UHGV virus genome: UHGV-0220852
Origin: a virus
Strand: one strand, 5' to 3'
Length of the DNA stretch: 13,295 nt
Position numbers and translations under genes: made by a program
In this document: one piece after another, positions 1 through 13,295 of the stretch
Numbering within the stretch: position 1 is the first letter of the stretch
How the letters are laid out: every line of letters begins with the position of its first letter
Notes under the pieces: generated by a model
The model's database searches: none
Told to the model about the DNA's origin: nothing
What the model saw: the letters and a program-made list of their open reading frames with translations, nothing else

Positions 1-875
1 AGGCTGCCGGGGAGATATTCCCCAGACGAGAGTGACGACGCTGACGATTGTAGAAAATCTCAATGTATTCCCGTATTACTGAGATGGCTTCATCCCGGTT
101 ATTAAAACGATAGTGGCTCAGGCTCTCATTTTTCAGCGTTCCCCAGAAGCTTTCCATCGGAGCGTTGTCGTAACAGTTACCTTTACGCGACATTGATGTT
201 TTCAGACCAAACTGCTCCTGTATGACCCGGTAATCGTATGCGCAGTACTGTGAACCTCGATCAGAGTGGTGGATTAGCCCGGCAGGTGGGCGCTGGCTCC
301 TGAGCGCCATAAACAGGGCTTTACCTGTCAGCTCTTTTGTCATGCGCTCTCCCATGGCGTAGCCGACAATTTCGCACGTATAAACATCTTTGATGCCAGC
401 GAGGTACAACCATCCCTCCTGTGTGGCAACATACGTCAGGTCCGCCACCCAGACCTGATTTGGTGCTGTAGGAGCGAACGTCTGGTTCAGCAGATTTGGC
501 GCAACTGGCAGATTGTGGTTCGAGTTCGTAGTCGCTCTGAACTTGCGTTTCTGCTTACAGCGTAGCCTTAGCTCCTTACGAAGACGTGCCAGTCGGTCAC
601 GACCAACGATGATGCCATTCTCTGCCAGCTCCGTCTGGAGCCGCCGGGTTCCATATGTTTCGCGAGTGCGGATATGTGCCACCTTAATCTCCAGTTTTAG
701 CCGCTCATCACTTTGTTTTCTGTCTGAGGGTTCATGCTGTACCCAGTTGTAATAACCGCTCCTGGATACACCAAATACCTGACACATCGCTTCAATGGGA
801 AATTGTTGTCGCCATTGTTCGATTAACGCGTATTTTTCAGCGACTCCTGTGCAAAATACGCTGTTGCTTTTTTTA
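1..875 (-). CDS. IS3-family transposase OrfB (DDE catalytic subunit), truncated by window edge; normally expressed as OrfAB fusion
   Basis: Minus-strand frame open from ~875 to position 1 with recognisable DDE-transposase sequence (translated by hand); absent from the ORF table because it has no in-window start or stop. Confidence 0.75.
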
Positions 876-1125
876 ATATATCTCGCTCAAGGCGAGCTTC
901 ATTTAACGCCTTACGCAGTTGCAGAATTTCAGATTCCAGTTCAGCCACCGTGCGGGAACCAGGAGTACCGAGCCCTTTTCTGGCGGCGGTAACCCATTGT
1001 CCTAAAGTGCCTTCAGGAAGGGATAATCGGGAAGCGCCTTCACTGATCGAAAGTTGATTTTCAAGAACCGTTCTGACAGCTTCGGCTTTGAACTCTTTAG
1101 AGTAACGTTGGGTTTTTCTGCTCAT
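823..1125 (-). CDS. IS3-family transposase OrfA (DNA-binding subunit)
   Basis: 100-aa ORF MSRKTQRYSKEFKAEAVR...ILKKATAYFAQESLKNTR, recognised from memory as IS3/IS600-type OrfA; its 3' end contains the frameshift motif. Confidence 0.85.
   Translation of the reverse strand: MSRKTQRYSKEFKAEAVRTVLENQLSISEGASRLSLPEGTLGQWVTAARKGLGTPGSRTVAELESEILQLRKALNEARLERDILKKATAYFAQESLKNTR
868..875 (-). promoter_or_regulatory. Programmed -1 ribosomal frameshift slippery site (A AAA AAG) for OrfAB
   Basis: T7 run at 869-875 on the + strand gives AAAAAAAG on the coding strand, just before the orfA stop; classic IS3-family arrangement. Confidence 0.6.
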
Positions 1126-1330
1126 TATTAGCTCCTTCTGATGCCATTCTATTTCAGGAAGGAGTGTCCGTTAAACTCAGGCTACCTCAACTGCCAAGAA
1201 CAGGAAGATCGCCGGAGAGCTGCGGACATCTGTATGTTTTGCCATTCGTACAGGAAATTTTGATTATGCTGCGCAGTTCCCTGACTCTCCTAACCTCAAG
1301 GCTTTTGGGGTAAATAAAAAAGAAATTACG

Positions 1331-2395
1331 GTGAAAGAACTTGAAGAAAAATGGCTGGATCTGAAACGAATGGAAATCTCTGCAAATGCATTCAATCGCT
1401 ATGAATCCATTGCAAGGATGATGGTTCCGAAGATTGGTGGCAACCGACTGGTATCAGCAGTGACCAAAGAGGAATTGCTGTATATCAGGAAAGATTTGCT
1501 GACCGGATACCAAAATCCAACAAAAGGTAAAGCTCCAGTAAAAGGACGAAGCGTTGTCACAGTAAATTATTACATGACAACAATCGCTGGAATGTTTCAG
1601 TTTGCTGCAGATCACGGTTACATAGAAGCAAATCCCTTCGAGGGAATTAAGCCTCTTAAAAGAGCCAGGGCAGAACCAGATCCGCTAACTCGTGACGAAT
1701 TTATTCGCCTGATAGATGCTTGCCGGCATCAGCAGACAAAAAACCTGTGGTCATTGGCTGTGTACACAGGAATGCGTCATGGTGAACTGGTCTCCCTGGC
1801 CTGGGAAGATATCGATCTGAAAGCAGGAACAATTACTATCAGGCGCAATTATACGAAACTCGGTGAGTTCACTCTACCTAAAACTGAAGCAAGTACAAAC
1901 AGGGTTGTGCATCTTATCCAGCCCGCTATCAGTGTCCTGAAAAATCAGGCTGAAATGACAAGACTGGGTAAGCAGCACAACATCAAGGTTCAACTACGTG
2001 AATATGGACGTTCAGTAAATCATGAATGTACTTTCGTATTTAACCCCCAGGTGGTTAGAAAAAGCAAACAGGTAGGTTTTATCTACAAGGTAGATTCCAT
2101 TGGCGACTCATGGGAAACAGCCATTAAACGTGCAGGCATCAGGCATCGAAAGGCATACCAGTCACGACACACTTATGCGTGCTGGTCATTATCTGCCGGA
2201 GCAAATCCAAGCTTCATTGCCAGCCAGATGGGGCATGCAAGTGCCCAGATGGTGTTCAATGTATACGGAGCATGGATGACTGACAGCAATGCAGAACAGA
2301 TCGCAATGCTGAATCAGAAGCTGGCAGATTATGTCCCAATGATGTCCCATGGTCACCAAAGTGACACAAGAGACTTATTAAAATCAGTGAGTTAG
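1331..2395 (+). CDS. int: Phage-type tyrosine integrase (site-specific recombinase); probably N-terminally truncated by the IS insertion
   Basis: 354-aa ORF with catalytic-domain motifs (YTGMRHGEL, ...SRHTYACW..., MGHASAQMVFNVYGAW with the tyrosine nucleophile). GTG start; the same frame is open upstream to 1175, reaching the inferred IS terminus, and no N-terminal arm-binding region is recognisable. Confidence 0.8.
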   Translation: MKELEEKWLDLKRMEISANAFNRYESIARMMVPKIGGNRLVSAVTKEELLYIRKDLLTGYQNPTKGKAPVKGRSVVTVNYYMTTIAGMFQFAADHGYIEANPFEGIKPLKRARAEPDPLTRDEFIRLIDACRHQQTKNLWSLAVYTGMRHGELVSLAWEDIDLKAGTITIRRNYTKLGEFTLPKTEASTNRVVHLIQPAISVLKNQAEMTRLGKQHNIKVQLREYGRSVNHECTFVFNPQVVRKSKQVGFIYKVDSIGDSWETAIKRAGIRHRKAYQSRHTYACWSLSAGANPSFIASQMGHASAQMVFNVYGAWMTDSNAEQIAMLNQKLADYVPMMSHGHQSDTRDLLKSVS

Positions 2396-2421
2396 CTTTT
2401 AATACCCGTCATGTTAACTGC

Positions 2422-2823
2422 GTGGAGGGCAACACCACGCTTTACGCCCTGCCGAAACCCGAGGTTGTCCTGCGCTGGCGTGAACAGACCACAGATGACT
2501 TCCGCTTCTGTTTTAAGTTTCCGGCGACCATTTCGCATCAGGCAGCATTACGACATTGCGATGATTTAGTGACTGAATTTTTGACCCGCATGTCACCGTT
2601 GGCTCCGCGCATTGGGCAATACTGGCTGCAACTGCCTGCCACATTCGGCCCACGGGAGCTGCCTGCGCTTTGGCATTTTCTCGATTCTCTCCCTGGCGAA
2701 TTTAATTATGGTGTGGAAGTCCGCCATCCACAGTTTTTCGCCAAAGGGGAAGAGGAACAAACGCTTAATCGCGGTTTACATCAGCGCGGCGTTAATCGGG
2801 TGATTTTTATTAGACACGTTTAA
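2422..2823 (+). pseudogene. yecE: Internal fragment of a DUF72 (YecE-like) gene, apparently cut at both ends by insertions
   Basis: 133-aa ORF VEGNTTLYALPKPEVVLRWREQTTDDFRFCFKFPATISH...YWLQLPATFGP...VEVRHPQFF fits the DUF72/YecE pattern but covers only about the middle of a ~270-aa protein; it ends abruptly (...NRVIFIRHV*) 50 bp before the serine recombinase gene and starts 27 bp after the integrase stop. Confidence 0.6.
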
Positions 2824-2875
2824 ATACACTACCTAAAGCGATACAATCTAGGTATCAGTTTTGAGGTGGTAAACA
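2805..2875. other. Putative left attachment junction (attL) of the serine-recombinase element plus recombinase promoter/RBS region
   Basis: yecE homology stops here; short inverted repeat ACCTA-N14-TAGGT at ~2832-2855; RBS GAGGTGG before the recombinase ATG. Exact crossover not determinable from one junction. Confidence 0.3.
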
Positions 2876-4399
2876 ATGAAACGTGTCATTTCATACATTC
2901 GTTTCTCATCAGAGAAGCAAGCTAAAGGCGACTCACTCCGCAGACAATCTAAGATGGTCACTGATTGGCTTAAGGCTCATCCTGAGTACTACCTTGACCA
3001 AGATTTATCCTTCCGTGATTTGGGGGTGAGTGGGTTCACTGGTAAGCACTTGAAAGGTGGCTTAGGTGACTTCTTAACCGCTATCGAGAAAGGGCTTGTT
3101 AAAGCTGGTGATACATTATTAATCGAGAGTTTAGACCGTTTGTCACGTCAGGCCGTAGACCGAGCAAGTGAGCTATTACGAAACATTCTTCGCTCTGGTG
3201 TAGATGTAGTCACCCTGTCCGATGGTGAACATTACACAAGTGAGTCTCTTAAAGACCCGTTAGCTCTGATTAAAAGCATTTTGATAATGCAGCGGTCGCA
3301 TGAAGAGAGTTTGAGGAAGTCTGAGCGTATACAAGCTGCATGGGATGCAAAGAAAGAAGCTGCTAAAGCTGGTATCAAGATTTCTAAGCGTTGTCCTGCA
3401 TGGCTTAAGCTTAATGATGACCGTAAGACCTTCTCTGTGATACCTGATAAAGTGGAGACTGTGAAGAGGTGCTTTCAGCTACGGTTAGAGGGTAAGTCTA
3501 TCTGGGAGATTGTCAGAACTCTTAATGCTGAAGGTCACCGGTCGATGAACCAATACAAGCCGGGTAAGTTTGGTCAAACATCTGTTCAAGACCTTTTGAA
3601 GAATCGCTCTGTAATTGGATACTTTACCCCGAAAGGCTGTGAAGAGATTGCAGGTTATTACCCGTCTGTAATTGATGAGACAACATTCTACAAAGTCCAG
3701 CAACTATCACATTCTCGTCACGGTCGAAAACCTGTTTCAGATAAACCATTGAGTGTGAATCTCTTTAAAGGGGTTATCCGTTGTTCTGAATGTGGTCATG
3801 CTTTGATTATCACAGGCTTTAGCGATACAAGAAACGGGATTTATCGTTGTCCTCTTCGTAATGAAAACCGTTGTAGTGCTAAAGGGCTGTCACGTAAGCA
3901 AACCGATGGTACATTGCTTACCCTGCTATCTCGTCTTGACCGATTTGATAGCGATATGACGAATACCATAGACACACTGAAGCTACACCGTGAACACATC
4001 TCAAGCAATATTGAGAAGCTGGTACAGCTATCACTTGAAATTGAAGACCTGAACGCTATTACCAACAAGCTAAAACAACTAAAGAATGAGTTATCACAGG
4101 TTGATGCTGATATCGAGAAGGAGACACAGCGGCTTAAGTCTATCGATACAGGCTCTTTGTCCGATTGTGACTTGAGTACAAAGGCGGGAAGGATTGAAGC
4201 ACAACTGATAATCAAAAGTGCTGTTAAAGAGGTCGTTTTAAATACTGCTAAACGTCGCTGTAAAGTGACTTTTCACAACGGTAAGTCAATCACCTTACCA
4301 ATAACAGAAAACCCCTCAGAGGACGTTACAGAGGCTATACAGTCGCTTTCTGAAGTCACTGAGAGGGGTTTAATAGACGTTGATGTAGTAGAGATTTAG
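2876..4399 (+). CDS. Large serine recombinase (phage/ICE-type integrase)
   Basis: 507-aa ORF: N-terminal resolvase-type catalytic domain (YIRFSSEKQ with serine nucleophile, ...[12 protein letters not shown]...), recombinase domain, Cys-rich zinc ribbon (CSECGH...YRCP...C) and C-terminal coiled coil; strong RBS. Confidence 0.9.
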
Positions 4400-5169
4400 T
4401 ATCTTTTGTTAGGATTCACACTAAACTTCTTCAAAGTACTACCTGTACCAGCATTATTAAGCACCTTTGAAGCTTGCTCATTAGCGGCATCTGAGAAGGT
4501 GCTTTTTCCATTCTTAATTTTGACACTTCTACCACAATTGATACGGGCTTGAAGTTGCTCATTAGTGAGTTCACTCGTAGAGCGATTATATAGCTCCTGA
4601 CACATCAACATACCGTTACCTAAACTTGTTGTGGTGTTTCCAGTATTCTTTTTAGAAGTTGCTCCACCATCATTCGTGGTAGCGGTCTTGCCAGTAGCAG
4701 ATGAAATATCAGTTTGCCCTACGATTGAACGAAATTCTACACCTTGGAAGGTCATCTGAATACGAAGACCATTAGCAATGGTATGCTCTTTACTCGCTTT
4801 AAACTGAGTAATGATACTATCAGTGATAGATATTCCATCTTTACAAACAATAGTGATGATTTGCTTCTGGTCTCGCCATTGTTCAACCGTAGAAATAAAG
4901 GTTTCTACAAGTTGCCCCTGTCTGGTTAATAGAACTGAACCCGTCGAATCAACCACTACAACACCGCTAATAGAGATGGTCTTAGGTGCTCTCTGAACAT
5001 TATCAGTTATAGTTTGCCCCGATTGCATAGCCTGAGTTGTCACCATCATCGGTGAGTCATAGTCCATCTGTTCAGTAGCTGTTAAGGCAAGAAAAGATTC
5101 TACATTATCTCTAAGGTGAAAATAGATACCATCTTTACCTGAGTATCTAATTTGCTTTGTGTCAAACAT
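4396..5169 (-). CDS. Hypothetical protein (257 aa); possibly tail-associated (sits immediately downstream of the tape-measure-like gene)
   Basis: Long ORF converging on the recombinase gene with a 4-bp stop overlap; Thr/Ser/Gly-rich mid-section; no motif I can name. Confidence 0.55.
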
Positions 5170-5253
5170 TGTTGTTATTCCTATTCTGTTAAGCGTGAGC
5201 TACGTGAAATCTAATTTTTGATGTTGGTATCTGTTCAGAAGAAATCACGTAGC

Positions 5254-5317
5254 ATTCGACTATTCATAGTTGAATCGTCATACTAGATAAAGATTAATAG
5301 ATTGCCATGTGTGGCAA
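5254..5317. promoter_or_regulatory. Two palindromic operator-like sites in the 174-bp gap upstream of the 257-aa gene
   Basis: ATTCGACTAT-tc-ATAGTTGAAT (5254-5275, 10-2-10 with one mismatch) and TTGCCA-tgtg-TGGCAA (5302-5317, perfect 6-4-6). Confidence 0.3.
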
Positions 5318-5342
5318 TAAATATTAGTAGTTCTAACATTGT

Positions 5343-7418
5343 TTATTCCTCTGGGTAAGCTGAGCTAATCAAGGTATCTTCCTGCATACGATTAATATGA
5401 GATGTGGTTCTTTCATCAATAACCTTTCCATCAAGTACCGTCTGAGTTGTGATATTGATTGTCTGAGGCTGAATGTTTACTGACGGCTTGATAACCTTTA
5501 AATCTTGTGTGAATGTTTCCACTCGACCTTTCAGATTATTTAATGCTTCAGGTGAAAACTGTGGAACATCCTTTGATTTGCCCTGAACCATAGCCCATAA
5601 AACAGCAGCTAAAGAGTTCATGTCACCAGTCAATGCTTGGTCTGTGGGTTCCACCTTTGACCTTACAACTTTGTCAATTGGATTATCTGACTTACTCATC
5701 TGACGTTCATAGAACGGTTTAACAATGGAGTTAATCACATCAGTTGCCATACCGACAATCATTACTTTGGTAATTGCATCAGCTACAGATAATTTTCCTT
5801 TACCACCTTCAATACTACCGGAACGTGAATTAATTCTTCCTGCTGCTGTATTTGCTACATTTCCAAGCGTGGAAATAGCCCTAATTAAGCTCCAGATGCC
5901 ACCTACAGCACCAATACCAGACCTTACAGCAACAATACCAGCAAGTCCCTTTAATGCACTTAACAGGCCATTTGCGATACCATCAGCTACAGCTTTTTGA
6001 GTGTCATTTAATTCTCTGTAAGCAAGGGTCACTCTGTCAAAGAATCCCTGCACTCGGTAGCTAATCGTGGTTAAATCATCAATACCGTTTGACATACTTT
6101 TCATCAAGTCGCCAAAATGTTCACCAAGATTTTTTGATTGCCCACCTAGCGAATTAAGTAAATTAGTCAGTGACCTTGTAAAGTCTGTTAAACCTTCCTG
6201 TGAACCGTCGAACATTAAGGCCAGATTATTATTCCATGAATTAGAAAGGCGGCCTAACTGCGTCTGAGTAGAGTTAATAATCTTTTCCCATCCACCAGCT
6301 TTATCAATCATCCTTCCCATTTCAGCGGATACTTTAGGAAGAACATCTTTAGAAAGAACTTTACCGTCTTTCATAGCCTTGTCTAATTCTTCTGTAGTCA
6401 TCCCAAGGCTTCTGGCAAATAACTGGAAAGCACCTGCCATTCTGTCACCTAATTGACCACGTAGCTCTTCAGCCTGAATCTTCCCTTTAGAAGCCATCTG
6501 CTCGAAAGCTTTCAGAATCCCGTTAATTTCATCAGTACTTAAACCCATTAATCTGGATGTGCCAATCACATTAGAAAATAGGGATTCTTTCTGGTCTGTA
6601 TTCATATCACCAGCACCAGCGGAAAACTTAGCAAAACTGCTTAATGTTTCAATCTGGTCTACACCTGTATTATTAGCAAGATTCTTAACGAAGTCTGTAG
6701 CTCGTTTAGCGCCTTCATCGCCTAATACAAATTGTGCCGCTCGTTGTGATGCTTCTTTTTTCAGGCCAATCTCCATAACCTTCTTGTAAGCTTCTAAGGC
6801 TGTCTGAAAACTATAAATGGCTGTACCTGCTTTGATTGCACTTGTAGCTAATACATCCAGACCATTCGAGGCATATTCACTGTGATTATTTTTGCTGGTG
6901 GTCTTATTAAACTTAGAAAGTGTTTCACGTAGATTTTGATTTAATTTTGCTAACTCACGATTAAAAGCTTCGTTTCCAAGTGTCTTGGATTTGCTGCTTA
7001 AGCTGTAATACTGACTCTTAAAATACTTCTCAAGCATAGGATTAAAGTCACGAAGCTTGCTCATATCCACGCTATGTGCTGCTGTGATTGCTCTGTTGCC
7101 GCTAATTCGTGGCTGTCTTGGCTGTCTAAGTGGCTTTAAAGTATCCTCAATTTCCGTTTTAATCTTAAACGCTCTAGTGTTTTTAAGACGCTGCTCAATC
7201 TTGTCAAAGGTCTTATTAAACTTCCTTTCAAGTTGCCCTAAAGAACTTGTCAGATTGCTGTCAAGTTGCTTGGTATCGACCTTAAACGCTCTATTCAAAT
7301 TACGTTCAATTCTTTGTGCTGACTGCAAAGCTGCCTTTTCAACTCTTTGCAAGCCCTTAATAACGTTTTCATTGAAGCCTAGCTCAACGATAAAACTATC
7401 AACTGTGAATTTGCTCAT
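5343..7418 (-). CDS. Tape-measure-like protein (phage tail length tape measure / minor tail family)
   Basis: 691-aa ORF: coiled-coil-like N-terminus, central segment ...GLSTDEINGILKAFEQMASKGKIQAEELRGQLGDRMAGAFQLFARSLGMTTEELDKAMKDGKVLSKDVLPKV... resembling the conserved TMP core, and Gly-rich hydrophobic stretches near the C-terminus. Assignment is by motif memory, not a search. Confidence 0.6.
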   Translation of the reverse strand: MSKFTVDSFIVELGFNENVIKGLQRVEKAALQSAQRIERNLNRAFKVDTKQLDSNLTSSLGQLERKFNKTFDKIEQRLKNTRAFKIKTEIEDTLKPLRQPRQPRISGNRAITAAHSVDMSKLRDFNPMLEKYFKSQYYSLSSKSKTLGNEAFNRELAKLNQNLRETLSKFNKTTSKNNHSEYASNGLDVLATSAIKAGTAIYSFQTALEAYKKVMEIGLKKEASQRAAQFVLGDEGAKRATDFVKNLANNTGVDQIETLSSFAKFSAGAGDMNTDQKESLFSNVIGTSRLMGLSTDEINGILKAFEQMASKGKIQAEELRGQLGDRMAGAFQLFARSLGMTTEELDKAMKDGKVLSKDVLPKVSAEMGRMIDKAGGWEKIINSTQTQLGRLSNSWNNNLALMFDGSQEGLTDFTRSLTNLLNSLGGQSKNLGEHFGDLMKSMSNGIDDLTTISYRVQGFFDRVTLAYRELNDTQKAVADGIANGLLSALKGLAGIVAVRSGIGAVGGIWSLIRAISTLGNVANTAAGRINSRSGSIEGGKGKLSVADAITKVMIVGMATDVINSIVKPFYERQMSKSDNPIDKVVRSKVEPTDQALTGDMNSLAAVLWAMVQGKSKDVPQFSPEALNNLKGRVETFTQDLKVIKPSVNIQPQTINITTQTVLDGKVIDERTTSHINRMQEDTLISSAYPEE

Positions 7419-7520
7419 TGTTCATGTTTCACCTCTTTAAGTGTTCATATACAAAAAAGGGAGAGCTACCGATGTCACTCGATAATCTCTCCCGTTGATT
7501 TTTACCCAACCAATTCTTTT

Positions 7521-7739
7521 TTAATGTCTGACAAGATAATATAATTCCGTTTCACCTATGATTTGGGCATCAGAAGGGATACGGTCGATACACCACTTTG
7601 GAATCTTGCGTGTTTTTGGTTTGTGTGAGGTGATAACTTGACGTTGATTTCCAATTCGTAGCTTTGGTTTGTTGGGTTGTTCTTTCAATCGTTCACTAAT
7701 TGCTTTAATAAGCTCATAGCGTTCTGTTAAATCAATCAT
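7521..7739 (-). CDS. Hypothetical basic protein (72 aa)
   Basis: ORF with AGGTG RBS 4 nt upstream; Lys/Arg-rich; same operon as the TMP-like gene. Confidence 0.5.
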   Translation of the reverse strand: MIDLTERYELIKAISERLKEQPNKPKLRIGNQRQVITSHKPKTRKIPKWCIDRIPSDAQIIGETELYYLVRH

Positions 7740-7762
7740 TCACCACCTCACATTAGTTTCAA

Positions 7763-8179
7763 TTAGAAGTCCAGCAATTCCTCTATTAAGTAGCCTTTTC
7801 CAGCTAAATCCCGATACCGCTTATCTAATTCTGCCTGATAAGAATCGAGATTTTTTAGATAGTCATCTTTAAATTCAGCAAGTAACTCTTCATTAGTTTT
7901 ACTGGTAAAGTCCCTGATGTAACTCCCACCAATCGCTACGCTAATAGTTCTTGTTCCATCATCAAAGTCTATCATTTCAGTAATTTCTGGTGGATTATAA
8001 CTATCTCTTAATCGCTCAATATCCCGATTAACATCCCTAATCAGGAAAGTTAAGTCATCTCGACCATCAAATTTTAAATCTTCCAGAGACTCACCTTCGT
8101 AAATACGTTCACGAAGATATCCGGTAATCTCATCGATAGCATCAAACTTCTTTCTAAGAATATAAAAAATAGGACTCAT
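7763..8179 (-). CDS. Hypothetical acidic protein (138 aa)
   Basis: ORF with GAGGTG RBS that overlaps the stop of the upstream 236-aa gene; Asp/Glu-rich. Confidence 0.55.
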   Translation of the reverse strand: MSPIFYILRKKFDAIDEITGYLRERIYEGESLEDLKFDGRDDLTFLIRDVNRDIERLRDSYNPPEITEMIDFDDGTRTISVAIGGSYIRDFTSKTNEELLAEFKDDYLKNLDSYQAELDKRYRDLAGKGYLIEELLDF

Positions 8180-8187
8180 TCATCACC

Positions 8188-8898
8188 TCAAAGTGCTTTG
8201 CTATATTTCTGAGAAATCTTCGTAAGCTGCTCAATATCAGCCTGCATAGCAACCTTCTTAGCATCTTCATATTCTTTCACAAGCTCTTTCATAGCCTGAA
8301 GCTCTCTTGAGAGATACAACTTAGCACTATCAAGCTGCTTGTTACGTGATGCCAAGATGTTCTGTTTAGCAAGTTCACAGAGTTCTTCATCGCTCTTATT
8401 GGTCATGTAAATAAACTGACCAGCACCTCTTGATGCCTTAACCATCTTCACAATTCGATATCCAGCAGGAAGACTACTAATCACGGCTGCGACGTTTTCT
8501 TGAAAAGTACCAAAACCATCATTATCTTCGTATTGGTAATAGACAAATGGTTTCTGTGACAATTCATCCTGAATCTCAAATTCTGATGGCTCAATAGCTG
8601 ATTGCATCAGGGTAACTTTACTGTAAGCATCATCTAGTTTAATACGCTGTGCTTTTAGCAGTGGGTAATATTCACGCTCAAGATTAAATAGTGCTTCAGT
8701 TTTACCAATATCGGGCATCTCTTGAGACTCAGGCGTCACAAAGATGATTTCCTTTGGTGACATCTTTAACTCTTGCTCAAGTGCAATTCTTTCATCGTGT
8801 TCTTTGCGCTGGATAGTGATAGCTGGATGTTCAGTCTGTGGCGACCAGTCACCGAAACTATCAATCACTTTGTTATTAATGTAAATATCGTTTGTCAT
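8188..8898 (-). CDS. Hypothetical protein (236 aa), first gene after the long leader
   Basis: ORF with AAGGGGA RBS; C-terminal region looks coiled-coil; no recognisable motif. Confidence 0.6.
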   Translation of the reverse strand: MTNDIYINNKVIDSFGDWSPQTEHPAITIQRKEHDERIALEQELKMSPKEIIFVTPESQEMPDIGKTEALFNLEREYYPLLKAQRIKLDDAYSKVTLMQSAIEPSEFEIQDELSQKPFVYYQYEDNDGFGTFQENVAAVISSLPAGYRIVKMVKASRGAGQFIYMTNKSDEELCELAKQNILASRNKQLDSAKLYLSRELQAMKELVKEYEDAKKVAMQADIEQLTKISQKYSKAL

Positions 8899-9008
8899 TG
8901 TTTTCCCCTTCTAAGATATTCAGTTTTTAAAAAGCACACCTGACAGCCTACGAACTTAGAAGAGGCTTAAAAGGCGGTTTGCCAAGTATGCTTTTTAAAA
9001 GCTGAAAA

Positions 9009-9040
9009 AGCCCTAGATAACTAAAACGCTATAAAGGGCT
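9009..9040 (-). terminator. Candidate intrinsic terminator/attenuator hairpin inside the leader
   Basis: AGCCCT (9009-9014) pairs with AGGGCT (9035-9040) around a 20-nt loop; on the minus strand the hairpin is followed by TTTTTCAGCTTTT. The long loop makes it weak. Confidence 0.3.
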
Positions 9041-9228
9041 AAGGTGAAGAAATTAAAAAAAATATCTAAAGGATTCAATAACGAATGATTAAGCACTTTT
9101 CGAGATGACCTCTCAGGTTGTATAAGAGGCCATGTAGCGAAAAGCATTGCACCTTTCAGAATAACTATCCCTAGATGTAGATGGAATTGTTGAAAGAAAT
9201 AAGAGAGAATTACTCTCCCATAATTAAA

Positions 9229-9257
9229 ATTATGTCATGCTTAAGGTTATTTGTCAA
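9229..9257 (-). promoter_or_regulatory. Sigma70-type promoter reading leftward (TTGACA-17-CATAAT)
   Basis: Consensus -35 (9257-9252) and CATAAT -10 (9234-9229) with 17-bp spacer on the minus strand, ~320 nt upstream of the 236-aa gene start. Confidence 0.5.
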
Positions 9258-9281
9258 CAGCTTTTTAACAGATTGGTAACA

Positions 9282-9359
9282 TCAATTCTTATTTACTGTG
9301 TTACCCATCCAGCAACCAACAAATAGCCCTAAAGCCGTCCAGAGAATAACGAGCATCAT
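9282..9359 (-). CDS. Candidate 25-aa hydrophobic peptide (MMLVILWTALGLFVGCWMGNTVNKN)
   Basis: Start overlaps the stop of the upstream 102-aa gene (ATGA), suggesting translational coupling; too small for the ORF track. Unproven. Confidence 0.3.
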   Translation of the reverse strand: MMLVILWTALGLFVGCWMGNTVNKN

Positions 9360-9664
9360 TGCATCACCTCACTGTAAGGGTTTAATTCATTCTGATAGGT
9401 CAAGAATACATTCAGCTTCAATAATTGCTCCGGGCTTAAATCAAGTCGGTTGCATTCGCTTGTGATAAATCTCTTGTAGTCTGGGTCTGTTACTTCCAGT
9501 TTGTGAACAAAGTCACCAAGTTTAATTTCGTTGATTATATGCTTGTCAATATACGTTGATGCTTCAAAACAATGCATGAAATAGATATTAAAGCCTGACC
9601 TGTTCAGGTCATTAAGCCAATTCATAGTTTCTTGGTCAACCATAACTTGCATTGAATAATTCAT
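9356..9664 (-). CDS. Hypothetical protein (102 aa)
   Basis: The ORF table extends it to 9697 from a TTG; the ATG at 9664 has an AAGGAG RBS 9 nt upstream and avoids overlap with the structured element, so the shorter form is preferred. Confidence 0.6.
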   Translation of the reverse strand: MNYSMQVMVDQETMNWLNDLNRSGFNIYFMHCFEASTYIDKHIINEIKLGDFVHKLEVTDPDYKRFITSECNRLDLSPEQLLKLNVFLTYQNELNPYSEVMQ

Positions 9665-9684
9665 TTTTAAAATCTCCTTTTTAC

Positions 9685-9806
9685 CAGACCTCCTCAATCG
9701 CTCTGTAACGAGCCAAACAGTCTTTTTCAGGGGTAGCCTGTACAGTGGTATTACCCACCCTAAAATAAGGTAGTTTTTTGCGTTAGAATGCGATTGAGAG
9801 CGTCTG
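9685..9806 (+). repeat. Structured repeat element, copy A (candidate ncRNA/regulatory element)
   Basis: Shares conserved 5' and 3' blocks with copy B; CTCAATCGC (9693-9701) pairs with GCGATTGAG (9790-9798), plus outer CAGAC/GTCTG; G-U wobble implies the + strand folds. Confidence 0.5.
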
Positions 9807-9819
9807 AGAAGCTGTTTTT

Positions 9820-10107
9820 CTAATTTCTCTTAAAGCCTCGGACTTGCATAAGATTTTTTGGTCTGGTATCGGCTCTGTTACCATTTCGATGGATAATTTG
9901 CTTGTTGGATTGATAGCCATGATAAAGAAACCAGACAACATATTTCACGTAGAAAGTATATCGGCCTATATTAAATGTTTTGTTGCCGTAGTCGTCGGTA
10001 ATTATCGTGACTGACTCTCCATCAGACCAGTACAGGGAATCACTGGATTCATCATAGATAAGGTGTTCTGTAAAATATCGTCTAACATCTTCATGCCAAG
10101 GTTTCAT
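9820..10107 (-). CDS. Small HNH endonuclease (HNH_3-like)
   Basis: 95-aa ORF ...YTFYVKYVVWFLYHGYQSNKQIIHRNGNRADTRPKNL... fits the small HNH family; GAGGAGG RBS; start overlaps upstream stop (ATGA). Confidence 0.65.
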   Translation of the reverse strand: MKPWHEDVRRYFTEHLIYDESSDSLYWSDGESVTIITDDYGNKTFNIGRYTFYVKYVVWFLYHGYQSNKQIIHRNGNRADTRPKNLMQVRGFKRN

Positions 10108-10319
10108 AAAACCTCCTCACCCCAATAACCTAATTCAATCTTGTGACGCTCAAACCATTCTGGCCTGACTGCTGTTTTCAGTACTTCATTTGGGCCAATG
10201 GCTTTAATGAAAATATCTTTTGAGTTATGGATGTCACCGAATCCGTTTCCTTTAATCAGGAGGTCGGAGATGTAGCGAATCATTTTATCCGTGTGGTATT
10301 CAAAGGTAACGCATAGCAT
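10104..10319 (-). CDS. Hypothetical protein (71 aa)
   Basis: ORF coupled to both neighbours (TAATG overlap upstream, ATGA overlap downstream). Confidence 0.5.
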   Translation of the reverse strand: MLCVTFEYHTDKMIRYISDLLIKGNGFGDIHNSKDIFIKAIGPNEVLKTAVRPEWFERHKIELGYWGEEVL

Positions 10320-10597
10320 TAAACCCCCATTGCTAACTTGTGAATCTTAATACTCAATAGTCGGGCGATATCAATTTTAAAGTTGTTTAGTCCCTTCAAA
10401 GTATCTAAAGCGTCCTGAGTAATTCGGATGTGTTTACGACCTTTAGAAACTGGATATTTAAGTAAATCCGACTCAGTGACCTCTTTAGCAATTGCAAGCT
10501 GCATAACAGTCTGATGAGGCAAGTTAGTAGCTCGTTTAATTCTGGTAAGCTCGTTAAAAGCTTCCTCTGAAATACGGGTTAATGTGTGTTTATTCAT
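10319..10597 (-). CDS. Putative ribbon-helix-helix (CopG/Arc-like) DNA-binding protein (92 aa)
   Basis: Start moved from 10699 to the ATG at 10597 (GAGGA RBS; TAAAATG junction with upstream gene). N-terminus HTLTRISEEAFNELTRIKRATNLPHQTVMQLAIAK has the strand-helix-turn-helix pattern of RHH repressors; a second RHH-like stretch (KHIRITQDALDTLKGL...IDIARLL) may follow. Confidence 0.5.
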   Translation of the reverse strand: MNKHTLTRISEEAFNELTRIKRATNLPHQTVMQLAIAKEVTESDLLKYPVSKGRKHIRITQDALDTLKGLNNFKIDIARLLSIKIHKLAMGV

Positions 10598-10598
10598 T

Positions 10599-11030
10599 TT
10601 AAAATTCCTCCAAAATATACGGGTCAAACTCAAAGTCTGGTTGCTCGTTTTCCATTGGCTCAATATTACCAACGGCCATATGATGCTCAACAACACCAAT
10701 TAACTTTGCGCACATTACAGCAAGCAAAGCGCAATATTTATCGCTTGGTAATTCATGGCTAAGTCTGGTTGCTTGACGCTGAAGATGATTTGTCACGTTG
10801 GCTGCGTTAATTTCATCAAGATTCTTTAGAATATAAAATAGCTTTCTGTTGTATTTTGGGTGACCTTCACTTCTACAGAATCCGATAATTACTTCGTCAA
10901 TGCCTTTGCGTTCTGCTCTGGTGAACTTGGGTACTTCGTGGCTGGTGGGGGTGTCTGTGTAAGCGTAGGAGTTGTATCTGTTACGTTGTCTCGATGCCTG
11001 AAGCATCGCTCTAAATTCTCTGTCGTTCAT
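10599..11030 (-). CDS. Hypothetical protein (143 aa), first gene of the leftward coupled operon
   Basis: ORF directly downstream of the leftward promoter; acidic C-terminus; no recognisable motif. Confidence 0.6.
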   Translation of the reverse strand: MNDREFRAMLQASRQRNRYNSYAYTDTPTSHEVPKFTRAERKGIDEVIIGFCRSEGHPKYNRKLFYILKNLDEINAANVTNHLQRQATRLSHELPSDKYCALLAVMCAKLIGVVEHHMAVGNIEPMENEQPDFEFDPYILEEF

Positions 11031-11079
11031 TCATAAGCCAGTCCTTATAATTGTTAATTCTCTGTTAACCATATATACA

Positions 11080-11108
11080 ATACTAGCATTTTCAAAGACT
11101 AATGTCAA
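11080..11108 (-). promoter_or_regulatory. Sigma70-type promoter reading leftward (TTGACA-17-TAGTAT)
   Basis: -35 at 11108-11103 and -10 at 11085-11080 on the minus strand, ~50 nt upstream of the 143-aa gene. Confidence 0.5.
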
Positions 11109-11114
11109 GTATTT

Positions 11115-11144
11115 TTAACATTTTATTAACATCTATGGTATAAT
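11115..11144 (+). promoter_or_regulatory. Sigma70-type promoter reading rightward with extended -10 (TTAACA-18-TGgTATAAT)
   Basis: -35 at 11115-11120, TG at 11136-11137, TATAAT at 11139-11144; sits back-to-back with the leftward promoter, -35 elements 6 bp apart. Confidence 0.55.
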
Positions 11145-11214
11145 GGTTCTATGAGAGAGGGAAAAATAGAAAAGGCGTGGCTATGAGAATGGTCACATGG
11201 TATTGCATTGCACA

Positions 11215-11313
11215 CAGACCTCTTCAATCGCCCTGTAACGAGTTAAATGGCCTCTTCAGGTCAACTCATAAGGTCAGATACTTTTTGTGTCAGGATGCGA
11301 TTGAGAGCGTCTT
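11215..11313 (+). repeat. Structured repeat element, copy B, in the 5' leader of the rightward transcript
   Basis: Same conserved ends as copy A; TTCAATCGC (11223-11231) pairs with GCGATTGAG (11297-11305), including a T-G wobble; begins ~65 nt after the predicted start site and ends 13 nt before the start codon of the small ORF. Confidence 0.5.
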
Positions 11314-11326
11314 ACAAGGAAATTTA

Positions 11327-11515
11327 ATGGTAAATCTCCCTCCTGAACTGGGGTCACCTGATGTATGGGCTGGTGGAGGTGTTGGGCTGATTGCAGGCTT
11401 ACTACTTCGCTATTTCATCGTCAGGGTGTTTATCGTGTTTCGGTTGTTTGGTCGTGAATGGTCGTTTGACCTCAAGGACAGGACCAGAACAGACAACCAC
11501 ACAGAACCCCGTTAA
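11327..11515 (+). CDS. Candidate small single-pass membrane protein (62 aa)
   Basis: ATG with AAGGA RBS 6 nt upstream; MVNLPPELGSPDVWAGGGVGLIAGLLLRYFIVRVFIVFRLFGREWSFDLKDRTRTDNHTEPR has one hydrophobic helix and a charged tail. The ORF table's 112-aa version starts inside element B and is probably over-extended. Confidence 0.45.
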   Translation: MVNLPPELGSPDVWAGGGVGLIAGLLLRYFIVRVFIVFRLFGREWSFDLKDRTRTDNHTEPR

Positions 11516-11629
11516 ACTCCCTTCAAAACCCCCTGTACGTGATGGTATAGGGGTATCTTTAGCATTTTGTGCTATCTATTAAAAAATAGCTTGACAGAAC
11601 CGGAAAGCTGTATCTATCAAGCATTCACC

Positions 11630-11806
11630 TCTCTGACAGTAACCTCTAAAAGTTCTTATTTTTCAATAAATTGTAATTAGCCATATATAGAGAACTGACA
11701 AGTCTCTTCACAATTAACTCTGTAACCTTAACAGTGATTTCTAAAAATACTTATTTTTCAATAAGTTGTAATTAGCCAATATAAAGGACTGACAAGACCC
11801 TCCACA
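11630..11806. repeat. Tandem direct repeat, two copies, ~95-bp period
   Basis: Copy 1 ~11630-11711 and copy 2 ~11725-11806 share a near-identical core CTTATTTTTCAATAA[A/G]TTGTAATTAGCCA and ACTGACAAG; no ORF. Confidence 0.7.
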
Positions 11807-11835
11807 GAGAACTTCCTGGACTCACTAAGATACAA

Positions 11836-11861
11836 GGCGATAACCCCAGAAAGGGAGAGCC
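11836..11861. repeat. Two-tier GC hairpin, copy 1 of a hairpin repeat (copy 2 at 12049-12082); possible terminator
   Basis: GGC-gataa-CCC-cagaaa-GGG-aga-GCC; shares the core TAACCCCAGA[A/C]AGGG with copy 2, while the outer stem differs in sequence but still pairs. Confidence 0.3.
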
Positions 11862-12048
11862 ACCTTCTAATTGGTATTGTTATGAGGATGCTTCATCCGA
11901 ATCATCTACCAATCCCTAAACCGACTTCTTAAACAATCTTTACAGACCCCGTTCACCAGTCTCAATATTTTATTTCTCGCTCTTCGTTTGTTGCTCGTTT
12001 CTATTATTGAGGGGGTTTGAAAAACCTCTGTAAAATAACCCTTCCAGT

Positions 12049-12082
12049 AAAAAGCGAATAACCCCAGACAGGGGAAATCGCC
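12049..12082 (-). terminator. Candidate intrinsic terminator downstream of the methyltransferase gene
   Basis: On the minus strand: GCGA/TCGC outer stem, CCCC/GGGG inner stem, then TTTTT (A5 at 12049-12053 on +); lies 40 nt after the methyltransferase stop. Confidence 0.45.
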
Positions 12083-12121
12083 TCTTTAACATTCTCATAA
12101 TCAGTACTCTATATGAGAATC

Positions 12122-12790
12122 TTAGCCCAACCTTTGAACAATCCTGTAAGTGGTGCTTAGAGGCATTCTTAGCGATTCTGCGATGCTCTTGATGGATTGC
12201 CCTTGGTCATACATTTTAATCAACCTGTCAAGCGTCTGTGCATCGTGTATATGAGGTCTTCCACGTAAACCACCCCTGTTAACCACGGCAAGTAAAAGCA
12301 TTGTGTCACCACAATAGATTGTCTGGGTAACTTCAACTTTCGGTTTGCGGGGTGTGTTCCTGTATATCAAAACGCAACTTGGAAACGGTGAACGCGCTGC
12401 AACACCTTTCTTCCCTGCTGGTGGAAGGTATTTGACTGCTCGGTGTAACGTTCGAATCTCATGCAGAAAGGGGTTTGTATATACACATCGAAGCCAGTAA
12501 GTTGTCTTTGACCTGTGCGGAACCAGACATACACACACATCAGCTTCAGGGGCTTTTGAGAGGAACCGTTCAGCCATGCTAAACGGCGGGTTACAGAAGA
12601 CCCGTTCACCAACCCATGATTGACGGCTTATATCATCGGTGAACCGTGGCAACAATGCGTCATGCTCAGTTGCAGCACCATCCATTGAGAAACTAAATTC
12701 TCGGTGTAGGTTACGAAATAAACGATACGGTGTACGCCAGTCATCAGAACCACCATGATAACGACCGACATTGATTATTGGATGTGACAC
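12122..12790 (-). CDS. Phage-type DNA N6-adenine methyltransferase (Dam family) with C-terminal resolvase-type HTH extension
   Basis: 222-aa ORF (GTG start): ...SDDWRTPYRLF...MDGAATEHDA...WVGERVFCNPPFS...VCLVPHRSKTTYW... matches the small phage Dam family; the last ~50 residues GRPHIHDAQTLDRLIKMYDQGQSIKSIAESLRMPLSTTYRIV resemble the HTH of Hin/resolvase-type recombinases. Confidence 0.8.
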   Translation of the reverse strand: MSHPIINVGRYHGGSDDWRTPYRLFRNLHREFSFSMDGAATEHDALLPRFTDDISRQSWVGERVFCNPPFSMAERFLSKAPEADVCVCLVPHRSKTTYWLRCVYTNPFLHEIRTLHRAVKYLPPAGKKGVAARSPFPSCVLIYRNTPRKPKVEVTQTIYCGDTMLLLAVVNRGGLRGRPHIHDAQTLDRLIKMYDQGQSIKSIAESLRMPLSTTYRIVQRLG

Positions 12791-13295
12791 AAGCGAAGCG
12801 CCCTCTTAGTATATTTCTTAATCATCTCTTTAGCATTTAGTGCTTTTTGTTAAGTTTAGCACTTTTTGCTAAAGACAAAACACTTGACAAAATGGTAAGA
12901 TTGTTCACATAGCCCTTACTTAACAGACTTTTAAGAGACTTTGAAACGACCTACTTAACAAGGTCACTACCTCTGGTCTTATCACTCCCTCTTGGTAGTT
13001 CTGTTAATAATTTTTCAGTTCTCTCTTAAGACAACTGTTAAGACAGAACCTACCTTCGGTTTTCATGGTTCTCTTCCCCCGTTAAACAGTCCTTCCTAGC
13101 AACTTCATAGTTATCTGTCAAGTGCCTTTGAAGATTCTATCAAGACCTCTGAAGCTGACCTGATATAGATGCTGTGAAGGCATATTCTCTAGGTCTGTGT
13201 AGCTTACTTAGTGGGAAGAGAGGGATATAGTGACCATAGGGGAACCCCTCCTGTTAAAAAGACTACTTAGAAGTCTGAGACTTTAGTAAAATCTG

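Follow-up and report, generated by a model that had tools for sequence, protein, structure and literature searches.

Positions 1126 to 2875 of the DNA analysed here (the window, 13,295 nucleotides of the virus genome UHGV-0220852) very probably form the junction of three independent mobile elements within the chromosomal gene yecE: a copy of IS600, the integrase end of a phiP27-type prophage, and an integrative island with a large serine recombinase. The same junctions, except for that between IS600 and the integrase, were found repeatedly across many independent genomes by sequence comparison, so the arrangement is not a matter of chance. The pile-up itself is ordinary. The more unusual feature is the serine-recombinase island, which looks like an undescribed phage satellite.

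The yecE gene is split into three pieces, and the window holds the middle one only. This segment (2402-2807, plus strand) corresponds to nucleotides 74-479 of the 819-nt gene and shows 99.0% identity to yecE of Sakai. The open reading frame at 2422-2823, which a sequence-only reading of this DNA had assigned to yecE/DUF72, indeed matches DUF72 (E 1.3e-31), though its last 16 nt (2808-2823) are derived from the island and not from yecE. Perfect identity to native yecE starts at 2414. The same reading held that about 400 bp of the gene are left; this is the size of the middle segment, but the remainder was probably displaced and not lost, judging from genomes with the same elements, in which the 3' 347 nt of yecE follow after the island's far end. 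The yecD-yecE-yecN context is also seen in relatives that share these junctions. The piece is chromosomal and not phage-borne, and the serine-recombinase element is a separate one, which occurs alone in yecE in other strains. All the elements described in that reading at 1126-2875 are present, with small corrections to domain extent and to the gaps around the yecE frame, which are 26 nt on the side of the integrase and 52 nt on that of the serine recombinase, instead of 27 and 50. Intact counterparts, which it had proposed for comparison, were found for yecE (the 819-nt gene of Sakai) and for the integrase (437-aa proteins in the genomes L001 and L002). As for the far ends of the elements, which it had wanted located, that of the island was found in the relatives L002, L003 and L004.

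Comparison of empty, singly occupied and doubly occupied yecE sites showed that the island integrated separately. The island occupies yecE alone in E. coli EA2 (L003), in O157:H7 E32511, and in L006 and L007. The prophage end is found there alone in FDAARGOS_943 and FDAARGOS_944, and strain 2011C-4315 carries the prophage and the island together with an intact integrase. An intact yecE, that is, an empty site for the island, is present in Sakai and FDAARGOS_944.

On the left of the yecE segment lies a truncated phiP27-type tyrosine integrase (1190-2395, plus strand), which comprises codons 37-437 and the stop according to the alignment to full-length genes; in L001 and L002, where the integrase gene has 1314 nt, nucleotide 109 is the counterpart of window position 1190. 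Its nucleotide identity to the Stx2e phage phiP27 is 96.0% (AJ298298, positions 1-1235), and the catalytic domain is well recognized (Pfam Phage_integrase, PF00589, E 2.3e-18). The sequence-only reading suggested that an IS insertion had truncated this gene. This is borne out because the copy begins at codon 37 directly at the end of IS600, whereas its homologues are 437 aa long; the reading frame is open from the IS600 end through the stop at 2395, as had also been noticed. The claim that the arm-binding region is lacking needs correction. The domain was cut by the IS, but half of it remains: positions 32-65 of the 65-position Arm-DNA-bind_2 profile are kept here, against 1-65 in the full-length protein. 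With codons 1-36 replaced by IS600, the copy has neither a complete arm-binding domain nor an intact frame, and it lacks a start codon and a promoter of its own. On this alignment, the integrase is a disabled remnant of a phiP27-type member.

The att core of the phiP27 type, TTAACTGCGTG, lies at 2414-2424 (plus strand), where phiP27 positions 1-11, annotated as att, align. It marks the junction of the prophage end with yecE: it adjoins the 3' end of the integrase gene, and native yecE then follows. The sequence-only reading had named yecE as an insertion site of lambdoid and Stx phages, and the literature agrees (PMC8112680, PMC6256406, PMC3603311); a 21-bp att has been reported for yecE phages (PMC8112680). 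The element at 1190-2424 shares with phiP27 and the Stx prophages in yecE the same integrase (96% nucleotide identity), the same att core and the same point of insertion toward the 5' end of yecE. Unlike in phiP27, IS600 interrupts the integrase gene at codon 36/37, and the last 1,206 nt of the gene are visible in the window. Homology and the annotated att show that a phiP27-type lambdoid prophage integrated through its tyrosine integrase at TTAACTGCGTG, near codons 29-32 of yecE. With IS600 in codon 36/37, the integrase gene has lost its start codon and promoter together with the initial half of the arm-binding domain and is now a pseudogene. We infer that the prophage, or what remains of it, is no longer able to excise by itself, and it is plausible that it is fixed in place.

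The IS600 copy (IS3 family) is partial and occupies 1-1189 on the minus strand, with 99.7-99.8% identity to two annotated copies in L001, which are labelled as IS3-like element IS600 family transposase. Alignment to these copies shows that the homology ends sharply at 1189/1190, that the window starts about 75 bp inside the far end of the element, and that it is the end upstream of orfA which adjoins the integrase. Besides this near-identity to IS600, the element has the two overlapping transposase frames of the IS3 family: orfA with a helix-turn-helix domain (823-1125, minus strand; Pfam HTH_Tnp_1, 1.5e-20) and orfB with a DDE domain (2-823, minus strand; Pfam rve, 3.2e-26). The IS600 of Shigella and enteroinvasive E. 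coli has the same orfA and orfB, which are annotated by PGAP in the L001 copies as joined by a programmed frameshift. Related strains differ in that they carry IS600 elsewhere in the same prophage end, and the exact junction of IS600 with the integrase at codon 36/37 is absent from all 5,426 complete E. coli genomes. As the window begins inside the IS, the junction sequence appears compatible with a simple insertion, an IS-mediated deletion or an inversion.

On the right of the yecE segment, the window contains the left 10.5 kb (2808-13295, plus strand) of an integrative island of about 11.3 kb that is collinear with the islands in L003, L002 and L004. A stretch of about 1.17 kb, with attR and the 3' portion of yecE, falls outside the window, whose end corresponds to position 14208 of L003, where attR is at about 15380. 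The attachment core, TGATTTT (2801-2807), is common to attB, attL and attR, and the crossover falls within it: attL contains yecE nucleotides 1-479 and attR begins at nucleotide 473 (L002, L003 and L004). The reconstructed attP, GTGTATTTAGAC...TGATTTT...GTTTAAATACAC, has imperfect dyad symmetry, and its junction sequence is GTGTATTTAGACCTTGATGATTTTTATTAGACACG. The 7-bp core, the empty site in other strains and the lack of long direct repeats are what is expected for a large serine integrase. Such an enzyme is indeed encoded next to the core: the serine recombinase noticed in the sequence-only reading is confirmed at 2876-4399 (plus strand; 507 aa) as the island's integrase, with the domains Resolvase (3.8e-21), Recombinase (2.5e-14) and Zn_ribbon_recom (4.8e-07), all above the Pfam cut-offs, and a match to PHROG 95 'integrase' (2.7e-79). 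The three-domain architecture is shared with integrases of the phiC31/Bxb1 type, with Ccr of SCCmec and with XisF, and NCBIfam models of XisF and CcrA match weakly; the short attB inside a gene and the attP with imperfect dyad symmetry are likewise features of other large serine integrases. The recombinase belongs to a clade of its own, found in Enterobacterales only, whose conserved target is yecE nucleotides 473-479. We found no recognizable candidate for a recombination directionality factor among the island genes. The comparison of sites shows that the island of about 11.3 kb integrated separately by means of its large serine recombinase at TGATTTT (yecE nucleotides 473-479).

The sequence-only reading made no mention of tail genes, two of which are carried by this element. 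One (4396-5169, minus strand; Pfam Dit_like) encodes a tail-tube initiator of the Ounavirinae type, which matches PDB 9NDY_A, 'Tube initiator protein gp018' (E 2.8e-107). The gene has about 75% nucleotide identity to Mooglevirus genomes, and the protein is 68% identical to that of Mooglevirus Sf14 and 59% to that of the island variant in L002, which in turn is about 70% identical to the initiators of Felix-O1-like phages. The other (5343-7418, minus strand) encodes a tape-measure protein (TMP) of 691 aa (Pfam TMP_3, 2.7e-21; PHROG 4036, 1e-100), which matches PDB 9NDY_F, 'Tape measure protein gp017' (E 4.2e-77). It shows about 29-30% identity over its full length to the TMPs of Felix-O1-like phages, and its gene contains nucleotide patches that are 76-81% identical to the TMP gene of Sf14. 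The best solved-structure matches of both proteins are thus in one Felixounavirus virion (9NDY), and the order of TMP gene and then tube-initiator gene is the same in Sf14.

The other island genes are less easily assigned. Just upstream of the TMP gene, in the position of a tail chaperone, o72 (7521-7739, minus strand) encodes a conserved 72-aa protein, whose copies are 49-78% identical in L002, L003, L004 and Pluralibacter L030; it has no Pfam, PHROG, NCBIfam or PDB match. The neighbouring accessory gene o138 (7763-8179, minus strand; 138 aa) is missing from several island variants, including L003 and L004, and its product has no family match. As to a tail chaperone, no significant similarity of o72 or o138 was detected to gp115 and gp116 of Sf14, respectively, or to any PDB chain. 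The next gene, o236 (8188-8898, minus strand), encodes a very polymorphic helical protein of 236 aa. Its 3,113 homologue clusters are in many cases named 'transposase', though without domain support; searches of Pfam, NCBIfam, PHROG, PADLOC and PDB sequences gave no match, and a Foldseek search of BFVD with its AF2 model (mean pLDDT 69, moderate) gave nothing below E 0.1. Further to the right are an accessory HNH endonuclease of 95 aa (9820-10107, minus strand; Pfam HNH_3, 2e-08), present in L003 and L004 but missing from L002 and L030, and, close to the island's right end, a Dam-type N6-adenine methyltransferase with a fused helix-turn-helix of the resolvase type (12122-12790, minus strand; Pfam Dam, 4.2e-13, and HTH_7, 9.9e-06), which is called an orphan methyltransferase by PADLOC and is conserved in L002, L003 and L030. 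In the island part of the window, Pfam and PHROG revealed no capsid, terminase or lysis genes, and no replication or packaging gene was recognized in the island. The non-tail island proteins, searched as a concatenated query, had no match in 50,697 phage genomes, and Rfam at the gathering threshold gave no match in the whole window.

As the most likely reading, which we favour only tentatively and in which the behaviour is read from gene content only, the island may parasitise lytic Felix-O1-like myophages (Ounavirinae) as their satellite or hijacker. It would excise and spread during infection by such a phage, and its TMP and tube initiator would replace those of the helper in the tails, as the PLEs of Vibrio cholerae do with ICP1. 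The PLE satellite builds chimeric tails with that phage (PMC12987554). PLE is the closest analogue that we could find, and the comparison is one of analogy only. Both are small islands (11-18 kb) with a large serine recombinase (10.1101/671271; PMC9638900) and without a set of capsid and terminase genes. Each encodes a TMP of its own and one baseplate-proximal protein, both of them copies that have diverged from the counterparts in a lytic myophage; these traits, a serine-recombinase island devoid of autonomous virion genes and a TMP with a baseplate-proximal partner of lytic-myophage kin, are all seen here. The TMP and BhuB of PLE are 20% and 41% identical to those of ICP1 (PMC12987554), against about 29% and 68% for the island TMP and tube initiator compared with Sf14. 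The island TMP is 691 aa long versus 742-745 aa in the phages. Unlike PLE, the island belongs to a host clade within Enterobacterales with a presumed Ounavirinae helper, its baseplate-proximal partner is a tube initiator and not a hub protein, and a chaperone was not recognized.

Other known satellites resemble the island less closely. The hallmark genes of PICIs and P4-like satellites are a tyrosine integrase, AlpA and a primase. Searched with Pfam, PHROG and NCBIfam, the island shows no hallmark of PICIs, cf-PICIs or P4: neither a module for capsids or packaging, nor the pair of tyrosine integrase and AlpA, nor a primase/replicase. All these satellites are chromosomal islands of similar size, and they depend on phages. 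The cf-PICIs encode capsid or packaging modules (PMC12846349), and tmp genes have been predicted in some of them (PMC12987554, Extended Data Fig. 10).

Alternatively, the island may be a population-level anti-phage defence island, in which the two tail proteins work as poison subunits and upset tail assembly in infecting Felix-O1-like phages, and which itself moves rarely and by other means. We regard this as rather unlikely, though the close match of the tail genes to lytic Ounavirinae, the lack of detected packaging and capsid genes and the high polymorphism of o236 would suit it, and interference with tail assembly is known from mobile elements (PMC11364771; Rta of PLE11, PMC12987554). On the other hand, PADLOC found no defence system in the island apart from the orphan methyltransferase, and both tail proteins are full-length and conserved, as would be expected of functional structural proteins. 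Moreover, the same island architecture is found across genera at the same site, which implies efficient horizontal transfer. Island relatives are present in Citrobacter, Pluralibacter, Klebsiella and Pectobacterium, and about 5% of complete E. coli genomes carry the island. The architecture of recombinase and TMP is kept in Pluralibacter, Klebsiella and Pectobacterium, and in the last two the insertion is at the same position of yecE.

This distribution also bears on the idea that the island is the decayed remnant of a temperate myophage with a serine integrase, in which the TMP and tube initiator happen to remain. A 38%-identical recombinase in Yersinia enterocolitica adjoins P2-like tail genes, several IMG/VR prophage predictions include the island, and some island copies contain IS insertions. 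However, random decay would not keep a compact gene set of 11-13 kb that recurs in E. coli, Pluralibacter, Klebsiella and Pectobacterium while the identity of the recombinase falls to 48-63%. The island frames are intact, the tail genes resemble those of strictly lytic Ounavirinae and not of temperate phages, and the remaining island proteins match no sequenced phage. A decayed remnant is therefore improbable.

Beyond this single locus, and by analogy with PLEs, the islands may represent an undescribed and widespread family, the enterobacterial counterpart of PLEs, which would form chimeric tails and swap tail modules to track Mooglevirus or Felixounavirus helpers; we hold the chance of this to be slightly below even. 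In the literature we found no described satellite of the Felix-O1 type and no serine-recombinase island in yecE. Searches of phage genomes and of the IMG/VR collection gave no independently packaged copy: no phage record contains the island, the sole match of the recombinase among genome contigs is a 548-bp contig that is probably a contaminant, and no free island-sized contig was seen among the nine IMG/VR recombinase matches. In all nine, the DNA upstream of the recombinase extends for at least 10 kb, longer than the island's own part there, which suggests integrated copies. An exact-protein look-up of the recombinase gave no match, and those of the Dam-type methyltransferase and the tube initiator gave only contigs that carry the island alone. 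Identity of the island with SpLE2 of Sakai was suspected from the copy in O157:H7 E32511, which is 13.4 kb, and was rejected as yecE is intact in Sakai. SpLE2 maps near sbcB (PMC3519850), which also counts against it.

Felix-O1-like phages are widely used in typing, biocontrol and therapy of Salmonella, E. coli and Shigella. An island with genes for tail length and tube initiation in about 5% of E. coli could parasitise or block these phages. To our knowledge, the chimeric-tail strategy has so far been shown for PLE and ICP1 only, and in that case the island would provide a tractable E. coli model for it. The serine recombinase, with its defined 7-bp core and natural attB, is in itself a candidate site-specific tool.

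Finally, the sequence-only reading regarded the use of one small gene by two recombinase families as a noteworthy hotspot, a view that goes too far. The integrase is found at yecE in 422 of the 5,426 complete E. coli genomes and the serine recombinase in 297 (never on plasmids), while 16 carry both. Under independence, about 15-23 co-occurrences are expected (from 422 and 192-297 of 5,426), so yecE is not a special hotspot. It is thus very improbable that the stacking is non-coincidental, with yecE as a selected hotspot or with one element favouring the capture or maintenance of its neighbour (for instance, if the island uses the prophage as helper), even though one 819-nt gene is targeted by two recombinase families and both elements do occur together in those 16 genomes, because this number matches the expectation from the separate frequencies, the island site lies about 390 bp downstream of the prophage att and is unrelated to it in sequence, the island tail genes match lytic myophages and not lambdoid siphophages, and the island is mostly found without the prophage. 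The pile-up is of minor weight, as an example of IS600 disabling prophages in Shigella-like lineages, and shows that one gene is able to hold two unrelated attachment sites.

Within the window, yecE is represented by 2402-2807, a segment that matches nt 74-479 of the gene (819 nt, intact in E. coli O157:H7 Sakai) at 99% identity. The ORF at 2422-2823, taken for a yecE/DUF72 gene in the sequence-only reading, indeed carries DUF72 (E 1.3e-31), except that its final 16 nt lie outside yecE. The remark that only ~400 bp of the gene remains is true of the window but probably not of the gene as a whole, which the relatives show to be split rather than eroded: where these elements recur in other genomes, the last 347 nt of yecE are found past the distal end of the serine-recombinase island, directly ahead of yecN. 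By comparison with relatives, the window stops about 1.17 kb short of that end. The empty site reads GGGTGATTTTAGACAGCC, the junction in the window GGGTGATTTT / TATTAGACACGTTTAAATACAC, and the distal one, as seen in other genomes, GTGTATTTAGACCTTGATGATTTT / AGACAGCC. On the left, nt 1-479 of yecE are present, and on the right the gene restarts at nt 473, so that the two junctions share the core TGATTTT. Imperfect dyad symmetry, typical of large serine integrases, is seen in the reconstructed attP.

On the left of yecE, window 1190-2424 aligns with positions 1-1,235 of Stx2e phage phiP27 at 96.0% identity. The annotated att of phiP27 (positions 1-11) aligns to window 2414-2424 (TTAACTGCGTG), and identity to native yecE is perfect from exactly 2414 on. 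It is already known that yecE is a phiP27-type site, as the sequence-only reading correctly stated: the gene serves as an attachment site with a 21-bp att for phages of Stx1a, Stx2a and Stx2d and for non-Stx lambdoid phages (PMC8112680; also PMC6256406), and it appears in lists of prophage-disrupted genes (PMC3603311). In the lysogens FDAARGOS_944 (L001 10455-11225) and FDAARGOS_943 (L011 7606-8376), yecE is annotated as a 256-aa product with an ATT start inside the prophage end; this product has a hybrid N-terminus and its function is doubtful.

The prophage end is cut by a partial IS600 (1-1189), 99.7-99.8% identical to two FDAARGOS_944 copies annotated as 'IS3-like element IS600 family transposase', with orfA (823-1125, HTH_Tnp_1) and orfB (2-823, rve) both on the minus strand. 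Its homology ends exactly at 1189, where the megablast alignment also breaks, and its other end would lie ~75 bp beyond the window as measured against an FDAARGOS_944 copy. The integrase frame is stop-free over 1190-2395. Since window 1190 aligns to nt 109 of the 1314-nt integrase genes of E. coli 2011C-4315 and FDAARGOS_944, codons 1-36 are missing. Arm-DNA-bind_2 occupies residues 7-70 of the full-length 437-aa integrase and is retained at profile positions 32-65 only; together with the late start of the alignment, this indicates that the IS cuts within the arm-binding domain and removed the start codon. Thus, the suggested truncation by the IS is borne out, but the arm-binding region is partly kept rather than absent. 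Such IS600 damage is an already known phenomenon. IS600 also occurs elsewhere in this phiP27-type prophage end (L001 7893-10473 in FDAARGOS_944; L011 4844-7624 in FDAARGOS_943), namely in the 3' part of the integrase and upstream of xis, and has struck the region repeatedly in related lineages.

The interval 1126-2875 is most likely the meeting point of three independent insertions. The island is alone in yecE of E. coli EA2, O157:H7 E32511 and two further assemblies, the phiP27-type end is alone in FDAARGOS_943 and 944, and strain 2011C-4315 has both elements with an intact integrase. Among 5,426 complete E. coli genomes, the integrase-yecE junction was present in 422 and the serine recombinase gene in 297 (192 nearly full length, none on plasmids). 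Double occupancy was observed in 16 genomes against ~15-23 expected under independence, and therefore nothing points to an association between the elements; the proposed hotspot is real as co-occupancy but unremarkable in frequency. The exact IS600/integrase junction occurred in 0 of the 5,426. This absence, the presence of IS600 and the Shigella-labelled homologues together suggest a Shigella or enteroinvasive lineage.

The serine recombinase (2876-4399) has Resolvase, Recombinase and zinc-ribbon domains, and all other island genes are on the opposite strand. Among them are a tape-measure protein (TMP; 691 aa, TMP_3, PHROG 4036) and a Dit_like tube initiator (257 aa). Among solved structures, both are matched best by chains from one Felixounavirus Bas63 virion (PMC12609058): the former by 'Tape measure protein gp017' (E 4.2e-77), the latter by 'Tube initiator protein gp018' (E 2.8e-107). 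The tube initiator shares 68% identity with FDI99_gp113 of Shigella phage Sf14, which is encoded directly after the TMP gene there and makes up the lowest part of the tail tube (PMC11821841), and ~75% nucleotide identity with many Mooglevirus genomes. The TMP aligns over its full length with Felix-O1-like TMPs at ~29-30% identity, with short patches of its gene 76-81% identical to the Sf14 gene. The 2011C-4315 island shares 94% of recombinase amino acids, but identity between the two tube initiators drops to 59%, and the one of 2011C-4315 reaches ~70% with its counterparts in Felix-O1-like phages of Salmonella and E. coli. These variant-specific matches imply that the tube initiators of islands and of different phage genera interleave. 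The tail-gene block (window 4396-7418; L002, 2011C-4315, 15207-18317; L003, EA2, 5713-8790) has strictly lytic Ounavirinae as relatives, Mooglevirus for the window and Felix-O1-like phages for L002.

From this gene content, we propose that the yecE island may be a satellite or hijacker of Ounavirinae, whose TMP and tube initiator would replace those of the helper in helper tails. The island TMP is 54 aa shorter than that of Sf14. The closest published system, compared by gene content, is the PLE of Vibrio cholerae, a satellite that exploits the lytic myophage ICP1 (PMC12987554) and likewise integrates with a large serine recombinase (10.1101/671271; PMC9638900). PLE encodes a chaperone, TMP and baseplate hub protein with 20%, 20% and 41% identity to those of ICP1, its chimeric tails are ~10 nm shorter than the phage's, and other putative satellites also have predicted tmp genes (PMC12987554). 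Islands with a serine recombinase and a TMP of their own therefore now have a precedent in kind, and we found this family of islands described nowhere in the searchable literature. Comparison of the 72-aa (7521-7739) and 138-aa (7763-8179) island proteins with the Sf14 chaperones and with PDB chains revealed no homologue of a chaperone. Capsid, terminase, lysis, replication and known defence genes were not detected on the island within the window, and the remaining island proteins, as a pooled query, had no match in 50,697 phage genomes. The chief alternative would be a non-transducing island that defends its host by poisoning the assembly of phage tails.

A randomly decayed prophage is argued against by the compact gene set and target conserved across divergent relatives. 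Recombinase relatives span Enterobacterales, from E. albertii (87% identity) and Citrobacter (83%) to Pluralibacter gergoviae (63%), where the order recombinase, tube initiator, TMP, small ORFs and Dam-HTH is the same at another locus. In Klebsiella grimontii and Pectobacterium aquaticum (48-50%), the TMP is kept and yecE is interrupted at the same codon, ~160; the latter island also has a Dit_like gene. The Yersinia relative (38%) adjoins P2-like tail genes.

The relatives carry extra cargo (Klebsiella, L032 11693-12589; Pectobacterium, L031 14643-15281; Pluralibacter, L030 20136-20705), namely an AbiTii-domain protein in Klebsiella and small resolvase/invertase genes in all three, and this position may be a variable slot for accessory or defence genes. 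A 548-bp contig labelled Mycobacterium sp. NAZ190054 (NZ_LMVQ01000531.1) encodes part of the enterobacterial serine recombinase at 97% identity and is most likely an assembly contamination. The 236-aa helical protein at 8188-8898 has 3,113 homologue clusters and is highly polymorphic within E. coli; databases widely name it 'transposase', a name that no domain supports. From the Dam-HTH gene to the island's right end, ~1.7 kb has no annotated or obvious ORF (12791-13295; L003 13701-15380), which is unusually long for so compact an element. Finally, a ~130-bp segment is duplicated with 81-86% identity upstream of two leftward gene blocks (9685-9811 and 11215-11318), a 95-bp tandem duplication lies at 11636-11813, and back-to-back strong sigma-70-like promoters lie at 11068-11144 in a 1.1-kb gene-poor stretch; these repeats and the promoter pair may constitute a regulatory switch or origin of the island.

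Follow-up and report, generated by a model that had tools for sequence, protein, structure and literature searches.

In the window analyzed here (the whole stretch of DNA, 13,295 nt, from UHGV virus genome UHGV-0220852), a gene with a tape-measure-type core lies next to a serine recombinase gene, and recognizable capsid, terminase, and major tail genes are missing. What kind of element carries such a gene, and what could it do there? A reading of the sequence alone had offered three options: a degraded prophage, a satellite-like element whose own tape measure is supplied to a helper, or a protein with a tape measure domain and a non-tail role. Our analysis best supports the satellite among these options, with the PLEs of Vibrio cholerae as precedent.

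Boundaries and distribution of the island

The tape measure gene is housed in a compact mobile island of ~11.6 kb, which is inserted in yecE via a large serine recombinase (Table 1). At the left junction, the 5' half of yecE stops at position ~2807 (…CGGGTGATTTT) and the first island DNA is found at ~2808 (TATTAGACACG…). The matching attR (…CCTTGATGATTTT joined to AGACAGCCGCC) adjoins the 3' half of yecE in genome EA2. In the sister genomes EA2, Ecol_517, JEB8, SW070917, and L025-L030, the whole insertion amounts to 11-12 kb between the two yecE halves. The recombinase matches a PHROG integrase family (2.7e-79). Three att sites (yecE, wrbA, and yciI/ompW) are used, each with a different large serine recombinase.

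The island is widespread and mobile. It is present in 482 of 5,426 complete Escherichia coli genomes (~9%), at up to four places per genome, and also in Escherichia albertii (tape measure protein 98% identical), Citrobacter, Shigella, and Salmonella. Its copies are strongly mosaic, with tape measure proteins ranging from 43% to 98% identity and recombinases of the yecE copies showing 92-96%. The GC content of the island (39.8%) differs little from the value of 38.9% given for genomes of Felixounavirus. Our full-text literature search retrieved no description of this island family, and no paper combining Ounavirinae with a phage satellite was found.

Table 1. Positions of features in the window
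Feature	Position	Strand	Basis or remark
Tyrosine integrase	1331-2395		Belongs to neighboring lambdoid prophage, outside the island
attL junction	2797..2830	.	Read directly from sequence
Large serine recombinase, 507 aa, island integrase	2876..4399	+	Pfam Resolvase + Recombinase + Zn_ribbon_recom
Tube initiator (TI), Dit-like baseplate protein, 257 aa	4396..5169	-	PDB 9ndy_A, Pfam PF21821
Tape measure protein (TMP), 691 aa	5343..7418	-	Pfam TMP_3, TIGR02675, phrog_4036, PDB 9ndy_F
Terminator/regulatory hairpin with U6, just upstream of TMP gene	7453..7493	-	-21.1 kcal/mol
p72, small basic protein, 72 aa	7521..7739	-	Present in every island copy
p138, accessory orphan, 138 aa	7763..8179	-	One island sub-lineage only
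p236, acidic coiled-coil protein, 236 aa, island core gene	8188..8898	-	Cluster and model data
Putative sigma-70-type promoter and leader hairpin, upstream of p236	9199..9257	-	Consensus match only
Leftward small-gene block: p143, p92, p71, HNH_3 endonuclease (95 aa), p113	9356..11030	-	ORFs
Putative divergent promoter pair, regulatory switch region	11080..11144	.	TTGACA-17-TAGTAT (-), TTAACA-18-TATAAT (+), both with TG
51-nt element	11867..11918	+	100% identical to non-coding DNA of Felixounavirus NBEco004
Dam-type N6-adenine methyltransferase with C-terminal HTH_7, variable cargo	12122..12790	-	Pfam Dam 4.2e-13, HTH_7 1e-5
Patches homologous to Felixounavirus terminal-repeat region	12909..13154	+	blastn vs EC6, EC106, and NBEco004 gene-free regions

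The island encodes a tape measure protein and a tube initiator of the Felix O1 type

The tape-measure-type core recognized by the sequence-only reading was borne out by the profile search for which it had called. The 691-aa protein passes the cut-offs of Pfam TMP_3 (76.6 bits; cut-off 41 bits) and TIGR02675 (60.5 bits; cut-off 21.35), matches the PHROG TMP family phrog_4036 (1e-100), and is collinear over its full length with gp17, the virion TMP of the Felix O1-like phage Bas63 (PDB 9ndy_F, E = 4.2e-77). By homology, it is a true TMP. Matches to Ounavirinae TMPs (175 phage records) cover 100% of the query at ~29-30% identity. Island TMPs share 28-32% identity with phage TMPs, whereas the phage TMPs are 79% identical among themselves, so that compatibility with the phage tail is not guaranteed. 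Conservation is found in the N-terminal 45 aa (about 80%), in the core, and in a C-terminal YPE(E/D) motif. The C-terminal hub-docking motif is kept in all island TMP types, while the body of the protein has diverged; in Bas63, the last 25 TMP residues touch the hub and the puncture apparatus. Across island copies, the TMPs are 17-67 residues shorter than the phage TMP.

The sequence-only reading had seen nothing resembling a tail tip after the TMP gene. This did not hold: the 257-aa product of the following gene is a Dit-like TI, as shown by matches to Pfam Dit_like PF21821 (2.9e-17, 63.4 bits versus 24.2) and to gp18 of Bas63 (gp018, PDB 9ndy_A; E = 2.8e-107). It is 68% identical to Sf14 gp113, the product of the gene located directly 3' of the Sf14 TMP gene. 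The order TMP then TI is common to the island, Sf14 (gp114/gp113), and NBEco005, and a cognate TI always follows the TMP in island copies. All 299 phage records that match the TI are Ounavirinae-type. In Bas63, the TI hexamer is the adapter between the C3 hub and the C6 tube. We also considered TI alleles as trackers of the helper and detected only a weak trend.

The TI and recombinase genes are convergent and overlap by 4 nt, and thus the tail genes indeed abut the recombinase. Capsid, terminase, sheath, and tube genes were found neither in the window nor in any complete sister copy compared, and the sister copies show no ordinary tail module in the part of the element that lies beyond the window. 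The five leftward genes from p236 to TI are intact and under purifying selection, with dN/dS values of ~0.1-0.45, and up to 0.55 in p72 (TMP, 0.11-0.36; TI, 0.14-0.26, with its tube-like core domain conserved; p236, 0.20-0.44; p72, 0.17-0.55).

Upstream genes and regulatory elements

The five minus-strand ORFs previously described as one leftward operon are present, but a strong, conserved intrinsic terminator lies between the TMP-TI pair and the three genes preceding it. The hairpin has a folding energy z-score of -3.94 (none of 200 shuffled sequences folded equally well), and six island copies share its stem and loop, including copies whose TMPs have no more than 45-50% identity.

Among the three upstream genes, p236 forms 3,113 clusters at 90% identity and only ~5 full-length representatives at 50%. 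Its AF2 model consists of a helical hairpin and a small alpha/beta domain, the fold matches being generic coiled coils only, and no relative was detected among 50,697 phage records. The p72 protein (112 clusters) occurs in Escherichia, Shigella, Citrobacter, and E. albertii, and its AF2 model (pLDDT 75) gave no fold match. By contrast, p138 is confined to six E. coli clusters with at least 97% identity throughout; it is absent from the other island copies compared and gave no family or PDB match. As already argued from the sequence alone, p138 and p72 are not a G/GT frameshift pair: a stop directly before the ATG of p72 closes the frame, and the two genes are separated by a 23-nt gap, each having its own GAGGTG ribosome-binding site. 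BLASTP revealed no similarity of p138 and p72 to the tail chaperones of Sf14 and NBEco005. The search for a tail assembly chaperone (TAC) gave no PDB sequence match, and the p236 and p72 models do not show a TAC-like fold. Neither a replication initiator nor a small terminase, a capsid-size factor, or a TAC came to light in profile and fold searches of the island proteins.

The putative promoter upstream of p236 (TTGACA-17-CATAAT, with TG) is the top-scoring one on the minus strand by consensus match (11/12 positions) and is followed by a terminator-like hairpin (9221-9199). The leftward small-gene block is kept in most copies. It includes an HNH_3 endonuclease gene (Pfam, 2e-8), which proved unrelated on comparison to Ounavirinae homing endonucleases; p143, p92, p71, and p113 had no family match. 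At the position of the methyltransferase gene, other copies carry an AP2/HNH protein gene, a small recombinase gene, or other genes.

The right arm resembles the terminal region of Felixounavirus genomes

The phage counterpart of the 51-nt element is located in a gene-free region between convergent gene blocks. A copy of this element lies beside attR in EA2, and Ecol_517 contains two copies. Its predicted RNA fold is not significantly stable (z = +0.36), which favors a site that functions as DNA. No Rfam family or tRNA was detected in the right arm.

Further to the right, blastn patches were found at 12909-12940, 12939-12990, 12991-13043, and 13131-13154, of which the second corresponds to positions ~249-302 inside the 580-bp direct terminal repeat (DTR) of phage vB_EcoM_E9. 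The DTR falls within the gene-free region of the phages. The right arms of six islands have 5-14 patches each in comparison to the Felixounavirus gene-free region, whereas the coding left arms of three of those islands, used as controls, have 0, 1, and 0. The density of CTTAACA-type motifs is modestly higher in the right arm than in the left arm and far lower than in the phage region, and is thus not decisive.

A satellite of Felix O1-like phages as the preferred reading

The island has its own versions of two Felix O1-type tail parts together with DNA resembling phage genome ends and is thus probably a parasite rather than a decayed prophage. A Felix O1-type myovirus is the likely helper, rather than a siphovirus. 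We lean toward viewing it as a PLE-like satellite that exploits virulent myoviruses of the Felix O1-like group (Ounavirinae) and builds chimeric tails.

For such a satellite we infer induction, chimeric tail assembly, packaging, and transfer. Upon infection, the island TMP and TI would be expressed, possibly via readthrough of the conserved terminator. The C-terminal motif of the TMP would dock on the hub and puncture device of the phage, and the TI core would adapt the hub to the tube. Because the TMP docking motif and the tube-like core of the TI are retained, the pair could replace the gp17/gp18 equivalents in the tail-initiation complex, on which phage tube, sheath, baseplate wedges, and fibers would assemble. 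The resulting chimeric tails are expected to be slightly shorter, since the island TMPs are shorter. Finally, the likeness of the right arm to the terminal-repeat region may allow the packaging or replication machinery of the phage to act on island DNA; a role of the Felixounavirus terminal region in these processes is assumed here. Since the phage head is sized for 88 kb, packaging of the 11.6-kb island would call for concatemers or a small capsid, and the island accounts for neither. Matches in IMG/VR were rejected as evidence of encapsidation, being provirus calls in bacterial genomes that include host flanks.

A more far-reaching version of this proposal falls somewhat short of even chances in our judgment. 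It holds that the island is the first family of virulent-phage satellites in E. coli and its relatives, an unrelated PLE analog hijacking Felix O1-type myoviruses by substituting its own TMP and TI and by mimicking the terminal repeats for packaging. Here, p72 or p236 might be an Rta-like inhibitor of the helper TMP, so that only chimeric tails would be made.

Alternative explanations

The TMP and TI could instead serve defense only, as dominant-negative decoys that dock on the hub and lead to non-functional or mis-sized tails, thereby aborting production of Felix O1-like phages at the population level, with the island not being transduced. Conserved TMP ends combined with a body down to 28-32% identity would suit a poison subunit, blocking of tail assembly is an established defense strategy (Tai, Tab, and Rta), the variable cargo end (Dam, HNH/AP2, small recombinase) resembles a defense hotspot, and replication or packaging genes were not recognized in the island. 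However, decoys leave unexplained the multiple patches of the phage terminal-repeat region in a non-coding arm as well as the near-identical TMPs across species and several att sites, and PADLOC detected no known defense family in the island. We therefore regard a purely defensive island as rather unlikely; since defense and transmission coexist in PLEs, it may also be a partial rather than an exclusive explanation.

The remaining alternatives are far less probable. A TMP-like protein with a non-tail role, such as a membrane or periplasmic effector sharing TMP_3, is conceivable given the breadth of the TMP_3 domain and the fact that none of p236, p138, and p72 can be recognized as a tail chaperone; yet full-length collinearity with virion TMPs including both termini, the hub-docking motif, and the cognate TI that is always next make this very unlikely. 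Equally little speaks for a satellite of a temperate helper, for example of the lambdoid yecE prophage whose remnant lies directly left of the island. The tandem arrangement with a PPyecE/Stx-type prophage recurs in SW070917 and L030, and yecE, wrbA, and ompW are well known as sites at which lambdoid phages integrate. However, the TMP and TI have no detectable relatives in lambdoid siphoviruses, all significant matches being to Ounavirinae-type myoviruses, the shared non-coding DNA is Felixounavirus-specific, and many copies have no adjoining prophage. The same neighboring remnant, the integrase gene adjoining the tail genes, and the proviral call in IMG/VR could suggest that the locus is all that survives of the tail module of a temperate phage that was once complete. 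This explanation is hardly credible: at three att sites one finds the same discrete 11-12 kb unit, its boundaries and gene content unchanged, and many copies have no neighboring prophage; none of the genes is decayed, and all evolve under purifying selection; and the TMP and TI match only the Ounavirinae-type (Felix O1-like) lineage, which is virulent and for whose examined records a lytic lifestyle was predicted.

Significance

To our knowledge, V. cholerae PLE with its phage ICP1 is the only system in which satellites have been demonstrated to form chimeric tails. If the satellite reading is correct, an independent and widespread family in E. coli, Citrobacter, and Shigella would make hijacking of tail initiation a general satellite strategy and would place it in the most tractable genetic system, with Bas63 (BASEL collection), Felix O1, phiSUSP1, and Sf14 as ready helpers. 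Biocontrol, typing, and therapy directed at Salmonella and E. coli make wide use of Felix O1-like phages. The efficacy of these phages, and gene transfer as well, could be influenced by an island that is carried by ~9% of E. coli genomes and either hampers the phages or travels with them. Database annotation is also corrected: nothing supports the PGAP label "transposase" for p236, and the entry "phage baseplate protein" can be made more specific, as tube initiator. Software that detects satellites by PICI, P4, and PLE markers would probably miss such elements.

Comparison with known systems

A PICI or cf-PICI assignment was rejected, as no tyrosine integrase, AlpA-type regulator, primase-replicase, capsid, or packaging domains are present in the island proteins. 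A P4-like satellite was likewise rejected: the hallmarks of this type are Sid, Psu, and Delta proteins, alpha primase, and a P2-type cos site, and the island has no PHROG or Pfam match to them. EPIPs, which are TMP-encoding satellites of Mycolicibacterium with a serine integrase (bioRxiv 2025, PMC12822802), and cf-PICIs with predicted tmp genes (PMC12987554, Extended Data Fig. 10) resemble the island in being satellite-sized and having their own TMP, and the EPIPs also in their integrase type. Unlike the island, they carry head or packaging genes (small terminase, capsid, scaffold, adaptors), and they depend on temperate siphovirus-type helpers rather than on a virulent myovirus as is proposed here.

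Like Tai, Tab, and Rta, which are also found on mobile elements, the island proteins would act at phage tail assembly. However, Tai, Tab, and Rta are small proteins unrelated to tail parts, whereas the island candidates are full-length homologs of tail components. Their direct homologs in Felixounavirus and Mooglevirus (Bas63 gp17/gp18 and Sf14 gp114/gp113) are encoded in the same order, with the TMP termini and core and the tube-like domain of the TI kept in the island. In contrast to the phages, the island has this pair alone, without genes for chaperones, hub, spike, wedge, tube, or sheath, and the pair lies behind an island-specific terminator.

The closest parallel is provided by the V. 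cholerae PLEs, satellites of the virulent myovirus ICP1 that integrate via a large serine recombinase. PLEs encode a TAC, a TMP, and a baseplate hub protein, and their chimeric tails are ~10 nm shorter; deletion of the PLE tmp gene abolishes 96-99.9% of transduction. As judged here from its genes, the island is likewise a compact chromosomal island with a large serine recombinase. Both have a tail-initiation subset only, namely a TMP, shorter than that of the phage, and a baseplate-proximal protein, strongly diverged from those of a virulent myovirus, and most of their other genes are orphans. Differences concern the host (Enterobacteriaceae), the putative Ounavirinae helper, the size (~11.6 kb, PLEs being about 18 kb), and the second tail protein, which is a tube initiator and not the hub protein BhuB; a TAC was not recognized. 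Since its hosts are Escherichia and Citrobacter and not Vibrio, the island would be an analog of PLEs rather than a PLE.

Tape measure and tube initiator genes in a mobile island

All five minus-strand ORFs that the sequence-only reading had placed between 8898 and 4396 were recovered there, and the module indeed abuts the recombinase gene, to which the 257-aa gene is convergent with a 4-nt overlap. The 691-aa product was a tape measure protein (TMP) in every profile library, with matches to Pfam TMP_3 (76.6 bits; cut-off, 41 bits), TIGR02675 (60.5 bits), and phrog_4036 (1e-100). That nothing like a tail tip follows, as had been stated, was wrong: the 257-aa protein matched Pfam Dit_like (2.9e-17) and gp018 of phage Bas63, an experimentally resolved tube initiator (TI; PDB 9ndy_A; E=2.8e-107). 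The TMP matched gp017 of the same structure (9ndy_F; 4.2e-77). The earlier observation was real, yet incompletely read.

The window represents the E. coli yecE locus, in which the 5' half of yecE stops at ~2807. In strain EA2, the entire insertion between the two yecE halves is ~11.3 kb long and contains the genes for the recombinase, TI, TMP, a ~70-aa protein, a homolog of p236 (the product of the first of the five leftward genes), a small-gene block with an HNH endonuclease, and a Dam methylase, together with non-coding DNA. A matching 11-12 kb architecture was found in Ecol_517, JEB8, SW070917, five more E. coli assemblies, and Citrobacter; the window misses just the final ~1-1.5 kb of the element. 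Other islands, with different large serine recombinases, are located beside wrbA and in the yciI/ompW region. As had been noticed from the window, capsid, terminase, and major tail genes are absent: no head, portal, terminase, sheath, or tube gene was present in any island copy compared, complete copies included. The module was detected in 482 of 5,426 complete E. coli genomes, always on the chromosome and at no more than four places per genome. An E. albertii TMP is 98% identical to that of the window, and homologs of p236 and of p72, the third leftward gene product, were found in Shigella, Citrobacter, and Salmonella.

In the window, yecE is occupied by two elements in tandem, the serine-recombinase island and a tyrosine-integrase prophage. 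Positions 1-2395 hold an IS3-family element (orfA, 1125-823; remainder off the left end) upstream of a 354-aa tyrosine integrase ORF. The same integrase has 437 aa in SW070917, which suggests truncation by the IS of an integrase belonging to the adjoining lambdoid prophage of the PPyecE/Stx type. The yecE 5' segment (2406-2807) is 99.5% identical to a stretch annotated as 'duplication due to insertion' in records of Stx1a- and Stx2a-converting yecE phages and is therefore the stretch duplicated on insertion of those phages.

Features of the island copy in the window. dN/dS was calculated by the Nei-Gojobori method for the window copy versus 15-19 other copies.
Feature	Position	Strand	Length	dN/dS	Remarks
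Large serine recombinase	2876-4399	+	507 aa	0.12-0.19	Resolvase, Recombinase, Zn_ribbon_recom domains
TI	5169-4396	-	257 aa	0.14-0.26	dN/dS for full-length copies
TMP	7418-5343	-	691 aa	0.11-0.36	
Pre-TMP hairpin	7453-7493				14-bp hairpin + U6 between p72 and TMP gene; -21.1 kcal/mol
p72	7739-7521	-	72 aa	0.17-0.55	
p138	8179-7763	-	138 aa		
p236	8898-8188	-	236 aa	0.20-0.44	
Leader hairpin	9199-9221				
Sigma-70-like promoter	9257-9229	-			
62-aa protein	11327-11515	+	62 aa		
Terminator-like hairpin	11530-11553				
Third half-site copy	11556-11582				
Tandem units	11636-11813		~83 nt each		
51-nt element	~11867-11918		51 nt		
Dam-HTH	12122-12790	-			Dam-type methyltransferase with fused C-terminal resolvase-type HTH_7 domain
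18-nt inverted repeat	12827-12875				
EC6-matching patch	12939-12990				

TMP and TI match adjacent tail genes of Ounavirinae

With tblastn, 175 phage records matched the TMP at a coverage of 80% or more; the best of them (100% coverage, ~29-30% identity) were Felix O1-like Ounavirinae myoviruses of 84-91 kb. The TI matched 299 phage records, all of them Ounavirinae-type myoviruses, with 67-73% identity for the best. Shigella phage Sf14 and Felixounavirus NBEco005 arrange their tail genes as sheath, tube, two chaperones, TMP, TI, spacer, hub, and spike. The island pair thus corresponds exactly to the TMP and TI genes that adjoin there. In the cryo-EM structure of Bas63, the TI hexamer is the adapter between the C3 hub and the C6 tube, and the final 25 TMP residues contact the hub and puncture apparatus (PMC12609058).

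Identity between the island and Sf14 TMPs is ~80% in the first 45 residues, 66-86% in a ~60-residue core, and 6-30% outside the conserved parts. The C-terminal …QED(T/I)L(I/L)xS(A/S)YPE(E/D) motif of the Sf14 TMP is kept, and every island TMP type has the C-terminal YPE/FPE motif. Island TMPs comprise 678-725 aa, compared to 742-745 aa in the phages. The TMPs of two phage genera share 79% identity with one another but only 28-32% with any TMP from an island; the TIs of the islands lie inside the phage diversity (62-82% identity).

Expression signals and further island genes

The best minus-strand sigma-70-like promoter lies upstream of p236, with a leader hairpin after it. None of 200 shuffled sequences was as stable as the pre-TMP hairpin (z=-3.9), and its stem and loop sequence is kept in six island copies, even with TMPs ~45-50% identical. 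The TMP-TI pair is therefore preceded by a conserved element, a terminator or regulatory structure, which would fit gated, 'late' expression of the pair. A GGGAGAG…CTCTC(CC) stem is common to the leader and pre-TMP hairpins and could serve a shared antitermination or RNA-binding control.

The statement that p138, the second leftward gene product, and p72 are not a G/GT pair was borne out. Neither protein resembles the tail chaperones of Sf14 and NBEco005. The orphan p138, with six clusters of at least 97% identity, is missing from the other island copies compared and represents an accessory insertion. A core protein of the island, p236 belongs to a large yet narrow family; it had no relatives among 50,697 phage records. 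Its AF2 model (pLDDT 79.5), a helical hairpin plus a small alpha/beta domain, matched generic coiled coils only. Many of its RefSeq homologs are named 'transposase' by PGAP, a name without support from Pfam, NCBIfam, or PHROG models, PDB sequences, or fold matches. p72 is universal in the islands, and its predicted structure (pLDDT 75) gave no fold match. None of the island proteins was recognisable as a replication or packaging factor.

Rightward from a divergent promoter region, and followed by a terminator-like hairpin, runs the gene for a 62-aa protein (MVNLPPELGSPDVWAGGGVGLIAGLLLRYFIVRVFIVFRLF…) that has a single predicted transmembrane helix. The protein is kept in most compared copies (73-97% identity) and could be a toxin, lysis protein, or exclusion protein. 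At the right end of the island, the place taken by Dam-HTH holds variable cargo; other copies have an HNH_3-AP2 protein here, an unknown protein of 277 aa, or a small serine recombinase of 182-191 aa. Immediately upstream of the Dam-HTH gene start, there is an 18-nt inverted repeat (TCTTTAGCATTTAGTGCT / AGCACTTTTTGCTAAAGA). This repeat, of which a third half-site copy lies at a distance of 1.27 kb, resembles an operator, either for the HTH-bearing methylase or for some other regulator. In Citrobacter (L030, 5916-6878; L031, 5728-6675), a 315-320-aa protein with a weak HTH_36 match opens the leftward regulatory block and is a candidate replication initiator or regulator; E. coli copies have a 143-185-aa protein in its place.

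The right arm shares DNA with phage terminal regions

Searched as DNA at low stringency, the rest of the island returned short matches only, all in unannotated Felixounavirus DNA. They include a 51-nt element 100% identical to NBEco004 311-361 and a patch matching phage EC6. The phage counterpart is a ~1.7-kb gene-free region flanked by convergent gene blocks and dense in TCTTAACA, CTAACAAG, and CTTTACAG repeats. When patches of 16-82 nt (75-100% identical, E<0.01) were counted against three phage gene-free regions, the right arms of six islands had 5-14 each. The control, formed by the ~8-kb coding left arms of three of the six islands, gave 0, 1, and 0.

Direct terminal repeats were assigned to phage vB_EcoM_E9 by its authors via PhageTerm (PMC11737134). 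In the record of this phage, both ends carry an exact 580-bp repeat, within the gene-free region. Island patches fall inside this repeat at ~249-317 and 530-554, and the EC6-matching patch of the window corresponds to that repeat segment via EC106/EC6 matches. The 51-nt element lies ~35 nt from attR in EA2 and is present in two copies in Ecol_517. It showed no significant RNA stability (z=+0.36), and an Rfam scan of the right arm gave no matches. The GC content is 39.8% in the island versus 47.8% in the left flank; Felixounavirus genomes are reported at 38.9%.

Just upstream of the 51-nt element are two tandem ~83-nt units (~95 nt apart, 77-88% identical), each holding a promoter-like CTGACA/TTAACA…TATTTT site. 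Like the coliphages, Staphylococcus phage SA1 has a record (GU169904.1, 135527-135583) with a match to the Ounavirinae non-coding segment, suggesting the presence of Felix O1-like sequence in that record.

Decaying prophage, decoy, or satellite

The sequence-only reading had offered a degraded prophage as one explanation. We found a discrete 11-12 kb island with intact genes under purifying selection. In the complete copies examined, no gene was disrupted; shorter matches come from contig ends or partial loci. Among copies with recombinases 92-96% identical, identity is 43-98% for TMP, 63-98% for TI, and 59-81% for p72, and the two existing p236 alleles are just ~27% identical to each other. 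The N-terminal segment of the window TMP is common to Ecol_517; the remainder matches EA2 and PK8241. Modules are thus shuffled among island copies. Felix O1-type phages are virulent, and a lytic lifestyle was predicted in the records examined. Taken together, the intact genes, the purifying dN/dS, the shuffling, and the divergence pattern of TMP and TI exclude a decaying prophage, to which the virulence of the source lineage adds.

We are highly confident that this is a discrete mobile island with functional Ounavirinae-type TMP and TI and with shared terminal-region DNA. As to its role, we have moderate confidence in chimeric-tail assembly with helper-mediated packaging and transfer. For packaging, an 11.6-kb island is a mismatch to an 88-kb head, and no TAC, replication, or capsid-size functions were identified in the island. 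The main rival, a role in defence only, as a decoy, seems unlikely to us.

Comparison with known satellites

The island is without the defining features of PICI, cf-PICI, and P4, and we found no description in the literature of an Ounavirinae-linked island in Enterobacteriaceae. EPIPs, a mycobacterial satellite class, are likewise TMP-bearing. The nearest functional precedent is PLE, the V. cholerae satellite of phage ICP1, which likewise integrates by a large serine recombinase (PMC6002521). All PLEs encode TAC and TMP, PLE11 additionally a baseplate hub protein, and these tail proteins share only 20-41% identity with their counterparts in ICP1, a virulent myovirus; PLE virions contain the PLE TMP in tails ~10 nm shorter, and tmp deletion cuts PLE transduction by 96-99.9% (PMC12987554). 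Predicted tmp genes also occur in PLE-like elements of other Vibrio species and in some cf-PICIs (PMC12987554). The island differs from PLE in host and putative helper. The explanation that suits it best is a new family of satellites resembling PLE, or at least of tail-targeting anti-phage islands, directed against virulent Felix O1-type myoviruses.

What the first reader, a model, noticed from the sequence alone, without database searches (positions are those of the whole stretch)
9685..9806. Two copies of a ~100-120-nt element whose conserved ends form a long helix supported by compensatory changes (A 9685-9806, B 11215-11313)
Both copies share a conserved 5' block (CAGACCTC[C/T]TCAATCGC[T/C]CTGTAACGAG...CT[T/C]TTCAGG) and 3' block (ATGCGATTGAGAGCGTCT) around a divergent centre. 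The ends are complementary: a 9-bp stem (CTCAATCGC with GCGATTGAG), an inner 4-bp extension across a 2-nt bulge, and an outer CAGAC/GTCTG stem across a 3x3 internal loop. Differences between copies preserve pairing: 9702/9787 is T-A in A but C-G in B (11232/11294). B has T11223 opposite G11305 and A has G9705 opposite T9784; these are G-U wobbles only on the + strand (A-C mismatches on the other), which argues for a + strand RNA or single-stranded DNA structure. Copy B lies in the leader of a near-consensus promoter; copy A lies between the HNH gene and the next gene. The conserved unpaired motifs TGTAACGAG and CTTTTCAGG could be protein contact sites. I do not recognise it as ERIC/REP, a retron msr-msd, an integron attC or a known riboswitch, but that is from memory only.
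Basis: partly seen in the sequence, partly recalled or inferred. Interest (0 to 1): 0.8.

Follow-up and report, generated by a model that had tools for sequence, protein, structure and literature searches.

The report
Island-specific palindromic intergenic repeat family

Summary
Both copies exist as described and fold far better than shuffles (z -4.8 and -5.5). The terminal helix is an inverted repeat paired in 97% of cells across 42 distinct sequences. Covariation does not exceed shuffles. Wobble-type and A-C-type changes are equally frequent as events, so no strand can be called. Both strands fold equally well.

Copy A is antisense to the operon it lies in. A third, inverted copy lies about 16 bp past the window end.

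The family is confined to a roughly 12-kb serine-recombinase island with phage tail genes, found in 464 of 5426 complete E. coli genomes. Each copy is dispensable: A occurs in 360 genomes and B in 217. B was lost cleanly at least twice, and A and B each occur without the other. A is 98% conserved while its flanks are unrelated, so it marks a seam between exchangeable modules, next to an optional HNH gene.

Related cores occur in intergenic DNA of three jumbo phages, where they do not form the hairpin. Rfam has no match.

Best reading: a new ERIC/Correia/PeSL-like palindromic intergenic repeat, probably an mRNA hairpin just upstream of ribosome-binding sites and a recombination patch. Function is untested.

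The parts
9685..9806 (.). Copy A (A-type, 121-122 bp imperfect palindrome). Homology to the third copy runs on to 9814.
   Evidence: CM R1 scores 104.7 bits on + and 31.2 bits on -.
9660..9844 (.). Block conserved between islands: A plus the SD/ATG of the leftward ORF on its left and the last codons and stop of the upstream ORF on its right. DNA beyond both ends is variable.
   Evidence: blastn mosaic. A has median 98.3% identity versus 58% and 60.5% in the 200-bp flanks, over 52 loci.
11215..11313 (.). Copy B (B-type, 98-100 bp imperfect palindrome).
   Evidence: CM gives 112.4 bits. Absent from 14 of 34 islands that have A and the downstream ORF.
11115..11144 (+). Rightward sigma-70-like promoter (TTAACA-18-TATAAT with TG, 11/12). 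Copy B starts about 64 nt downstream of the inferred start.
   Evidence: Conserved in the island leaders listed.
11080..11108 (-). Leftward sigma-70-like promoter (TTGACA-17-TAGTAT with TG, 10/12) of the early operon that runs through copy A as its reverse complement.
   Evidence: Tightly packed leftward ORFs 11030->9820.
11327..11515 (+). 62-aa single-pass membrane-protein ORF. Its SD (AAGGA) begins 3 nt after copy B and its ATG lies 14 nt after copy B.
   Evidence: Annotated as a hypothetical protein in L001 and L141. No Pfam or NCBIfam match.
9356..9664 (-). Variable cassette ORF (102 aa). Its SD (AAGGAG) and ATG lie 10-20 nt downstream of the reverse complement of A. Other islands carry unrelated ORFs here.
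9820..10107 (-). HNH endonuclease gene. The segment 9845-10121 is precisely absent in L030, L043, L045, L051 and L062, so it is an optional free-standing insertion 39 bp from copy A.
   Evidence: Pfam HNH_3 at 2e-08. Junctions.

Best explanation
A and B are two of up to three paralogous copies of a 100-125-bp imperfect palindrome. The third copy, 'T', is inverted and starts about 16 bp beyond the window's right end. The repeat is private to a roughly 12-kb serine-recombinase island of Escherichia that carries phage tail genes.

It is a DNA repeat of the ERIC / Correia / T4-PeSL kind, not a strand-specific RNA gene. It occupies intergenic gaps at seams between exchangeable gene modules, in either orientation relative to transcription, and each copy is dispensable.

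Most likely mode of action (inferred). The repeat is co-transcribed with its neighbours: A as its reverse complement inside the leftward early operon, and B in the 5' leader of the rightward membrane-protein gene. On either strand it folds into an irregular hairpin with a stem of about 20 bp, ending 10-15 nt upstream of the next Shine-Dalgarno. There it would act as an mRNA processing or stability element, either a double-strand-specific (RNase III-type) cleavage site or a barrier to exonucleases, uncoupling adjacent cassettes.

At the DNA level, its near-identity between otherwise divergent islands provides the homology patch at which modules, including the HNH gene, are swapped.

Shown: the repeat family, its hairpin, its positions, its dispensability and the mosaic seams. 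Inferred: transcription through the copies, RNA processing and the role in recombination.
For: - Hairpin is real on both strands with equal stability: A -45.0/-46.0, B -34.0/-31.0 and T -46.5/-40.4 kcal/mol. It stays an independent hairpin when folded in its mRNA context.
- No strand bias and no covariation.
- A is antisense to its operon and B is sense to its transcript. Both end 10-15 nt before an SD and ATG.
- Only A, B and T are found per island, at fixed intergenic positions.
- Dispensability: A is in 360, B in 217 and the surrounding region in 464 of 5426 genomes. Fourteen of 34 islands lack B, with two different near-precise junctions. Eleven loci have B but no A.
- Seam behaviour: A is 98.3% conserved while its flanks are 58% and 60.5%, meaning non-homologous. 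Homology breaks occur at 9660 and at 9809 or 9844, and the HNH segment is optional.
- Palindrome-type rearrangements: the apex is inverted in L066 (27/35 versus 20/35) and the whole palindrome is lost cleanly.
- An A-less island has a different hairpin with 14-bp arms in the equivalent gap. Another long hairpin (8919-9006) precedes the tail-gene start.
Against: - No transcript, cleavage or expression data were available, so the RNA step is inference.
- Conservation of A (98%) and of non-helical motifs (CTGTAACGAG, TTAGAATGCG) shared by the A, B, T and phage copies exceeds what a generic hairpin needs. This suggests sequence-specific recognition.
- Copy T is not adjacent to a conserved ORF or RBS.
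- Jumbo-phage relatives keep the core sequence but not the hairpin.
- Several common variants in the 3' arm break pairing on either strand.
Confidence: 0.42

Rival explanations
1. DNA-level recognition site. The conserved core (TTAGAAYGCG-N5-AGAGCGTCT and its inverted partner GCTCTGTAACG) is bound as DNA by an island, helper-phage or host protein. Candidate roles are a regulator operator, a packaging or replication signal, or the target of the adjacent HNH homing endonuclease. The hairpin would be a by-product of two inverted sites.
For: - The sequence, not only the pairing, is conserved across the A, B, T and phage copies.
- A is 98% conserved amid unrelated flanks.
- The optional HNH gene lies 39 bp away.
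- The same core is present without a hairpin in Wellington-like phages and in EJP2.
- The island encodes a Dam-HTH_7 fusion and unassigned small proteins.
Against: - Arms 65-90 bp apart are not a normal dimer site.
- Every copy is dispensable.
- The core is single-copy in 145 kb of Wellington, so it is not a general phage signal.
- A's conservation is equally high in HNH+ and HNH- islands.
- No binding protein was identified.
Confidence: 0.2
2. Selfish or neutral miniature palindromic element (MITE-like). It spread by duplication within the island lineage and occasionally into phages, and has no function of its own.
For: - The ends resemble 17-bp terminal inverted repeats: CAGACCTCCTCAATCGC versus CAGACGCTCTCAATCGC.
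- Homology with the L040 phage copy stops at the element boundaries.
- Presence/absence polymorphism has near-precise edges.
- Each copy is dispensable.
Against: - No target-site duplication at A, B, T or L040.
- No copies elsewhere in the host chromosome: median one place per genome, none on plasmids.
- Positions are orthologous in all islands.
- No candidate transposase. The gene annotated 'transposase' has no Pfam or NCBIfam support.
- The elements are more conserved than their flanks.
Confidence: 0.15
3. One reading: a + strand structured RNA (a cis-regulatory leader for B, an sRNA for A) or a + strand ssDNA structure, with protein contacts at conserved single-stranded motifs.
For: - B lies in the leader of a strong, conserved + promoter and stays an autonomous hairpin in that leader.
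- By cell count, G.U states outnumber A.C states 37 to 16.
- One true compensatory change (T7-A to C-G) occurs in L013 copy B.
Against: - By independent events the ratio is 9 to 10, and 16 of the 37 G.U cells come from one column pair.
- Covariation is not above shuffles.
- A is antisense to its operon and its upstream + sequence is not conserved.
- T is in the opposite orientation.
- B is missing from 41% of islands.
- Phage homologues do not fold.
- No Rfam family matches.
Confidence: 0.12
4. Sense/antisense RNA control of the P4 CI or P1 C4 type. B RNA (sense) pairs with the reverse complement of A in the early-operon mRNA, and with the reverse complement of T in rightward read-through, to limit expression.
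For: The orientation logic fits: one sense copy behind a strong promoter, and two copies antisense to their transcription units. The shared 42-nt and 37-nt blocks would give extended complementarity.
Against: - A and B occur independently of each other: 14 loci have A only and 11 have B only.
- Variable positions in the shared motif do not co-vary between A and B of the same island.
- The complementary blocks are buried in stems.
- The Rfam C4 family gives no hit.
Confidence: 0.03

Closest known systems
ERIC/IRU and similar enterobacterial intergenic palindromic repeats
   Same: An imperfect palindrome of about 100-127 bp. Lies in transcribed intergenic DNA, in either orientation. Shows presence/absence polymorphism and internal insertions or deletions. 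Known from established literature to affect mRNA stability.
   Different: No sequence similarity recalled, and this was not testable here. ERIC occurs in tens of copies in every E. coli genome. This repeat occurs 1-3 times, and only in the 4-9% of genomes that carry one island.
Neisseria Correia elements (CREE)
   Same: A 100-155-bp unit with terminal inverted repeats. Co-transcribed hairpins are cut by RNase III and alter expression of neighbouring genes (established literature).
   Different: Correia elements have TA target duplications, an IHF site and hundreds of dispersed copies. None of these is seen here.
T4-type phage PeSLs (promoter-early stem-loops; Arbiol, Comeau & Krisch 2010, from memory)
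   Same: Conserved short intergenic cassettes with a stem-loop that flank small variable ORFs and mark the points of modular shuffling. Copy B sits with a strong early-type promoter.
   Different: A and T have no conserved promoter. The stem-loop here is 5-10 times longer. The host element is an integrative island, not a T4-type phage.
Phage T7 early-region RNase III sites (R0.3-R1.3)
   Same: Several sequence-related, irregular intergenic hairpins just upstream of the next gene's RBS in a polycistronic phage mRNA.
   Different: T7 sites all share one orientation with respect to transcription, whereas here A is inverted relative to B. Cleavage is untested.
Integron attC sites
   Same: Imperfect inverted repeats of 57-141 nt with conserved ends and a variable centre, bordering variable cassettes.
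   Different: There is no IntI. The island has a large serine recombinase and the window has a phage-type tyrosine integrase. The ends are CAGAC.../...GTCTG rather than RYYYAAC/GTTRRRY. There is no strand asymmetry.
P4 CI / P1 C4 antisense immunity RNAs (Rfam C4)
   Same: A satellite or phage context with three related sequence blocks in two orientations around divergent promoters.
   Different: No Rfam hit. The partners are not co-inherited.

Membership tests
Any Rfam family (riboswitch, sRNA, ribozyme, C4, Y-RNA-like and others) | Match to a curated covariance model | tested here: not met
   0 matches at E<=1 over the whole window. Only noise at E<=5 over L141 8100-14300, which includes copy T.
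Structured RNA (generic) | Base pairs kept by compensatory change beyond what relatedness gives | tested here: not met
   Two pairs with a double change, and 77 of 500 shuffles are as high. The covariation score is 0.079 versus 0.076 for shuffles.
Structured RNA (generic) | Strand-specific tolerance of G.U over A.C | tested here: not met
   9 versus 10 distinct site-states. The two strands fold with equal energy.
ERIC / REP / BIME | Many dispersed copies in essentially every E. coli chromosome | tested here: not met
   A is in 360 and B in 217 of 5426 genomes, with median one place per genome.
MITE / Correia-type element | Terminal inverted repeats | tested here: met
   17-nt ends with 14/17 identity as inverted repeats.
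MITE / Correia-type element | Target-site duplication and insertion at non-orthologous sites | tested here: not met
   No duplication flanks A, B, T or L040. All island copies sit at three orthologous sites.
Integron attC | Associated IntI integrase and R''/R' core sites (RYYYAAC ... GTTRRRY) at the ends | tested here: not met
   The recombinases present are a large serine recombinase and a phage-type integrase. The ends are CAGAC/GTCTG.
Retron msr-msd | Adjacent reverse transcriptase | tested here: not met
   No RT domain in any island ORF scanned against Pfam, PHROGs or NCBIfam.
T4 PeSL-type shuffling cassette | Conserved intergenic unit flanking variable small ORFs at mosaic junctions | tested here: met
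   Homology breaks occur on both sides of A. The element is 98% conserved versus 58-60% for the flanks.
T4 PeSL-type shuffling cassette | Early promoter inside each unit | tested here: inconclusive
   A strong promoter lies 64 nt upstream of B but outside the repeat. None is conserved at A or T.
RNase III processing site | Cleavage of the hairpin in vivo or in vitro | not testable with these tools
   Only the prerequisite is met: an irregular helix of about 19-21 bp on either strand.
P4 CI / P1 C4-type antisense control | Regulator and target copies co-inherited and complementary | tested here: not met
   14 loci have A without B, and 11 have B without A.

The most novel reading that the evidence does not exclude
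The roughly 20-nt core shared with jumbo phages could be a signal by which this island interacts with a phage. The core is TTAGAAYGCGTTACAGAGCGTCT together with its inverted partner GCTCTGTAACG. It occurs in Wellington-like Erwinia phages, in an SPN3US/phiEaH2-like metagenomic phage, and as a 24-nt fragment in E. coli phage EJP2. The island would then be an undescribed satellite-like element carrying Felixounavirus-like tail genes, and it would use the core to sense, be transcribed by, or be packaged by a helper phage. The palindromic A, B and T units would be a new kind of satellite-helper recognition element.
Probability: 0.07. Interest if true: 0.8.

Novelty: new member of a known kind. Interest (0 to 1): 0.38.

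Why it matters
If the best reading holds, this adds one more family to the known class of intergenic palindromic repeats. Its value is mostly as a marker. It tags an uncharacterised 12-kb serine-recombinase island found in about 9% of complete E. coli genomes. That island carries a phage tail module, an optional homing endonuclease and more than 2 kb of ORF-poor DNA.

The repeat also pinpoints the seams at which the island's accessory cassettes are exchanged. Natural B+ and B- alleles and A+ and A- alleles provide ready-made controls for testing whether such hairpins tune expression.

The link to jumbo-phage intergenic DNA is the only feature that could make it more than ordinary.

Tried and rejected
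- Rfam at permissive thresholds on the window, L040 and L141 gave nothing.
- A literature search for the sequence motifs returned only unrelated primers.
- Searches for a described satellite or SpLE matching the island, and for O157 sRNAs, were uninformative. Esr41 is from SpLE1, which is a different element.
- The pattern CTGTAACGAGNTAAAC in viral contigs gave only chance hits in coding DNA.
- One viral scan was wasted on a mis-spaced pattern.
- Protein homologues of the 143-aa early gene are all Escherichia, Shigella or Salmonella. They gave no route to distant loci for covariation.
- PDB sequence searches of three island proteins gave nothing.
- A boxA/nut-like reading of CGCTCTGTAACGA was rejected because the motif is buried in the helix and A is antisense.
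- A Hin/Gin-type crossover-site reading of TAAC-GA-GTTA was rejected because the symmetry is absent in A-type copies.
- An IS200/IS605 (TTAC target) reading was rejected because only A has TTAC on its left.
- A small peptide (MRLRAS...) starting in the 3' arm was noted but not adopted. It has no usable SD, its ATG is inside the helix and its C-terminus is not conserved.
- A putative second copy in L040 (3120-3215) was dropped because it is unsupported by self-BLAST or the CM.
- CTGTAAC enrichment (5 versus 1.5 expected in the window; 7 versus 2.4 in L141, all on +) was noted but is too weak to interpret.

Full report
**What is there.** The window holds copy A (9685-9806) and copy B (11215-11313) in the same orientation. 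They share a 42-nt 5' block and a 37-nt 3' block around a divergent centre. Each folds into one long irregular hairpin. MFE is -42 and -37.5 kcal/mol, z is -4.8 and -5.5, and no shuffle out of 200 folds as well. The reverse complements fold equally well, at -44.1 and -32.4 kcal/mol. The physical observation is therefore confirmed.

**Context.**
- All genes from 4396 to 11030 run leftward.
- Divergent promoter-like sites sit at 11108-11080 on the - strand (10/12, with TG) and 11115-11144 on the + strand (11/12, with TG).
- The leftward operon has tightly packed ORFs, including an HNH gene at 9820-10107. It runs into copy A, so the transcript expected there carries A's reverse complement.
- That reverse complement ends 10 nt before the AAGGAG/ATG of ORF 9664-9356.
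- Copy B lies about 64 nt downstream of the + promoter and ends 14 nt before the ATG of a 62-aa membrane-protein ORF (11327-11515).
- Both copies remain autonomous hairpins when folded in their mRNA context.

**The host element.**
- The window is most of a roughly 12-kb island. It contains a large serine recombinase (2876-4399), a Dit-like protein, a tape-measure protein and probable tail genes. It also has small unknown ORFs, a Dam-HTH fusion and more than 2 kb of ORF-poor DNA.
- Intact copies lie between wrbA and ymdF (L001, L141) or inside yecE (L121).
- The region around the copies occurs in 464 of 5426 complete E. coli genomes, always on the chromosome.
- In the one-genome-per-species collection, hits were only in E. 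albertii and one MAG labelled Ruminococcus, which was not examined.

**The family.** Pattern scans gave 108 copies, of which 58 are distinct: 26 A-type, 31 B-type and one divergent copy in L040. BLAST and a covariance model revealed a third paralogue, T. It is inverted, 70-72% identical to A, and starts about 16 bp beyond the window's right end. T forms its helix with a different partner, GCTCTGTAGCG with CGTTACAGAGC, and folds with z -4.5. No further copies exist in the islands examined.

**Tests of the RNA interpretation.**
- On 42 distinct sequences the 19-pair terminal helix is paired in 97% of cells, against 29-41% when slid. Only two pairs show a double change, each in one sequence, and 77 of 500 shuffles do as well.
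- Non-Watson-Crick states split into 9 G.U-type and 10 A.C-type site-states. By cells the split is 37 to 16, but 16 of the G.U cells come from one column pair.
- A and B favour different registers for the inner helix.
- Rfam gives nothing.
- The helix is therefore a conserved inverted repeat, and neither covariation nor strand can be claimed.

**Dispensability and seams.**
- A occurs in 360 genomes and B in 217.
- Of 34 loci with A and the membrane-protein ORF, 14 lack B.
- These B-less loci show two different near-precise junctions: CACACAG|GAAATTTAATG and CACACAG|AAGGTACATTGAATG. That means at least two clean losses of the whole palindrome.
- Eleven loci have B but no A, because the module between 9341 and 10312 has been replaced. 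One such island (L021) carries an unrelated hairpin with 14-bp arms in the equivalent gap.
- Homology between islands breaks at 9660 and at 9809 or 9844.
- The segment 9845-10121, which holds most of the HNH gene, is precisely absent from five loci.
- Relative to the window, A has median 98.3% identity while its 200-bp flanks are at 58% and 60.5%. B is at 92.9%, versus 84% and 80% for its flanks.
- In L066 the apex of A is inverted.

**Relatives outside the island.**
- L040 is a contig of an SPN3US/phiEaH2-like jumbo phage. It carries a B-like copy scoring 49 bits (E 1e-9), and the homology stops at the element's edges.
- L147 is a Wellington/Kwan-like Erwinia jumbo phage. It shares 33 exact nucleotides with T.
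- The same core lies in the gp78-gp79 intergenic region of the cultured phage Wellington. It is single-copy in the 145 kb of that genome scanned.
- E. coli jumbo phage EJP2 has 24 exact nucleotides of A's 3' arm and no 5' arm.
- The L040 and L147 copies do not fold better than shuffles, with z of 0.0 and -0.5.
- The 5' motif GCTCTGTAACG is essentially the reverse complement of the T-type 3' core. The island palindromes therefore look like inverted duplications of one core.

**Interpretation.** The profile is as follows:
- a discrete unit at fixed intergenic sites, found in both orientations;
- symmetric with respect to strand;
- dispensable, and cleanly deletable;
- more conserved than its flanks;
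- located at module junctions next to a homing endonuclease.

This is the profile of a palindromic intergenic repeat of the ERIC/Correia/PeSL kind. I favour an orientation-independent mRNA hairpin just upstream of ribosome-binding sites that also serves as a recombination patch (confidence 0.42).

A DNA-level protein site is the main rival (0.2), because sequence conservation exceeds what a hairpin needs and the phage copies keep the core without the hairpin. The last is nearly excluded by the independent inheritance of A and B. All functional steps remain untested.

**Verdict.** The element is real and undescribed, but it is an ordinary kind of thing. The strand-specific structured-RNA claim is not supported. 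Interest is 0.38. The jumbo-phage link and the host island itself are the parts most worth following.

Noticed in passing
window 2876-13295 (continues beyond the right end); L141 2431-~14200: The host is an uncharacterised ~12-kb island. It contains a large serine recombinase, a tail module (236-aa, 138-aa and 72-aa ORFs, tape measure, Dit-like protein), an early operon and an ORF-poor right arm. It is found in 464 of 5426 complete E. coli genomes, at yecE or wrbA|ymdF. Its tape-measure protein is 30-38% identical to Felixounavirus TMPs. It looks satellite-like, and no description was found in the literature searches.
   Followed up: partly
just beyond window 13295; L141 12810-12930 (-), L001 15568-15713 (-): A third, inverted paralogue (T) of the repeat. 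Its helix uses GCTCTGTAGCG with CGTTACAGAGC instead of CTCAATCGC with GCGATTGAG.
   Followed up: yes
window 9845-10121: This segment, which holds most of the HNH gene, is precisely absent in five related islands. That makes it a free-standing homing-endonuclease insertion. Its presence correlates with the allele of the gene to its right (84-93% versus ~71% identity).
   Followed up: partly
window 11636-11813: Two tandem copies of a ~95-nt unit (48-nt block at 88%, 35-nt block at 77%) in the non-coding DNA after the membrane-protein ORF. They are conserved in other islands.
   Followed up: no
window 12900-13270: A cluster of at least five CTGTTAA/TTAACAG motifs in an ORF-free, conserved stretch. 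These could be iterons or operator sites. The whole right arm of the island (about 2 kb in L141) has no ORF of 60 aa or more.
   Followed up: no
window 9257-9199 (-): A near-consensus leftward promoter (TTGACA-17-CATAAT with TG, 11/12) is immediately followed by a terminator-like hairpin (9221-9199), ahead of the tail genes. The arrangement recalls late promoters controlled by antitermination.
   Followed up: no
window 8919-9006: Another long inverted repeat (27-nt arms, 85% complementary) lies just upstream of the start of the 236-aa tail-module gene. It is conserved in other islands and picked up weakly by the CM (17.7-18.3 bits in the window, L121 and L013; a 16.3-bit hit in L062).
   Followed up: partly
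leader upstream of copy B (window ~11185; L141 10738-10790); also L141 12930-12950 and 13535-13555: An indel module, GGTTTATTCGATA(GGGGTTGGTACAAGCCCAACT)AACCGAATCAACTATG, is present or absent in the leader. Its CGAATCAACTATG motif recurs next to copy T and in the right arm.
   Followed up: no
window 9788-9823 and 11290-11322 (+): The 3' arm starts a tiny ORF (ATG CGA TTG AGA GCG TCT...; MRLRAS...). In B its TAA overlaps the ATG of the membrane-protein ORF. The common variants (CGG, TTA, AGG, TCC) are synonymous in this frame and the non-synonymous ones are singletons. It is probably coincidence, since there is no SD and the ATG lies inside the helix.
   Followed up: partly
window 12122-12790 (-): A fusion of a phage-type N6-adenine methyltransferase with a resolvase-type HTH_7 domain. 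It is absent from islands such as L001, which instead carry a 183-aa gene annotated as a recombinase family protein near copy T.
   Followed up: no
window 1193-2807: A tyrosine integrase 78% identical in DNA to the intR of yecE-integrating Stx phages lies between the left flank and the serine-recombinase island. This suggests tandem or nested integration.
   Followed up: no
L142 (phage EJP2) 3970-3995: The 24-nt fragment of the repeat in EJP2 lies in a 335-bp gap within an array of small ORFs. In this gap two consensus sigma-70 promoters precede the next ORF. A Chi sequence (GCTGGTGG) lies just upstream of the fragment.
   Followed up: no

Follow-up and report, generated by a model that had tools for sequence, protein, structure and literature searches.

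A four-gene operon encoding a predicted tandem ribbon-helix-helix protein and a minimal HNH nuclease in a phage satellite-like island of Escherichia coli

Analysis of the UHGV virus genome UHGV-0220852 (13,295 nt; this entire stretch is referred to below as the window) points to a set of four overlapping minus-strand genes, here termed A to D, as a likely early regulatory and DNA-handling operon with swappable accessory genes, belonging to an approximately 11-kb island that resembles the PLE satellites of Vibrio. This reading, which is accorded a probability slightly better than even (about 55%), is derived from the anatomy of the operon, the tandem ribbon-helix-helix (RHH) protein encoded by gene B, the shuffling of the accessory genes and the satellite-like genomic context. 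Under it, A-D would constitute the promoter-proximal part of a leftward early operon of a PLE-like integrative island, with A and B as the conserved core of the operon and an accessory set drawn from C, a protein termed Y and HNH-like genes placed behind B, the window carrying C and D.

The four ORFs named in a preliminary description of this DNA, all on the minus strand, were recovered in the ORF list (Table 1), and the sequence bears out the junctions that it had reported, namely TAA-A-ATG between A and B, TAATG between B and C and ATGA between C and D. Shine-Dalgarno-like purine runs (AGGA, GAGGA, GGGGG and GGAGG) precede the four starts, which are further backed by homologues, those of B being 92-93 aa long and those of C conserving its first 12 residues. 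Purifying selection acts on all four genes, with dN/dS values of 0.11-0.34 where dS is not saturated, and equally tight gene packing recurs in related islands. The additional proposal that these junctions imply tight stoichiometric co-expression is not supported: phage-type operons commonly have overlapping genes, and an overlap is in itself no evidence of a special stoichiometry. As the interval from D to the next same-strand gene, of 102 aa, yielded no terminator, the transcription unit probably includes at least five genes, this neighbor probably being co-transcribed with A-D. It possesses an AAGGAG ribosome-binding site, and no U-tract follows the repeat hairpin. Its family, with members of 102-109 aa, is represented in all islands examined, at identities of 25-28% for the 107-108-aa homologues in islands L004, L009 and L011 and 82% for that in L020. 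A megablast search of the region against phage genomes, a tRNA/tmRNA scan and an Rfam scan of the whole window (E <= 1) each returned no match.

Table 1. Positions of the operon genes and neighboring features in the window
Feature	Position	Strand	Description
Gene A	10599-11030	-	ORF, 143 aa; first gene in the operon
Gene B	10319-10597	-	ORF, 92 aa; start ATG, MNKHT...
Gene C	10104-10319	-	ORF, 71 aa
Gene D	9820-10107	-	ORF, 95 aa
Next same-strand gene	9356-9664	-	ORF, 102 aa
Operon promoter, sigma-70-like	11080-11108 (11108..11080)	-	Promoter scan, TTGACA-17-TAGTAT
Divergent plus-strand promoter	11115-11144	+	Promoter scan
Candidate operator	11052-11131	.	Heptamers read from sequence
Repeat copy A	9682-9815	.	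Long hairpin of 134 nt, after the D stop codon and before the next gene
Repeat copy B	11211-11322	+	112 nt; 5' leader of the small membrane-protein ORF, downstream of the plus-strand promoter
Small membrane-protein ORF	11327-11515	+	Just 3' of repeat copy B
94-nt tandem repeats	11636-11813		0.6 kb from the operon
Large serine recombinase	2876-4399		507 aa; homologue with Resolvase, Recombinase and Zn_ribbon_recom domains

The second gene had been described as encoding an RHH-like regulator, possibly a tandem one, and structural modeling agrees with this on both counts: B is a predicted DNA-binding protein with two strand-helix-helix units (residues 4-36 and 54-91) in a single chain, which form a pseudo-dimer, so that one polypeptide would be equivalent to an RHH dimer. 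In the model the two RHH repeats make up the protein throughout, with no C-terminal toxin-binding tail. In structure B is closest to TraY, the relaxosome protein of the F plasmid, and DndE and the archaeal-virus protein AvtR also belong to the class; all three share the single-chain tandem RHH fold predicted for B. However, their sequence identity to B is 4-14%, and the island lacks a relaxase, dnd genes and any conjugation context. As these matches are structural only, a common function is not implied. No match to B was found in phages by tblastn, a profile search against PDB sequences returned nothing credible and PADLOC gave a single weak match (PDC-S26, E 0.021) that is not significant, while a scan of one genome per species recovered only three loci, in E. 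albertii and Citrobacter.

The region upstream of A provides candidate sites for this protein. The operon promoter region is conserved in islands L001, L004, L009 and L011; just downstream of its -10 element the heptamer TGTTAAY occurs as two direct copies lying 11 bp apart (11052-11069), and two inverted heptamers, TTTAACA and ATTAACA (11114-11131), overlap the divergent promoter at its -35 element and spacer. In L011 the two right-hand copies are both GTAACA, and in L004 the promoter-proximal one is GTAACA and its partner AGCAA. The islands with these altered heptamers carry a different subtype of B, such that the sites and the protein change together. Over the whole window the TGTTAA heptamer is not enriched (7 found against 5.4 expected). 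We infer that B binds the four candidate heptamers, and its occupancy of sites flanking the divergent promoters would result in autoregulation and in control of the rightward transcript. Alternatively, B might function in a TraY-like manner, bending the DNA where replication or processing takes place.

B is present in every cassette variant examined and A nearly always. Gene A had been described as encoding a 143-aa protein; the ORF stands, but 143 aa is not the normal length of the family, which is 184 aa, the window having a rare allele, represented by 4 member sequences on 3 contigs, from which 41 aa have been deleted in frame between DEVI and DDVII. In strain FCI1 gene A is frameshifted, and this, together with the 41 conserved residues missing in the window, indicates that this copy of the operon may be partly defective. 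The dN/dS values for A are 0.18-0.34. Its homologues form 1108 clusters, and all those with a source name come from Enterobacteriaceae; just 21 relatives were recovered among 1.84 billion representatives. A distant homologue in another organism is located inside a syntenic recombinase/TMP/Dam island. The one weak tblastn match in phages, in Aeromonas phage 85AhydR10PP, is uninformative, because every gene of that phage is labelled 'hypothetical'. Searches of Pfam, NCBIfam and PADLOC recovered no match for A and no Rep, primase or helicase signature; similarly, Pfam detected no domain in its distant homologues, and a profile search against PDB sequences returned nothing credible. An AlphaFold2 model of the full-length protein from 14 sequences attained a pLDDT of 49.5, which is unusable for a fold search. 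A is an all-alpha protein and probably acts as a DNA-binding regulator or initiator. In L005 an HTH_36 protein stands in its place, and HTH_36 proteins are often replication proteins.

Beyond this core the cassette is highly variable. The gene following B is C in the window, HNH' in L022 and L007, C' in L020, Y in L011, and Y together with an HTH gene in L004, L009, L008 and L021. C, Y and the HNH-like genes are shuffled or lost across the related islands, with homologues of C occurring in the absence of an HNH gene in L020, after an HNH-like gene in L022 and after Y in L011 and L007. C is an optional, movable accessory gene in these comparisons. Its 26 homologue clusters are restricted to this island family and have a conserved N-terminus, and it has no match in Pfam, PHROG, PADLOC, NCBIfam or, by tblastn, in phages. 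Profile-search matches of C to PDB sequences were rejected as artefacts of designed repeat proteins. By inspection only, the N-terminus of C displays a strand-helix pattern, which is followed by a 25-aa tail. The earlier suggestion of a recombination-prone region is supported by the variation in cassette gene content and by megablast comparisons with 465 E. coli genomes, in which breakpoints cluster at 9660/9661 (the left edge of repeat A), 10546-10583, 10927 and 11235; the cassette is a mosaic among related islands.

The identification of D as a minimal HNH nuclease was corroborated by a match to the Pfam HNH_3 family (PF13392; E = 2e-8, 34.2 bits against a cut-off of 24.8) and by further matches to PHROG HNH families. 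The motif H72-x11-N84 (HRNGNRADTRPKNL) retains the catalytic His and the metal-binding distal Asn, and the middle Asn-Asn of the usual motif is replaced by Asp-Thr. Pfam and PHROG searches revealed no second domain in its 95 aa, be it a NUMOD, AP2, zinc finger or HTH module, and given the lack of a DNA-binding domain D would need a partner for target choice. Thus D resembles the HNH/N nickases I-HmuI and NixI, the latter also satellite-encoded, in scoring above the gathering threshold and in keeping the His...Asn spacing, but differs from them in its small size, its lack of an accessory module and the Asp-Thr substitution. The only phage sequences recovered with D by tblastn were distant marine-phage HNH genes, none of them a close homologue. 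Two of the three HNH-like variants of these islands lack the catalytic His, namely a paralogous type in L022 and L007 (41% identical), which has Phe in its place, and the HNH-like gene of L005; nuclease activity is therefore no conserved requirement, and D itself could be decaying or domesticated.

D was found in 226 genomes at 235 places, all with at least 90% nucleotide identity, which amounts to about 42% of approximately 561 island copies. By comparison, the Dit-like gene of the island backbone is 60-80% identical in most of the 561 places, and in strain EC9 an identity of 92% for the cassette contrasts with one of 76% for the Dit-like gene. D is invariably part of one cassette version, and alleles that match that of the window except for a missing HNH gene were not encountered; the dN/dS of D against L001 is 0.13. 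This low divergence could stem from spread of the whole cassette, not from homing by D. D is most likely to be a free-standing nickase, either homing-type or helper-directed, whose activity would explain the spread of this cassette version among divergent islands. Nuclease genes are found at exchange boundaries, and HNH genes that lack a DNA-binding domain are known with a separate gene for DNA binding next to them (PMC10055350). Like such free-standing homing genes, including the split pair gp115/gp116 of ICP1, D is situated at the edge of an exchanged module, next to the 9660 breakpoint, and is patchy and far less diverged than the backbone; unlike them, the HNH-like genes vary in position from cassette to cassette, and no allele lacking the HNH gene alone was recovered.

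The satellite-like island setting of the operon had been missed in the first reading of this DNA. The island, found in E. coli, has a large serine recombinase at one boundary and a small one at the other, with at least three insertion sites (yecE, tonB-yciI and the rut region). Its backbone is present in 494 of 5426 complete E. coli genomes (~9%), with up to four copies per genome, and the same architecture recurs in Citrobacter, E. albertii and Salmonella; some islands are IS-disrupted or reduced to the recombinases. It codes for its own tape-measure protein, with a TMP_3 domain, and baseplate proteins, as well as a Dam-HTH gene, and is devoid of capsid, terminase and lysis genes (content checked in FCI1, NCTC9082 and others). 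The baseplate Dit-like protein is 72% identical to proteins of Felixounavirus and SUSP phages (299 phage records), and a stretch of 51 nt is identical to non-coding DNA of Felixounavirus NBEco004. The island thus looks like an undescribed parasite, or satellite, of FelixO1-type lytic phages, and its gene content and sequence matches suggest that the helper is likely to be a FelixO1-type lytic myovirus. A literature search recovered no description of this island or of an enterobacterial counterpart of the PLEs.

Together these features make up the architecture of the Vibrio PLEs, which possess a large serine recombinase, their own tape-measure protein, a tail assembly chaperone, a baseplate hub and the I-HmuI-like nickase NixI (PMC12987554, PMC9410903), and which offer a precedent for satellite-encoded tail components (PMC12987554). 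In both, a large serine recombinase is placed at one end, most of the proteins are hypothetical, modules are exchanged between variants, the tape-measure and baseplate proteins are related to those of a lytic myovirus and an HNH protein of the I-HmuI type is present. However, the PLEs are 17-18 kb in size, as against approximately 11 kb here; the host in the present case is a member of the Enterobacteriaceae and the presumed helper a Felixounavirus. Moreover, searches linked none of the four operon proteins to a PLE protein, and the core of a tandem RHH protein with protein A has no described counterpart in the PLEs.

Several alternative functions have to be weighed against this proposal. The closeness to the PLEs raises the prospect that D acts as a NixI-like nickase which cuts the helper genome and blocks its replication or packaging, with B and/or C providing sequence recognition and A and B switching the module on at infection. 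In keeping with this, NixI is itself an HNH/N nickase on a satellite with a large serine recombinase, D falls in the same Pfam family and, having no DNA-binding domain of its own, would need a partner, and the tail genes and the 51-nt match point to a FelixO1-type helper. Nevertheless, anti-helper interference seems unlikely, given that D is missing from about 58% of the island copies, that the HNH-like genes of L022, L007 and L005 have lost the catalytic His and that D has no close phage homologue. A role in replication or DNA processing, with A as initiator, B as a TraY-like bender of an origin, perhaps at the 94-nt tandem repeats, and D nicking for rolling-circle replication or concatemer processing in the manner of HK97 gp74, would be consistent with TraY being the best structural match of B, with the binding of DndE to nicked DNA, with the HTH_36 protein in the A position of L005 and with the known swapping of PLE replicon modules. 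With the exception of L020, the A-type islands checked also retain these repeats at 80-93%, whereas L005, an island without A, has none; but as L005 is missing the entire right-hand region, this co-occurrence is no independent evidence. Further, A has no Rep, primase or helicase signature, D is optional, and the HNH protein gp74 of HK97 works with terminase in concatemer processing for packaging, whereas the island has no terminase with which D could work. This role is accordingly held to be doubtful.

The preliminary description had set a toxin-antitoxin or small defence module beside a phage regulator cluster with a homing-type HNH, and of the two the latter fits best. RHH proteins beside small nucleases are a common toxin-antitoxin pattern, and as in type II systems of the ParD, CopG and MazE-like kinds an RHH DNA binder is here coupled in translation to small genes downstream that include a nuclease; B, or C with its RHH-like N-terminus and tail, might then be an antitoxin that neutralises a toxic D in a toxin-antitoxin or abortive infection system. 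This is very improbable, however: PADLOC gave no significant match for any of the four proteins (and no match at all for A, C and D), none belongs to a toxin family in Pfam or NCBIfam, D yielding only HNH_3, and HNH_3 is not known as a type II toxin family. Unlike an antitoxin, B is composed entirely of its two RHH repeats, leaving no toxin-binding tail, and it has no fixed partner: C occurs without an HNH gene in L020 and L011, the order is B-HNH'-C' in L022 but B-C-D in the window, and the HNH gene accompanies only a minority of island copies. It is barely credible that the operon is what remains of a defective prophage in decay and now serves no function. The deletion in A, its frameshift in FCI1 and the islands disrupted by IS elements or cut down to their recombinases might be read in this way, but such decay is at odds with purifying selection on all four genes, with a backbone spread over several integration sites in nearly a tenth of the complete genomes, at times in multiple copies, and with an architecture conserved beyond E. 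coli.

The early-operon interpretation can also be extended, as a long shot, to a combined control and interference module of an undescribed family of PLE-like satellites of virulent FelixO1-type phages, in which A and the tandem RHH protein might form a new helper-responsive switch of two DNA-binding proteins and the 95-aa HNH protein a 'split' nickase guided by the RHH protein or C to the DNA of the helper or the island, and hence a NixI-like effector with swappable specificity. If the context is interpreted correctly, a satellite of strictly lytic FelixO1-type phages, which are used in typing and therapy, is a common resident of E. coli and its relatives; to our knowledge, the biology of satellites of lytic phages has so far been worked out only for the Vibrio PLEs and ICP1. 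The operon would be the obvious place for sensing of the helper, self-regulation and possibly an attack on helper DNA. It is, in addition, a compact model system for work in a tractable host, in which a one-chain RHH regulator stands beside a nuclease stripped to its catalytic core, with natural variants at hand where the nuclease has been moved, lost or inactivated. Taken without the island context, the cluster would be a fairly ordinary phage-type early operon of proteins without recognisable relatives.

The structured repeats on either side of the operon are indeed two direct copies approximately 1.53 kb apart in the window, as had been described, but the idea that they bound a mobile unit fails on comparison of related elements, as L009 and L011 keep the A-B genes without repeat B. 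Recombination sites bounding the cassette were likewise rejected as an explanation, the flanking being inconsistent among islands. In L009 and L011 repeat B is precisely absent, with the leader (...CACAG) joined directly to the ribosome-binding site; position A holds an unrelated hairpin in L004 and L009; and L005, an island with a different cassette, has only copy A, kept at 92%. In addition, a third, inverted copy is present near the small recombinase in L004, L007, L019 and L021. Repeat A has a minimum free energy of about -44 kcal/mol on either strand, with differences of -2.3 to +2.4 kcal/mol that leave its strand undecidable from folding energies, whereas in five of six copies of the type-B repeats the plus strand folds 5-12.6 kcal/mol better than its reverse complement. 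A genome-wide MITE was also considered and rejected, as its 529 occurrences in 406 genomes amount to about one copy for each island, and outside the islands it is limited to a 38-nt match on a few plasmids.

The four genes A-D form an overlapping or abutting minus-strand operon, as the preliminary description had proposed, with the A/B, B/C and C/D junctions in the window reading TAA-A-ATG, TAATG and ATGA and a Shine-Dalgarno-like run upstream of every start. A promoter scan placed a sigma-70-like promoter 50 nt ahead of A, arranged back to back with a strong divergent one. As no terminator-like site was found in the window between D and the following 102-aa gene, the transcription unit probably extends beyond the four genes.

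Positions of the operon and associated features (window coordinates unless a related locus is named)
Feature	Position	Strand	Remarks
Gene downstream of D	9356-9664	minus	102 aa; AAGGAG ribosome-binding site
Promoter-like site upstream of tail-gene block	9199-9257	minus	strong; TTGACA-17-TGnCATAAT, then directly hairpin and T-run
Structured repeat, copy A	9682-9815		
Gene D	9820-10107	minus	95-aa ORF
Gene C	10104-10319	minus	71-aa ORF
Gene B	10319-10597	minus	92-aa ORF
Gene A	10599-11030	minus	143-aa ORF
Operon promoter	11108..11080	minus	sigma-70-like; TTGACA-17-TAGTAT
Divergent promoter	11115-11144	plus	TTAACA-18-TGnTATAAT
Structured repeat, copy B	11211-11322		
62-aa ORF	11327-11515	plus	one hydrophobic helix; annotated in RefSeq relatives
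Terminator-like site	11530-11553		after 62-aa ORF
Dam-HTH gene	12122-12790	minus	Dam-type N6-adenine methyltransferase fused to resolvase-type HTH
Inverted third repeat copy (type C)	L004 10653-10786; L007 166-299; L019 4001-4133; L021 3959-4092		near small recombinase

The operon belongs to an island integrated in yecE, which starts with a large serine recombinase (507 aa); behind it the minus strand encodes a Dit-like baseplate protein, a tape-measure protein of 691 aa and several small proteins. The operon comes next, ahead of a non-coding control region and the Dam-HTH gene. Other strains carry the same island, some 11 kb long, in the tonB-yciI interval or beside the rut genes, with a small serine recombinase marking its end there, which brings the insertion sites to at least three. 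Of 5426 complete E. coli genomes, 494 have its backbone, at 561 places in all. Genes for capsid, terminase or lysis were not found in the island, and its Dit-like protein shares 72% identity with counterparts in Felixounavirus and SUSP-type lytic myoviruses (299 matching phage records). Vibrio PLEs combine a large serine recombinase, their own tape-measure, tail assembly chaperone and baseplate hub, and the I-HmuI-like nickase NixI, and their tail proteins form chimeric tails (PMC12987554, PMC9410903). The island shares this design in its large serine recombinase, own tape-measure and baseplate genes and HNH nuclease; positions 2876-13295 resemble a PLE-type satellite whose helpers would be FelixO1-like lytic phages. 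Literature searches recovered no published description of the island, and the chief interest of the cluster lies in this apparently undescribed satellite family. To the left, at 823-2823, are an IS3-family orfA fragment, a tyrosine integrase and the 5' part of yecE (DUF72), truncated at the insertion point. Homologues of a 236-aa protein (8188-8898, minus strand) are named 'transposase' in RefSeq, a name without support in Pfam, PHROG or NCBIfam. The distant syntenic island L015 likewise has a homologue of the Dam gene.

Comparison of related cassettes recovered the orders A-B-C-D (window, FCI1), A-B-HNH'-C' (E110019, L022), A-B-HNH'-Y-C (E. albertii, L007), A-B-C' (strain C4, L020), A-B-Y-C (L011) and A-B-(Y+HTH) (NCTC9082, L009, Citrobacter L008, L021), where Y, HNH' and C' are accessory genes or variants; in TUM1881 (L005) the promoter is followed by an HTH_36 protein, a questionable HNH-like protein, a B-like protein and Y. 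B is thus present in all cassettes compared and A in nearly all, and the remaining genes are an exchangeable accessory set.

The B family is narrow, comprising 94 clusters of 92-93 aa, with nearly all named members from Enterobacteriaceae. Its confident AlphaFold2 model (pLDDT 90.5) displays two strand-helix-helix units and its Foldseek matches among viral models are tandem-RHH proteins, indicating that B is a predicted DNA binder of the one-chain tandem RHH type, in keeping with the earlier suspicion. The four TGTTAA heptamers flanking the divergent promoters would be the binding sites of B; they are conserved, with GTAACA instead in islands carrying another B subtype, which is modest sequence evidence for such binding. 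For A, a set of 1.84 billion representative proteins yielded only 21 relatives, no Pfam domain was found in it, and its structure model was not usable. A distant homologue (31% identical) lies in a syntenic recombinase/TMP/Dam island, adjoining cutC, yecM and cmoAB, of an unrelated metagenome-assembled genome. A may be a regulator or initiator.

For C, 26 homologue clusters were recovered, and Pfam, PHROG, PADLOC, NCBIfam, PDB sequences and phages gave no match. The minimal HNH nuclease suspected in D was recovered by Pfam HNH_3 above threshold, and His72 and Asn84 are retained. HNH', a paralogue type with 41% identity to D, has Phe at the catalytic His position, and the L005 HNH-like protein has Leu. 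D occurs at 235 places in 226 genomes with at least 90% identity throughout, whereas most copies of the backbone Dit-like gene are 60-80% identical. D is only 95 aa long and lacks a DNA-binding module; the simplest reading makes it a homing-type or NixI-like nickase that would depend on a partner for targeting.

The best-supported reading places the four genes in early regulation or DNA handling, as an operon of a PLE-like satellite. A module interfering with the helper, with D as its candidate nickase, is a possible but doubtful alternative, and one for replication or processing is slightly less probable again; the latter would accord with an initiator role of A and with a candidate origin, a tandem 94-95-nt direct repeat (11636-11813; two copies, 77-88% identical mutually) which might alternatively be a tandem promoter. 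This repeat is kept at 80-93% in most related islands with gene A; L005, in which A is missing, does not have it.

The toxin-antitoxin or defence module envisaged in the preliminary description did not hold up: an RHH protein is coupled to a nuclease, but the cassettes compared have no fixed partner gene, the B model lacks an antitoxin tail, no toxin family was matched and PADLOC gave no significant match, making a toxin-antitoxin system unlikely. Decay of a remnant is the least probable reading; the window allele of A has lost in frame 41 conserved residues of the usual 184 and A is frameshifted in FCI1, while purifying selection acts on A, B, C and D (dN/dS 0.11-0.34 where dS could be measured). 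The original observation is confirmed and its interpretation supported in part.

The proposed repeat-bounded mobile unit is not supported: homology breakpoints cluster at the left edge of repeat A (9660), but the repeats are not a fixed boundary pair, as L009 and L011 lack repeat B with a clean junction, and L004 and L009 have an unrelated hairpin at position A. A covariance model distinguished three positional types of this element, found exclusively in these islands: A after the cassette, B within the small membrane ORF's leader, and C in inverted orientation close to the small recombinase. In type C the long stem is kept through pairing of another 5' segment, which argues that the hairpin is under selection. 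In APEC E12049 (L019) the island is cut down to two recombinase genes with the third copy between them. The 3' arm (9772-9809) has a borderline 38-nt match (89.5%, E = 7e-4) on 26 plasmid records, some of them for plasmids of about 5 kb.

Upstream of the tail-gene block, the immediate hairpin and T-run behind the promoter-like site, in a 110-nt region 78-94% conserved in all islands examined despite greatly differing flanking genes, suggest a late promoter under antitermination control. A 51-nt non-coding hairpin-like stretch (11868-11918) is 100% identical to positions 311-361 of Felixounavirus NBEco004, within 1.1 kb of gene-free DNA that opens that record, and 83-94% identical in three related phages; in FCI1 a copy is found close to the island's right end instead (L001 21075-21126). 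The stretch may serve island and phages alike as a packaging or regulatory signal, or it may be a small mobile element. The plus-strand promoter is predicted to drive the 62-aa ORF; repeat B lies in the 5' leader of this ORF in some islands and is missing there in others.

What the first reader, a model, noticed from the sequence alone, without database searches (positions are those of the whole stretch)
11516..12121. 600-bp ORF-free region with tandem ~95-bp repeats and covarying hairpin repeats: candidate sRNA locus, origin or regulator-binding array
Between the small membrane-protein ORF and the methyltransferase gene there is no credible coding sequence. Instead there is a promoter-like TTGACA-18-TATCAA (11591-11620), a two-copy tandem repeat with a near-identical 30-bp core (11630-11806), and two related two-tier hairpins (11836-11861; 12054-12081) that share a core but pair through different outer-stem sequences. 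A nested inverted repeat TTGGTA...GGATG-ctt-CATCC...TACCAA lies at 11871-11912. The second hairpin looks like the terminator of the methyltransferase gene; the rest is unexplained. The density of structure suggests small RNAs, iteron-like replication or partition sites, or a regulatory array.
Basis: seen in the sequence. Interest (0 to 1): 0.55.

Follow-up and report, generated by a model that had tools for sequence, protein, structure and literature searches.

The report
Phage-like non-coding arm of island
The 600-bp gene-free stretch is real and is the start of a long non-coding arm of a small mobile island of E. coli that copies both genes and non-coding DNA of Felix-O1-type lytic phages, which suggests an undescribed phage parasite, though this is not proven.

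Summary
The region is not an isolated intergenic locus. It is the proximal part of a 2.5-3 kb non-coding arm of an ~11.5-kb island that integrates with a large serine recombinase (hits in 424 of 5426 complete E. coli genomes; also E. albertii and Citrobacter). The island encodes homologues of Felix O1 tape-measure protein (30% identity) and of the phage gene next to it (68-73%). Its arm shares sequence blocks, a dense CTGTNAAG box array, a two-tier hairpin and a mini-palindrome (51/51 identical) with the conserved 1.5-kb ORF-free region of Ounavirinae phages. The two hairpins belong to a family with seven different, perfectly complementary outer stems. They read best as leftward terminators; hairpin 2 ends the methyltransferase gene. 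The 95-bp repeat is island-specific, AT-rich, present in one or two copies, and made of conserved boxes, with a shorter copy near the island's right end. The 'TTGACA promoter' is probably one of these boxes. There is no Rfam match, no conserved ORF and no convincing sigma-70 promoter. Best reading: a terminator-insulated, protein-binding cis-acting DNA region, possibly for helper-dependent replication or packaging, rather than an sRNA gene. Function is untested.

The parts
11327..11515 (+). Context: 62-aa small membrane-protein gene, read from a TTAACA-18-TATAAT promoter at 11115-11144
   Evidence: The exact protein sequence is present in 944 blocks of the assembly collection.
11530..11560 (+). 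Intrinsic terminator of the small ORF (CCCCTGTACGTGATGGTATAGGGG + TATCTTT). In L004 it is present in flipped form.
11560..11574 (.). Palindrome TAGCA-N5-TGCTA. Related copies lie at 12829-12869, upstream of the methyltransferase start. Candidate operator.
   Evidence: Read directly from the sequence. Conserved in most islands. Binding has not been tested.
11590..11597 (+). It is better read as one of the CTTNACAG boxes (reverse complement CTGTNAAG).
11625..11728 (+). 95-bp unit, copy 1. GC is 25-32%. Boxes: CTGACAG, A/T tract, TTTCAATAAATTG, TTGTAAT, ATATA, ACTGACAAG, CTTCACAA.
11719..11823 (+). 95-bp unit, copy 2. This is the copy kept in single-copy islands. Together with hairpin 1 it is 90-92% identical even in Citrobacter.
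11756..11767 (+). Box TTTCAATRAGTT (also at 11661-11672 with one change). It resembles an IHF site. A further copy lies about 170 bp from the right end of every island.
11836..11861 (-). Two-tier hairpin H1, homologous to the hairpin at the left edge of the phage ORF-free region. Terminator-like on the - strand (tail TTGTATCTT).
11871..11916 (.). Mini-palindrome, long form: the 20-nt element TTGGTATTGTTACCAATCCC with a 26-nt hairpin (11883-11908) inserted in its loop. It is present or absent depending on the island, and window 11868-11918 is 51/51 identical to phage NBEco004.
11919..12053 (.). Spacer 'F', with a small hairpin at 12009-12028 (loop TTTGAAA). It is missing, together with the palindrome, in islands that carry a hybrid H1/H2 hairpin.
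12047..12081 (-). Two-tier hairpin H2 plus T-run (TTTTTAC on the - strand): the intrinsic terminator of the methyltransferase gene.
12087..12124 (-). Inverted repeat overlapping the methyltransferase stop codon. It forms the first of two tandem 3' hairpins.
12122..12790 (-). Dam-type N6-adenine methyltransferase with a C-terminal HTH. It is an optional cassette, absent from L004, L005, L008, L011 and L012.
12893..13008 (-). Block of the distal arm that is homologous to the Ounavirinae ORF-free region. The window ends inside the arm.
   Evidence: nhmmer E = 6e-6 in the window, down to 5e-17 in other islands. blastn match.

Best explanation
The 600 bp are the proximal part of a phage-like, non-coding, cis-acting DNA arm of a Felix-O1-related integrative island. 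In this island variant a methyltransferase cassette splits the arm.

Shown:
(1) The island family is about 11.5 kb. Its gene order is large serine recombinase, gp68-like, tape-measure protein, about eight small unknown genes, a divergent promoter, a 62-aa membrane protein, then a non-coding arm. It sits at three or more chromosomal sites.
(2) The arm and the conserved 1.5-kb ORF-free region of Ounavirinae phages share sequence blocks, a 30-60-fold enriched CTGTNAAG box, a two-tier hairpin and a 20/46-nt mini-palindrome.
(3) The two-tier hairpins are structure-selected and are the more stable on the - strand. One of them ends the methyltransferase gene.
(4) The 95-bp unit is island-specific, AT-rich and present in one or two copies. 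It is made of conserved boxes (CTTNACAG, TTTCAATRAGTT, ACTGACAAG), and these recur near the island's right end.

Inferred:
The hairpins act as leftward terminators or insulators. Together with the rightward terminator at 11530-11553, they keep the unit array free of read-through transcription. The units are binding platforms for a sequence-specific protein, island- or phage-encoded, together with an IHF-like bending protein. They would nucleate a DNA transaction such as replication initiation or packaging recognition when a Felix-O1-like phage infects. The mini-palindrome and the hairpins also serve as recombination points that shuffle cassettes between islands and phages.
For: Island family and integration sites. 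TMP is 29-30% identical over its full length to Ounavirinae TMPs only. The Dit-like protein is 68-73% identical to the Felixounavirus gene next to the TMP gene (gp67/gp68 in the Felix O1 paper).

Shared non-coding DNA: a 51/51 match; the same order hairpin-TTCTAA-palindrome in phage pEC-M719-6WT.1; and an nhmmer profile of the phage ORF-free region that hits island arms at E = 6e-6 to 5e-17. The ORF-free region is conserved at about 80% in 257 phage records and is bracketed by annotated terminators. It has no promoter excess.

CTGTNAAG density is 3.3-7.5 per kb inside the arms and the phage ORF-free region, against 0-0.8 per kb outside.

Hairpins: seven outer-stem classes are each perfectly complementary, while cross-class pairing reaches at most 2 bp. 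The - strand is the more stable in 8 of 11 variants. The H2 fold has z = -3.9 and is followed by TTTTTAC.

Units: found only in these islands, in 349 genomes. Eight of 24 loci have one copy and 16 have two. GC is 25-32%. The 12-mer TTTCAATRAGTT occurs 3 times in L001 against 0.02 expected, including a copy near the right end.

Hybrid H1/H2 hairpins with loss of the intervening 220 bp occur in L033, L034 and L038.
Against: No binding protein has been identified, and no replication initiator or terminase was recognised among the island's proteins. The function of the phage ORF-free region is itself unknown; I could not locate the phage genome ends or origin. The IHF-like match is not statistically enriched in the window (24 found against 22 expected with one mismatch). 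No excised circular form with the predicted attP was found in IMG/VR or JGI metagenome contigs. H1 has only a weak T-tail, and the H1b variants have none. The nearly invariant 75 nt between the unit core and H1 would also fit an RNA product.
Confidence: 0.5

Rival explanations
1. Small or antisense RNA locus. Each 95-bp unit is a promoter (A/T-rich UP-like tract, TTCAAT, 17 nt, TATAAA), or the TTGACA-18-TATCAA site is the promoter. It drives a rightward non-coding RNA that begins with hairpin 1 and the palindrome and runs antisense into the methyltransferase gene or the arm, acting by base-pairing or transcriptional interference.
For: Promoter-like matches lie in both units (9 of 12). The 75 nt from ACTGACAAG to the end of H1 are almost invariant across E. 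coli and Citrobacter islands. L011 has a perfect TATAAT at the -10 position. The hairpins covary, as expected for RNA.
Against: The -10-like element lacks the final T in most alleles. The right-end copy of the unit keeps the boxes but not the TATA element. On the + strand neither hairpin has a U-tail. Folding energies of the candidate RNAs are ordinary (z = +0.8 to -0.9). There is no Rfam match. G.U pairs favour the - strand. In the divergent islands TATCAA is TTTCAG.
Confidence: 0.2
2. Passive mosaic of mobile regulatory cassettes. The region would be an accretion of terminator hairpins, a mini-palindrome and a duplicated spacer at a convergent gene junction. It would matter only as terminators and as recombination hot-spots for swapping cassettes, as with the PeSL cassettes of T4-type phages. 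The 95-bp unit would have no dedicated function.
For: There is extensive presence/absence variation of the palindrome, the F spacer, the second unit and the methyltransferase cassette. H1 and H2 form hybrids. CTTCTTAA-type short direct repeats flank the hairpin cassettes. The palindrome sits at six or more sites in phages and five or more in islands.
Against: At least one unit plus one hairpin is kept in all 24 islands that retain this part. Together with H1, the unit that single-copy islands keep is among the best-conserved stretches between window and Citrobacter (90% vs 67-85% for other aligned segments). Its boxes recur in conserved form at the island's right end.
Confidence: 0.2
3. Recombination sites. 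The directly repeated units, at the left of the arm and near its right end, would be res-like sites for the small serine recombinases encoded in many arms, which would excise or rearrange the arm.
For: Resolvase-type genes of 182-191 aa lie in the arm of several islands. The unit-like copies are in direct orientation. The methyltransferase carries a resolvase-type HTH.
Against: Many islands, including this window as far as it reaches and L001, have the units but no small recombinase. No arm-less deletion products were seen among 24 loci.
Confidence: 0.05

Closest known systems
Phage satellites of virulent phages (PLE of Vibrio cholerae with ICP1); also P4 and PICI (from my own knowledge of the field)
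   Same: A small integrative island with its own recombinase and only a few virion-related genes. Those genes are homologous to one phage group, and the island carries non-coding DNA closely matching that phage. It is widespread in the phage's host species.
   Different: It carries a large serine recombinase together with tape-measure and gp68-like tail genes. No recognisable replication, capsid-remodelling or terminase-redirecting genes were found. The candidate helper would be a Felix-O1-like myovirus, for which I found no satellite described. Induction, replication and packaging are untested.
P4 ori/crr, and iteron origins of PICIs and plasmids (own knowledge)
   Same: Two direct repeats of about 100 bp carrying short repeated boxes. 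An AT-rich core. A second related copy kilobases away. Variable copy number.
   Different: No initiator gene was identified. The boxes are 8-mers in irregular spacing, not 17-22-bp iterons. There is no DnaA box.
Lambda cosB-type packaging sites (terminase small-subunit R sites plus an IHF site) (own knowledge)
   Same: Short repeated boxes combined with an IHF-like site and an A/T tract, in DNA that is related to a phage's own non-coding region.
   Different: The units themselves have no counterpart in the phage. The phage's packaging site is unknown. IHF binding is inferred from a consensus match only.
PeSL mobile regulatory cassettes of T4-type phages (Arbiol, Comeau and Krisch 2010; recalled, not re-read here)
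   Same: Short stem-loop or promoter-like cassettes at the borders of optional genes, shared between genomes, and acting as recombination points. Examples here are the H1/H2 hybrids and the presence or absence of the methyltransferase cassette.
   Different: No convincing early promoter is attached. The hairpins have a specific two-tier shape with a conserved (G)ATAA bulge.
Rho-independent terminators
   Same: H2, and the phage copies of the hairpin, have a G+C stem-loop followed by a T-run on the - strand.
   Different: The design is two-tier, with conserved internal loops that are kept while the outer stem changes. The H1 variants have poor or no T-run.

Membership tests
Intrinsic (Rho-independent) terminator | Stable G+C-rich stem-loop in the RNA | tested here: met
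   All 11 variants fold into the two-tier hairpin, at -6 to -15 kcal/mol. The 3' end of the methyltransferase gene folds with z = -3.9.
Intrinsic (Rho-independent) terminator | U-tract directly after the stem, downstream of a gene on the same strand | tested here: inconclusive
   Met for H2 (TTTTTAC on the - strand, 41 nt after the methyltransferase stop) and for the phage copies (TTATATTTAA). Weak for H1a (TTGTATCTT). Absent for H1b/c (TTCTCCCGC).
Bacterial sRNA gene | Promoter and terminator in the same orientation flanking a conserved, structured RNA | tested here: not met
   Only 9-of-12 promoter-like matches. The -10 lacks the last T. There are no + strand U-tails. Folding z-scores are ordinary.
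Bacterial sRNA gene | Match to a described RNA family | tested here: not met
   No Rfam match at gathering score; the best E-value is 2.9.
Bacterial sRNA gene | A discrete transcript | not testable with these tools
   No expression data are available.
Iteron-type replication origin (P4 ori/crr, PICI or plasmid ori) | Array of directly repeated initiator-binding sites | tested here: inconclusive
   Five or six co-oriented CTTNACAG-like boxes lie in 11590-11807, with one or two 95-bp units, but the spacing is irregular.
Iteron-type replication origin (P4 ori/crr, PICI or plasmid ori) | AT-rich unwinding region | tested here: met
   GC is 25-32% over 11630-11780, against 43-53% in the flanks.
Iteron-type replication origin (P4 ori/crr, PICI or plasmid ori) | Cognate initiator gene in the element | tested here: not met
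   No Rep, primase or helicase domain was found in the island's proteins. Only the L009 variant has an HTH_36 protein.
Iteron-type replication origin (P4 ori/crr, PICI or plasmid ori) | Supports autonomous or helper-dependent replication | not testable with these tools
   This needs an experiment.
Phage satellite | Own integrase and site-specific integration at more than one site | tested here: met
   Large serine recombinase. An 11-bp core TCAAGGGTCAT flanks the island in the 5' end of tonB. Other copies sit in yecE and next to wrbA.
Phage satellite | Incomplete virion gene set, related to one helper group | tested here: met
   Only the TMP (30% identity) and the gp68-like protein (68-73%) are phage-related, and both match Ounavirinae only.
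Phage satellite | Cis-acting site matching the helper's packaging or replication signal | tested here: inconclusive
   Non-coding blocks, boxes, the hairpin and the palindrome are shared with the phage ORF-free region, but the function of that region is unknown.
Phage satellite | Helper-induced excision, replication and packaging | not testable with these tools
   The predicted attP junction was not found in IMG/VR or JGI metagenome contigs. The IMG/VR hits are provirus calls in bacterial genomes.
PeSL-type mobile regulatory cassette | Repeated stem-loop cassettes at borders of optional genes that mediate modular exchange | tested here: met
   H1/H2 hybrid with deletion of the intervening DNA. 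The methyltransferase cassette and the palindrome are present or absent depending on the island. The same elements occur in phages.
PeSL-type mobile regulatory cassette | Early promoter joined to the stem-loop | tested here: not met
   No conserved sigma-70 promoter lies next to the hairpins.

The most novel reading that the evidence does not exclude
The island would be the first satellite, or satellite-like parasite, of Felix-O1-type virulent myoviruses. Its non-coding arm, including this 600-bp stretch, would carry the cis signals by which the island senses the helper and is replicated or packaged by it. The 95-bp units would be the island-specific loading site, and the hairpin and palindrome would be helper-derived modules kept identical by recombination during co-infection. 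The phage's own enigmatic 1.5-kb ORF-free region would then be identified as the corresponding cis-acting centre of Ounavirinae genomes.
Probability: 0.3. Interest if true: 0.85.

Novelty: new variant of a known kind. Interest (0 to 1): 0.6.

Why it matters
Felix-O1-like phages are classic Salmonella and E. coli typing and biocontrol phages, and I found no satellite or dedicated parasitic island reported for them. An island present in roughly 8% of complete E. coli genomes could affect phage therapy outcomes and gene transfer if it does exploit these phages. The evidence here is that it carries diverged copies of two of their tail genes and shares non-coding modules with them, one at 100% identity. 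The shared modules also point to the function of a 1.5-kb ORF-free region that is conserved in more than 250 phage genomes and has never been explained. The region itself offers concrete, testable cis elements: the boxes, the two-tier hairpin and a 20/46-nt mobile palindrome.

Tried and rejected
- Rfam at gathering and E-value thresholds on the window, islands and phage loci: nothing relevant.
- tRNA/tmRNA scan: none.
- Tandem Repeats Finder: misses the two-copy repeat.
- Plasmid collection: no match.
- Small ORFs, including peptides in the palindrome: not conserved.
- Sigma-70 promoter reading of TTGACA-18-TATCAA and of the units: weak.
- IHF consensus: the window has only 1-mismatch matches, and their number is no higher than chance; perfect matches are seen only in L008 and L012.
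- Tus/Ter and P4-iteron resemblances seen by eye: rejected, because conserved positions are wrong or the match is a single 8-mer.
- Thermodynamic test of hairpin 1 and the palindrome: ordinary.
- MAFFT alignment of the hairpins was out of register, so covariation was counted by script instead.
- Inferring phage genome ends from locus boundaries: abandoned once list_loci showed that the boundaries are storage chunks, not contig ends.
- Search for the excised attP junction: negative.
- Profile search for the 95-bp unit in phages: none.
- Literature searches for a Felix O1 satellite or for the function of the ORF-free region: nothing relevant.
- Homologues of the 184-aa protein are all close relatives without annotation, so structure prediction was not pursued.

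Full report
**1. Observation**

All the described features are in the sequence at the stated coordinates.
- TTGACA is at 11591-11596, followed by 18 nt and TATCAA at 11615-11620.
- A two-copy direct repeat has a period of 94-95 nt: 11636-11683 vs 11731-11778 at 88% identity, and 11685-11719 vs 11779-11813 at 77%.
- Hairpin 1 is at 11836-11861, hairpin 2 at 12054-12081, and the nested inverted repeat at 11871-11912.

Tandem Repeats Finder does not report the repeat, which is expected for two diverged copies. No ORF of 20 aa or more is credible. The only 42-aa ORF overlaps hairpin 2 and loses its ATG in related islands. There are no tRNA genes and no Rfam matches.

**2. Where the window comes from**

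The region has no plasmid match. It matches 424 of 5426 complete E. coli chromosomes.

Annotated relatives share one conserved element of about 11.5 kb. Its gene order is:
- a large serine recombinase;
- a Dit-like 'baseplate' protein;
- a tape-measure protein (TMP);
- about eight small genes of unknown function, one of them an HNH endonuclease;
- a divergent promoter region;
- a 62-aa membrane protein;
- a long stretch with few or no genes, which I call the arm, reaching to the right junction.

The element sits at three or more sites: inside yecE, in the 5' end of tonB, and next to wrbA.
- At the tonB site an 11-bp core, TCAAGGGTCAT, flanks the island.
- There the island-side arms have the dyad symmetry (CCGAATAG/CTATTCGG) expected of a serine-integrase attP.

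Relatives occur in E. albertii and Citrobacter. Homologues of its 184-aa protein are also found in Salmonella, Shigella and E. fergusonii.

**3. Link to Felix-O1-like phages: proteins**

The TMP's only full-length relatives in 50,697 phage records are the TMPs of Ounavirinae, at 29-30% identity. The Dit-like protein is 68-73% identical to the Felixounavirus gene immediately downstream of the TMP gene. All 299 hits are Ounavirinae. In Felix O1 these are gp67 and the virion protein gp68. The other island proteins have no phage homologues and no informative domains.

**4. Link to Felix-O1-like phages: non-coding DNA**

Window 11868-11918 is 51/51 identical to Felixounavirus NBEco004 and 94% identical to EC106. 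In the phages this sequence lies in an ORF-free region of about 1.5 kb.
- The region sits at a convergent gene junction (Felix O1 12405-13891).
- It is conserved at about 80% in 257 records and never annotated.
- In Citrobacter phage Maleficent it is bracketed by two inward-facing annotated terminators.
- It shows no excess of promoter-like sites.

Phage pEC-M719-6WT.1 has the same local order as the window: two-tier hairpin, TTCTAA, palindrome, CCCT(T)AAAC.

An nhmmer profile of the phage region finds significant matches in the island arms. These include window 12893-13008 (E = 6e-6), two blocks in L001, L009 (1e-12) and the Citrobacter island (5e-17).

The octamer CTGTNAAG occurs at 3.3-7.5 per kb in the phage ORF-free region and in the island arms. 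Outside them it occurs at 0-0.8 per kb.

The finding's 600 bp are therefore the proximal part of a phage-like non-coding arm. In this island variant a Dam-HTH methyltransferase cassette (roughly 11936-12870) splits the arm. That cassette is absent from L004, L005, L008, L011 and L012.

**5. The hairpins**

A scan of all loci found 11 distinct sequences of the same two-tier design. Each has an outer stem, a (G)ATAA bulge, an inner stem CCC(C)/GGG(G), a 3-6 nt loop and an A-rich 3' bulge. All fold that way.

The outer stems fall into seven classes:
- GGC/GCC
- GAGC/GCTC
- GCGA/TCGC
- GATAC/GTATC
- GCCC/GGGC
- GCC/GGC
- GCCA/TGGC

Each class is perfectly complementary, whereas arms taken from different classes pair over at most 2 bp. 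This is strong covariation.

The - strand version is the more stable in 8 of 11 variants because of G.U pairs. On that strand H2 and the phage copies are followed by T-runs (TTTTTAC, TTATATTTAA). H2 lies 41 nt after the methyltransferase stop, and with the preceding inverted repeat (12087-12124) it gives a fold with z = -3.9. I therefore read H2 as the methyltransferase terminator.

H1 is the homologue of the phage hairpin. I read it as a leftward terminator or insulator, although its tail (TTGTATCTT) is weak and the H1b variants have none.

H1 and H2 can recombine. L033, L034 and L038 carry a single hybrid hairpin and lack the 220 bp in between.

**6. The nested inverted repeat**

This is a tiny multi-copy element.
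- The 20-nt form is TTGG(TA/GC)TTGT(T)(A)CCAA(T/C)CCC.
- The 46-nt form has a 26-nt hairpin, flanked by TA, inserted in its loop.
- Both forms occur at six or more different sites in the phage ORF-free region and five or more sites in islands. One of the island sites is next to the right junction.

At the window's site the element is long in six islands, short in one and absent in the rest; the empty site reads CTTCTTAACCGAC. One base pair of the stem covaries between the two sequence types (A:T in one, G:C in the other). Its function is unknown. Its identity with phage copies argues for recent exchange between island and phage.

**7. The 95-bp repeat**

It is element-specific, not a genome-wide repeat. 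It occurs in 349 genomes at the island locus only, and a profile finds no copy in phages. Of 24 islands compared, 16 have two copies and 8 have one.

The unit is AT-rich, with GC of 25-32%. Its conserved blocks are CTTATTTTTCAAT.AGTTGTAAT, ATATA, ACTGACAAG and CTTCACAG. Copy 2 plus H1 is 90-92% identical between E. coli and Citrobacter, where the flanks are 66-75% identical.

A shorter version keeps CTTCACAG, TTTCAATAAGTT and AAAGGGACTG. It lies in the same orientation about 170 bp from the right end of every island. In L001 the 12-mer occurs 3 times against 0.02 expected.

TTTCAATRAGTT is one mismatch from the IHF consensus, and the L008 and L012 versions are perfect. However, the consensus is too loose to be significant in the window.

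Its '-10' lacks the final T and is TTTCAG in divergent islands.

**8. Interpretation**

Shown:
- the island-phage relationship;
- shared non-coding modules;
- structure-selected hairpins;
- a terminator for the methyltransferase gene;
- an island-specific, box-built, AT-rich unit of variable copy number, insulated between a rightward terminator (11530-11553) and leftward hairpins.

Inferred: the units are protein-binding platforms used for a DNA transaction during infection by a Felix-O1-like phage, such as replication initiation or packaging recognition. The hairpins keep transcription out.

This reading rests on analogy with P4 ori/crr, lambda cosB and satellite origins (my own knowledge). 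No binding protein, initiator or terminase has been identified, and the function of the phage region is unknown.

The main rival is an sRNA or antisense RNA made from promoters inside the units. It is weakened by the poor -10 elements, the lack of + strand terminators, ordinary folding energies and the promoter-less right-end copy, but it is not excluded. A purely passive 'cassette mosaic' reading explains the variability, but not the strict retention of one unit plus one hairpin.

**9. Novelty and limits**

I found no paper in the held library describing a satellite of Felix-O1-like phages or the function of their ORF-free region.

The satellite reading is circumstantial.
- The predicted attP junction was not found in IMG/VR or JGI metagenome contigs.
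- The IMG/VR hits are provirus calls in bacterial genomes.

A decayed-prophage origin cannot be excluded. It is hard to reconcile with the constant compact gene order at several integration sites and in several genera.

Noticed in passing
L001 15895-16110 (island right arm, just beyond the window's right end): TTGACG-17-TATAAT is followed by about 170 nt of G-rich sequence with GGTAAGGT-like repeats and a hairpin gggactctttcgggagtcc + TTTTT. This looks like a stand-alone sRNA gene.
   Followed up: no
L033, L034, L038 (p62-Dam interval of about 310 bp): A single hybrid hairpin, GAGCGATAACCCCAGA(C/G)AGGGAAATCGCC, joins the 5' half of H1b to the 3' half of H2. The palindrome and the F spacer are deleted, so the two hairpins act as recombination partners.
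   Followed up: partly
L001 5698-5708 and 17023-17033; the same in L035, L036, L039, L040: The island is flanked by the 11-bp core TCAAGGGTCAT in the first codons of tonB. The island-side arms are symmetric (CCGAATAG ... CTATTCGG), giving a predicted attP. Other copies sit in yecE and beside wrbA, the latter with a 547-aa recombinase variant.
   Followed up: partly
window 11530-11553 vs L004 12014-12037: The terminator hairpin of the small ORF is present in L004 as its exact reverse complement (flipped loop).
   Followed up: no
window 10599-11030: The first gene of the leftward operon is 143 aa here, against 184 aa in most islands. This is an in-frame 123-bp deletion, and the same allele is found in one Logan and one ENA contig.
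   Followed up: partly
window 11560-11574 and 12829-12869: TAGCA-N5-TGCTA palindromes lie upstream of both CTTGACA sites. Two of them are in the methyltransferase promoter region. They are a candidate operator for an HTH protein.
   Followed up: no
window 823-2395: An IS3-type transposase fragment (HTH_Tnp_1) and a tyrosine integrase lie immediately left of the island's serine recombinase. This island copy therefore sits next to another mobile element, and its integration site differs from those analysed.
   Followed up: no
L004 13153-13677; L033 11895-12419: Some arms carry an HNH-AP2 homing-endonuclease gene, and others a 182-191-aa resolvase-type recombinase, in either orientation. The arm is a landing pad for optional cassettes.
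   Followed up: no
L003 2866-4600, L014 3916-5486 (phage ORF-free region): Besides CTGTTAAG, the phage region is full of CTTGTTAG and CTATAAAG/CTCTATAG motifs, mostly in one orientation. A patch GATAAGACCAGAGRTAGTGACCWTGTTAA is shared with island arms in inverted orientation (window 12950-12990).
   Followed up: partly

What the first reader, a model, noticed from the sequence alone, without database searches (positions are those of the whole stretch)
12122..12790. Dam-family adenine methyltransferase carrying a resolvase-type HTH domain at its C-terminus
The first ~165 residues match the small phage Dam family (NPPF catalytic motif), but the ORF continues in frame for ~55 more residues whose pattern resembles the DNA-binding HTH that ends Hin/Gin invertases and Tn3-type resolvases. 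A sequence-specific tether on an otherwise orphan methyltransferase could direct methylation to particular sites (epigenetic switching or anti-restriction at defined loci), or the tail could be the relic of a recombination event with a serine recombinase gene.
Basis: partly seen in the sequence, partly recalled or inferred. Interest (0 to 1): 0.55.

Follow-up and report, generated by a model that had tools for sequence, protein, structure and literature searches.

The report
Adenine methyltransferase fused to Hin-like DNA-binding domain
The gene is real and encodes a small phage-type DNA adenine methyltransferase permanently joined to a Hin/resolvase-type DNA-binding domain; it is an optional gene of an undescribed mobile island that mimics Felix O1-like phages and, like them, has no GATC sites, so the enzyme is very unlikely to work as an ordinary GATC 'Dam'.

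Summary
Observation confirmed. ORF 12122-12790 (minus strand, 222 aa) scores above Pfam's cut-offs for Dam (PF05869, residues 15-145) and HTH_7 (PF02796, residues 177-217). A confident AlphaFold model shows an N6-adenine methyltransferase core plus a three-helix domain that matches the Sin resolvase DNA-binding domain. The tail aligns without gaps to Hin at the GRP arm and at S-T-x-Y-R of the recognition helix.

The fusion is not an artefact or relic. It is full length in 211 of 213 E. coli carriers, both domains have dN/dS of about 0.2, and it persists in Pantoea and Erwinia at about 44% identity. It is rare: about 6 of 2,964 Dam-family cluster representatives.

The gene is a dispensable cassette (window 11816-12870) in the non-coding arm of an ~11-kb island carrying a large serine recombinase and tail genes. 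The island shares TGTTAAG arrays, a 51-nt identical segment, about 39% G+C and total absence of GATC (0 observed, 42 expected) with Felix O1-like phages. A GATC-specific role on island or phage DNA is therefore excluded.

Best reading (confidence about 0.45): the HTH anchors a minimal methyltransferase at specific non-GATC sites. The binding site and methylation motif remain unidentified. This is a new variant of a known kind.

The parts
12122..12790 (-). Dam-HTH coding sequence (222 aa plus stop; GTG start)
   Evidence: annotated as one CDS in E. coli genomes
12275..12748 (-). N6-adenine methyltransferase core, residues 15-172 (Rossmann-like fold plus C-terminal beta-hairpin 155-172)
   Evidence: Pfam PF05869 and PHROG 111; AF2 model with pLDDT 85.6; Foldseek hits to PCIF1 and type I/II N6A methyltransferases
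12671..12691 (-). F34-x-x-D37-x-A39-A40, the presumed AdoMet-binding motif (invariant in the fused clade)
   Evidence: invariant columns in alignments A2-A4; the AdoMet-binding role is inferred
12581..12592 (-). catalytic motif IV, N67-P68-P69-F70
   Evidence: N-P-P invariant and F/Y at the fourth position down to 43% identity
12125..12274 (-). appended DNA-binding module, residues 173-222: G-G-L-R-G-R-P arm plus three-helix HTH (helices 184-195, 200-207, 211-221)
   Evidence: Pfam HTH_7; AF2; Foldseek 2r0q_D Sin resolvase-DNA, prob 1.0; in-register alignments to Sin and gamma-delta resolvase and Hin
12254..12262 (-). G177-R178-P179, in register with the Hin G139-R140-P141 minor-groove arm
   Evidence: G177 invariant, R178 and P179 nearly invariant
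12128..12160 (-). recognition helix L211-STTYRIVQR-L221 (S212, T213, Y215, R216 equal Hin S174, T175, Y177, R178)
11816..12870 (.). limits of the Dam-HTH cassette: present in the window, L001 and L012; replaced by 318 bp in Dam-less island L011; L010 lacks window 11883-12870 and has 246 bp in its place
12827..12875 (.). inverted pair of 18-nt sites TCTTTAGCAWWWWGTGCT flanking a TGTTAAG (12848-12854), 37-85 nt upstream of the start codon; operator-like, clade-specific
   Evidence: (3 copies against 0.01 expected); absent upstream of the divergent allele in L012
11556..11573 (+). third copy of the 18-nt site; also present in Dam-less islands
12087..12124 (.). palindrome TAACATTCTCATA-N12-TATGAGAATCTTA overlapping the stop codon (hairpin or possible binding site)
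   Evidence: conserved in L001 and L012, only one arm in L013
11868..11918 (+). 51-nt element 100% identical to Felixounavirus phages NBEco004/005; a second direct copy lies at the island's right end (L001 16477-16528)
12871..13295 (.). start of the island's ~1.7-kb non-coding arm. T[GA]T[TGC]AAG heptamers occur at 17.8 per kb over 12791-13295 and share modules with the Felixounavirus non-coding region

Best explanation
The ORF encodes one functional two-domain protein. The first domain is a minimal PF05869-type N6-adenine DNA methyltransferase core. The second is a covalently attached Hin/resolvase-type DNA-binding module made of a minor-groove 'GRP' arm and a helix-turn-helix. I propose that the HTH supplies the sequence-specific DNA anchoring that the small catalytic core lacks, so that adenines at or next to the HTH's sites are methylated (a tether or surrogate target-recognition domain). 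Those sites are not GATC. The gene is the first gene reading out of the regulatory non-coding arm of a mobile island carrying a large serine recombinase. That island copies sequence features of Felix O1-like virulent phages. The likely substrates are therefore defined sites on island and/or phage DNA, where m6A would alter protein binding (transcription, replication or packaging factors) or block a nuclease. Shown here: the architecture, conservation, selection, cassette nature, island context and GATC absence. Inferred: catalytic activity, site-specific binding, the targets and the biological pay-off.
For: Both domains pass Pfam cut-offs. The AF2 model is confident (pLDDT 85.6, pTM 0.78); its core matches N6A methyltransferases and its tail matches the Sin resolvase DNA-binding domain. 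The tail aligns without gaps to Hin at G-R-P, G159, A166 and S-T-x-Y-R (9 of 46 identities; 64 of 20,000 shuffles reach this), and in register with Sin and gamma-delta resolvase. NPP[FY] and F-x-x-D-x-A-A are invariant in fused homologues down to 43% identity. dN/dS is 0.17-0.24 for the core and 0.22-0.23 for the tail at dS 1.0-1.7. The recognition helix is conserved within E. coli but differs between lineages (STTYR, STVGR, SSVGR, ATIYRW), as expected for sequence-specific binders with lineage-specific targets. GATC is absent from the island (0 against 42 expected; also 0/46, 0/46, 0/46 and 2/55 in four other islands) and from Felixounavirus DNA (0 against 161 expected in 50 kb) (PMC5477317, PMC4690856), so the canonical Dam target is unavailable in cis. 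The fusion is rare in the family: about 6 full-length representatives of 2,964. Longer relatives carry other domains and no HTH.
Against: No DNA site could be tied to the HTH. The inverted 18-nt pair upstream is missing in the divergent E. coli clade, whose helix is almost the same, and a copy exists in Dam-less islands. TGTTAAG-type motifs are only weakly enriched beside the non-E. coli homologues. The gene is dispensable for the island. Specificity of the catalytic core is unknown and could be intrinsic. Coordinates of the model were not available, so the geometry between the HTH and the active site was not examined.
Confidence: 0.45

Rival explanations
1. The HTH is a transcription-factor module, as in the autoregulating methyltransferases M.SsoII and M.EcoRII. 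It represses or activates the gene's own promoter or the island's promoters, while the methyltransferase core works independently with its own intrinsic (non-GATC) specificity, for example to protect island DNA from restriction in new hosts.
For: An inverted pair of 18-nt sites sits 37-85 nt upstream of the start codon. This sequence is absent from Dam-less islands at the same position. The gene is promoter-proximal in the island's long leftward gene series. PADLOC sees only an 'orphan methyltransferase'. The precedent of HTH-bearing autoregulating methyltransferases is from my own knowledge.
Against: The divergent E. coli clade keeps an almost identical recognition helix but has the Dam-less-type upstream sequence without the inverted pair. 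A third copy of the site occurs in islands that lack the gene. No sigma-70-like promoter was detected over the pair.
Confidence: 0.27
2. The tail is a non-specific DNA-affinity or processivity module (compare the C-terminal domain of CcrM). It raises activity of a weakly binding minimal methyltransferase without directing it to particular sites.
For: No consistent target site was found across lineages. Flanking repeats differ from locus to locus.
Against: The residues that coincide with Hin are the arm and the recognition helix. From my own recollection of the Hin-hixL structure, not checked here, these are Hin's base-contacting residues. The recognition helix is conserved within a lineage and variable between lineages. 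The HTH_7 family is typically sequence-specific (my own knowledge).
Confidence: 0.13
3. It is an ordinary GATC-specific phage Dam (as I recall being reported for the T1, HP1 and VT2-Sa Dam enzymes), and the tail is incidental.
For: Membership of Pfam PF05869. That characterised members of this family methylate GATC is from memory and was not checked here.
Against: The island that carries it, every related E. coli island examined, and Felix O1-like phages contain essentially no GATC (PMC5477317, PMC4690856). From general knowledge, E. coli has its own Dam, which would already methylate the chromosome. The protein fails the NCBIfam equivalog cut-off. The tail is under purifying selection.
Confidence: 0.07
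4. It is a relic, a fusion artefact, or a catalytically dead methyltransferase. The ORF would be a decaying chimera left by recombination with a serine recombinase gene, or it acts only as a DNA-binding regulator.
For: Occasional frameshifted or truncated copies exist (L002 and the fragments). The gene is dispensable.
Against: It is full length in 211 of 213 E. coli records. dN/dS is about 0.2 in both domains. Catalytic and cofactor motifs are invariant at 43% identity. It is conserved in Pantoea and Erwinia. No recombinase catalytic domain or close donor was found.
Confidence: 0.05

Closest known systems
Small phage Dam methyltransferases (Pfam PF05869; phage T1, HP1 and VT2-Sa Dam type)
   Same: Same catalytic core family (PF05869 at 49.8 bits) with the W-x-T-P, F-x-x-D-x-A-A and NPP[FY] motifs; about 160-170 residues; orphan enzymes of mobile elements.
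   Different: Carries an extra 50-residue HTH_7 module, found in only about 6 of 2,964 family representatives. Fails the TIGR01712 equivalog cut-off. Encoded in GATC-free DNA, so GATC specificity is implausible.
DNA-binding domains of small serine recombinases (Hin, Gin, gamma-delta/Tn3 resolvase, Sin; Pfam HTH_7)
   Same: GRP arm plus three-helix HTH, with the same G-to-G spacing as Hin and S-T-x-Y-R in the recognition helix. Structural match to Sin bound to DNA.
   Different: No resolvase catalytic domain (PF00239) and no serine nucleophile. The module is attached to a methyltransferase instead. Only about 20-30% identity to any recombinase tail.
Methyltransferases with built-in HTH regulators (M.SsoII, M.EcoRII, M.MspI type) and CcrM with its C-terminal DNA-binding domain (from my own knowledge)
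   Same: One polypeptide combines a DNA methyltransferase with an extra DNA-binding segment that either regulates transcription or is needed for substrate binding.
   Different: Those are C5 or beta-class enzymes belonging to restriction-modification systems or cell-cycle control, with N-terminal HTHs or non-HTH domains. Here a PF05869 core carries a C-terminal recombinase-type HTH, in a phage-related island.
PLE-type phage satellites of virulent phages (Vibrio cholerae PLE and phage ICP1)
   Same: The surrounding island is a small chromosomal element with a large serine recombinase, a long repeat-rich non-coding region and sequence mimicry of a virulent phage.
   Different: No sequence homology was tested or seen. 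The island carries tail genes (tape measure, Dit-like). Excision, replication and packaging on phage infection are untested.

Membership tests
Pfam PF05869 phage Dam (N6-adenine DNA methyltransferase) | Profile match above the curated gathering score | tested here: met
   49.8 bits against 28.1, residues 15-145; PHROG 111 E 2e-25
Pfam PF05869 phage Dam (N6-adenine DNA methyltransferase) | Catalytic motif IV (D/N)PP(Y/F) and the cofactor-binding acidic/small-residue motif | tested here: met
   N67-P68-P69-F70 and F34/D37/A39/A40 are present and invariant in the fused clade
NCBIfam TIGR01712 'phage N-6-adenine-methyltransferase' (equivalog) | Score above the equivalog cut-off (97.05 bits) | tested here: not met
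   38.2 bits, with only residues 15-82 aligned: a divergent subfamily, not an equivalog
GATC-specific Dam function | GATC substrate sites available on the element's own DNA or its partner's DNA | tested here: not met
   0 GATC in 10.4 kb of island (42 expected). Counts of 0, 0, 0 and 2 in four other islands, and 0 in 50 kb of phage REP5
GATC-specific Dam function | Actual methylation specificity | not testable with these tools
   needs methylome sequencing or in-vitro assays
Pfam PF02796 HTH_7 (resolvase-type HTH) | Profile match above the gathering score, and a three-helix fold preceded by a minor-groove arm | tested here: met
   26.0 and 29.1 bits against 23.8; helices 184-195, 200-207 and 211-221; Foldseek 2r0q_D prob 1.0; GRP and STxYR in register with Hin
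Serine recombinase (resolvase/invertase) | N-terminal catalytic domain PF00239 with the nucleophilic serine | tested here: not met
   no PF00239 match in the protein at E up to 10; the N-terminus is a methyltransferase
Restriction-modification system | Cognate restriction endonuclease encoded next to the methyltransferase | tested here: not met
   The neighbours are non-coding DNA and small unassigned ORFs. The only nuclease is a 95-aa HNH_3 protein 2 kb away, which is also present in Dam-less islands. PADLOC reports only 'orphan MTase'
Autoregulating HTH-methyltransferases (M.SsoII-like logic) | Operator for the HTH in the gene's own promoter, co-inherited with the gene | tested here: inconclusive
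   An inverted 18-nt pair is present upstream in the window and L001 but absent upstream of the divergent allele in L012. A copy occurs in Dam-less islands
Phage satellite (context of the gene) | Integrase, small size, helper-derived sequences | tested here: met
   Large serine recombinase; about 11 kb; three attachment sites. Dit-like gene about 75% nt identical and tape measure about 30% aa identical to Felix O1-like phages. Shared TGTTAAG arrays, a 51-nt identical segment and GATC absence
Phage satellite (context of the gene) | Helper-dependent excision, replication and packaging | not testable with these tools
   requires infection experiments

The most novel reading that the evidence does not exclude
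The Dam-HTH is a site-directed epigenetic effector in a satellite-phage conflict. Its Hin-like domain would dock on the helically phased TGTTAAG/TATCAAG arrays that the island shares with the non-coding (origin- or packaging-like) region of Felix O1-like phages. The attached methyltransferase would then deposit m6A there, on DNA that is otherwise free of Dam methylation because it lacks GATC. That mark would license island packaging or replication, or block that of the phage. This would be a natural 'DamID-like' enzyme, and conceptually similar to methylation control of the phage P1 pac site.
Probability: 0.12. Interest if true: 0.85.

Novelty: new variant of a known kind. Interest (0 to 1): 0.55.

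Why it matters
Orphan phage methyltransferases are usually read as simple anti-restriction devices with short intrinsic motifs. A conserved natural fusion of a minimal adenine methyltransferase to a recombinase-type, sequence-reading DNA-binding domain suggests a different logic: methylation addressed to particular loci. Its setting sharpens the question. It sits in a GATC-free island that imitates GATC-free virulent phages, so the family name gives no guide to its function. If the tether model holds, it would be a compact natural tool for locus-directed m6A. It would also give a handle on how an apparently undescribed island family, whose non-coding arm matches 486 of 5,426 complete E. coli genomes, interacts with Felix O1-like phages, which are widely used in typing and biocontrol.

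Tried and rejected
(1) Inverted 18-nt pair as the HTH's own operator: rejected as a general rule. The divergent E. coli allele (L012) has nearly the same recognition helix but a Dam-less-type upstream region, and Dam-less islands keep a copy of the site.

(2) TGTTAAG heptamer as the HTH target: not supported outside E. coli, where enrichment is 1-3 per kb against 0.3-0.8 per kb. Within E. coli the arrays exist with or without the gene.

(3) Recent capture of the tail from a serine recombinase: no donor found. A tblastn search of the tail against phages gave only weak Staphylococcus hits. The word-index search returned only fragments of the same gene. A neighbouring small recombinase in L010 is only 30% identical over 43 aa.

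(4) A known RNA in the non-coding arm: Rfam gave nothing credible.

(5) Relationship to the non-specific enzymes Hia5 and Hin1523: the paper describes DPPY and FxGxG enzymes with a separate target-recognition region, and gives no Pfam link. This lead was dropped.

(6) A solved structure of the core by sequence search: none found.

(7) A defence-system role: PADLOC gives only 'orphan MTase'.

(8) HTH fusion as a common theme in PF05869: ten longer relatives carry second methyltransferase domains or unassigned extensions, and none has an HTH.

(9) The first genome scan with a 9-sequence alignment failed for lack of a conserved stretch and was repeated with 5 sequences.

(10) Inter-domain geometry: the model's coordinates are not exposed.

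(11) Helper-phage methyltransferase as the source: the REP5 enzyme is an unrelated D12-class protein.

(12) Literature: no paper in the held library describes this fusion or a satellite of Felix O1-like phages.

Full report
1. THE OBSERVATION

The window has one uninterrupted ORF at 12122-12790 on the minus strand (GTG start, 222 aa). Pfam places PF05869 (Dam) on residues 15-145 (E 4e-13; 49.8 bits against a cut-off of 28.1). It places PF02796 (HTH_7, 'HTH domain of resolvase') on residues 177-217 (26.0 bits in context and 29.1 bits alone, against a cut-off of 23.8). PHROG 111 (DNA methyltransferase) covers residues 15-163, and the tail weakly hits the DNA-invertase PHROG 125. NPPF is at residues 67-70. 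The NCBIfam equivalog for phage N6-adenine methyltransferases is not reached (38 bits against 97). The protein is therefore a divergent member of the family.

2. THE FUSION IS REAL AND SELECTED

- Of the 120 best homologous clusters, 118 are 216-222 aa long, at 67-92% identity. They come almost entirely from E. coli, Shigella and E. albertii.
- 213 of 5,426 complete E. coli genomes carry the gene, and 211 of them cover at least 80% of it.
- The one 'split' annotation seen (L002) is caused by a 2-bp deletion.
- An exhaustive HMMER scan of 1.84 billion cluster representatives found 2,964 Dam-domain representatives. Only about six full-length ones also align over the tail (P0122, P0123, P0125, P0126, P0127, P0131; 43-56% identity).
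- In those six, NPP[FY], the F-x-x-D-x-A-A motif, the G-x-x-G-R/K-P arm and the HTH are all retained.
- Ten longer family members carry second methyltransferase domains or unassigned extensions, and none has an HTH.
- Between the two E. coli allele clades (about 70% identical), dN/dS is 0.17-0.24 for the core and 0.22-0.23 for the tail, at dS 1.0-1.7. The dS values are near saturation, so these ratios are approximate.
- Fused homologues also occur in Candidatus Pantoea borealis, Pantoea piersonii, Erwinia typographi and a MAG.

3. ANATOMY OF THE PROTEIN

AlphaFold2, run on a 29-sequence alignment, gives mean pLDDT 85.6 and pTM 0.78. The model has a Rossmann-like core, a beta-hairpin at 155-172, a short linker, and helices at 184-195, 200-207 and 211-221.

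No solved structure is related to the core by sequence. By fold, the core is closest to the cap-adenosine N6-methyltransferase PCIF1, to type I and type II N6A methyltransferases, and to KsgA. The tail separately hits the Sin resolvase-DNA complex 2r0q (probability 1.0; 27% identity over 59 columns).

The tail aligns in register with the DNA-binding domains of Sin and gamma-delta resolvase. I verified that my remembered Hin 52-mer is exactly chain 1hcr_A. The ungapped alignment to it gives 9 identities of 46, a count reached by 64 of 20,000 shuffles. The identities are G177-R178-P179 = Hin G139-R140-P141, G197 = G159, A204 = A166, and S212, T213, Y215, R216 = S174, T175, Y177, R178. From my own knowledge of the Hin-hixL structure, these are the minor-groove arm and the recognition helix.

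Within E. coli the recognition helix is conserved, and the most variable stretches are residues ~131-160 and 181-200. Between lineages the helix differs: STTYR, STVGR, SSVGR and ATIYRW.

4. WHERE THE GENE SITS

The gene lies in an ~11-kb island that in the window, L001 and L011 interrupts yecE. The gene order is: large serine recombinase (507 aa), Dit-like tail protein, tape-measure protein, small ORFs including an HNH_3 nuclease, Dam-HTH, and about 1.7 kb of DNA with no ORF (33-46 stops per frame).

The same architecture, with different recombinase alleles, sits between wrbA and ymdF (L012; the partial locus L002 also lies next to ymdF) and between tonB and yciI (L013). A Pantoea island next to cmoA/cmoB also has the fused gene, a serine-recombinase domain protein and a 745-aa tape-measure protein. 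Other distant homologues lie in islands with tyrosine integrases, one of which carries a helicase-like and a capsid-like gene.

The gene is optional. Island L011 lacks window 11816-12870 and has 318 bp in its place. L010 lacks window 11883-12870 and has 246 bp there. Homology resumes almost exactly at the start codon. The non-coding arm matches 486 of 5,426 genomes, whereas the gene matches 213.

5. LINK TO FELIX O1-LIKE PHAGES

- The Dit-like gene is about 75% identical in DNA to Mooglevirus and Felix O1-like phages.
- The tape-measure protein aligns end to end, at about 30% identity, with those of Felixounavirus.
- These phages have their own ~1.7-kb unannotated region. It is packed with TGTTAAG, often at 11-bp spacing. 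15 of the 31 copies in 50 kb of phage REP5 lie at 36-38 kb.
- The island arm carries the T[GA]T[TGC]AAG heptamer at 9.5-17.8 per kb, against 0.2-0.3 per kb in the flanking chromosome. It shares 19-56-nt modules with the phage region.
- Window 11868-11918 is 100% identical to phages NBEco004 and NBEco005. It is repeated at the island's right end.
- Island G+C is about 39-40%, like Felix O1 at 39% (PMC3185647).

No paper in the held library describes such an island.

6. THE GATC DESERT

GATC occurs 0 times in the island part of the window, where 42 are expected. It is the most depleted of all 16 palindromic tetramers. The same holds in L001 (0 against 46), the Dam-less L011 (0 against 46), L012 (0 against 46) and L013 (2 against 55). 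Counts return to normal exactly at the island borders.

REP5 has 0 GATC in 50 kb against 161 expected. Published notes state that the genus lacks GATC (MboI) sites (PMC5477317, PMC4690856). The Pantoea and Erwinia loci show no such avoidance.

A GATC-specific enzyme would therefore find no substrate on the island or on its phage relatives. From general knowledge, E. coli has its own Dam, which already methylates chromosomal GATC. So the family name 'Dam' is no guide to function here. The phage's own methyltransferase is an unrelated D12-class protein.

7. SEARCH FOR THE HTH'S TARGET (UNRESOLVED)

An 18-nt site, TCTTTAGCAWWWWGTGCT, occurs three times in the window against 0.01 expected. Two copies form an inverted pair around a TGTTAAG, 37-85 nt upstream of the start codon. 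The third is at 11556.

This is not a strict partner of the gene. The divergent E. coli allele has a nearly identical recognition helix but a Dam-less-type upstream region, and Dam-less islands keep the 11556 copy.

Distant homologues have repeat arrays just 3' of the gene:
- L007: five 24-bp palindromic units.
- L008: two 32-bp palindromes.
- L014: tandem TTAACAGA units.

That is suggestive of co-variation with the helix type, but it is anecdotal. TGTTAA-type enrichment beside the non-E. coli genes is weak. Rfam finds nothing in the arm.

8. INTERPRETATION

Shown here:
- an intact-looking, selected two-domain protein;
- a rare architecture within its family;
- an accessory but ancient gene of a phage-mimicking island;
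- no GATC available in cis.

Inferred: the enzyme is active, the HTH reads specific DNA, and the two cooperate.

I favour a tethered or HTH-specified methyltransferase acting on non-GATC sites of island and/or phage DNA (confidence 0.45). The rivals are:
- an autoregulatory HTH with an independent core (0.27);
- a non-specific DNA clamp (0.13);
- a plain GATC Dam (0.07);
- a relic or a dead enzyme (0.05).

9. NOVELTY AND VERDICT

Methyltransferases with extra DNA-binding segments are known, so this is a new variant of a known kind rather than a new category. The specific combination has not, to my knowledge or in the searched literature, been described or tested. That combination is a PF05869 core plus a recombinase-type HTH, encoded in GATC-free DNA of an apparently undescribed island family tied to Felix O1-like phages. 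Interest is 0.55 for the finding itself. The island context, noted separately, may be the more important lead.

Noticed in passing
window 2876-13295 (continues about 1.2 kb beyond the window; compare L001 5282-16555): An apparently undescribed family of ~11-12-kb islands: large serine recombinase, Dit-like tail protein, tape-measure protein, small ORFs with an HNH nuclease, and a 1.7-2.9-kb non-coding arm. It occupies at least three E. coli sites (yecE, wrbA|ymdF, tonB|yciI), and the arm matches 486 of 5,426 complete genomes. Its tail genes, G+C content, repeats and GATC avoidance all point to Felix O1-like virulent phages, so it is a candidate satellite or parasite of these phages.
   Followed up: partly
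window 2876-13295; L001, L011, L012, L013 islands; L030 (phage REP5 1-50000): Complete absence of GATC from the islands (0 against 42-46 expected; 2 in L013). The desert ends exactly at the island borders. It is shared with Felixounavirus genomes (0 against 161 expected in 50 kb) and is independent of whether the Dam-HTH gene is present.
   Followed up: yes
window 12871-13295 and 11031-12121; L001 14876-16556; L004 2190-3400; L003 1-720: T[GA]T[TGC]AAG heptamers (TGTTAAG type) reach 9.5-17.8 per kb in the island's non-coding arm. The same heptamer forms 11-bp-phased tandem arrays in the ~1.7-kb unannotated region of Felixounavirus genomes, which looks like an iteron, origin or packaging region. 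What binds them is unknown.
   Followed up: partly
window 11868-11918; L001 16477-16528; NBEco004 311-361: A 51-nt element with internal dyad symmetry (TTGGTA...GGATGcttCATCC...TACCAA) is 100% identical between the island and two Felixounavirus genomes. It is present as two direct copies in the island: one 3' of the Dam-HTH gene and one at the right end near the attachment site.
   Followed up: partly
window 11636-11719 and 11731-11813: An ~84-nt module present in two direct copies 94-95 bp apart (77-88% identical) in the gap downstream of the Dam-HTH gene. It is also present in Dam-less islands.
   Followed up: no
window 11116-11515 (+ strand): A good sigma-70-like promoter by eye (TTAACA-17-TATAAT at 11116-11144) faces an opposite-strand ORF. 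Other genomes annotate this ORF as a conserved 62-aa hypothetical protein (WP_000247742.1). By eye it is hydrophobic and may be membrane-associated. A terminator-like hairpin follows at 11530-11553.
   Followed up: no
window 823-2823: To the left of the island lie an IS3-family orfA fragment (823-1125, minus strand) and a tyrosine integrase (1331-2395). They abut a yecE fragment (2422-2823) that, judged against my recollection of the E. coli YecE sequence, seems to lack its first ~30 codons. yecE may therefore be interrupted twice, by a prophage end and by the serine-recombinase island.
   Followed up: no
L007/L015 10776-10897; L008 886-980; L009 11207-11255; L014 10826-10859: In the distant fused homologues, arrays of palindromic or tandem repeats lie 3' of the gene: immediately after it in L007/L015, L008 and L014, and about 540 nt downstream in L009. 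Examples are five 24-bp TGTATTA-N4-TGATACA units in Erwinia typographi. The repeats differ between lineages whose recognition helices differ.
   Followed up: partly
L030 46993-47877 (phage REP5): A GATC-free Felixounavirus genome nevertheless encodes a 294-aa D12-class (Dam-like, DPPY) DNA methyltransferase. Its target must also be something other than the phage's own GATC.
   Followed up: no
E. coli alleles of the gene: The gene is unusually diverse within one species. There are two clades about 70% identical in DNA (dS above 1) with few intermediates. The most variable protein segments are residues ~131-160 and 181-200.
   Followed up: partly
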